From: an uncultured archaeon
GTDB lineage: Archaea; Asgardarchaeota; Jordiarchaeia; Jordiarchaeales; Jordiarchaeaceae
Length of the DNA stretch: 31,226 nt
Reading direction: 5' to 3'
Assembly: GCA_964510585.1 (NCBI GenBank)
Contig: CAZECW010000134.1
Location: 1-31,226, forward strand
The notes under the pieces were generated by a model that ran no database searches, was not told the origin of the DNA, and was given only the letters and a program-made list of their open reading frames with translations. Below, piece after piece: positions 1 through 31,226 of this stretch. Numbering within the stretch: position 1 is the stretch's first letter; each line of letters opens with the position of its first letter. A program made the position numbers and the translations under genes.

Positions 1-25
1 GCTCCAACCTAGAAAAGGGGATGGG

Positions 26-47
26 AAGCCCTCCAGACTTGCGGGGA
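26..47 (+). mobile_element. Possible degenerate IS200/IS605-family subterminal (right-end-like) hairpin remnant
   Basis: AAGCCCTCCAGACTTGCGGGGA shares AAGCCC, GACTT and GCGGGGA, in order, with the hairpin at 31106-31130. It lies in non-homologous sequence that replaces the 5' end of the oxidoreductase. It does not itself form a good hairpin. Confidence 0.3.
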
Positions 48-130
48 ACTTGAAAAACCAGAACGCTTTTGAGAAAACCTAAAAGAAGGAGAAGAAAATA
101 CACGTAAACCCCAAAAATTCATCCGAATCT

Positions 131-1543
131 ATAGTCCTGGAGAAGCATTACAGGGCTGGTGGTTATGCGGGCAGTTTTGTTCGTGGCAGATTTGAGTTTG
201 ACATCGCACTCCATCAAATCTCGGGTTTAGACCTGGTGGGTAAACGTGGTTTTCTTTATCGAAGCCTTGAAAGTTTAGGTGTGACAAAGAGGGTGGAATT
301 CATACGTCTTCCCAATGTTTACCGCTCCATCTTCCCAGATTTGGATATTACACTTCCTGCGGGGAGGGAGAACGCTGAGGGAGTTTTGTTGGATACTTTC
401 CCCAAAGAGTCGGAGGGGATAACCCGCTTCCTGGATAGGGTGGAGTCTACCAGTAGGGCTTTGGGTATGCTACAACGGGGGGCTGGCTCAGAGGAGGAAA
501 AAAGGTATGTTAAGGAGAACTTTTTCGCCTATAAGGATAAAACTTTGGCAGAGGTTCTAAATGGTGATGTTAGGGATCCCAGGGCCCGGGCGGTAATAGC
601 CCAAATTTTTGCTTATTTCGGCCTTCCTCCCTCAAGGGTTTCCTACCTCATATATGCTCTAGGTTGGGGTGACTATTTGCGTTATGGGGGAGCCCAAATT
701 AGGGGCACGTCTCAGATGCTTGCCAACGCCTTTGTGGATATTGTTCAGGAGATGGGTGGTGAGGTTCGATTCAACTGCGGAGTGAAAAAGATACTTACTG
801 AGGGGGGAAGAGTAACTGGTGTGTTAACCGAGAAGGGCGAAAAAATAGAAGCCCCCTATGTTATTTCAAATGTGAATCCCATAACCACCTGTGCCCAAAT
901 GATTGGAGTGGATAAATGTCCAAGCTCATTTTTCCAAGCCTTGCAGACCAAAGAAATTGCCATTGGTTCATGCTGCGTCTACATGGGTATAGATGTTCCT
1001 CATGAAGAGCTGGGTATAGATGATTTCGAAATATTCATAAACTCAAGTTGCGATTTTGAATCCTTCTGGGACAGGCTTAAGACCAGCATTGAACCCGCAG
1101 ATTTCGGATTAGCATGCTATAATGTAGCCTATCCAGACGCCTCACCACCGGGCACCTCAATTGTGGTACTTACAACCACAAGCTATGCTGAACCCTGGTA
1201 CAATGTTTCACCCGCAGAGTACGTGGAGACTAAAAATAGGGTTGCAGATACAATGTTGGAAAGAACAGAGAAGATCTTTCCGGGAATGAGGGAGCACATA
1301 GAGGTTATCGAAGTGTCAACCCCCCTAACCAATATGAGGTACACTGGTAATCCCGGTGGTTCCATCTATGGGTGGCCCTATTCTCCTAAAGAGAGCATAA
1401 TGTACCGTTTACCCCAAGAGGGGCCTCTCCGGGGACTCTTTTTTGCGGGAGCCTGGACCCAGATAGGGGGAGGATTCCAGCCCTGTATCATGTCAGGTAT
1501 TATGGCTGCACAGAGGGTAATATCTGAACTCACAAAAAAATGA
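131..1543 (+). pseudogene. Phytoene-desaturase-family FAD-dependent oxidoreductase, 5'-truncated
   Basis: The frame of ORF 236-1543 extends upstream as IVLEKHYRAGGYAGSFVRGRFEFDIALHQISG (family motif). It has an in-frame TAA at 80-82, no start codon and no GxGxxG dinucleotide-binding motif in any forward frame. The C-terminus carries STPLTNMRYTGNPGGSIYG and GLFFAGAW..GGG. Confidence 0.7.
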
Positions 1544-1626
1544 GATACCTATCATTCTCTTTCTGCTATTATGGTTAGCTCACAGCCTTCTTTGGTTGTT
1601 TTGTTTGTTTTTTGTTTTACTATTTT

Positions 1627-1846
1627 TCCCATGAAAAACATTTTTCATAATTTGTCTACGACGCTTTAAGCGTATAATGGTTTCCCATGAAAAACATTTT
1701 TCATATTTCTGTCTAAAACGCTTAAGTGTATGGATGTTCCCATGAAAAACTTATTTCATAATTTGTCTAAAACGCTTAAGTGTATGGATGTTCCCATGAA
1801 AAACTTATTTCATAATTTGTCTAAAACGCTTAAGCGTATAATGGTT
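1627..1846. repeat. Tandem array of four 54-56 bp units, each with two dyads
   Basis: Units start at 1627, 1683, 1738 and 1792. Each contains ATGAAAAA-N2-T(T/A)TTTCAT and an ACGCTTAAGCGT-like dyad (perfect at 1826-1837). Confidence 0.95.
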
Positions 1847-1856
1847 TACCATATTT

Positions 1857-2441
1857 TTACCATATTTTTCCTTTGTATTCGCTTATCATGGGGCATCCTA
1901 GGCATCTTTTTTCTTTGTGGTTCTTGCAGTCGGCGCAGTTTATTTCTAGTCCGCAGAAGGGTCTGTCAACAATTTTTACTTTCATTTGGTAGGACAGGTT
2001 TAGCTCTTTTGCGGCGGATATTATGATGTTGAATTGTATTTCTTTGACTTCTTTTAGTGGTCCTAGGTGGCATTCGACCATTGATTCAAGTGTGGATATG
2101 TCTTCTCCTATTAGGAATAGGAGGACGTTGCTTTTTCCAGAAACCAAGTATCCGTTGAGGAAATATGGGCAATTTTGGAAAATTGATAGTATTTTTGCGC
2201 TGTCGGTGGTGGATACGTCAACTTTGGCTATGTTGAGTCCCAGTTTTAGGGGGTCTACGCCGCAAATTTTGCGGAATACCCCCATTTCCTTCAGTTTTCT
2301 TATCCTCATGGCTACTGAGGGCTGCGACAAGTTAATAATCTCTGCAATCTGTTCCTGGGGGATTTCGGGATCCTCGCTTAGGAGTGTTAGTATCTCCCGG
2401 TCCTTTTCATCCAACTTAAAAATACGCTCTTCCATTTTCAC
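1857..2441 (-). CDS. Lrp/AsnC-family transcriptional regulator with Cys-rich C-terminal extension
   Basis: N-terminal HTH LDEKDREILTLLSEDPEIPQEQIAEIINLSQPSVAMRIRKLKEMG, then a RAM-like domain, then a tail C-x5-CxxC-x7-CxxCP. The start may be ATG at 2435. Confidence 0.9.
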   Translation of the reverse strand: MKMEERIFKLDEKDREILTLLSEDPEIPQEQIAEIINLSQPSVAMRIRKLKEMGVFRKICGVDPLKLGLNIAKVDVSTTDSAKILSIFQNCPYFLNGYLVSGKSNVLLFLIGEDISTLESMVECHLGPLKEVKEIQFNIIISAAKELNLSYQMKVKIVDRPFCGLEINCADCKNHKEKRCLGCPMISEYKGKIW

Positions 2442-3049
2442 CTGATAATTGAGAAGCCCTACCGGATTATAAGAATATTGCGTAAATCCTTTTTCTGCTT
2501 ATAATTTATAGGTTGGAGGGGGGAATCTTGAATAAATTATAATAATCAACTTTATTAAATATTTAACTATTAAATAAAATAGAAAAACAAACACATTAAT
2601 TCAAAGCAAAAAATAAATATGCGAACAATACCCATTTGGGAGAGCACACATGGAGGAGGAAACCAAAACTCCAAACAGGAAAAGGAGAATCCCTTAGAAC
2701 TGGGAGGAGGGAGTCTCCCAACAATTCTCCCCAAAAAAGAAAACCTCCCACCAAAAACCAAGATTCCAAAAAAGAGTGTGGCTGAATGAGCTTCACAGAT
2801 TCACAATAACTTGGCTCGTAGATAGTGGCCACCCACCAAATTATCTACTTCGTTTTTCTGTGAAGCCCCACTAAACACACTTCTAACACAAAGAATAGAA
2901 AATGGGTAAACAAGTTGTCTTGAACTGTGCAGAAGAAGGAAGGCGAATTAAACCTTAAATCCAATCATTACTCAAAGTCTGGAGACTCGTTTGAGGTGTG
3001 ATTTCCTTCTTTTGAAAAAAAGTATTAAGCTGCTAATGGAGGCTAAAAA

Positions 3050-3229
3050 ATGTCAAAAACAGTTAATAATGTGAGAGAAAAAGCTACTTTAATTGTGGAC
3101 TTTGATACCTGGAAGAGTTTGAACCAAATTAAAAATGATCTTAATTTGAATTCCATCGATGAGGTAATTCGATTCCTCATAGGCGAATACAATTCCAGCT
3201 ATGAGAGGTGGAGAAACTACAAAAAGTGA
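3050..3229 (+). CDS. Small ribbon-helix-helix (RHH) DNA-binding protein, 59 aa (missed by the ORF track)
   Basis: GGAGG at 3038-3042, ATG at 3050, TGA at 3227-3229. Translation MSKTVNNVREKATLIVDFDTWKSLNQIKNDLNLNSIDEVIRFLIGEYNSSYERWRNYKK shows the strand-helix-helix RHH pattern. A TATA-like AAAAAGTATTAAG lies upstream. Confidence 0.75.
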   Translation: MSKTVNNVREKATLIVDFDTWKSLNQIKNDLNLNSIDEVIRFLIGEYNSSYERWRNYKK

Positions 3230-3255
3230 AAATTTTGAGGGAAATTTCGTTTCTT

Positions 3256-3618
3256 TTATATATGTTCTTTAATGATGTTTAGTAGACTCTCTATTTTTAT
3301 AGGTTTAAGTACGTAGCCGTCAGCACCCTTATTTAGGGATTCAATGGCGGTCCGCATGGTGGGATAACCAGTAATCATAATTTTCGACATTTGGGGATTA
3401 CTTTTTCTCATTATGGGCAGAAGTTTGGTGCCCTCCATGTCGGGAAGTTGAATGTCTATTAGTGCAAGGTTGTATGAGGTGGCTTCTATTCTTTCCATTG
3501 CTTCTTTACCATTTTTGGCTGTGTCCACAATGTATCCCTTTTCCTCCAGTATGGTTTTTAACACCTTCCTGATTTTCTCATCGTCTTCTACTATAAGAAT
3601 TTTGGAGGGATAATTCAT
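3256..3618 (-). CDS. Single-domain response regulator (receiver domain)
   Basis: ILIVEDD acidic pocket, phospho-acceptor IDIQLPD, ITG, and the LKP lysine. Confidence 0.95.
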   Translation of the reverse strand: MNYPSKILIVEDDEKIRKVLKTILEEKGYIVDTAKNGKEAMERIEATSYNLALIDIQLPDMEGTKLLPIMRKSNPQMSKIMITGYPTMRTAIESLNKGADGYVLKPIKIESLLNIIKEHI

Positions 3619-4092
3619 TTCTCTTCCCGCCCCAAACTAATATTTTGGTTGAGGGATGATGCACCGTGTTATTCTTCCAATCATAGCCCTTCAATTAGGT
3701 TTTAAGGTTAAGAGCCCCGAATTCTGCGAGCGATACTTTTTATGCGCTCCACTCCAGCCTACTCCTCAACATATTGGGCCGTTTAAAGCAAATTTTTGAC
3801 TTACAAAGACCAAATTTTCAATATTGGATTCTCTCAACTCATGTTTTTGTTATACTTTTTGGGTTTTTTCACATATAAAAAACTATTCAGTCTTATAAAA
3901 GACTCATTCTTAACCAAAAATTAAAACACCAATAAAAAAACAATGAACAAGAGAAGAGAAGCGAGGGGAACCAAAAACACTTATGTGATAGGAACAATTA
4001 AAAGAAAGACTTTTGCCCTAAAAAATACCAAATAATTTTTACTCCGGTTCCCAAATAAGAGCTACTTAATGGCTGTCTGGGAGGTTGACTAG

Positions 4093-4872
4093 ATGTATAT
4101 TAGTGAATTATTAACAGTTGATAGGGCATCCCTATTGGAAAAGGCGAAGAAAGTGTTGGCTGTGCAGGCCCATCCTGATGATTTTGAGTTTTTTGCGGGA
4201 GGAACCATTGCTAAACTGGCACAAAGAGGGTGTGAAATAACCTATTTGACTGTAACTGATGGTTCCCGATCCACCACAAACCCAAAAGTAACGCCGGAAA
4301 AATTGGCTGAAACACGCATGGAAGAACAAGAAAAAGCAGCAAAAATTCTGGGCGTTAAACATTTGAAGTGGCTAGGCTACACAGACAGCGAATTCCAACC
4401 CACCCTCGAAGCAAGAGGCAAAATAATCAGAGCAATTCGCCAAACCAGACCAGATGTTTTAATGACTCTTGATCCATGGCTACCCTACGAAGCCCACCCG
4501 GATCATGTGAATACTGGTCTTGCTTCTTGCTGGGCGGCAATGTTTAGCGGCTTCACAAATGTGAATCAGGAACACTTTGGTGAGGGACTTGAACCCCACC
4601 AGGTATCTACAGTGTGCCTTGCAATTAGTGCTAAATATAACGCGTATGTGGATATAACAGAAACCATAGATCTGAAAATCAAGGCTTTAGCGCAGCATAA
4701 AAGCCAGTTTCAGTCTGAAACTGAGGTGGGGTTGGGTCCTTTTGAAATGTGGGAGACAATAATAAAATCGGTAGCAGAAGGTTTTGGAAGGGAAAGGGGA
4801 ATGAGGTATGCCGAAGTTTTTAAGGTGCTTACACCCCTAGAAATGCATTGCAATTTGTCCCTTGCCAGGTGA
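4093..4872 (+). CDS. PIG-L/LmbE-family Zn deacetylase (resembles Thermococcales diacetylchitobiose deacetylase)
   Basis: AHPDD, TDG, DPWLPYEAHPDH, VDIT..IDLKIKALAQHKSQF motifs. Confidence 0.9.
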   Translation: MYISELLTVDRASLLEKAKKVLAVQAHPDDFEFFAGGTIAKLAQRGCEITYLTVTDGSRSTTNPKVTPEKLAETRMEEQEKAAKILGVKHLKWLGYTDSEFQPTLEARGKIIRAIRQTRPDVLMTLDPWLPYEAHPDHVNTGLASCWAAMFSGFTNVNQEHFGEGLEPHQVSTVCLAISAKYNAYVDITETIDLKIKALAQHKSQFQSETEVGLGPFEMWETIIKSVAEGFGRERGMRYAEVFKVLTPLEMHCNLSLAR

Positions 4873-4992
4873 GGATTAGATCATCCAAAACTTCTTTTTA
4901 TTTATTTTTTGTTTTTGAAACTATAGTAGCCTAAAAAAATTTGTTTTAAATGCTTTTAAGCCGAATAATTTTATCTTATAGTGGGTTTTGAC

Positions 4993-5059
4993 CGAAAGAT
5001 TTAAATATAAGTATTTGTAGTATACAACTTGGATTAGTATACAAATAAAATTAGTATAC
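4993..5059 (+). promoter_or_regulatory. hsp20 promoter (BRE/TATA) followed by three TAGTATAC boxes at 17-bp period
   Basis: CGAAAG at 4993-4998, TTTAAATA at 5000-5007, TAGTATAC at 5018, 5035 and 5052, RBS GGAGGTG at 5061-5067. Confidence 0.7.
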
Positions 5060-5073
5060 TGGAGGTGGGTAAC

Positions 5074-5592
5074 ATGGTTGAGGTGAAAGAAAGAAAAGAA
5101 TCAACCGAAATTGAACCAAGAGAAACAAGATCATGGATATACAGACCATTCGAAGACCTATTCGAAGAATTCCACAGAAGCTTCGAAGCCCTCATGAGAC
5201 CATGGTTCGACATAATCCCTTCAAGGAGAATCGAGTTCCCAACACTAACAAGATTCCCAAGACTGGACCTAGAGGACACCGGTGAAGGCTACACAGTTAC
5301 CGCCGACGTTCCAGGGATTCCTAAGGACAACATAAACCTGAACATCACAAAGGACACTCTGGAAATCAGCGGTGAACTAAAAGAGGACAAGGAAGAAAAG
5401 GGAAAGAACTACCTCCACAGAGAGAGAACCTATGAGTCCTTCAGGAGATGCATTGTCTTCCCAGAGGAAGTGGTTCCAGAGAAGGCTGAAGCAGAGATCA
5501 AAAACGGCATCCTGACACTAAAGGTTCCCAAGAAAGAGCCCACACCCAAACAAGAGCCAGTCAGAGTACCCATAAAGGAGAGCAGCGAGTAA
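5074..5592 (+). CDS. hsp20: Small heat-shock protein (Hsp20/alpha-crystallin family)
   Basis: PRLDLED..EGYTVTADVPGIPKDNI, HRERTYESFRRCIVFPEEV, AEIKNGILTLKVPK. ATG 5074 is preferred over GTG 5065 because of RBS spacing. Confidence 0.95.
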   Translation: MVEVKERKESTEIEPRETRSWIYRPFEDLFEEFHRSFEALMRPWFDIIPSRRIEFPTLTRFPRLDLEDTGEGYTVTADVPGIPKDNINLNITKDTLEISGELKEDKEEKGKNYLHRERTYESFRRCIVFPEEVVPEKAEAEIKNGILTLKVPKKEPTPKQEPVRVPIKESSE

Positions 5593-5628
5593 AAAGGGAT
5601 TAGGCACATTCCCTCAAATCCTTTTTTT
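5591..5628 (+). terminator. Putative terminator after hsp20
   Basis: AAAAAGGGATT...AATCCTTTTTTT imperfect stem ending in a T-tract directly after the stop codon. Confidence 0.5.
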
Positions 5629-5763
5629 AATTTTTCCCAAAAGGTCTTTAAGCAGATTCCCGCTAAGATACCTTTAGGTTTTTTGGCAGTAAAATTGGTT
5701 TCCTCTTTCTAAGGTTTAGAAGTTTCCCGCCAGATAATTTGTGGGGTTTACGGTTTAGTGGTG

Positions 5764-6534
5764 CTAGTTATCTTCTTCTTTGGGTTGAGAGCATAAGATT
5801 GGTGGTCGCTTTTCTTTTTGGGAAGTTCCTAAGCGGAGTTGGAGCATTTTCCATATTTCATCACAGACCTCTTTGTTTTCGCAGTTTGTGCAATCGTAGG
5901 AGGGAGTTGATTTCACTGGAGTTGCTATCCTCCAAGCTTCTTGGGTTATTGTTCCGAGTTCTTTTACATCCTCGGTGCTAGAGGTTACAAATATTACCTC
6001 TACAGCTTCTGCTCTTGGAAGATTTTCTTTGAGGCTTAACATTAGTGCTCTTCCCAGCGTTTCTAGTGTGAAACCCTTTTCTACGGCTTCCCTGCTCACC
6101 CTACTCCACACTCTTTGATGCTGGGGAACCGCCCTCAACATGTAGCCTTCCAAATTTAGATTGTATTGGTTTCGGCTGAGGAGCCGATAATTCTTAGGTT
6201 CCAAATCTCTAGTTTGGGCTATGATAATTTGGGCGAATGGCAAGTTGCCTTTTGCCTCAGGAATGTCGGGTCCCACAATTGTTACTTTTCCATCTCTGAC
6301 CAGTTCTGGATTCTCGGTCCATAGGACAAGAGCTGCTGAGGCGGTTTTGGGATTTCCCAGCTCGACAAAGGTGTCTTCTTTAAGAATTATTCCCGGCTGC
6401 TTGCTTATTGGAAGGCCTTTTTTCAAATTTTTAACACTAGTGGGGCACTGTTTTTCACACACTTTTTTCCCCTGTTTTTTCCAGTTTTCTACGCGTTGTC
6501 TTAGCTCCTCTATCATTATATCGAATATTTCCAA
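5764..6534 (-). CDS. Truncated acetyl-CoA synthase (AcsB/CdhC) middle-domain paralog with C-terminal CxxC-x5-C
   Basis: VELGNPKT, DGKVTIVGPDI, LPFAQI, EGYM..VWSRVSREAVEKGFTLETLGRAL and AVEVIFVT match the ACS middle domain. It ends at YDCTNCENKEVCDEI and lacks the rest of the A-cluster domain. RBS GGAGGT; 24 bp after the activator gene. Confidence 0.75.
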   Translation of the reverse strand: MEIFDIMIEELRQRVENWKKQGKKVCEKQCPTSVKNLKKGLPISKQPGIILKEDTFVELGNPKTASAALVLWTENPELVRDGKVTIVGPDIPEAKGNLPFAQIIIAQTRDLEPKNYRLLSRNQYNLNLEGYMLRAVPQHQRVWSRVSREAVEKGFTLETLGRALMLSLKENLPRAEAVEVIFVTSSTEDVKELGTITQEAWRIATPVKSTPSYDCTNCENKEVCDEIWKMLQLRLGTSQKEKRPPILCSQPKEEDN

Positions 6535-6558
6535 TAGTTTACCTCCGGTTGAGATGTT

Positions 6559-7335
6559 CTAACCTGCTTTTTGCTTGGCTATTAATGCTGCTCCCAATGC
6601 TTGCACTATTTGGGGATCAAATTTTACTTTTTTGATTTCTACGCCAATTTTTTCCTCCAGAATTTTCACCATTGCTTGGTTTTTCGCCACCCCTCCTATG
6701 ATTACTACGTCTTCTATAACTCCCAATCTTCCCACTAGGGTGGCTGTTCTGAGGGCTATGGAGTTGTTAATTCCGCTTACAATGTTTGCGATTTCCGATC
6801 CCTCATTGACATAGGTTATAACCTCGCTCTCGGCGAAAACACTACACTGGCTGGTTATGTTTACGGGATGTGACCCTTGGAGTGAAGGAGAATCGAAATC
6901 GTCTGGATTAATTTCTAGGGCTTCAGCCATTATCTCCAGAAATCTTCCAGTTCCACTAGCGCACTTATCATTCATTACGTAGTCAATCACTCTTCCCTCC
7001 TTGTCGATTTGCGCTACCCTTGTGAAGAGTCCCCCCACATCAATCACTGTTCTTGCAGTGGGCAGAAGCCACAGTACCCCTACAGCTCCGCAACGGATAT
7101 CGCTTTCGGTCGCGTTAGCGAAGGGAATTCTTGCCGCACCCCAACCGCAGCCCACACAGTACTTCACATTGTCAATGGTGATTCCCGCATTTGATAGTGC
7201 TTGGTTCATTGCGTTTCTTGCGGATTGCTCTGCTTTAGCCTCTGTGGTCACTATGCTGTAGGCTAAAATCTGATCATTTTTTAATAGTACCGCCTTTGTG
7301 GTCAATGTTCCAACGTCACAGCCAGCAAAAATCAT
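6559..7335 (-). CDS. ASKHA-fold [4Fe-4S] activator subunit, divergent (BcrD/BzdP-like)
   Basis: GCDVGT, NDKCASGTGRF and SQCSVF are retained, but GCGWGA replaces STGYGR and DVGGLFTR replaces DxGGQDxK. The likely start is ATG 7335 (GGAGG upstream), not 7458. Confidence 0.9.
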   Translation of the reverse strand: MIFAGCDVGTLTTKAVLLKNDQILAYSIVTTEAKAEQSARNAMNQALSNAGITIDNVKYCVGCGWGAARIPFANATESDIRCGAVGVLWLLPTARTVIDVGGLFTRVAQIDKEGRVIDYVMNDKCASGTGRFLEIMAEALEINPDDFDSPSLQGSHPVNITSQCSVFAESEVITYVNEGSEIANIVSGINNSIALRTATLVGRLGVIEDVVIIGGVAKNQAMVKILEEKIGVEIKKVKFDPQIVQALGAALIAKQKAG

Positions 7336-7339
7336 TATT

Positions 7340-8134
7340 TTACTTCCTCCTCTGCTGTTTAAGGTAATTCTCTTTGGCGAAAAGCGCGGCTCCCAGAGCT
7401 CCCATAATCTGAGGATCTTGGGGAAATTCCACGGCTTTGAATCCGATAAGTTCCTCAAGGTTTTTTACTACTGCCACGTTTTTTGCAACTCCCCCAGTTA
7501 TTCCCAGATCTTTTTTGATTTCTATTCGATTTATTAGAGCGTAGACCCTTCGAGCCATAGCTTGATTTATTCCCGCTGCGATGTCCTCAATCTTTTTACC
7601 CTCATTGATTAGAACCATGGTCTCAAACTCGGTGAATACGCTACACTGACTTGTGATACTCACTGGATTCTCTGACTTCAAGGAAACTGGTCCTAGTTCC
7701 TCAATTGTTAAGCCAAGTGTCTTAGCCATCATTTCCAGGAATCTCCCGGTTCCCGCCGCACACTTTTCATTCATAACAAAGTTTTTTACTCGTCCCTGAT
7801 CATCCAAACAAATCACCTTACAATCCTGTCCTCCAACGTCCACCACGGTTCTTATACTTGGTACCAGCCAATGTGCCCCCTTACCGTGACATGAAATTTC
7901 ACTAACATTTTTCTGGGCGAAAGGAATTCTACCCCGCCCATAGCCGGTACTAACACAATATTCTATATCATCTATTCTGAGACCGGCCTTCTCAAGTGTT
8001 TTGTTCATCACATCGCTGGCCGACTGCTCCGGCCGGGGGCGTACCCGAATAATTTCATAAGCCAATATTCTATTATCTTCCATGATTACTGCTTCTGCCG
8101 TAAGTGAGCCCACATCACAACCAGCCACAATCAA
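7340..8134 (-). CDS. ATP-dependent [4Fe-4S] activator subunit, canonical (HgdC/BzdQ-like)
   Basis: GCDVGS, STGYGR, EISCHGKG, DVGGQDCK, NEKCAAGTGRF, SQCSVF, TGGVAKN, GALGAAL. Confidence 0.95.
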   Translation of the reverse strand: MIVAGCDVGSLTAEAVIMEDNRILAYEIIRVRPRPEQSASDVMNKTLEKAGLRIDDIEYCVSTGYGRGRIPFAQKNVSEISCHGKGAHWLVPSIRTVVDVGGQDCKVICLDDQGRVKNFVMNEKCAAGTGRFLEMMAKTLGLTIEELGPVSLKSENPVSITSQCSVFTEFETMVLINEGKKIEDIAAGINQAMARRVYALINRIEIKKDLGITGGVAKNVAVVKNLEELIGFKAVEFPQDPQIMGALGAALFAKENYLKQQRRK

Positions 8135-9519
8135 CTGTGACTCCTCCTTTTAGATTCCCGGACGGTTTTTATAAACTCCGCCAACTTGGCCTTAATATCT
8201 GCTATAGAAGTAAACCTTTTATCTGCAATATCCATATCAAACCGGAGCGAAGGAATTCCAGCCTCCTTTTTTAGAGCGTCACTCAGAAGCTTGTTTAAAG
8301 CCCAACTGTGCTTACAAGCCATGTGTCCCCCAAATATGGCGCAGTCCGCCTTATACTCCTTTGCCAACCATACAAAGTCATCTATCCAAGTATCAGCATA
8401 ACCCAAACCCTGGCGGTGCATAGGCCAATTGAAGGACCTCTCAGCAAGCCCTCTTATTATGCTATCAGGGCTTGAAGTTTCAATAGGCTGGGTGAAGAAC
8501 CAGTCGAGCGCGTCGAAGAGGTGCACTGCCCCCAGCTCCTCTTCCAACCACCCATAGAAAGAGAAATCGAAGAGTACTGGCACATTAGTCCAGAGAGTCC
8601 TTATCTCCTCCATACCTTCGGGTATCACACCTACCCCATTATCCACGTTTCTTTTCGCAAGATCTCTACACACTTTAAAGAAGGATATGCCTTCAGGTTG
8701 TCCCATACCTATGAGCATTACTCCCGCCGCGGCAATGTGGCTAAAGCTTGGATCTGGGCAAGGAACAGCCTTCCTCAACTCCAGAACTTCAAGGAAGTAC
8801 TCGTAGGCCTGGTTTGAACACTCAACAACCTCTCTGAGCCTCTCTGGATCCAGCTTCTGTCCCGTTACTTCATCAAGCCTCTTAACCATCTTTTTAAACT
8901 CTTTAGCATAATACTCGAAGCTTCTAGAGTCCATAGAGTAGGGAACATCTATGGGAATGAATTTTGCATCAGTCCTCTCGGCTATCCACTGGTAGGCCAT
9001 ATTGCTTGCATCACATGCACCTACGGGTTTAACTATAATGTCAGGCTTGGGAACCTTGCCCAAAAGAAGATATCCCATGGTCGCTTTTTGGGTGGAGCAT
9101 AGATGGCTGGGGAAACCCTCTGCTTCAATCCTATCGATAGCTTGCTCGCCTCCGTTTATCCATGTTAAAGCAGCCGCCACTGACTGGTATTCTACACATA
9201 TGGGTATCAAGTCCATGGCGTAGTAAATTTCGGGTGAGTGTGTGAAGAAAAAGTAGACAACCTTTTTTCCTTCCTCTAATCCTTTAACAACAATATTATT
9301 CCAGTATTTGTAGTTGCATTTCACCCACTGCTTTGCAATTTCCCTATGTTTAGGTCTAGTAAAATTAGCGAGTCCAATTTGAAGCATTCTCAAAACACTC
9401 ATTTCCTCTTCCGAAAGGGAACCTAGTGTCCTCTCTAGGTTATTGCTCTCTAGGAATTTTTCTTGTATTTTATAAGCTAACGCCATATGCCTTGCAAATT
9501 CTGTGCCAGTCTCATCCAT
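8131..9519 (-). CDS. 2-hydroxyacyl-CoA dehydratase / aryl-CoA reductase alpha-type subunit (HgdA/BcrB/BzdO-like), paralog 2
   Basis: Three cluster Cys (HLCSTQK, GACD, ACKH), IDVPY, LDPERLREVVE.SN, and C-terminal GIPSLRFDMDIAD. Confidence 0.9.
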   Translation of the reverse strand: MDETGTEFARHMALAYKIQEKFLESNNLERTLGSLSEEEMSVLRMLQIGLANFTRPKHREIAKQWVKCNYKYWNNIVVKGLEEGKKVVYFFFTHSPEIYYAMDLIPICVEYQSVAAALTWINGGEQAIDRIEAEGFPSHLCSTQKATMGYLLLGKVPKPDIIVKPVGACDASNMAYQWIAERTDAKFIPIDVPYSMDSRSFEYYAKEFKKMVKRLDEVTGQKLDPERLREVVECSNQAYEYFLEVLELRKAVPCPDPSFSHIAAAGVMLIGMGQPEGISFFKVCRDLAKRNVDNGVGVIPEGMEEIRTLWTNVPVLFDFSFYGWLEEELGAVHLFDALDWFFTQPIETSSPDSIIRGLAERSFNWPMHRQGLGYADTWIDDFVWLAKEYKADCAIFGGHMACKHSWALNKLLSDALKKEAGIPSLRFDMDIADKRFTSIADIKAKLAEFIKTVRESKRRSHS

Positions 9520-9577
9520 TTTTACAAACCTCCGATCCCCTCAAGAAAAGATTAAATCTCTCATTTACCTTAGAGTA

Positions 9578-10960
9578 TTAATGCCTTTTTCTTTCCCGAA
9601 CATTTTTTATGAACTCTGCAAATTTAGCCTTTATGTCCACTATGGATGTTACTCTTTTATCAGCTAAATCCATTTCAAAGCGTAGTGAGGGAATTCCTAC
9701 CTCTTTTTTAAGAGCGTCGCTTAGAAGTTTATTTATCCCCCAGCTGTGTTTACAAGCTGCATGTCCGGCGAATATAGCGCAGTCCGCCCTGTACTCTTTC
9801 GCAAGCCATACGAAATCGCTTATCCAGTCATCGGCAAATCCCATGGACTGGCGATGCATGGGCCAGTTGAAGGACCTCTCAGCGAGCCCTCTTATTATGC
9901 TATCAGTGGATGAAGTATCTATTGGTTGAGTGAAAAACCAATCCAGACAGTCAAATAGGTGTATTGCCCCCAGTTCCTCCTCAATCCAGTCAAAGAAGGG
10001 GAAGTCAAAGAGTATAGGTACATATATCCAGAGTGTCCTTATCTCCTCCATACCTTCGGGTATAACTCCCACCCCCTTCTCCACGTTTTTCTTCGCAGTG
10101 TCCCTACACGCCTTAAAGTAATCTATGGCTTCGGGACGCCCCAAGCTAGTCAGCATCGTTCCCGCTGATAGTAAATGACTGAGGCTGGGATCCGGGCAAG
10201 GAACCGCTTTTCTTAATTCCATATTTTCAAGGAAGTACTCGTAGGCCTGGTTTGAACACTCAACAACCTCTCTGAGCCTCTCTGGATCCAGCTTCTGTCC
10301 CGTTACCTCTTCAAGCCTGGCAATCATCTTCTTATATTCGTTTAGATAGTACTCAAAGGCATGGGAGTCTAAGGAGTAGGGTGTGTCCATAACGATGAAC
10401 TCCGCACCAGTTTTTTCCGCCATCCACTGGTAGGCCATGTTACTGGGGTCACATACTCCTACGGGTTTAACTATAATGTCTGGTTTTGGAACCTTATTCA
10501 TGAGTAGCCAGCCCATCGTTCCTTTCTGTGCCGAACAGAGGTGGCTTGGTAATCCCTCAGCTTCGATCCTGTCAATTCCATCTTCAGCTCCGTTAGTCCA
10601 CACCGCTGAGGCTAAAGCAGGCTGGTATTCTGCACATATGGGTATCAAGTCCATGGCGTAGTAAATTTCGGGTGAGTGAGTGAAATAGAAGTAGACAACC
10701 TTCTTTCCCTCCTCTAATCCTTTGAGAACAACATTATGCCAGTATTCATAGTTACATTTTATCCACTCCCTTACTATATCTTTAAGCTTGGGCTTAGGTA
10801 TCACCTCTGCCAAAGCTATCTGAAGTATTCCTAACAAACTTTGCTCTTCTGGTGTTAAGGTGGCTAGAGCCTGCGTTAAATCCTTAGCATCTATAAATTT
10901 GTTTGCTATACTGAAAGTTAGGGACATTAGCCTTGCATGTTCTTTTCCATTATTCCTCAT
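9578..10960 (-). CDS. 2-hydroxyacyl-CoA dehydratase / aryl-CoA reductase alpha-type subunit, paralog 1
   Basis: HLCSAQK, GVCD and ACKH; collinear and highly similar to 8131-9519 over its full length. Confidence 0.9.
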   Translation of the reverse strand: MRNNGKEHARLMSLTFSIANKFIDAKDLTQALATLTPEEQSLLGILQIALAEVIPKPKLKDIVREWIKCNYEYWHNVVLKGLEEGKKVVYFYFTHSPEIYYAMDLIPICAEYQPALASAVWTNGAEDGIDRIEAEGLPSHLCSAQKGTMGWLLMNKVPKPDIIVKPVGVCDPSNMAYQWMAEKTGAEFIVMDTPYSLDSHAFEYYLNEYKKMIARLEEVTGQKLDPERLREVVECSNQAYEYFLENMELRKAVPCPDPSLSHLLSAGTMLTSLGRPEAIDYFKACRDTAKKNVEKGVGVIPEGMEEIRTLWIYVPILFDFPFFDWIEEELGAIHLFDCLDWFFTQPIDTSSTDSIIRGLAERSFNWPMHRQSMGFADDWISDFVWLAKEYRADCAIFAGHAACKHSWGINKLLSDALKKEVGIPSLRFEMDLADKRVTSIVDIKAKFAEFIKNVRERKRH

Positions 10961-10963
10961 TTT

Positions 10964-12094
10964 TCACCCTCCTATTCTCTCCAGAAATGCTTGCACTCTG
11001 GTTCGGAACCTTCCAACATCGCTTATTAGATAGTCCCTCTCTAGTATCAATGTGGGAATGTTTTCCTCCTCCAATTCCTTGCTTATCATAACGTTGTCGA
11101 CACCATGTGGATCGCAGAAGGCAATCTTCTCAAATATTACCCCATCTACTCGGGCTTTTTCAGCCAATTCCCTCACAAAGCCCAATTTCTTGGGATACTC
11201 CCTCAACATACGTGGACAAGGATTATGATAATAGTAGCGCTTAGCTACAGCTTCCAAAGGGTCTCCCTCACCACTAACCAACCCCTTAAATTGCCTTGTT
11301 CCAAAACAGAGGGAATCGGTGACCACAAGTCCTCCCAAGTCCTCAATAATCTCAATTAAACTTGGTTGGTCAAGTTCGCTCCCTACAATCATTAGTCTCG
11401 CATCATAGTCTCTTATACCCCCTGAATTCTCTAGCTCTTTTAATAAACTAGCAAGCATAATGTTGAAATCTTCCCTCGGCATCGCTGAGGCAGCTGCAAC
11501 TATGCTGAGGCTCTGAGCTCCATTAATCGGTGGATTCTCCTTGGCTCTAAGGTTGTAAAGTTTTTCCAGGAGCTCACGGCTCTCGTTGTAAACATTTATT
11601 GATTCTCTGAGCTTCTCATCTGTTATCTTCACACCAAAGTGTTGCTCAATGTGCTCCTTAAATCTTTCAACTTCCTCCATATAAAATTTAAATCCATCTT
11701 CGGTGAGTACGTGCGGTACAGGCAAGAAGTGGTGGAACGGGATTTTAACTATCCTAACCCAGTTATCGTAAACCCTCCGTATGTGGTCACATCCGTTAAG
11801 GTAGCAGAATCCATCCAGAAAATCGTAGGCTCCCGTGATACCTAGTTCAAGGACAGCCCGGCAGAAGCTACAGTTAAACCTGCCCATATAAATGTCCGCA
11901 TTTGAGGTGCCAGTACAGGTTACTCCCCTTATTCTATAGGGCAATATGCCTGCAGCGTGGATTATTTCCTCTGGAGCATAAGTGCAAGTGTACCCAATAA
12001 TTTTCTTTCCCTGCTTCTTCCATTCATCAATGTAAGAGTTACGCAGAGTTGATGAAACCTCAACTAACTTATCTAAAATCTCCAAAAATCTCAC
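10964..12094 (-). CDS. 2-hydroxyacyl-CoA dehydratase / aryl-CoA reductase beta-type subunit (HgdB/BcrC/BzdN-like)
   Basis: KIIGYTCTYAPEEIIHAAGILP, NCSFC, NGCDHIRR, RLMIVGS, AFCDPH, GRFRTRVQAFLE. Confidence 0.92.
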   Translation of the reverse strand: MRFLEILDKLVEVSSTLRNSYIDEWKKQGKKIIGYTCTYAPEEIIHAAGILPYRIRGVTCTGTSNADIYMGRFNCSFCRAVLELGITGAYDFLDGFCYLNGCDHIRRVYDNWVRIVKIPFHHFLPVPHVLTEDGFKFYMEEVERFKEHIEQHFGVKITDEKLRESINVYNESRELLEKLYNLRAKENPPINGAQSLSIVAAASAMPREDFNIMLASLLKELENSGGIRDYDARLMIVGSELDQPSLIEIIEDLGGLVVTDSLCFGTRQFKGLVSGEGDPLEAVAKRYYYHNPCPRMLREYPKKLGFVRELAEKARVDGVIFEKIAFCDPHGVDNVMISKELEEENIPTLILERDYLISDVGRFRTRVQAFLERIGG

Positions 12095-12320
12095 CCAATT
12101 TTTAATTATTAAAGCCTAAGATTCCTTTATATGCCTTTATTTTCTATTATATTTTTCCAAAAAACTATTTCAGCTCATATATGTTGTAATCACTAATAGT
12201 TTCAAAATTAATAAAATTATAAAAGGAGAGCTTACTCTTAGTAGGGACTGAAACATATTTTCAACAAAAAAATAATCAAAGGATAATTTTTAGAGTTCAT
12301 TAAGGAGGCTAGTCGGCTGC

Positions 12321-13361
12321 ATGGATCGCTTGGAGAATGTTTTGCGGGCTATTGAATTTCTCTCCCCTGAATGTGTGCCTGTTTATCGCTTATCACTGAA
12401 TCCTGAGAATCCTTGGATTGAGAGTGATTTTATCGAGGTGCTCTATACTCACCCGAAAGGCTGGAAGCCGAGTCGGAAGGGAGAGGATGAATGGGGATGT
12501 GTCTGGGATAATCTTGGAGGCAAAACAATGGGAAACGTTGTTACCCCACCTATTACTTCTTGGGAGAAGTTGGAGGATTATGAGTTTCCCGATCCCTACT
12601 TGGAGGATAGGTTTACGGATCCTATTCCCTACAAGGTAGGAGATTTTTCATTTGAGATTCCAAGTGCTGAGCAACAAATTTCCACTTGGGCAGGGGATAG
12701 ATATGTCCTTGGCAGCTTGGAGATTACTCTATTTCAGCGTCTCCAGTTTCTTAGAGGAGCAGACACAATTCTTAAGGACATTTACTTGGAGAGGGAGATG
12801 GTGGAGGAGCTGGCGGATAGAGTAACAGATTTTTACTTGGGACTGATTGAAATGTGGAGTTCTCGTGGGGCCCACGGGGTAATTGCTTATGATGATTTTG
12901 GAACGCAGCAGGGATTATGGATGCGACCCCAGATTTGGAGGGAAATCTTCAAGCCCCGCTACTGGAAGATGGTTAAAGCCGCCCATAATAGGGGAATGCA
13001 TTTCTTCCTCCACAGCTGCGGATACATCTATGATATAATAGGTGATCTTGTTGAAATTGGGCTGGACGTCTTACAATTGGATCAGCCTGAACTTCTGGGC
13101 GTTGACCGGCTGGGAAGAGATTTTGGTGGTAAGATTTGCTTCTTCTGTGTGGTAGATATTCAAAAAACTCTCCAAACTGGAACTAGAGAACAGATAGAGG
13201 AAGCCGCAAAGCATATGATTAAGGTTCTGGGAAGCTTTGATGGAGGCTTTATGGGAAGAGCTTACCCGCAGCCAGAGGCAATAGATCTTAAACCTGAAAA
13301 CGTGGACACCATGATCAGAGCTTTTAGAAGGTATGGGAAATATCCGAGGAGAACTGTCTAA
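12321..13361 (+). CDS. Uroporphyrinogen-decarboxylase-fold protein (MtaA/CmuA MT2-type corrinoid methyltransferase-like)
   Basis: DEWGCVW, YDDFGTQQGLWMRPQIWREIFKP, Zn-type LHSCG, LVEIGLDVL, and G.FM..YP at the C-terminus. Confidence 0.85.
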   Translation: MDRLENVLRAIEFLSPECVPVYRLSLNPENPWIESDFIEVLYTHPKGWKPSRKGEDEWGCVWDNLGGKTMGNVVTPPITSWEKLEDYEFPDPYLEDRFTDPIPYKVGDFSFEIPSAEQQISTWAGDRYVLGSLEITLFQRLQFLRGADTILKDIYLEREMVEELADRVTDFYLGLIEMWSSRGAHGVIAYDDFGTQQGLWMRPQIWREIFKPRYWKMVKAAHNRGMHFFLHSCGYIYDIIGDLVEIGLDVLQLDQPELLGVDRLGRDFGGKICFFCVVDIQKTLQTGTREQIEEAAKHMIKVLGSFDGGFMGRAYPQPEAIDLKPENVDTMIRAFRRYGKYPRRTV

Positions 13362-14128
13362 ACTTTAAGTTTTTCAAATATTTTCTTTACAGCTTTTAGG
13401 CTTGGTGCACTACTTGGAATTTCAGTTATGGGCTTCCCAAGTGTGTCTAGTTTTGTGATGTTTTCGTCTTCTGGCACGGTGCCGAGTACCTTCAGCTGGA
13501 GTTCCTCCGCCCGCCTTTTTATTTCCACTATTTCATCTGGGCTTCTTACCCTATTGATTATGAGCCCTGTTTCCCTGTGATGTGTGTATTTGGCGGCCGT
13601 TTCCCTAATTGCGTTTGCGGTTTGGAGGCCCCTTAGTGTAGGGTCGGTTACAATTAGTAGTGTTTTCACGGATCTAACCACTTTTCTGTTTATTTGTTCA
13701 AGTCCCGCCTCACAGTCAACGAGAGTTACATCAAAGTTTTTTGATAGGGTTTCAATTGCGTCTCTAAGTAGGGTGTTTGCTGGGCAGAAGCAGCCAGGGC
13801 TGTCTGGAGTGCCCATAGCTAGGAGATTAAACCCTTTATCCTCAACCAGAGCCTCAAGAAGGTAGTAATCAAGTGAATCCACTATCTCCCCCTTTTCATC
13901 CTCGTCTCCCTCACTTGCAACTTTTATAACGTTTTTCCTAAGGTCTTCTAGTGTCCGCTCTACTCTGAGTCCAAGTATTCGCGCAAGATGAGATGTTGAG
14001 GGATCTCCATCGATAAGGAGCAGACGAAGTCTGGGAACATTTTTGAGGACAATCGCCATGAGGGCTGTGATAACAGTTTTGCCTGCTCCTCCCTTACCAG
14101 CCACAGCAATTATAGAAGAATCGGTCAA
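13358..14128 (-). CDS. cooC: CooC/AcsF-type nickel-insertion ATPase (MinD/SIMIBI family)
   Basis: Deviant Walker A GKGGAGKT, IDGDP, Ni-binding GCFCP (CxC), VDCEAGLEQ. TTG start with GGAGG. Its stop overlaps the convergent gene's stop (13358-13361). Confidence 0.88.
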   Translation of the reverse strand: MTDSSIIAVAGKGGAGKTVITALMAIVLKNVPRLRLLLIDGDPSTSHLARILGLRVERTLEDLRKNVIKVASEGDEDEKGEIVDSLDYYLLEALVEDKGFNLLAMGTPDSPGCFCPANTLLRDAIETLSKNFDVTLVDCEAGLEQINRKVVRSVKTLLIVTDPTLRGLQTANAIRETAAKYTHHRETGLIINRVRSPDEIVEIKRRAEELQLKVLGTVPEDENITKLDTLGKPITEIPSSAPSLKAVKKIFEKLKV

Positions 14129-14278
14129 CGATAAACCTCCAAACTAAGCCCACCAACATTAGTCAATTAACAGTATTAAAAATTTATAACTTAAATGTTC
14201 CCCGATAACTGGATAGAAGCATTTTTATGGTATTGATTGTATATTTTAACCAACTTTTGAATATTTGGAGGTTCAAGT

Positions 14279-15991
14279 TTGAGTGGAGAGAAGGAGCCGC
14301 TATTTGAAGTTGTATTCGATTTTGAGAATCCCAGTCCTTGGGTTCGCCCAAATCGCCCCTGGGAGAAATGGTACCGAGAAGCTACCTATGAGGGAAGAAA
14401 GATAAACATTCCTCGAACCATTAAGTATCCTGAAATACCTATACATTATTTTGGAAGGGACGCTGCGGAGAATTATCCCAACAATGTGGCCGTCTACTAT
14501 ACTCCTCAGGAAAAGAAGTACACTTACCGTGAACTAATGTACTACAGTGACAAAATCTCTGCGGCGCTGGCAGACCTTGGAGTGGAGAAGAACTCTTCTG
14601 TTGCAGTATTTATGGCAAACACTCCCGAATTCGTATTCTCCCTTTATGGAATCACTCAGACAGGGGGAGCAGTGACACCCATAAACCCCCTACTTAAGGC
14701 CCCAGACATAGCCCACATTGTAAGAGACAGTGGAATAATAGATACACTCATCTGTACCTCTAACCTCTACCCAGTGGTTGAGAAAACACGGGAGGAGGTG
14801 GAACTGGAAAACGTAATAGTGGTGGGCGACAAGATACCAGGAACCATAAACTTTGCAGAGATGATTGAGAAGTATCCCCCCAAACCCCCAGACGTCACAA
14901 TAAACCCAAAGGAGGATGTTTGCGCACTAATGTACAGTGGAGGAACCACGGGACTACCAAAGGGAGTGATGCTCACCCACTATAACATAGTGGCAGACGT
15001 AATAGCTAGTGCCCATACACAGTGGGGAGATGACAGATCCGGAGCTGGTAAAGGAACAGTTATTGCCGTTCTGCCAATGTGCCACGTCTTCGGATTTACT
15101 ATGGTTCAGAGCTATGTGTATGCAAAATCCATGATGATAATGTATGCGGGATTCGACCCCGAAGTGGTAATGAGGGATATTGAAAAGTATAAAAGTGAGG
15201 CGTTTCTGGGAATTCCACTCATGTATTTTGTTTTGGTAAACCATCCAAGCTTTGGAAAGTACGATCTCTCCTCATTAAAGCTAGCAATATCCGGCGCAGA
15301 TACTCTGCAGACTGTGATTTCAGAAAAGTGGAAAAAGGTCACAAACGTCGATGTAGGTCAGGGGTATGGTCTCTCCGAGGCAAGCCCAGTGACCCACAGC
15401 CAACCTCCATGGCTGCCAAAAATAGGAAACAGCATAGGGATACCAATAATAGATACCGACGCAAAAATTGTGGATCTTGAAACTGGAACACAGGAACTAC
15501 CGCCGGGAGAGATAGGTGAACTTATGGTCAGAGGACCACAGGTGATGAAGGGCTACTGGAAGCAGCCCGAAAAGACAAAGGAAACAGTAACTGAGGATGG
15601 ATGGCTTCACACTGGAGACCTGGCCCGAATGGATGAGAATGGCTACTTCTACATAATGGGGCGATTCAAAGACATAATCAAGTATAAGGGTTACAAGGTT
15701 ATGCCCGACGATGTAGAAAACGAATTGTTAAAACATCCCGCAATACTGCAATGTGTGGTAATCGGTGTTCCAGACCCAAAAATTGGAGAAAACATTAAGG
15801 CCTTTGTGGTGCTTAAAGATGAGTACAAGGGAAAAATTAGTGAACAGGAGATCATTGATTGGGCGAAGGAAAACATGGCAGGGTACAAGTGGCCCAGAAA
15901 AGTAGAGTTCATTGATGCAATTCCCAGAACCGCGGTGGGAAAGGTGTTCAGAAGAAAACTGAGGGAAATGGAGCTTGCGAAAAAGGCCTAA
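14279..15991 (+). CDS. Acyl/aryl-CoA ligase (AMP-forming, long-chain-fatty-acid--CoA ligase family)
   Basis: YSGGTTGLPKG, GQGYGLSE, GWLHTGD, GRFKDIIK, PRTAVGK. Confidence 0.95.
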   Translation: MSGEKEPLFEVVFDFENPSPWVRPNRPWEKWYREATYEGRKINIPRTIKYPEIPIHYFGRDAAENYPNNVAVYYTPQEKKYTYRELMYYSDKISAALADLGVEKNSSVAVFMANTPEFVFSLYGITQTGGAVTPINPLLKAPDIAHIVRDSGIIDTLICTSNLYPVVEKTREEVELENVIVVGDKIPGTINFAEMIEKYPPKPPDVTINPKEDVCALMYSGGTTGLPKGVMLTHYNIVADVIASAHTQWGDDRSGAGKGTVIAVLPMCHVFGFTMVQSYVYAKSMMIMYAGFDPEVVMRDIEKYKSEAFLGIPLMYFVLVNHPSFGKYDLSSLKLAISGADTLQTVISEKWKKVTNVDVGQGYGLSEASPVTHSQPPWLPKIGNSIGIPIIDTDAKIVDLETGTQELPPGEIGELMVRGPQVMKGYWKQPEKTKETVTEDGWLHTGDLARMDENGYFYIMGRFKDIIKYKGYKVMPDDVENELLKHPAILQCVVIGVPDPKIGENIKAFVVLKDEYKGKISEQEIIDWAKENMAGYKWPRKVEFIDAIPRTAVGKVFRRKLREMELAKKA

Positions 15992-16208
15992 AAACACCAA
16001 TCCTGAAAAATCAAAGAACACACAGAAAATCGATTAACCAACCATAAACACTTTCCTTTTTACCCAACCCACTCGCTTCTACTCAGTTATATTGAAAAAA
16101 AGGTTTATAGAATCGTAAAACTGGGCTCTAATGGGGGGAATGTTTCCCGCTTTTGGCAGAGAGGATTGCACAGACGAAGGAACGTATGGAAGGCGTATCC
16201 GAATCAAC

Positions 16209-16228
16209 CGCATAATTTAAACTATGCG
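16209..16228. promoter_or_regulatory. Near-perfect 20-bp palindrome centred on TTTAAA upstream of the crotonase
   Basis: CGCATA-ATTTAAAC-TATGCG. Confidence 0.4.
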
Positions 16229-16303
16229 AAAAACATATATCGTATTTGGAATCGAATGGGAGGAAACGCGCTTATTTAAAATGTTTACCGGAGGAAATAC
16301 GGC

Positions 16304-17098
16304 ATGAATTATGAGTGTTTAATTCTTGAGAAAAACGAAGAAAAAGGAATAGCGAAAATAACTCTAAATCGACCGGAAGCTATGAATAGCTGGAATTACC
16401 AGCTGGCAAAGGAATTCTTGGAAGCTGTGAGGAGCCTAGAAGATAACCGCAAGATTAGGGTTCTGATTATTACTGGTTCTGGTGGAACATTCTCCACTGG
16501 TGCAGACCTAAAATTTGTGAGGTCTCTACTTGATGAGGGCTTAGAGAAGGGATGGGAAATGATTACCACCCTAAATGAAGCCTTCAGCAACTGTGAAAAA
16601 ACCAGATTGCCCGTAATTGCCGCGGTAAACGGTTTCGCCCTAGCCGGAGGCTTGGAACTCATTCTCTGCTGCGACATAGTGTTAATGGCGGACAACGCCA
16701 GAATAGGAGACTACCACTCCAACTTCGGCCTAATACCGGGCGGAGGAGGCTCTCAACGTTTGCCCAGAAAAATAGGAGACCAAAACGCAAAATATCTACT
16801 ATTTACTGGAAGATGGGTTTCAGCCGAAGAAGCCAAAGCCATGGGCCTAGTCCACCAAGTAGTGCCAGCCGACAAACTCATGGAAGAAGCCGAGAAACTA
16901 GCCATGAGAATCGCGGAAAAAAATCCCGGCGGCATAAAATACATGAAGTACCTGGCAAACAAAAGCAGAGACCTACCACTAGAAGAAGGCTTAAAACTGG
17001 AACAAGAAATCTTCATGAAATTTGCAGTGGAAGAGAGAGAAAACCTCATTGAGGGGTTAACCGCCTTCATGGAAAAGAGGAAACCAGTTTTCAAATAA
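16304..17098 (+). CDS. Enoyl-CoA hydratase/isomerase (crotonase) family protein
   Basis: LNRPEAMNS, FSTGADL, AAVNGFALAGGLEL, FGLIPGGGGSQRL, AFMEKRKPVF; GGAGG RBS. Confidence 0.95.
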   Translation: MNYECLILEKNEEKGIAKITLNRPEAMNSWNYQLAKEFLEAVRSLEDNRKIRVLIITGSGGTFSTGADLKFVRSLLDEGLEKGWEMITTLNEAFSNCEKTRLPVIAAVNGFALAGGLELILCCDIVLMADNARIGDYHSNFGLIPGGGGSQRLPRKIGDQNAKYLLFTGRWVSAEEAKAMGLVHQVVPADKLMEEAEKLAMRIAEKNPGGIKYMKYLANKSRDLPLEEGLKLEQEIFMKFAVEERENLIEGLTAFMEKRKPVFK

Positions 17099-17262
17099 AA
17101 AAGGAAACCAATTATCAGAAGACCTAGCAAGAAACGGTCAGAAATTCGATAACCACACAACCTATATTTTTAAATAGGAAAAAAAGGATTTTCAATAAGT
17201 AAATTGGTGCAAACCATTTAAATATTAGAAAACAACTAAAAATAAAATATAAAAAATTAGCT

Positions 17263-17481
17263 ATGGAGGAGATAAAGATTATTCCACTTCAGTTCGGCTT
17301 TGAACTATTCGCACTCATACCATTCATAATAATGATAGTTTGGTGCGTAATAGCAATAGCCCTAGCAATCTGGGTTTACAAAGACGCCGAAGAACGAGGC
17401 ATGGAAGGAGCACTCTGGCTCATAATAGTTCTACTCTTAGGAATAATTGGACTCATAATCTACCTAATAGTCAGGGAGTGA
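17263..17481 (+). CDS. Small membrane protein, PLDc N-terminal-like domain
   Basis: WVYKDAEERGM..ALWLIIVLLLGIIGLIIYLIVR pattern with two hydrophobic segments. Confidence 0.8.
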   Translation: MEEIKIIPLQFGFELFALIPFIIMIVWCVIAIALAIWVYKDAEERGMEGALWLIIVLLLGIIGLIIYLIVRE

Positions 17482-17728
17482 AAACAAACACCAACCCTCT
17501 ACTTTTCATTTTTTCAAAGAATCCCAAAAAATGTCTAATCCCCTTTAATCAAAAACAGCTAATGAACAGCGTTTATGTGGAGACAAACTCTCTGAAGACT
17601 CAGTAGATGTTTATAAAAAACCAAAAAATGTTTGCATTTTACTTTTTAGTATGCTTCTTCTGCTTCGCCACAGTTTTTCAGGGTTCCCAAAAGGATTTGA
17701 ATTTCGTGGAACAATTCAATTTTTGCAT

Positions 17729-18253
17729 TTATTGCTTTTGTTCTTTCGATTTGTGACTGTGGCGTATCCAGCCCCAAACCCAGTCCAGCAGCTTGAAAAA
17801 TTCTGTAAACTTTTGCTCCACCTCAACACTATCTCCAGCAATAGCCTTAGCAAGCCGCTCCTTTTCAATTGTTAAAAGTTCCCGGAAATAATCAAAATGG
17901 CTTCCCGCGTAGGCAACGATTTCCTTCGCAAGGGTTTTAGGGTCTCTCTCAAAATAGTTCCTCAAAAATTCAACTAACGCCTCCCTGAAAATATCTCTCA
18001 ACTCGGAAAACATCTCTGATTTCTGAAATTCAGAAAAGAATTTGTTGACCCACACCACTTCCCGATCAGCAAACTCCGAATCTCCTACACCTAAAGCCAT
18101 CAAACGATCCGCAGCCTCATTAAAAGAAAAACCATAACGACTAGCATAACCCCAAACCTTATCATAAAGACCCTTAGGAACCCGCAAAGTCACCTTAACA
18201 AACTCCTCAGGCTCAAACCTCCTAGGCTTACCCGGCAAAATAACCACACCCAA
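17729..18253 (-). CDS. RHH/Arc-like DNA-binding protein with helical C-terminal extension
   Basis: VKVTLRVPKGLYDKVWGYASRYGFSFNEAADRLMALG; a TTTAAATA box lies about 20 nt upstream of the TTG start. Confidence 0.7.
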   Translation of the reverse strand: MGVVILPGKPRRFEPEEFVKVTLRVPKGLYDKVWGYASRYGFSFNEAADRLMALGVGDSEFADREVVWVNKFFSEFQKSEMFSELRDIFREALVEFLRNYFERDPKTLAKEIVAYAGSHFDYFRELLTIEKERLAKAIAGDSVEVEQKFTEFFKLLDWVWGWIRHSHKSKEQKQ

Positions 18254-18456
18254 AACACAAGCCCAATTTATTTAAACTAAAAAGTAAGACTCATATAAAC
18301 ATTACCAATAGATAATTAATCATTCCATAACTACTCCCTTATCTACCTTGGGAAACCAGCTTAAGGCTAAATTCTAATAAAAAAAGGGTAGTGAATTTGG
18401 CTCCTCACGCTTCACTTTGTACTCCTTCTAGACCTCAGGGAGAAGCCGCTAAAGGA

Positions 18457-18768
18457 TTAACTACTCCTTTCTCCTCTTGCCCGCCGAACACCAGCAGTCC
18501 GAGAAGTTTGGGAGGGGGTGATTCTTTTTCTGAGCCAAATTCCAACGCTACCACACATTTCAGATACGAATCCAACAAGGAACACTATGGCCAGCACTAC
18601 GAGCACCAGAGAAATTATGGGTAGGGTGAATAGCCCGTTAATCCCCAAACCAAACACCAGCGAGAGACCCACAACTACTAGAAACAATATTACGGACACT
18701 ACTGTAACTCTCCAGCCCCAAAATTTAAAACGCTCCAACAAACCACTCCCAACCACTTCCACCACCAT
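18457..18768 (-). CDS. Hypothetical two-TM membrane protein with Arg-rich tail
   Basis: Two long hydrophobic stretches and a basic C-terminus; starts 13 bp after the stop of the giant gene on the same strand. Confidence 0.7.
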   Translation of the reverse strand: MVVEVVGSGLLERFKFWGWRVTVVSVILFLVVVGLSLVFGLGINGLFTLPIISLVLVVLAIVFLVGFVSEMCGSVGIWLRKRITPSQTSRTAGVRRARGERSS

Positions 18769-18781
18769 CCAACTATGCCAC

Positions 18782-21700
18782 TTAGCCTCTCCTTATCCTC
18801 CTTTGTATCCCACTTGAAAAAGTTCTTAGTACTCTTCTAATACGATTTCCCGAGTTCCGCAGCGTCACTCCTGTTCTCCTGATTCTAGGGACCAAAGTCC
18901 GCCTCTCCTTAATTCCATAGTATACACTTCTAAACACCACATAGATTGTTCCGAACCCCAGTATTCCCAATGCCAGCAGTGCCAATGGATCTGCCATGAG
19001 TGCCGTGTGTGGTAAAGGTACGCCCATCATTGAACCGCCGTAAATCTCAAGAACCGTGGAAGAAGACATGGTTGGCAGGCCACCCGTAGTGTGAACGATT
19101 CCCGTTAAACCCACTATACCATTAATAGACACTCCGAATGGAGTAATTGTCATAGAGCCAATAACATTGTTGTCACCACTAATTACTGTAACACCTGACA
19201 TCACAATGTTTCCCGTAATTACCAGAACACCATTAATGGCACCAAGATTCCCCATACTAGTAACACCCACCGTGACCATGGAACCACTGATACTCAAAGG
19301 AGCCAATATCTGGAAATCGCCACTCATAGAAACCAAACCAGAGTTTATAATGGTTCCTGCTACATTAAGGTTCCCTGTGATGCTGGTCGCGCTACCAATA
19401 CGGGTTCCCGAAGCATCCATAACTATTTTCCCGTTTAGAACCTCTATCACTCCATTACTAATCTTCATACTGCCCACTGTTTGAATAAAACCATCAGAAA
19501 CCACTATTGTTCCCGTGCCCCTCATCATACCACCATTAATATTCAGCGATCCAGAAACGGTAACTGGACCCTTAATGTAACTCTGCCCACCAATCTCAAA
19601 ATAATCACCCCGCATAGTCACATCACCCATAATCTCAATTGTCCCCACAGAATTTACCTGGCTGCCGGATACAGTAATTGTTTCGCCAGTGAGGAACGAG
19701 CCCGTACCATTCATAACTATTCGTCCATCAGGAATACTTATTTCACCACCAGTTATAGTCATAGAGCCAGTAGTCTCCATAGTACCATAGATAAATAGAT
19801 TCAGTGTACCCCTCGTCAAACCGTTATTAATGTTCATGTCTCCACTCACAGTTATCGAACCCTGCATATAGTTGTAACCCGAAATCCCAATATCGCCAGA
19901 CATGTTAATGGAGCCGATAATCTCTGTAGTTCCCTGAGACGCTATCTGGTCGCCTGTAACACCAATCGCATCAGCCATTATGAATGAGCCCGTAGAGTTC
20001 ATAACCATACTCACACCGGGGATGTTTATCTCGCCGCTGACTATACTCATAGTACCGGTGGTTTCCATTGTACCATCAATAACTAGGGTTATTTCACCAG
20101 AAGTCAAACCGCCATTTATGTCCAAGTAGCCCTCAATGGTTATCAGGCCCTCCATATAGTTGTATCCCGATAGTTCAATGTCCCCAGTCATCGTAGCATC
20201 ACCATTGAAACTAATCGCTCCAGTAACGGTTATGATGTCACCAGTTATGTACGAACCCGTGGAGTTCAGAACCATACTTCCACTCAAAATACCTATTTCG
20301 CCACCAAGTATACTCATTTCTCCATCGGTCACCATAACCCCGTCCAAACCCAGCTGACCCACACTCACGCTCCCCCGCATATAGTTGTAGCCGGAGAGTT
20401 CAATGTTTCCCGTTATGGTGGCGTCGCCCTCAAAGTCTATTGTTCCAGTGACGGTTATAGTGTCCCCCACAATGTATGAACCCGTGGAGTTCAGAGTCAT
20501 GCTCCCGCTCAAGATGCTTATCGCACCGCCAGTTATAGCCATATTTCCGTCAGTCACCATCACGCCATCCAAAACCAGCTGACCCACACTCACGCTCCCC
20601 CGCATATAGTTGTAGCCGGAGATGCCAATTTCGCCTTGTATGGTTATGTCACCGTTAACTTCTGTTATTCCCAGAGAAGCTATCTGGTCACCTGTAACCG
20701 TTATAATGTTTCCAGTGATGAACGAGCCTAGAGCATTCATGACAATGTGGCCATCAGGAATATTTATCTCACCATTGGTTATAGTCATGGTTCCAGTAGT
20801 CTCCATCGTACCATCAATATTTAGGATCATCACACCCGCTGTCAAACCACTGTTAATGTCCATGTAGCCATCCACAGTTATCAAGCCCTCCATGTAGTTG
20901 TAACCAGAGATTCCGATGTCGCCAGACATGGTGATTCGGCCGTCTATCTCCGTTGTTCCCTGCGAAGTTATCTGGCTGCCGGTAACCGTGATTATGTCTC
21001 CCGTGATGTAGGAGCCAGTGGAGTCCATCACTATGCTCCCACTGGAAATACTTATCTCGCCACCAGTTATGATCATGGAGCCAGTGGTCTCCATCGTCCC
21101 ATCAATAACCAGGGTTATGTCGCCGGTGGTTGAGCCGCTGTTAATGTCCATGTAGCCATCAACAGTTATCAAGCCCTGCATGTAGTTGTAACCAGAGAGT
21201 TGAATATTTCCTGTGATGGTGGCGTCGCCGCTGAAGTCAACATCTCCTGTAACTGTGATTGTGTTTCCAGTTATGTATGAACCGGTAGAGTTCATAACCA
21301 TAGTACCGCTTAAGATATCTATTTCACCGTTACTTATGGCCATTTCCCCGTCGGTCACCATTACACCGCTCAGGCTCAGAAGGGATACGATATTTATGGT
21401 TCCCTGCATGTGGTTGTGTCCTGAGATTCCAATGTCGCCCTGTATGGTTATATCGCCAATAACTTCGGTTATTCCCGAGGAGATTATCTGTTCACCTACA
21501 ACCATGATTGTGTTACCTGTGATGTAGGAGCCCGTGGCATTCATAACCATATGGCCATTTGGAATATTTATCGCACCATTGGTTATAATCATGGAGCCTG
21601 TGGTCTCCATCGTGCTGCCAATAGTCAGAATTATTTCACCGGTAGTTAGACCATCATTTATGTTCAGATAGCCATCAACAGTTATCAAGCCCTGCATGTA

Positions 21701-23329
21701 GTTGTACCCAGAGATTCCGATGTTTCCAGTTATTGAGGAGTTTCCATCAATTTCTGTTACGCCTGTGGAGGTTATTGCGCCCTTGATTGAAGTATTTGTA
21801 GCGCCGTAAATGTATGTTCCTGTTGAGTTCATCTCCATTGTTCCTCGGAGGATGCTTATTTCGCCGTCATCTATACTCATCTCGCCGTCTGTTACCATGT
21901 AGCCCTCGCTTAGCGTCAACACTACCTGTCCAGTCATTGCTCCACCATTTATGTTCAGTGAACCAGTCACACTCAAGGGAGAGAGTATTTTATTGTAGCC
22001 CAGAACTCCTATATCTCCTTGGACTGTAACATTTCCGCTCAGCAGCATATTTCCCTCAAATGCCAGTGTGCCCTGCGTTATTATGGTTATGTTCCTAATG
22101 TCCGAGAAGCCTGATGTTAATATGCCACCATTGGTAATAACAGTAGAATTGCTGGTGCCAAACCCGGTCACACTCTGATTCGTGGTCGAAATATACATTC
22201 TAGCAGTCGGGTAACTTGCGCTCTTATCAAGAGTTATCGCAGCCTGAGTATCATTCTTCAAAAACCTGTAAACAATGGATTGACTTGAGTTCATAAAAAC
22301 ATAAGTGTTATTAAGAACCATTACACCACCAGCACCACTGCTAGTTCCTACAGCGAACCAGTCACCCCAAGAATCAAAAACCGCACCACCGCCAAACTGC
22401 AAATACCTTACCGGCGTTTCACCCATTTCCAAAATCAACTTATTGACATCAATAATAACTAAGTCAGGAAATTCACGGTTCTGCGCCATCTTGGTTACAT
22501 TAACAATTCCGCTGTAATTCGCCTTCGAATAAGAGGGATTCCCCCATAGGTTAACGCGAGCAGATATGTTCCCCAAAAGAACAACATTCATGGTCATGTT
22601 GAACCAGTCGTGGTTTATCCGGATAAGGACCCAGTTGGTTAATGGAAACTCGTCACTCTCGCTGTATAGGTATAATTCACCGCTGTAAACCCTGATTGCA
22701 TCATTGTTCGGAATAATTAAGTCTTCTGATTGGTTGTTCCAGTCTCCTATGTAGCCGCCTCCGTAGGATTCAACGTACTGGTAGTATTTTGTTATGTTGA
22801 AGTAGACTTCGCTTCCCGTATTTTTGTTTCCTACGTTGAGGGTTCCATTAACTGCGTTGACCGCTGGTGAGGTGCTGTTTCCTAGTATTGTTATGTTTCC
22901 TCCTGATTTGCAGGTTTTTCCTAGTTCGATTTTGTCTCCTGTGAGGGTCATTGTTCCGTTTGCGTAGAGGGGTGAACCTAGAACCACTTGTTGAGCGTTT
23001 GAGAGGGATAAGATTCCATTTAGGGTGTTGTTGCCTGTTACTGTCATATTTCCGGTGAGGGACATACCTGCACTTGCAGGACTGTTTAGTAGGGTTGCTA
23101 GTTTTGTGTTGCTGGTGGATGGGTATCCATTGGATAGTGTACTGTATGGGTTGATGATGTTTGAATTCAGTGGGGCGGTTGCTTGTATTGAGCTTAGTAG
23201 GGGTAGTGCAAGGAAGCAGGTTAAGATTAGGATTACTGGAATAAGTATTAGGGTGCGTTTGGTTTTTTCTCTGGAGAATCTTTTGTTCCCTTTGTGCACT
23301 ATTGGTGTGTTTTCATTGTTTTCTCCCAT
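18782..23329 (-). CDS. Giant (1515 aa) secreted, C-terminally anchored repeat surface protein
   Basis: Basic n-region plus hydrophobic LILIPVILILTCFLALPLL, many NxS/T sequons, ten G-x-hydrophobic repeats, C-terminal TM LALLALGILGFGTIYVVF and an Arg-rich tail. Confidence 0.92.
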   Translation of the reverse strand: MGENNENTPIVHKGNKRFSREKTKRTLILIPVILILTCFLALPLLSSIQATAPLNSNIINPYSTLSNGYPSTSNTKLATLLNSPASAGMSLTGNMTVTGNNTLNGILSLSNAQQVVLGSPLYANGTMTLTGDKIELGKTCKSGGNITILGNSTSPAVNAVNGTLNVGNKNTGSEVYFNITKYYQYVESYGGGYIGDWNNQSEDLIIPNNDAIRVYSGELYLYSESDEFPLTNWVLIRINHDWFNMTMNVVLLGNISARVNLWGNPSYSKANYSGIVNVTKMAQNREFPDLVIIDVNKLILEMGETPVRYLQFGGGAVFDSWGDWFAVGTSSGAGGVMVLNNTYVFMNSSQSIVYRFLKNDTQAAITLDKSASYPTARMYISTTNQSVTGFGTSNSTVITNGGILTSGFSDIRNITIITQGTLAFEGNMLLSGNVTVQGDIGVLGYNKILSPLSVTGSLNINGGAMTGQVVLTLSEGYMVTDGEMSIDDGEISILRGTMEMNSTGTYIYGATNTSIKGAITSTGVTEIDGNSSITGNIGISGYNYMQGLITVDGYLNINDGLTTGEIILTIGSTMETTGSMIITNGAINIPNGHMVMNATGSYITGNTIMVVGEQIISSGITEVIGDITIQGDIGISGHNHMQGTINIVSLLSLSGVMVTDGEMAISNGEIDILSGTMVMNSTGSYITGNTITVTGDVDFSGDATITGNIQLSGYNYMQGLITVDGYMDINSGSTTGDITLVIDGTMETTGSMIITGGEISISSGSIVMDSTGSYITGDIITVTGSQITSQGTTEIDGRITMSGDIGISGYNYMEGLITVDGYMDINSGLTAGVMILNIDGTMETTGTMTITNGEINIPDGHIVMNALGSFITGNIITVTGDQIASLGITEVNGDITIQGEIGISGYNYMRGSVSVGQLVLDGVMVTDGNMAITGGAISILSGSMTLNSTGSYIVGDTITVTGTIDFEGDATITGNIELSGYNYMRGSVSVGQLGLDGVMVTDGEMSILGGEIGILSGSMVLNSTGSYITGDIITVTGAISFNGDATMTGDIELSGYNYMEGLITIEGYLDINGGLTSGEITLVIDGTMETTGTMSIVSGEINIPGVSMVMNSTGSFIMADAIGVTGDQIASQGTTEIIGSINMSGDIGISGYNYMQGSITVSGDMNINNGLTRGTLNLFIYGTMETTGSMTITGGEISIPDGRIVMNGTGSFLTGETITVSGSQVNSVGTIEIMGDVTMRGDYFEIGGQSYIKGPVTVSGSLNINGGMMRGTGTIVVSDGFIQTVGSMKISNGVIEVLNGKIVMDASGTRIGSATSITGNLNVAGTIINSGLVSMSGDFQILAPLSISGSMVTVGVTSMGNLGAINGVLVITGNIVMSGVTVISGDNNVIGSMTITPFGVSINGIVGLTGIVHTTGGLPTMSSSTVLEIYGGSMMGVPLPHTALMADPLALLALGILGFGTIYVVFRSVYYGIKERRTLVPRIRRTGVTLRNSGNRIRRVLRTFSSGIQRRIRRG
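19310..22003 (-). repeat. Coding repeat array: long (96-97 aa) and short (75-76 aa) units in order L L S L L S S L L L(degenerate)
   Basis: Unit starts ((S/L)G(Y/H)N.. motif) at 22003, 21712, 21424, 21196, 20908, 20620, 20395, 20170, 19882 and 19591. The left boundary is approximate. Confidence 0.9.
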
Positions 23330-23571
23330 TTTTTCCCTTCTCCTATTTTCCTTCTCCGCTTTTTTGGAATAATTTGACCTTTTTGGCGCCTTTCCCCTAT
23401 TTAAATTTTTTGGAAAAATGACGTATTTTTACGGCAAATAATCCACGTCAACACCAAAACAAAGATTGGCTGAACCCAAACTATTCAAAAATCGTTCAAG
23501 AATTCAACGGATTTCCACAAAGTTAAAGTAATAGTTTCCTTTGAAAAGTTTAAGAAGAACCTCATCCCCCG

Positions 23572-24771
23572 GTGAGAGGTGAGTTCTTGAGCGCATTCAT
23601 TATTGGAGTTGGATTAACTCAGATTAAATCGCACTGGGATGCGGATTCAGCCACACTGGCGCACAAAGCTATAATGGAAGCTCTCAGAGATGCTAACCTT
23701 GAACCAAGAGACATAGAAGGAATTATAACCACGCCTCAAGGATACTTTACCGACGCTAAAGATATTGATCGGTTTGCCCCCCAGAGGATGGGGGAGTACC
23801 TAAACATAGATGCTAGGGTGCAGGTCGCGGTTGACATTGGTGGGATGAGCAGCCTAGCCGCAGTAAAGTATGGGGTCTACGAAGTATTACTGGAGAAATG
23901 TAGAACTCTTTTAATTTATGCATCGGAAAAACTTGTGGCTCGTGAAGATTTTAATATTTCACGCCACATGTACCTCACATACCTCGTTAATGGACTCTTT
24001 GGACCCTATGATAGCAGGTATGGGGTAACTAGAGCCGTTCCCTACTATGCTATGGCTACCCAGAGGTACATGTATGAATATAATGTTAATAAGGAAGATA
24101 TAGCCCACTTACCGGTTGTCTTGAGGGAAAACGCTTCCTTAAACCCTAGGGCGCAGTTCCGGGAACCAATAACAGTTGAAGATGTGCTCAACTCTAAACC
24201 CGTGTGTCCCCCACTAAACCTTCTTGAGTGTTGCCCAGTTTCTGAAGGAGGAGCAGCAATTATCATTTCAGACCAGAGTACAGCTAGAGATTTGGGAAGG
24301 GATGATTGTTACATTGCGGGGATAGGGGAGGCACATGATCCCACGAGTTTTTTCCCAGTTTACCAATCGGTCACCGAAATTCCTTCTCTGAGGAGAGCCA
24401 CACAAGAAGCTTTGAGACAAGCCCAAGTGGATTTAAAGGACGTAGATGTTGCAGAAGTTTATGGTCCATTTAGCGGTACAGAACTAATGGTTTATGAAGA
24501 ACTGGGTTTTTATGAGAGAGGAAAGGCGGCGGAAGCGGTGGTTGAGGGACGCACAAGAATAGGCGGAGACACTCCCATAAATCCTTCGGGGGGAAGACTC
24601 TCCTTGGGTCACCCGCCCTACGTAACTCCCCTTGCTGAAATATATGAAATAGTGACCCAGCTGAGAGGAGAGGCAGGAAGGAGACAAGTTCAAGATGCAG
24701 AAATTGGACTGGTACACGCTGAACATGGGATGATGAATGGAAATATGGTGGCAGTAATAAAGAGGAGGTAG
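23572..24771 (+). CDS. Thiolase-fold protein lacking the catalytic Cys (SCP-x/Ltp2-like)
   Basis: NPRAQF, PLNLLECCPVSEGGAAII, DVAEVYGPF, PINPSGGRLSLGHP. The position of xACASG reads DIGGMSS. Confidence 0.85.
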   Translation: MRGEFLSAFIIGVGLTQIKSHWDADSATLAHKAIMEALRDANLEPRDIEGIITTPQGYFTDAKDIDRFAPQRMGEYLNIDARVQVAVDIGGMSSLAAVKYGVYEVLLEKCRTLLIYASEKLVAREDFNISRHMYLTYLVNGLFGPYDSRYGVTRAVPYYAMATQRYMYEYNVNKEDIAHLPVVLRENASLNPRAQFREPITVEDVLNSKPVCPPLNLLECCPVSEGGAAIIISDQSTARDLGRDDCYIAGIGEAHDPTSFFPVYQSVTEIPSLRRATQEALRQAQVDLKDVDVAEVYGPFSGTELMVYEELGFYERGKAAEAVVEGRTRIGGDTPINPSGGRLSLGHPPYVTPLAEIYEIVTQLRGEAGRRQVQDAEIGLVHAEHGMMNGNMVAVIKRR

Positions 24772-24776
24772 AAGGA

Positions 24777-25136
24777 GTGGAGAGATTCTTCCAAGAACTG
24801 CAAAACAGGAAATTTAAAGTTCCAAAATGTAAAAACTGTGAAAGACACATATATCCGCCAAGAGATTTTTGTCCCTTCTGCAGCTCCAAAAACCTGGAAT
24901 GGGTTGAAATAAGTGGGGAAGGAACACTATACGCCTACACAATAAATGCGGGAGGAATACAATTTCGCAACGAAACCATAGGAATAGTGGAATTAAAAGA
25001 AGGATTCAAAATCCTAACATACATAGGAAAACCAATCCAAGAACTAAAAATCGGACAACCAGTAAAACTTGAATACACAGAAATAGAAACCCAAGAGGGA
25101 AAATTAACACTCCACAAATTTACACCACAAAACTAA
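24777..25136 (+). CDS. DUF35-family Zn-ribbon/OB-fold protein
   Basis: KCKNC..IYPPRDFCPFC, EWVEISGEGTLYAYT, GIVELKEG, LKIGQPV; 5 bp after the thiolase-fold gene. Confidence 0.92.
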   Translation: MERFFQELQNRKFKVPKCKNCERHIYPPRDFCPFCSSKNLEWVEISGEGTLYAYTINAGGIQFRNETIGIVELKEGFKILTYIGKPIQELKIGQPVKLEYTEIETQEGKLTLHKFTPQN

Positions 25137-25218
25137 ACAGACCCATACTACTACCTAGCCAAAAAAGGAGGGTTTATGGGTTGTTGGGGAGATTTTAATT
25201 CTTTTACTCTTGTCTGTT

Positions 25219-26556
25219 TTAGGGCCTTTTCTTGTACAGTTTAAGAGTTAGGATTGCTATCAAGAATGCTCCTGCGCCGCTGGGGATACCCAAAACTAGG
25301 AGGATTGTCTGCTGAGAAGAGGCGGAGAGCTGGCTTAAAATAGCTAAGCTTACAGGAATTTTTTCAGAGTTTTGGGAGCCGAAGGGGCCGGTCCTATTGT
25401 AGAAAACTGCTTTATCAGTAAAGTCTACTTCTTCCTGGTGTCCTTCGAAAGCCTCAACCTTAATCCTCTCATCGCCAACAACCTGAACAACAAGAGTGTA
25501 CTTTTTATCTTCAGTTTGTGGATCTGCTCCAACCAGATGGTATGTGACCTTACCACTCTCAATGGATACTTGTGTGAAGTCTGGGCCTGTGGCGTTGAAC
25601 ACTCCTATTGGTAGAGGCGCTAATACGTTTCCTCCGACGGATACAACCATCTGCGACGCATTATGAACATAGTAGACGAGGGCCAGCTGGGTGCTATAGT
25701 TCCAGACTCCTGGTTGGCTTCCTTCAAGGAACCAGTTTCCACTCAGCCTACCGGGAAGGTCATAATCTATTTTCCCACCTCTGGGTTCACCAACTCTATT
25801 AACCTTCTGGTAGGCCTCCTCCTTCAGGCCCTCTTCAAGATAGTCCAGCGGGCAAACCGTGTGCACACTTACGCCATAACCATAGGTTTCGGGGTGAATG
25901 AAGTTCAGTGTAACATCATAATCCATTGCGCCCCAATCTAAGCAAACCGATCCTCCTGGTTGCTTCTCCGCCATACCGACAACTTGTCCTGCTTTAACTG
26001 GTATACAGGCTTGGAAAAATCCTGTTATTTTTCCAGTTTTTTCCACTATCCAGTCTGCTAGGCCCGACATGTGGTAGAAATAGCTACAAAAAATAGATGT
26101 TTCCACTATCCAGTCTGCTAGGCCCAACATGTAGTAGAAATAGCTATAAAAAGTAGATGTATGTTGTATGCGTAAGGAGTAGTCTTGATAGTTTCCTCCC
26201 TCCTGAGTGTTATTGCTAATCTGTATTATTACTCCATCGGCCGGTGCAACTACATTGTGAGTTCCGTTTTTTAGTACAAAGTATATGTGGTCGCTGGGAA
26301 AAGTGTGGCCGGGAGGGCTCAAGTGTCCCAGTGGTATTATGTATTCGTAGGCGTCGTTATTTAGGGGTATGTGTGTGAAGGTGAACTTGGAACTTGTTGG
26401 AATGTTTGTATCCTCTGTAGAATTATTGTGGGTTGTTTTTAAAAGCAGCAAGTCAGCGTTTGGTTGTTTTAGATTATAACTTGTTTGGCTGAAACCCATT
26501 CCAACTAGTAGGATTCCAATAACGGCCACGACGACAATCTTTTTACCCAGGCTCAT
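25219..26556 (-). CDS. Secreted, C-terminally anchored protein with peptidase-M23-like (hybrid) fold
   Basis: Signal-like KKIVVVAVIGILLVGMG; GHTFPSDHIYF, VVAPADGVI, YFYHM, IPVKAGQVVG, LDWG; C-terminal TM followed by KLYKKRP. Confidence 0.65.
   Translation of the reverse strand: MSLGKKIVVVAVIGILLVGMGFSQTSYNLKQPNADLLLLKTTHNNSTEDTNIPTSSKFTFTHIPLNNDAYEYIIPLGHLSPPGHTFPSDHIYFVLKNGTHNVVAPADGVIIQISNNTQEGGNYQDYSLRIQHTSTFYSYFYYMLGLADWIVETSIFCSYFYHMSGLADWIVEKTGKITGFFQACIPVKAGQVVGMAEKQPGGSVCLDWGAMDYDVTLNFIHPETYGYGVSVHTVCPLDYLEEGLKEEAYQKVNRVGEPRGGKIDYDLPGRLSGNWFLEGSQPGVWNYSTQLALVYYVHNASQMVVSVGGNVLAPLPIGVFNATGPDFTQVSIESGKVTYHLVGADPQTEDKKYTLVVQVVGDERIKVEAFEGHQEEVDFTDKAVFYNRTGPFGSQNSEKIPVSLAILSQLSASSQQTILLVLGIPSGAGAFLIAILTLKLYKKRP
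26041..26160. repeat. In-frame 60-bp tandem duplication (56/60 identical)
   Basis: 26041-26100 vs 26101-26160 differ at 4 positions. Confidence 0.97.
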
Positions 26557-26904
26557 AATTTTTGGCCTCCTTTTATTTTTCTGGGTAAAAAATGAATGCT
26601 TATTTCGTGGTTTTGTGGGGGGCTATCGCTTTTCCCTAATTTATTGTGTTCTAATTTGGAATATATTTTTTTGGTTTGCTCTTTTGCATAATTTTATTGG
26701 TTTCTAATATTTTTTATCTATAAATTTAAAAATTTGTTTTATAAATTGGGATGAAATGCTGAATATTTTATATATAAATAATGTTAAAAACGAAGATTTG
26801 TGCAAAAATGGTTTTAGCCAAAAAATTTAAAATTATTCTTCCTTCTAAAAAATTTTCATAGGGGACTAGCAGTTTTTAAAGCTTCTTTGAAGGAGGGATT
26901 ACAA

Positions 26905-27507
26905 ATGAGTGCGGATGCCGCAGACCCTGGCCAAATGCCTAAACAGTCTCACTTACTTTATGAGACAATTATACAGGATTATCGCACTATTATTGGGGAT
27001 GAATTTGACGAAAGTTTTGTGGCGGTTCTGGAGCAGCTGTCAACTGATTTCGAAACCACTGAGGAGAAGATTGGTGCAGAGACAAACATGCCTTTCAAGG
27101 AGATTAGAAAGATTTTGTACAAATTGTATGATTCACGCATAGCAACTTATCGAATGGTTCGAGACCCCAATACTGGATACATTATATTTCTTTGGAAGTT
27201 GCTCCCCCTAAAGTGCAGTTTTGCAACATTCAGGCATAAAGCAATGCTTGCAATTAAAAGCTTAGAAGAAAGAATCGAATATGAGAAAAACAATACATTC
27301 TATCATTGTGGACTGAAAACGTGTCAGAAGCTCACCTTCGACCAGGCCATGGAAGCGGAGTTTAAATGTCCAACATGTACAAAACCACTACAACCGGTAA
27401 ACAACGAAGAAACAATAAATATGCTGAGAAACAAAATTCGGGAGCTACAAAAGGATATAGAAACCATTTCCAAAAGCCTCTCGGAGAACGAAAACACCAT
27501 TTCCTAA
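26905..27507 (+). CDS. tfe: Transcription factor E (TFE/TFIIE-alpha homolog)
   Basis: Winged helix TEEKIG..IRKILYKLYDSRIATY..RDPNTGYIIFLW and Zn ribbon C-x4-C..TFDQAMEAEFKCPTC..PL. ATG 26905 is preferred over TTG 26887 (GGAGGG RBS). Confidence 0.9.
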   Translation: MSADAADPGQMPKQSHLLYETIIQDYRTIIGDEFDESFVAVLEQLSTDFETTEEKIGAETNMPFKEIRKILYKLYDSRIATYRMVRDPNTGYIIFLWKLLPLKCSFATFRHKAMLAIKSLEERIEYEKNNTFYHCGLKTCQKLTFDQAMEAEFKCPTCTKPLQPVNNEETINMLRNKIRELQKDIETISKSLSENENTIS

Positions 27508-28044
27508 CCCAAAAGGCAATCTTATACCCCTAAAAAATAAAGTCGAGAGCATAAGAGATCCTTTTTGATCTTGGTTTTTTGGACGGCTCAGCAGGACGAG
27601 TGACTGCCCTCCCAAACTTAACACAACACCTGCAGACGAGCCTAGGAGAGTCCTCCTTTAGCAGAAGAAAAGTTAGAATTGGGATCTGGAAAACCAGCGC
27701 AAGAAAATAGTTTCCTGGCAGCTCAACACCCAAGTGCTGAGACACAAAGGAAACTTTTACGATAAAAAAGTGATGGAAATTGAGGGGGGCACAAAGTAAT
27801 AGGTGTGCATTTTTGTTTTTGGGTATGTGGAAGTGTTCTGCCCAACTTCCCTAATAGGGCTTATTTGGAAAAGAAGGCTTAATAACGCCTCCTTTACAGG
27901 CAGCCAGCAAACAAAAACACATACCCCCTGTGCAGAAAACATACCTGTAACATTATGCCATTGAGGGGGCATATAAAAAGCTGCATGATTTTTTCCATAA
28001 TACTTATGTGATGGGGAGAATACTTTTTATGAGGGAACATAAAA

Positions 28045-28401
28045 ATGTCAAGAGTTAGGGAAATATTTCAAAAAAAAGAAAGAAGAAAAGCAAGACTAAA
28101 CTCCTCGATGAACTTAATTATTAGAGAATTGGAGAAAATGGGGGTAATAAAAATTATACTCTTCGGCTCACTTGTTGAAGGAGAAATAGACATCCATAGT
28201 GACCTGGATCTTTTAATAATTATGCCTAGTGGTAGAAGCGGGAGGCAATGGATGAAACTGATATATGAAACATTAAGCCGAGAGGTGGCTTCCGACTTAA
28301 TAGTTTATAATGAGGACGAATTCGAGGAGAAACTCAAAATAAGCAGATTTCTTCAAAGCATAGTAAATTCGGGAAGAGTGGTTTATGAAAAAACCAATTA
28401 A
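28045..28401 (+). CDS. Minimal nucleotidyltransferase (MNT)
   Basis: IILFGSLVEG...SDLDLLII, with the later D in SDLIVY. Confidence 0.92.
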   Translation: MSRVREIFQKKERRKARLNSSMNLIIRELEKMGVIKIILFGSLVEGEIDIHSDLDLLIIMPSGRSGRQWMKLIYETLSREVASDLIVYNEDEFEEKLKISRFLQSIVNSGRVVYEKTN

Positions 28402-28795
28402 AGAAGAATCGTTGAGATGGTTCACCCATGCAAAGGACGAGTTTGAAGACGCAGATGAACTGCGAAGGAGAGGAAGATTCTACCTTGCGCTCTTCCATTT
28501 TCAGCAAGCAGCAGAAAAAGCTTTGAAAGCATATCTTTATTCGAAGCTCAAATCTGTTGAAGTGTTTTACACACATTCAATAGGGGAACTAGCCGAAATG
28601 GCGCTTGAAATAGATAAAGATTTTGAAAAAATTATGGCTGCCAAAAAACTGGACATATATTATCTTCCCACCCGCTACCCCAATAGTCTTCCAGGAGGAG
28701 TTCCCTCAAGATATTTCGACGACCCAAAAGAGGCAGAGGAAGCAATGCAACTTGCGAAAAGCATCATTGATCTAGTGGAAAAAAAATTAAGGTAA
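28385..28795 (+). CDS. HEPN-domain protein (partner of MNT)
   Basis: RWF..AKDEF, FHFQQAAEKALKAYL, THS, YYLPTRYP; overlaps the MNT gene by 17 bp. Confidence 0.92.
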   Translation: MKKPIKEESLRWFTHAKDEFEDADELRRRGRFYLALFHFQQAAEKALKAYLYSKLKSVEVFYTHSIGELAEMALEIDKDFEKIMAAKKLDIYYLPTRYPNSLPGGVPSRYFDDPKEAEEAMQLAKSIIDLVEKKLR

Positions 28796-29017
28796 GGAGA
28801 AATTTTTAGAAGGTTTTTCTGAATCCAATCCTTTCTAAATTAAATAACCATTTTGATACATGCTTTTCATCTCAAAAATCTTTAATGCTATTAGAATCCA
28901 AAAGCATACTACCCATAAGGGGATACTCTTGAGCAAAGTGTTCTTGGACTGCACCAAATTCTTTTTAAATCCAAAGCGCCCTTACTAGTTTATAAGTAAT
29001 ATTAGGGAGAGAGATAA

Positions 29018-30103
29018 ATGGAGAAGGCTCGTTTTACTCTTTTGCGTGGTGGAGCAGCTGAAGCCCTAGCTTCTGCTGCAACTACTTTTAAACATAGAAT
29101 AATGGGGAAAATTCCAGATACAGTGTCTGTTTGGATTGCGGATAGGCCCTGTGTGGCTATGGGCTACTATGAGGATATCGACTCTGTTGTAAACATTGAG
29201 GGAATTAAAAAGCACAAAGTGGAGCTGAGTAGAAGGTTTAGAGGTCAGGGTGCGGGGACATATTTCGCATCGCCGGGTTCAATGGTTTGGTCAGTAATAA
29301 CGAATAAGCTGGATAACATGGAGGAAGCAGCAAGACTCATCGTGGGGGACATAACGCTTGGATTATACAAGAAGGCGGGAATTGAGGGATTATGGTATAA
29401 GCATCCGGGGGATATTAAAACCGGTGAGAGGAAGCTGAGCGGGCATTCCGTCTCAAAAATATTTAACACAACACTGGTATTTACGTTTATAAACAGGGTT
29501 TCCCCTGACGCCGAGATGATGGCAGATGTAATCAAGTACCCTCCAGAAAAGGCTAAAGACAAAATCATAAAGGATCTAAGGGACTACGCTGCCAGTATCG
29601 AAAAAGATGGCAAAATAATGATGGATGAGGAAGAAATAATTGAATTCCTATTAGAATCAGTGAAAAATAAACTTGGAATAGAAGCAGAACCGGGTGAGCG
29701 AACACCCGAAGAACTAGCAGACATTGGCCGCTTAACAAAGTACATGTTGGATGATAAATTTGTTTTCAGGTATTCCAGCGAGAAATGGAAGAAGACTCTA
29801 CCCAGCGAGGATAGGGTTGGTTCCCACCAATACAAAGCCGCAAAACTCATTCAAGCCCACGTAGCAGTCGACCCCAACGGAATGATCGATGATGTACTTA
29901 TAACAGGAGACTTTTTGGTCAGACCACCACACGGGCACCAAGTAATAGCAGAAATGCTCAAGGGCAACATGGCGGCGAACAGCGCTGCAATAAAAGAAGT
30001 GGTTGAAAATGTGTTCTCGATGCCGGGCTTCGAATGCTCCGGAATTACAGCCGAAGAGTTCGCAACACCCATAATCGAAGCAGCAAAAAAAGCACTAGAA
30101 TAA
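29018..30103 (+). CDS. lplA: Lipoate--protein ligase A family protein with C-terminal domain
   Basis: [32 protein letters not shown], and C-terminal DVLITGDF. Confidence 0.8.
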
Positions 30104-30142
30104 AAGAGTTCAAAAAGAGCAAACAAAACTCTTCCCTTTTTT
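30104..30142 (+). terminator. Putative terminator after lplA
   Basis: AAGAGTT...AACTCTT stem followed by CCCTTTTTT. Confidence 0.45.
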
Positions 30143-30278
30143 ATTAGCTAATACTGTTTCTTAATTTATTCACAGAAACATGTGGAAAATTAAAAAAATA
30201 TGAATTATGCAACACGGAGCCTCATTAAAAAGGCTTATAACTTTTTGATTCGTTCAAATTTGCAAGGAGGTTTTTGGT

Positions 30279-31121
30279 GTGGTAATTAGTGTACATGCGC
30301 ACCTGGCTCATAAAAATATGTGGTCTGACAAGTTCTGGGATTTTGTAGCTGACAATTACGCCAAGTCCTTGGGCGTACCCAAAAAAATGGTGGCTGAGCA
30401 AATGTTGCCCCAATTTTGGGCATCCAATGCTGAAGTTTTTGTTAAGGTGGCTGACAGTGCAGGCATCGACAAGGCTTTGGTTATGGGGGTTGATTGGGGT
30501 ATGTCTGTTGTTGGTGAAGCGGAATGGTCAGTGGAGGAGATGAACAAGTGGGTTGCAAAACAGGCTGATGAGTATCCAGATAAACTTGCTTCCCTATGCG
30601 CAATAGACCCTAGGAGAGGAGAGAGAGCGGTTAAACTGTTGGAAAAGGCAGTTGAAGAGTGGGGGATGAAGGGACTAAAGTTCCACCCCACTGCGGGTTA
30701 CTATCCTGATGACCGGAAGTTCTTTCCACTCTATGAGAAGTGTGTAGAGCTTGATGTTCCCCTCTATTCACACACAGCAGCAGTGATTTCGTCACCTATG
30801 GAGTCCAAATATGCGGACCCCATATATCTGGACAGTGCCGCAGCAAACTTTCCGGATCTAAAAATAGTTATGGTTCACTTCGGCGGAATGAACTGGACCC
30901 TGAAAGCAGCAGAGATTATGACTTCTAGACCCAATGTTTACGCCGAAATCTCTGCACACCAAGTAGCTGCTGCAGGCATGCCTCAATACTGGTTAACTAC
31001 TTTAAGAAACCTGCTCAATGTTCCATCTCTGCTAGGCTCTCCTCTTAAAGATAGGATAATGTTTGGAACAGACTGGCCCTACCTTCTTACAGAACCTTGG
31101 CGAGAAAGCCCCCGACTTTAG
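30279..31121 (+). pseudogene. Amidohydrolase-2 family metallo-enzyme, 3'-truncated by an insertion
   Basis: VHAH, KFHP, YSHT, VHFG, FGTDWPY. The last residues (about EPWRESPRL*) are read from the IS hairpin, and the usual closing helices are missing. Confidence 0.75.
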
Positions 31122-31226
31122 TCGCGGGGATGAATCGCCCAAAAAGCTTATAAGAAAGTAGGAAAGGATGATGATTGTTGGTAGCTGAAGGGTTTGGCTT
31201 GGGCTTAAGGGGCTAAACAAGACGCA
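31091..31226 (+). mobile_element. Left end of an IS200/IS605-family element (continues beyond the window)
   Basis: TTAC at 31087-31090, then GGCGA-GAAAG-CCCCCGACT-TT-AGTCGCGGGG-ATGAA-TCGCC (31099-31139; hairpin with bulge), then an AAAAGCTTATAAG BRE/TATA-like promoter. Confidence 0.75.

Follow-up and report, generated by a model that had tools for sequence, protein, structure and literature searches.

A short acetyl-CoA synthase homologue closes a BCR-like reductase operon in an Asgard archaeon

The mini-ACS locus

The window analysed here, a stretch of 31,226 nucleotides of DNA from a hot-spring Asgard archaeon, holds an intact open reading frame for a short homologue of acetyl-CoA synthase (ACS), hereafter mini-ACS. 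The gene is the last of a six-gene, minus-strand operon with three HGD-D and two BcrAD genes (Table 1), the position given to it in a preliminary description made from the sequence alone. Its TTG start is shared by Jordarchaeia orthologues and has GGAGGT 8 nt upstream. Six cysteines of the small subunit are conserved in 47 homologues; the six cysteines of BzdN bind an [8Fe-9S] cluster (PMC11971306) and, judged by sequence, the window beta subunit probably carries a double-cubane cluster as well. Alpha paralogue 2 has three cysteines conserved across 54 homologues, and alpha paralogue 1 finds only weak matches in the PDB (HadB, E 5e-9; BzdO, E 2e-7). ATPase subunit 2 probably has its true start at the ATG at 7335, yielding a product that begins MIFAGCDVG.

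Outside the operon lies a CooC-type gene, 7 kb from mini-ACS and adjoining divergently transcribed genes. Its product aligns over its full length (residues 7–255) with CooC1 (3kje, E 2.8e-17), CFC falling on CYC, and has the features of the CooC/AcsF family, a deviant Walker A P-loop and a CxC metal motif. The URO-D/MtaA-like gene is a recurring neighbour in the clade of the window protein, directly following mini-ACS in four loci (L001, L052, L066 and L068). The predicted acyl-CoA ligase and crotonase place these genes in a CoA-ester pathway context. A Pfam scan of the 20 largest ORFs of the window returned no CODH or corrinoid Fe-S protein genes, and the ferredoxin motif CxxCxxCxxxCP is absent from mini-ACS and from the whole window.

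Table 1 Features of the mini-ACS locus, in window coordinates
Feature	Position	Strand	Basis
mini-ACS gene, 256 aa, TTG start, last in operon	5764..6534	-	ORF and Pfam CdhC
C248 codon, clade-specific fourth Cys in 'RPPILC' tail	5791..5793	-	Subfamily comparison
C215-x2-C218-x5-C224 metal-binding motif (predicted)	5863..5892	-	Invariant in relatives
ACS A2 (middle, CoA-binding) domain, residues 34-209	5908..6435	-	VIA-align, Foldseek
W143 codon, equivalent of Trp405 of C. autoethanogenum ACS	6106..6108	-	Profile alignment, residue spacing and 9g7i aligned range
BcrAD/BzdQ-type ATPase subunit 2	6559..7458	-	Pfam BcrAD_BadFG E 3e-48; TIGR00241 216 bits
BcrAD/BzdQ-type ATPase subunit 1	7340..8134	-	Pfam BcrAD_BadFG E 7.9e-61
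HGD-D large (alpha, catalytic-type) subunit, paralogue 2	8131..9519	-	Pfam HGD-D E 1.8e-58
HGD-D large (alpha-type) subunit, paralogue 1	9578..10960	-	Pfam HGD-D E 1e-60
HGD-D small (beta) subunit, BzdN-like	10964..12094	-	Best PDB match BzdN 8s02_B E 6.6e-61
URO-D/MtaA-like protein	12321..13361	+	Pfam URO-D E 3e-13, MtaA/CmuA subfamily E 1.4e-12, both under curated cut-offs for specific families
CooC-type P-loop ATPase, GKGGAGKT and CFC motif	13358..14128	-	Best PDB match CooC1 3kje
Acyl-CoA ligase (14279-15991) and crotonase (16304-17098)	14279..17098	+	NCBIfam matches

mini-ACS retains the middle domain of ACS

The Pfam CdhC family (PF03598) matches mini-ACS over residues 50–186 (E 8.4e-19, 68.4 bits; gathering threshold 24). 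The cdhC equivalog TIGR00316 scores 70.7 bits, below its cut-off of 355.95; NCBIfam has no model dedicated to mini-ACS, with cdhC models alone matching, far below their cut-offs. An AF2 model (pLDDT 87, dropping below 50 at 209–213 and in the low-confidence tail, 246–256) superimposes on Moorella ACS 316–491 (3git/1oao) with a VIA-align Z of 20.7 (169 residues aligned, RMSD 1.9 Å), against only Z 3.6 for the next unrelated fold. Foldseek likewise pairs the model with ACS (E 1.8e-13). A helix and strand at the N terminus (residues 1–33) are an addition relative to ACS. Pfam, the structural alignment and a profile alignment together bear out the original assignment of an ACS middle domain followed by the first A-cluster cysteines.

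Trp405 of C. autoethanogenum ACS forms a stack with the adenine of acetyl-CoA, and we used the spacing of Arg383, His386 and Gly399 for mapping (bioRxiv 10.1101/2024.08.05.606187). The equivalent W143 is invariant in all 121 relatives, as is R145, preserving the W-x-R-V-S motif that mini-ACS has in common with ACS. The surrounding A2 surface is only partly ACS-like, because the position of the catalytic His386 is Tyr or Phe in 102 of the 121 (Tyr in the window protein) and that of Arg383 is Arg in only 70. Conservation of W143 and R145 could also serve the fold alone, not CoA.

A remodelled cluster loop follows the A2 domain

The motif reported some 70 residues past the tryptophan of WSRVS, YDCTNCENKEVC, is present, C215 lying 72 residues after W143 of VWSRVS. 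In the family profile, C215 and C218 align with the cysteines of 'YSCxLCQS' in solved ACS chains, equivalent to Moorella C506 and C509, and the 'VC' that follows CxxC probably corresponds to ACS C518. CxxCx5C is invariant: all 121 close relatives have it, as do all 135 distant ones of full length. Contrary to the initial statement that the protein ends at the motif, 32 further residues follow, with a predicted helix (221–235) and then the conserved 'RPPILC' bearing C248, 24 residues from C224.

C248 is strictly conserved within the clade of the window protein, where the proposal that three cluster ligands were kept and the fourth lost consequently fails; it does hold for roughly one in three members of the wider family (41 of the 135 distant ones), which have three cysteines only. 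A Cys4 cubane is therefore not universal in the family. The anticipated loss of the Ni-distal site agrees with the absence of Cys-Gly-Cys from the mini-ACS sequence, the genome's own CdhC having C283-G-C285, and no fifth residue is kept family-wide as a potential Ni ligand. Compared with ACS, in which Cys-Gly-Cys binds both Ni ions and an A3 domain supplies a C-x2-C-x8-C-x9-C cubane, mini-ACS lacks A3 and has x2/x5 spacing; its fourth cysteine sits elsewhere than in the genome's own CdhC (C194, C197, C206 and C216). The Cys3/Cys4 motif could instead hold a single Zn or Ni ion, with no cluster.

A widespread family beside reductase and CooC genes

The family comprises 216 clusters at 50% identity (E<=1e-30), mostly of 230–290 aa, and the window protein has its characteristic length, CxxCx5C and W143/R145. 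Mini-ACS is present in the genomes of 59 species, which belong to at least seven phyla, and its clusters extend across archaea and at least six bacterial phyla; the enzyme clade that accompanies it occurs in Asgard archaea, Chloroflexota, Thermodesulfobacteriota, Myxococcota, Binatota, Actinomycetota and Bacillota. Within 6 kb of the gene, 53 of the 59 genomes have HGD-D, 50 BcrAD and 46 CooC-like genes. In 48 of 50 loci mini-ACS is immediately preceded by an HGD-D or BcrAD gene; in 43 of 53 the next gene downstream is CooC-like, adjacent and often overlapping, and 44 of 45 such CooC-type homologues carry GC[YF]C. Most bacterial loci differ in this adjacency from the window, with its 7 kb separation. 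The same neighbours recur in eight further metagenome contexts, a ninth contig ending just upstream of the gene. This survey confirms the expected co-occurrence with HgdABC/Bcr and CooC genes; HGD-D and BcrAD genes adjoin mini-ACS and CODH/corrinoid genes are not nearby, in line with the suggestion of a partner for a BCR/HAD-like enzyme that does not serve CO fixation.

Mini-ACS is fused to a 2x[4Fe-4S] ferredoxin domain in two independent natural cases, P0175 (present on two contigs) and L048:5502-6563, and none of the 59 operons has a small stand-alone ferredoxin gene. The host genome has five HGD-D loci, with mini-ACS in the window operon only, and a separate, complete CdhC on another contig, where a CooC paralogue of its own lies at a distance of 6 kb. 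Against Jordarchaeia orthologues, dN/dS is 0.08–0.15, and the gene is under purifying selection. Decay of a cdhC gene, a possibility raised at the outset, or a mis-called ORF of no function has next to no chance of being the explanation: mini-ACS does cover less than half of a CdhC and reaches 70.7 against 356 bits at the equivalog cut-off, but family-wide conservation of length and cysteine motif, the dN/dS values, 26% identity to the intact CdhC of the same genome and a conserved operon position rule this out.

Among AlphaFold DB clusters we found other mini forms and full-length ACS, with no fusion to HGD-D or CooC. Our literature search retrieved no paper describing the family, the one 'CdhC-like' match being a full-length ACS without the prismane domain. 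Proteomics papers on acetone and ketone metabolism report BCR/HGD-like subunits induced in sulfate reducers and do not mention an ACS-like or CooC protein. The operon sequence occurs in hot-spring DNA runs only, no RNA dataset being listed that contains it.

Predicted association with the reductase

We predicted a complex of trimmed chains, folded without alignments (beta 16–376, alpha paralogue 2 74–462 and mini-ACS 1–249). The prediction scored 0.53 against 0.01 for the best control, in a range (up to 0.60) in which wrong passes outnumber right ones unless the pairing was already likely; in calibration, 51 of 78 solved complexes and 2 of 108 mismatched pairs came up to the score mark. Between runs, at least 64% of contacts were the same, partner pLDDT was at least 74, and the score fell to 0.00 once the alpha subunit was replaced. 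The model hints that mini-ACS may dock on the catalytic alpha subunit. This tentative docking, the ferredoxin fusions and the invariance of W143 are new to the present analysis.

Possible roles of mini-ACS

The reading we prefer, and to which we give about an even chance, is that mini-ACS is a redox-active, CoA-binding metallo-subunit, or tight partner, of a Bzd-type, class-I-BCR-like reductase. Derived from ACS, it would consist of the A2 domain and a remodelled remnant of the A-cluster cubane loop (C215, C218, C224 and C248), and in its partner enzyme a two-subunit ATPase would join a divergent alpha subunit with three cysteines and the BzdN-like beta subunit with its double cubane. The cysteine motif would hold a redox-active centre, most likely [4Fe-4S] and possibly with Ni, into which the locus's own CooC-type ATPase would load metal. 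This centre might pass electrons between ferredoxin and the reductase, with the A2 surface around W143/R145 gripping the nucleotide end of the acyl-CoA at the alpha subunit. The ferredoxin fusions, the lack of a small ferredoxin gene in the operons and the place of mini-ACS after the ATPase genes speak for this reading, and the docking prediction lends it weak support. CO fixation would have no part for mini-ACS.

Among the closest known systems is the class I Bzd-type BCR (BzdNOPQ and the ferredoxin BzdM; 8s02), which has in common with the window operon a BzdN-like beta subunit with six cysteines, a three-Cys alpha subunit and two BcrAD-type ATPases. It differs in that the window alpha subunits are duplicated and remote from BzdO/HadB, and that BzdM is a 2x[4Fe-4S] ferredoxin and mini-ACS an ACS derivative; the CooC-type ATPase belongs to the mini-ACS module. 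To our knowledge, such subunits are absent from every published BCR and 2-hydroxyacyl-CoA dehydratase, and we know of no substrate for any of the enzymes linked to mini-ACS. An extra CoA-binding module is not obviously needed, because BzdNO made in E. coli with its clusters binds benzoyl-CoA without such a subunit (PMC11971306).

The frequent company of a CooC-type ATPase can be read differently. Mini-ACS and this ATPase might form a maturation module that builds or repairs the metal cluster of HGD-D, with mini-ACS as a transient scaffold or adaptor and not a subunit of the working enzyme, a role we hold to be unlikely. The adjacency of the two genes speaks for it, as do the intact P-loop and CxC of the CooC partners and one locus (L015) in which mini-ACS lies beside CooC and URO-D genes with no HGD-D on that short contig; all characterised CooC/AcsF proteins that we know of are metal insertases. 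The window mini-ACS is, however, co-operonic with the enzyme genes and 7 kb from CooC, the invariant CoA-adenine tryptophan and the ferredoxin fusions have no obvious purpose in a scaffold, and BzdNO gains both [8Fe-9S] and [4Fe-4S] in E. coli without such factors (PMC11971306).

The fusions also speak for a soluble, dedicated electron carrier, in which mini-ACS would replace the BCR ferredoxin and shuttle electrons to the ATPase with no role towards the substrate. The missing small ferredoxin gene fits this proposal, and so does gene order: in the Bzd BCR the ATPase genes are followed by one for a small redox protein, the place taken by mini-ACS in the window, and BCR operons of Thauera and Azoarcus have their ferredoxin gene (fdx/bzdM) at this position. 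Lacking CxxCxxCxxxCP, mini-ACS is not a member of the Fdx/BzdM ferredoxins, though given the fusions it may act alike. We nevertheless regard a mere carrier as decidedly unlikely, since an A2 domain of 200 residues, with its invariant W-x-R nucleotide-binding motif, is much more than a carrier requires and a private CooC-type maturase is not known for ferredoxins; the fold model, built from beta, alpha and mini-ACS chains, also tentatively sets mini-ACS on alpha. Very improbable, in our estimate, is a minimal A-cluster, with CooC-inserted Ni bridged by C218 to a three- to four-Cys cubane and performing thioester chemistry (acyl-CoA cleavage or formation, thiolysis, carbonylation or decarbonylation) on intermediates of the BCR-like module. 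C218 is homologous to the cysteine that bridges Ni in ACS (C509), the dedicated CooC keeps its Ni-binding CxC, the CoA-adenine tryptophan is retained and the three-Cys third of the family would leave an open site. Pairing with a CooC-family ATPase (P-loop, CxC) is indeed common to mini-ACS loci and to ACS/CODH with their CooC/AcsF-type Ni-insertion ATPases; but CooC/AcsF clients hold known Ni ligands and mini-ACS does not, with Cys-Gly-Cys absent, the His386 equivalent lost and no family-wide fifth residue to serve. If this is true, biology would have put ACS-type chemistry to a second use outside the Wood-Ljungdahl pathway.

The general view of ACS is of an ancient enzyme with one purpose, the fixation of CO2. 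At these loci, a piece of it (the CoA-binding domain and first cluster ligands) is kept under selection for another job and, together with a private CooC-type metal-insertion ATPase, forms a standard add-on of a widespread, distinct clade of ATP-driven BCR/dehydratase-type radical enzymes. Knowing what this pair does would reveal how these low-potential enzymes obtain their electrons or deal with CoA esters, and whether CooC-type chaperones serve clients beyond CODH and ACS. Since the members of the family are small, soluble proteins that express easily, the question lends itself to direct testing.

Position of the additional cysteine

Exactly one extra cysteine accompanies CxxCx5C in 118 of the 121 subfamily sequences, placed five residues upstream in 103 and in the tail in 15. 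Among the 15 members without the upstream cysteine, that of the tail lies at +23/24 after C224 in 14 and at +18 in the remaining one (P0052). C30 is a cysteine in 101 of the 121 relatives only, and shows no association with CooC adjacency (24 with C30, 19 without) in an alignment whose column mapping is unreliable. A tree of the 121 relatives took the genome's own CdhC as outgroup; the outgroup branch of 3.8 is too long for placing the root, so we make no claim on whether transfer ran from archaea to bacteria or the reverse. On this tree, one or two changes explain the state of the tail cysteine.

A short derivative of the acetyl-CoA synthase middle domain

Mini-ACS, a small protein derived from the A2 (middle) domain of acetyl-CoA synthase (ACS; AcsB in bacteria, CdhC in archaea), shares its TTG start and LEIFD amino terminus across three Jordarchaeia orthologues. 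Residues 50–186 match Pfam CdhC (PF03598, E = 8.4e-19); equivalog models for cdhC/AcsB align there too, far under their cut-offs (for example, 70.7 versus 356 bits). An AlphaFold2 model (28 relatives as input, mean pLDDT 87) superposes over residues 34–207 on the Moorella ACS A2 domain (residues 316–491; Z 20.7, RMSD 1.9 Å, 169 residues), the top unrelated fold reaching Z 3.6. The only significant Foldseek matches are ACS chains (E = 1.8e-13). A family-profile alignment pairs Y-D-C-x-x-C-E of mini-ACS with Y-S-C-x-L-C-Q-S of solved ACS chains, making C215 and C218 equivalent by position to C506 and C509 (chain 3git/1oao); allowing for a deletion of three residues, the V-C at C224 is a plausible counterpart of H-V-C at C518. 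Pfam, fold and profile alignment therefore agree with the preliminary description of an ACS middle domain carrying the first A-cluster cysteines. That account had the protein ending at the motif, whereas 32 more residues follow, including a further conserved cysteine, C248. ACS identity itself was rejected, with the A3 domain, Cys-Gly-Cys Ni site, equivalog score and CODH/corrinoid context all failing.

Features of the mini-ACS region in the window
Feature	Position	Strand	Remarks
Mini-ACS operon		minus	HGD-D beta, two HGD-D alpha-type, two BcrAD-type ATPases; mini-ACS is the last gene
Mini-ACS	5764–6534	minus	256 aa; TTG start, GGAGGT 8 nt upstream
Second BcrAD-type ATPase, ORF as listed	6559–7458	minus	299 aa from TTG; overlaps first ATPase by 119 nt
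HGD-D alpha-type paralogues	8131–9519 and 9578–10960	minus	460 aa each; remotely like HadB/BzdO only
URO-D-fold protein	12321–13361	plus	H-S-C at 231–233, C-F-F-C at 273–276
Amine-oxidase/phytoene-desaturase-like flavoprotein	236–1543	plus	
Thiolase-like (Thiolase_C_1), then DUF35/ChsH2-type Zn-ribbon + OB-fold protein	23572–25136	plus	

Might this be a decayed cdhC fragment, the refutation envisaged in the preliminary description? We consider that vanishingly improbable: length and cysteines are conserved, dN/dS is 0.08–0.15 among Jordarchaeia orthologues (at dS 0.6–1.5), and the genome, an Asgard MAG 96% complete, encodes an intact CdhC on another contig. The latter has canonical C-x2-C-x8-C-x9-C and C-G-C ligands and is 26% identical to mini-ACS over 141 residues. 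Named relatives closest to this MAG are Candidatus Jordarchaeum/Jordarchaeia, at 80–82% identity. A word-indexed search returned 178 relatives of 237–297 aa, and an exhaustive profile search 216 clusters at 50% identity with E ≤ 1e-30, almost all 230–290 aa. The ESM Atlas has 41 more clusters of at least 50 members with the same single-domain make-up, Bacillota being commonest. C215, C218 and C224 are kept in all 121 close and all 135 distant full-length sequences. Mini-ACS is a gene under selection and no cdhC remnant, and the window protein is the Asgard form of the family.

A relocated fourth cysteine

Cysteine patterns were counted in 121 aligned sequences, the window protein plus its 120 closest relatives among the matches listed. 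In most (103) a fourth Cys stands five residues ahead of C215, and no further one follows C224. Fifteen, window mini-ACS among them, have no Cys at the upstream position but one in the tail, which in all but one of the fifteen falls at +23/24 within an 'ILC' motif; two sequences have both and one neither. On the tree of relatives the tail-Cys state needs one or two changes. This either/or placement indicates that the subfamily needs a fourth thiolate, from whichever position. A three-Cys state occurs in 41 of 135 more distant representatives, and neither Cys nor His is otherwise conserved in those 41. The earlier reading of three ligands at a differentiated site thus suits these 41; it fails for window mini-ACS, whose fourth Cys is C248. 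ACS ancestry suggests a [4Fe-4S] cluster as the content, or the site may hold a single metal ion, a choice that sequence cannot decide.

Apparent retention of the CoA nucleotide surface

Acetyl-CoA lies mainly on A2 in Clostridium autoethanogenum ACS, with Trp405 stacked on the adenine, the diphosphate facing a Lys/Arg patch and Arg383 and His386 near the A-cluster (bioRxiv 10.1101/2024.08.05.606187). Arg383, His386 and Gly399 are offset from Trp405 by −22, −19 and −6; the same offsets from the Trp of Moorella 'NWLRVS' give R, H and G exactly, and the aligned range of 9g7i agrees, so Trp405 equates to mini-ACS W143. Both W143 and R145 are kept in 121/121 relatives, and the basic residues around them (R134, R141, K/R148) show good conservation. 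Tyr or Phe stands at the His386 position in 102/121, and the counterpart of Arg383 is Arg in 70/121. Going by these patterns, the CoA site seems to have kept the part that binds the nucleotide, and not the part for acetyl transfer.

Mini-ACS travels with a BCR-like reductase and a CooC-type ATPase

We annotated 59 mini-ACS loci from species-representative genomes using the window proteins as queries. Their sources are Jordarchaeia, Dehalococcoidia and other Chloroflexota, Thermodesulfobacteriota/Syntrophales, Myxococcales, Binatia, Actinomycetes and one Bacteroidales MAG. Within 6 kb lie BCR (benzoyl-CoA reductase)/dehydratase-type subunits (HGD-D, 53/59), their ATPase subunits (BcrAD, 50/59) and CooC-like genes (46/59). 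Immediately upstream, 48 of the 50 loci with enough sequence have an HGD-D or BcrAD gene; directly downstream, CooC-like genes occupy 43 of 53 positions and URO-D-like genes three. Eight further metagenome contexts, retrieved through their proteins and two of them from a distant 239–247-aa branch, have the same arrangement, a ninth contig being broken off just upstream of mini-ACS. G-C-[YF]-C is present in 44/45 partner CooC-like ATPases. Six Cys are conserved in the beta subunits across these loci, matching BzdN, the [8Fe-9S] subunit (PMC11971306); the alpha subunits conserve three, matching BzdO and HadB.

The window's own beta subunit is BzdN-like (best PDB match BzdN, E = 6.6e-61). Divergent from the operon are genes for a URO-D/MtaA-like protein, a CooC-type ATPase, an acyl-CoA ligase and a crotonase. 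CooC1 is the best solved relative of the ATPase (E = 2.8e-17, full length), and its metal-binding C-Y-C aligns with C-F-C. This genome (contigs C58, C187, C40 and C209) has five CooC-type paralogues, 30–34% identical to one another; on C58, one lies 6 kb away from the intact cdhC. Mini-ACS is found at only one of five HGD-D loci which, with a separate CooC paralogue beside cdhC, argues that the pair is specific to one enzyme and performs no general service.

Possible links to electron transfer, and candidate roles

Characterised Thauera and Azoarcus BCR operons have a ferredoxin gene after the ATPase genes, the place at which mini-ACS sits here. Two independent natural fusions, in different subfamilies, add a 2×[4Fe-4S] ferredoxin domain to the mini-ACS carboxy terminus: three-Cys P0175, found on two contigs (L074:235–1161, L075:216–1142) with a CooC-like gene directly following, and a four-Cys form from a Dehalococcoidia MAG (L048:5502–6563). 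These fusions would make the cysteine site part of a chain for electron transfer. The window has no classical ferredoxin motif, only 7/59 loci have an ORF with one within 7 kb, and the operons of the 59 loci contain no small stand-alone ferredoxin gene.

Complex prediction with beta (16–376), alpha paralogue 2 (74–462) and mini-ACS (1–249) scored 0.53 against 0.01 for the best control, and 0.00 on replacing alpha; runs shared at least 64% of contacts, with partner pLDDT at least 74. In calibration the mark was reached by 51/78 solved complexes and 2/108 mismatched pairs, and among passes at or below 0.60 errors outnumber correct calls, save where the pairing was already likely. In light of the synteny, the prediction modestly raises the odds, as weak support, that mini-ACS docks on the catalytic alpha subunit.

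The most probable reading, at about even odds, is that mini-ACS serves a Bzd-type (BzdNOPQ) BCR-like reductase as a metallo-subunit that is redox-active and binds the CoA nucleotide, its metal site being loaded by the dedicated CooC-type ATPase. The CooC partner also figures in an unlikely alternative, a transient maturation scaffold acting with that ATPase. Slightly less probable again is a role only as a soluble carrier of electrons. That mini-ACS is a minimal A-cluster, Ni-bridged and with thioester chemistry of its own, is a long shot.

A literature search found no description of the mini-ACS family. Against published knowledge the parts are variations on familiar kinds: an ACS-derived domain, and an enzyme of BCR-like type whose two accessory proteins turned up in no description. 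New here are the relocated fourth Cys, the three-Cys subgroup, the ferredoxin fusions and the CoA-adenine Trp mapping, together with restriction to one locus in this genome and, more weakly, a controlled docking prediction.

Further observations on the loci

DNA near-identical to 5764–12094 occurs in hot-spring metagenome runs from at least six studies, with no RNA runs among those listed. The second ATPase likely starts at ATG 7335; its product would then begin MIFAGCDVG, comparable to LIVAGCDVG in the first ATPase. The tandem alpha-type paralogues share one BzdN-like beta, a three-HGD-D layout also seen in Dehalococcoidia L010, L021 and L030.

GCA_964479535.1 (Thermodesulfobacteriota) has at least two complete mini-ACS/BCR-like modules of different subfamilies: the one at L073 has its own CooC-like gene, while at L001 the position is filled by a URO-D-like gene. 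A 488–499-aa protein without a Pfam match precedes the HGD-D genes of the distant 239–247-aa branch (L072:2373–3839, L073:2314–3813) and may be a further conserved component.

In the URO-D-fold protein, H-S-C and C-F-F-C resemble the Zn-thiolate motif seen in methyl-corrinoid:thiol methyltransferases of the MtaA type and do not suggest a uroporphyrinogen decarboxylase. The scanned ORFs of the window included no gene for a corrinoid protein. Homologues lie directly 3′ of mini-ACS in L001, L052, L066 and L068, and between the CooC-like gene and mini-ACS in L015.

Pathways that degrade CoA esters anaerobically typically have a pair such as the thiolase-like and DUF35/ChsH2-type proteins. Flavoproteins like amine oxidases and phytoene desaturases are repeatedly found close to mini-ACS (also L001:18310–20792, L008:6773–8293), as are GMC oxidoreductases (L001, L003, L072, L073), a hint at the substrate class.

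Follow-up and report, generated by a model that had tools for sequence, protein, structure and literature searches.

We found that the six-gene operon running from position 12094 to 5764 on the minus strand, together with a nearby gene encoding a CooC-type ATPase, is best read, at a probability of about 0.55, as the Jordarchaeia copy of a widespread module built around an ATP-driven reductase of the Bzd type, with an acetyl-CoA synthase-like protein (mini-ACS) and CooC as accessory proteins. This reading builds on the observed gene content, family assignments, cysteine patterns and conserved synteny. The window, i.e., the whole 31,226-nt stretch of DNA that was analysed, belongs to the 96%-complete genome of a hot-spring Asgard archaeon of the Jordarchaeia.

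Gene content and organization

The ten genes named by an earlier, sequence-only reading of this DNA were all recovered by ORF calling and by Pfam and NCBIfam annotation, and the four transcription directions that it described agree with ours. The genes are as follows, those of the operon first:

10964..12094, minus strand: beta-type HGD-D subunit, BzdN-like, 376 aa
9578..10960, minus strand: alpha subunit A, HGD-D, 460 aa (Pfam HGD-D, 207 bits)
8131..9519, minus strand: alpha subunit B, HGD-D, 462 aa, paralogue of alpha A
7340..8134, minus strand: ATPase 1, BcrAD_BadFG, 264 aa, electron-activating BcrAD/HgdC type
6559..7338, minus strand: ATPase 2, BcrAD_BadFG, 259 aa
5764..6534, minus strand: mini-ACS, 256 aa, the middle domain of CdhC/ACS alone (Pfam)
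13358..14128, minus strand: P-loop ATPase of CooC/AcsF type (CbiA/MinD-type), 256 aa
12321..13361, plus strand: URO-D-family protein, 346 aa (weak partial Pfam match, 50 bits)
14279..15991, plus strand: AMP-binding, AMP-forming acyl-CoA ligase, 570 aa
16304..17098, plus strand: generic crotonase/enoyl-CoA hydratase, 264 aa (ECH_1, 228 bits)

The first six genes form a single tight operon comprising a BzdN-like beta gene, two alpha paralogues, two BcrAD-type ATPase genes and the mini-ACS gene. The URO-D and CooC genes are convergent, and the ligase gene lies on the opposite strand from the operon and is divergent from CooC. For ATPase 2, listed as an ORF at 6559-7458, the most likely start is the ATG at 7338; starting at the TTG at 7458 would create a 119-nt overlap with the upstream gene.

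Probable reductase subunits and their ATPases

The three HGD-D genes encode one beta and two alpha subunits, the latter 72% identical to each other. Beta matches Pfam HGD-D at 336 bits. Among NCBIfam families it comes closest to double_cubane (216 bits) and bzdN (207 bits), without reaching either cut-off, and among solved structures to BzdN (8s02_B, 209 bits over the full length). The cysteines C37, C75, C102, C263, C293 and C327 are kept in 95-100% of 75 family members, a pattern matching the six Cys that ligate the BzdN cluster (PMC11971306). Within the family, six-Cys ligation is that of the [8Fe-9S] cluster of BzdN and DCCP, while dehydratase betas retain only a [4Fe-5S] remnant (PMC11971306). 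Judged from these residues, beta probably carries a double-cubane [8Fe-9S] electron-storage cluster. The same ligation, together with the best NCBIfam match of beta and the presence of an ATP-driven reductase partner, relates the operon to DCCP/DCCP-R (PDB 6ENO, 7YYL); however, the homodimeric DCCP holds a double cubane in both of its subunits and lacks a catalytic subunit that binds CoA, and beta remains under the 350-bit cut-off.

Against solved relatives, alpha A reaches merely 39 bits with HadB and 33 bits with BzdO; the best sequence match of alpha is HadB, at 53.6 bits. Foldseek comparison of its AF2 model (pLDDT 86.8) gave TM values of 0.75/0.85 for HadB, 0.74-0.75/0.77-0.79 for BzdO/MbdO and 0.67-0.70 for DCCP, at 17-20% identity. 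In alpha A, C142 and C170 are invariant and the third Cys is either C394 (62%) or C403 (37%), a pattern suggestive of three Cys holding a [4Fe-4S] site in an HGD-D subunit of the catalytic type. Aligned to BzdO, alpha B places one Cys on Cys95 and a second one residue off Cys128, and His131 is not kept, Ala or Ser standing there instead, as likewise in HadB. Since His131 is the acid/base of BzdO, the chemistry of alpha could differ from a Birch-type reduction.

ATPase 1 matches Pfam BcrAD_BadFG at 206 bits and TIGR00241 at 271 bits, over the cut-off of 125, and has the canonical motifs (C125, C164 and DxGGQ). ATPase 2 (TIGR00241, 216 bits) is a divergent partner, 50% identical to ATPase 1, which retains C126 and C165 and is off consensus at T63C, R67A and Q103L (DVGGL versus DxGGQ). 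A second ATPase gene was found in just 7 of the 61 assessable loci of the synteny sample described below, the other 54 being without one, and in the mini-ACS tree the loci that have it fall together with Jordarchaeia. A single ATPase gene is usual in the bacterial loci, as it is for dehydratase activators and DCCP-R, which speaks against the Bzd-type reading.

The operon resembles the Bzd-type class I BCR (PMC11971306) in its six-Cys N-like subunit, its O-like subunit with a predicted three-Cys [4Fe-4S] site and its two different BcrAD-type ATPases. It departs from that enzyme in its alphas, which are present as two paralogues, share only 17-19% identity with the BCR counterpart and are without His131, in a genome without Dch and Oah, and in having mini-ACS and CooC as extra conserved partners, absent from any described BCR. 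None of the window proteins reaches the NCBIfam equivalog cut-off for a BCR, HAD or DCCP subunit.

The same subunits could instead form a radical enzyme of the 2-hydroxyacyl-CoA dehydratase type, active in amino- or hydroxy-acid fermentation, with the ATPases serving only as a catalytic activator and mini-ACS and CooC as helpers; we consider this unlikely. It would fit the single ATPase gene of most bacterial loci, the aminotransferase, racemase and SDR neighbours seen in some loci, and the (R)-2-hydroxyisocaproyl-CoA dehydratase HadBC/HadI (PDB 3O3M), which converts a CoA thioester at the open iron of a [4Fe-4S] cluster and whose HadB is the best match of alpha in both sequence and fold, the two sharing the loss of the BzdO histidine. 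Yet beta has all six double-cubane Cys, which are lost in dehydratases (PMC11971306), including HadC, and the window locus encodes a two-gene asymmetric ATPase, as in BCRs, whereas HadI is a homodimer from one gene. The HadB and HadC equivalog scores (NCBIfam) of 79 and 200 bits are also far short of the respective cut-offs of 750 and 700, HadBC has no ACS-like or CooC partner, and the window has no CoA-transferase typical of such fermentations. We infer reductase rather than dehydratase chemistry.

Mini-ACS and the CooC-type ATPase

Mini-ACS consists of the A2 (CoA-binding) domain of acetyl-CoA synthase and a CxxCx5C tail. Its Pfam CdhC match (68 bits) covers residues 50-186, and the top 23 Foldseek matches of its AF2 model (pLDDT 85.8) are all ACS/CdhC, with ~175 columns aligned. 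In the profile alignment, C215/C218 fall on the A-cluster residues C506/C509 of the Moorella enzyme and W143/R145 on W427/R429, while the A3 domain and the Cys-Gly-Cys nickel site are both absent, the protein ending before the latter. Across 67 sequences, C215, C218, C224 and W143 show no variation. By numbering offset, W143 corresponds to Trp405 of Clostridium autoethanogenum ACS, which stacks on the adenine of acetyl-CoA (preprint 10.1101/2024.08.05.606187). Clustered at 50% identity, the family has 224 or more representatives (E<=1e-30); among the best 150 of these, intact proteins are 230-310 aa long and none exceeds 310 aa, the few shorter ones being fragments.

ACS (bacterial AcsB with domains A1-A3, archaeal CdhC with A2-A3) has a maturase, AcsF (Gregg et al., 2016, PMC5000062). 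The likeness to ACS/AcsF lies in the homology of mini-ACS to A2 and the start of the A-cluster Cys motif, and in its pairing with a CxC ATPase of CooC/AcsF type. In contrast, the genome's own CdhC has the motif CxxCx8Cx9C, and mini-ACS has no conserved CODH, CFeSP or methyltransferase partner but travels with HGD-D reductases.

The best solved relative of the CooC-type ATPase is CooC1 (3kje), residues 7-255 aligning with 3-250 and CxC with CxC; G-C113-x-C115-P and the P-loop do not vary among 39 family members. The genome holds four more CooC-like genes (30-34% identity), one of them near the true CdhC on contig 58; the module CooC is a distinct paralogue dedicated to the module and separate from the one beside the true CdhC. 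Complex prediction for a CooC dimer with mini-ACS gave a median of 0.38 (runs 0.62, 0.21 and 0.38; best control 0.01), with at least 58% of contacts in common between runs and a partner pLDDT of at least 73. Of 80 solved complexes, 58 attained the mark applied to such predictions, as did 2 of 110 mismatched pairs; only 7 of those 80, but both mismatches, did so at 0.60 or below. The predicted complex thus lends weak support to CooC acting on mini-ACS.

Somewhat less probable than dehydratase chemistry is that mini-ACS and CooC assemble or repair the unusual Fe-S clusters of this reductase clade, e.g., [8Fe-9S], and are not catalytic partners. The MinD/Mrp-type P-loop family to which CooC belongs does include Fe-S carriers, mini-ACS retains the cubane-binding Cys alone, and the pair always stands behind the structural genes. 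But BzdNO and DCCP get their clusters without such proteins, those of BzdNO being assembled in Escherichia coli (PMC11971306), which also leaves the need for CooC unexplained. Moreover, an Fe-S carrier would have no use for the A2 domain and its CoA-contacting Trp/Arg, which are invariant here, and CxC is the nickel/zinc site of CooC1, as opposed to the CxxC motif of Fe-S carriers.

Conservation of the module

The synteny sample comprised 84 mini-ACS loci from Dehalococcoidia, Thermodesulfobacteriota, Binatia, one Methanobacteriota MAG and Jordarchaeia. In 55 of the 61 loci with enough upstream DNA, mini-ACS directly follows two or more HGD-D genes plus an ATPase gene on its own strand. Of 78 assessable loci, 57 have a CooC-type gene with the invariant CxC directly downstream, also on that strand; a six-member mini-ACS clade has no adjacent CooC. 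Any other gene family is shared by at most 16 of the 84 loci. These counts indicate that the linkage of reductase, mini-ACS and CooC is real, and the gene combination is far beyond chance for the first seven genes listed above, but not for the last three. Synteny across relatives, which the sequence-only reading had proposed as a check, is borne out across phyla for the reductase, mini-ACS and CooC genes, and fails for those of the URO-D protein, the ligase and the crotonase.

In Ca. Jordarchaeum madagascariense, CooC, URO-D and mini-ACS genes are contiguous, with none of the five reductase genes between them, so that the mini-ACS/CooC pair may not strictly need the reductase. The beta homologues found elsewhere in this MAG are just 46% (the best) and 39% identical, and paralogues matching them are also present in the window's genome, on contigs 53 and 90. 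Such an arrangement would suit the idea that the adjacency seen in the window is local gene order, the reductase operon being merely inserted, and that in Jordarchaeia mini-ACS and CooC serve another enzyme or act alone. We hold this to be improbable: the contig is only 4.2 kb long and the MAG incomplete, bacterial mini-ACS genes are almost never apart from HGD-D genes, as the above 55 of 61 loci illustrate, and mini-ACS begins 24 nt after ATPase 2, with its own ribosome-binding site, inside one operon.

Neighbouring genes

The earlier label of the URO-D-like protein as an MT2 methyltransferase is not established, as it scores 47.6 bits against MtaA/CmuA, for which the NCBIfam cut-off is 235.4, and it matches no PDB sequence at E<=0.01. 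In common with MtaA/CmuA and O-demethylase methyltransferases, it has the URO-D fold signature and an H-x-C motif (H231-x-C233, invariant within the subfamily). Its closest relatives (79%, 72% and 51% identity) are found away from the module, in corrinoid-methyltransferase loci with URO-D paralogues, a B12-binding protein, RACo, MtrH and glycoside hydrolases. It is probably a corrinoid-dependent methyltransferase of an orphan subfamily, and sits beside the module without belonging to its conserved part. Its gene adjoins the module in three Jordarchaeia alone, which are close relatives of one another; in two bacterial loci, L003 and L083, mini-ACS is directly followed by a member of an unrelated URO-D subfamily. 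No corrinoid protein is encoded in the window, and corrinoid-protein matches in the genome number 16.

The best solved relatives of the ligase are FadD-1 of Archaeoglobus fulgidus (3g7s, 320 bits) and then 4-coumarate-CoA ligases (264-271 bits). Near the module, such a ligase is present in only 6 of the 84 loci and a crotonase in two, both bacterial. As the genome contains about 21 full-length AMP-ligases as well as 23 crotonase-family matches, adjacency to the module comes cheap. The score of the crotonase is 63 bits for Dch, whose cut-off is 292.5, and 57 bits for Oah, whose cut-off is 464; no protein in the 96%-complete genome reaches either cut-off. A second Jordarchaeia MAG (locus L011) has the same gene order as the window, but is 80-95% identical gene for gene and so does not provide independent evidence. 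The genes of the URO-D-like protein, the ligase and the crotonase stand outside the conserved module as neighbours specific to this lineage, and the earlier warning of a partly coincidental linkage was justified.

The coupled pathway proposed from the sequence alone, in which the URO-D protein would demethylate a methoxylated or methylated aromatic acid, followed by CoA ligation, dearomatization by the reductase and hydration by the crotonase, or mini-ACS would methylate or carbonylate a CoA ester, is the least credible explanation: all its parts lie within 11 kb in an order retained in L011, a URO-D gene of another subfamily follows mini-ACS in L003 and L083, the ligase has 4-coumarate-CoA ligases as second-best relatives and the 16 corrinoid-protein matches could serve a methyltransferase, but L011 is too similar to count, the 79% and 72% identical URO-D relatives sit in loci without the module, nearly all of 80 bacterial and archaeal loci lack the URO-D, ligase and crotonase genes, Dch and Oah are not in the genome, mini-ACS is without the Cys-Gly-Cys required for ACS-type methyl/carbonyl chemistry, URO-D and CooC are convergent, and ligase and operon are on different strands.

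Proposed function of the module

For the favoured Bzd-type reductase module we propose that the two BcrAD-type ATPases share one [4Fe-4S] cluster and spend ATP to lower the potential of electrons, which would be stored on the double-cubane [8Fe-9S] cluster of the BzdN-like beta. The catalytic alpha, with a three-Cys [4Fe-4S] cluster, would expose one open iron to a CoA-thioester substrate; the reductase would thus act on a CoA ester, which is probably not benzoyl-CoA. Both alpha paralogues probably alternate on the single beta, which would broaden the substrate range. Mini-ACS keeps the CoA-binding A2 domain, with a putative adenine-stacking Trp, and the first cysteines of the A-cluster cubane motif; by analogy with AcsF on ACS, the CooC-type ATPase most likely loads or repairs a metal site on its cysteine tail. 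We infer that mini-ACS then associates physically with the reductase, which it may serve as a CoA-ester-handling or electron-entry subunit. The module, of which we found no description in the literature, is a recurrent and hitherto undescribed enzyme association conserved across phyla.

Organization of the locus

All ten genes named between positions 5764 and 17098 by the sequence-only reading were found where it placed them, and their family assignments hold. The genes from beta to mini-ACS form a tight operon with intergenic gaps of −4 to 58 nt, and the others are arranged as separate units beyond it. The features of the locus are as follows.

12094 to 5764, − strand: operon of HGD-D, BcrAD-type ATPase and mini-ACS genes
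10964–12094, −: beta HGD-D subunit, 376 aa
9578–10960, −: alpha HGD-D subunit A, 460 aa
8131–9519, −: alpha HGD-D subunit B, 462 aa
within the operon, −: ATPase 1, BcrAD-type
6559–7338, −: ATPase 2, BcrAD-type
5764–6534, −: mini-ACS, 256 aa
12321–13361, +: URO-D-like gene, separate unit
13358–14128, −: CooC-type gene, separate unit
14279–15991, +: CoA ligase, separate unit
beyond the operon, +: crotonase, separate unit
26887–27507: TFIIE-alpha, which marks the window as archaeal

The two alpha-type proteins are 72% identical to each other, while the match of the 256-aa protein is confined to the middle part of CdhC/AcsB. The longest ORF of ATPase 2 (6559–7458, TTG start) overlaps the ATPase 1 gene by 119 nt; the most probable start codon is the ATG at 7338, where the conserved N-terminus begins, rather than the overlapping TTG at 7458. 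The mini-ACS gene possesses its own ribosome-binding site, GGAGGT, six bases 5' of its TTG start, and the URO-D-like and CooC genes are convergent with a 4-nt overlap. The best matches of the mini-ACS and URO-D-like proteins come from Candidatus Jordarchaeum and Jordarchaeia MAGs, and the DNA of the window is present in hot-spring metagenomes (eight DNA data sets, no RNA data set).

Conserved synteny of the module

Mini-ACS proteins constitute a populous family of about 260 residues, in which 177 clusters at 90% identity were matched and 224 representatives at 50% identity score at E ≤ 1e-30; among the 150 best representatives listed, the intact ones measure 230–310 aa and none is longer. In the first contexts, taken from metagenomic and genomic contigs, HGD-D beta and alpha genes lie ahead of mini-ACS in all four, BcrAD ATPases are present in three of the four, and a CbiA/NifH-like ATPase or URO-D gene follows mini-ACS in three of the four. 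We compared 80 further mini-ACS loci from species-representative genomes, using tblastn with the proteins of the window and all-against-all clustering of ORFs. At least two same-strand HGD-D genes were found upstream of mini-ACS in 55 of the 61 loci with at least 4.5 kb of upstream sequence, and a same-strand upstream ATPase gene likewise in 55/61. A CooC-like gene follows mini-ACS directly in 57 of the 78 loci with at least 1 kb downstream. The sequence-only reading had tentatively linked all ten genes into one route of coupled demethylation, CoA ligation and ring reduction, or of methylation or carbonylation of a CoA ester; of this linkage, the reductase/mini-ACS/CooC part recurs as conserved synteny.

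The carriers are chiefly Dehalococcoidia, but the module also occurs in Thermodesulfobacteriota, Binatia, a Methanobacteriota MAG and Jordarchaeia. Other neighbor families are far rarer, namely SDR (16 loci), acyl-CoA dehydrogenase (14), the thiolase-like gene with DUF35 (about 10), ADP-forming CoA synthetase (8) and GMC oxidoreductase (8), and these low counts indicate that the core is fixed, while the CoA-ester metabolism at its periphery varies. In about 10 Dehalococcoidia loci (e.g., L057, L061, L062, L067, and L075), thiolase-like/DUF35 homologues, often together with an acyl-CoA dehydrogenase, are positioned directly upstream of the module, so that a beta-oxidation-like route may feed it in these bacteria. 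The window likewise contains a thiolase-like gene (Thiolase_C_1) with a DUF35 partner (ChsH2-type zinc-ribbon/OB) at 23572–25136, 11 kb off the operon.

Many bacterial relatives of the module have one ATPase gene, and two were detected in only 7/61 loci; these two-ATPase loci form a well-supported clade with Jordarchaeia in the mini-ACS tree (100/99). As the root on the ACS outgroup is a branch of 3.6 units, we do not read a direction of transfer between bacteria and archaea from this tree. A second Jordarchaeia MAG (L011) retains the whole arrangement, yet it is 80–95% identical gene for gene and thus does not count as independent evidence. Identical mini-ACS genes were observed in L053 and L055, two MAGs of one study assigned to different phyla (Binatia and Krumholzibacteriia), an identity that suggests a duplicate from binning more than a transfer.

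In Ca. Jordarchaeum madagascariense, the CooC (+), URO-D (−) and mini-ACS (+) genes are contiguous on a 4.2-kb contig (L013:144–3082), with no reductase genes between them. These three are 71–82% identical to their counterparts in the window, but no beta homologue in that MAG exceeds 46% identity, and the genome of the window itself carries the same 46% and 37% beta paralogues on contigs 53 and 90. When the URO-D-proximal intergenic DNA of this contig was aligned to the window, similarity faded after about 180 bp. Either the assembly is incomplete and lacks the orthologous operon, or mini-ACS and CooC can persist as a pair once their reductase is lost.

The core enzyme, a probable reductase

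Judged by its sequences, the core reads as a reductase of Bzd architecture that forms a new clade and would act on a CoA ester, and not as a benzoyl-CoA reductase (BCR). The nearest solved relative of the beta subunit is BzdN (209 bits), with a full-length alignment in which the Cys columns are common to both proteins; C37, C75, C102, C263, C293, and C327 are kept in 95–100% of 75 beta sequences. Within the superfamily, six-cysteine ligation is the mark of the [8Fe-9S] double cubane in BzdN and DCCP; in dehydratase beta subunits, nothing but a [4Fe-5S] remnant survives (Fuchs et al., 2025, PMC11971306). The beta subunit therefore has the six cysteines of the BzdN type and is predicted to hold a double cubane. 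The two ATPases share 50% identity, and each possesses the cluster cysteines, so that the pair of different BcrAD-type ATPases typical for Bzd is present. ATPase 2 has lost conserved residues of the nucleotide motifs (e.g., DVGGL for DxGGQ), an asymmetry that recalls the ATPase heterodimers of BCR.

The alpha subunits are highly divergent, scoring 39–54 bits against HadB and 33 bits against BzdO. An AF2 model (pLDDT 86.8) superposes equally well on HadB and BzdO/MbdO (query TM 0.74–0.75, 17–19% identity). The alphas retain two invariant cysteines and a third at either of two nearby positions, matching in number the three Cys that hold the [4Fe-4S]-OH2 cluster of BzdO. His131 of BzdO, which lies beside the cluster-bound water, is replaced by Ala/Ser, as in HadB, so this catalytic residue of BzdO is absent; the other, Glu65, falls outside the alignable region.

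Such a system would work like a Bzd-type class I BCR, yet it falls outside the described families by several measures. With NCBIfam equivalog cut-offs, the BCR models gave 207 vs. 454 bits (TIGR03190), 26–30 vs. 449 bits (TIGR03191), and 158–234 vs. 380 bits (TIGR03192). No protein exceeded the cut-off for the downstream enzymes of the pathway, dienoyl-CoA hydratase (Dch; best score 97 vs. 292.5 bits) and ring hydrolase (Oah; 118 vs. 464 bits), in this 96%-complete genome. A 2-hydroxyacyl-CoA dehydratase fits less well, as the scores against HadB/HadC were 66–79 vs. 750 and 200 vs. 700 bits; moreover, such enzymes combine a [4Fe-5S]-reduced beta subunit with a single homodimeric activator ATPase, while the window encodes a six-Cys beta subunit and two distinct ATPases. 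DCCP is a homodimer of one subunit type, in contrast to the heteromeric gene set of the window, and its cut-off (NF040772, 350 bits) was missed by both the beta (216 bits) and the alphas (56–68 bits). Nor do mini-ACS and CooC have a counterpart in any described member of BCR, HAD or DCCP.

The mini-ACS protein and its CooC-type partner

All PDB chains matched by the AF2 model of mini-ACS (pLDDT 85.8, low in the Cys tail only) are from ACS, and the A2 domain is the part that aligns (23 chains, Foldseek E-values from 1.9e-13 to 7.1e-8). The family-profile alignment places C215/C218 on Cys506/Cys509 of Moorella ACS and the invariant W143/R145 on W427/R429; hence, the protein retains the A2 domain with its CoA-contacting Trp/Arg. 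In Clostridium autoethanogenum ACS, acetyl-CoA is bound mainly on A2, with the adenine stacked on Trp405 (10.1101/2024.08.05.606187), to which W143 would correspond by the numbering offset of two alignments rather than by direct alignment. The A3 domain with the four cubane cysteines and the Cys-Gly-Cys Ni-Ni site is what mini-ACS lacks. The protein ends 38 residues past its Cys506/Cys509 equivalents, before any Cys-Gly-Cys, and therefore cannot form the Ni-Ni site of ACS. Its motif is CxxCx5C, while CdhC of the same genome (contig 58) shows the canonical CxxCx8Cx9C; C30 could supply a fourth cysteine, as could a residue close to the C-terminus in the archaeal clade. All ACS equivalog cut-offs were missed (68–71 vs. 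356–809 bits).

The ATPase encoded at 13358–14128 aligns end to end with CooC1 (3kje), CxC motif included, and both the CooC-type GKGGxGKT P-loop and G-C113-x-C115-P are invariant in 39 relatives. It thus combines the deviant Walker A P-loop and the CxC motif typical of CooC/AcsF proteins, where CxC binds metal at the dimer interface, and is predicted to bind metal. This CooC is a paralogue set apart from the four other CooC-like genes of the genome (30–34% identity), one of which is located near the true CdhC. Complex prediction for a CooC dimer with mini-ACS gave a median of 0.38 (runs 0.62, 0.21, and 0.38; best control 0.01). Among solved complexes 58 of 80 reach this mark, and among mismatches 2 of 110, but the range of 0.60 or below holds only 7 of the 80 solved complexes along with both mismatches. 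The runs had at least 58% of contacts in common, with partner pLDDT of at least 73, which weakly suggests that the CooC dimer associates with mini-ACS.

By analogy with AcsF and ACS, CooC may load or repair a metal site on the mini-ACS tail, and mini-ACS would assist the reductase by handling CoA esters or as an entry point for electrons. A bolder reading, which we regard as quite improbable, makes mini-ACS a new catalytic metallocentre that is super-reduced by the ATP-driven reductase and performs ACS-like chemistry on an acyl-CoA thioester. In that case a [4Fe-4S] cluster would sit on the CxxCx5C tail, with CooC-delivered nickel bridged via the Cys509 equivalent, and the reaction would be reductive C-S or C-C cleavage, or decarbonylation or carbonylation of larger acyl groups.

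The URO-D-like, ligase, and crotonase genes

The linkage does not extend to the URO-D-like gene, the ligase, and the crotonase, which the sequence-only reading had included in its candidate pathway. The URO-D-like protein falls into a populous orphan subfamily of URO-D in which H-x-C (H231-x-C233) is invariant, and it scored 47.6 vs. 235.4 bits against the MtaA/CmuA cut-off (TIGR01463). By-eye comparison with the URO-D of the bacterial locus L003 puts Ala/Tyr at the third zinc Cys position, so that the His-Cys-Cys site appears incomplete; no PDB sequence matched at E ≤ 0.01. Outside the three syntenic Jordarchaeia, its closest relatives (79, 72, and 51% identity) are found at loci with URO-D paralogues, a B12-binding corrinoid protein, RACo, MtrH, and glycoside hydrolases or sugar transporters, and a planctomycete relative (46% identical) lies among sugar-catabolic genes. 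Most simply, the URO-D-like gene encodes a corrinoid-dependent methyltransferase whose position at this locus is fortuitous. Methyl-transfer metabolism has been described for Jordarchaeia (PMC9723677), which fits the content of the genome beyond the window (16 corrinoid-domain matches and about 10 URO-D paralogues). Three Jordarchaeia-like loci (L091, L092, and L093) contain 3–4 URO-D paralogues with genes for a 100-aa protein, a B12-binding protein, RACo and MtrH, adjoining GH1/GH3/GH94 glycosidases and sugar ABC transporters, and are candidates for systems that demethylate methylated sugars.

Two bacterial loci without CooC have, immediately after mini-ACS, a gene of another URO-D subfamily that is unrelated to this one (25% identity). 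There, a full-length MtaA-like URO-D gene (HxC and GCE motifs) begins 4 nt past mini-ACS (L003:10001–11840, L083:9992–11831); both loci belong to a six-member mini-ACS clade without adjacent CooC, in which GMC-type flavoproteins are found nearby in L003, L064, L077, and L089. Our rough chance estimate, based on our own assumptions of 5–10 URO-D genes per ~3000-gene genome, four neighbor positions and about 40 independent lineages, predicts about 0.5 such adjacencies, and hence two independent ones are not significant. Together with the Ca. J. madagascariense arrangement, they leave a small doubt that URO-D is a mere neighbor.

The ligase stands as close to archaeal FadD-1 as to the 4-coumarate ligases of plants. 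The genome has about 21 full-length AMP-forming CoA ligases, of which this is one, and ligases of its type are present at 6/84 module loci. The crotonase is generic, one of 23 crotonase-family matches in the genome, and occurs near the module in 2 bacterial loci. The 3.8-Mb genome as a whole has a very large CoA-ester and methyl-transfer repertoire, including five CooC-like ATPases.

Novelty and implications

Full-text searches of the openly accessible literature turned up no account of BCR-like operons that carry an ACS fragment paired with CooC, nor is there one in PMC5736913, PMC9723677, PMC10134865, PMC11971306 or a preprint on CODH contexts (10.1101/2025.09.14.676152). The Acetobacterium isoprene reductase operon was rejected as a relative, as it has HypA/HypB and an unrelated oxidoreductase (PMC10134865).

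The module represents a clade of at least 224 clusters (50% identity), abundant in subsurface Dehalococcoidia and now also detected in Asgard archaea; this clade has recruited an acetyl-CoA synthase fragment and a nickel-chaperone-type ATPase. ATP-driven enzymes of the BCR/HAD family perform some of the most reducing chemistry in biology. To our knowledge, only a handful of their reactions have been recognized, i.e., arene reduction, 2-hydroxyacyl-CoA dehydration, and plasmalogen formation. The roles of mini-ACS and CooC could reveal a new route of cofactor maturation, a new mode of CoA-ester handling or a new nickel-iron-sulfur reaction; if the metallocentre reading were true, the ACS scaffold would have a second use, independent of CODH, in both bacteria and Asgard archaea. 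Once these roles are clarified, the labels "CO dehydrogenase/acetyl-CoA synthase beta subunit" and "benzoyl-CoA reductase" on genes of this module, which now inflate the Wood-Ljungdahl and aromatic-degradation potential inferred from metagenomes, would be corrected.
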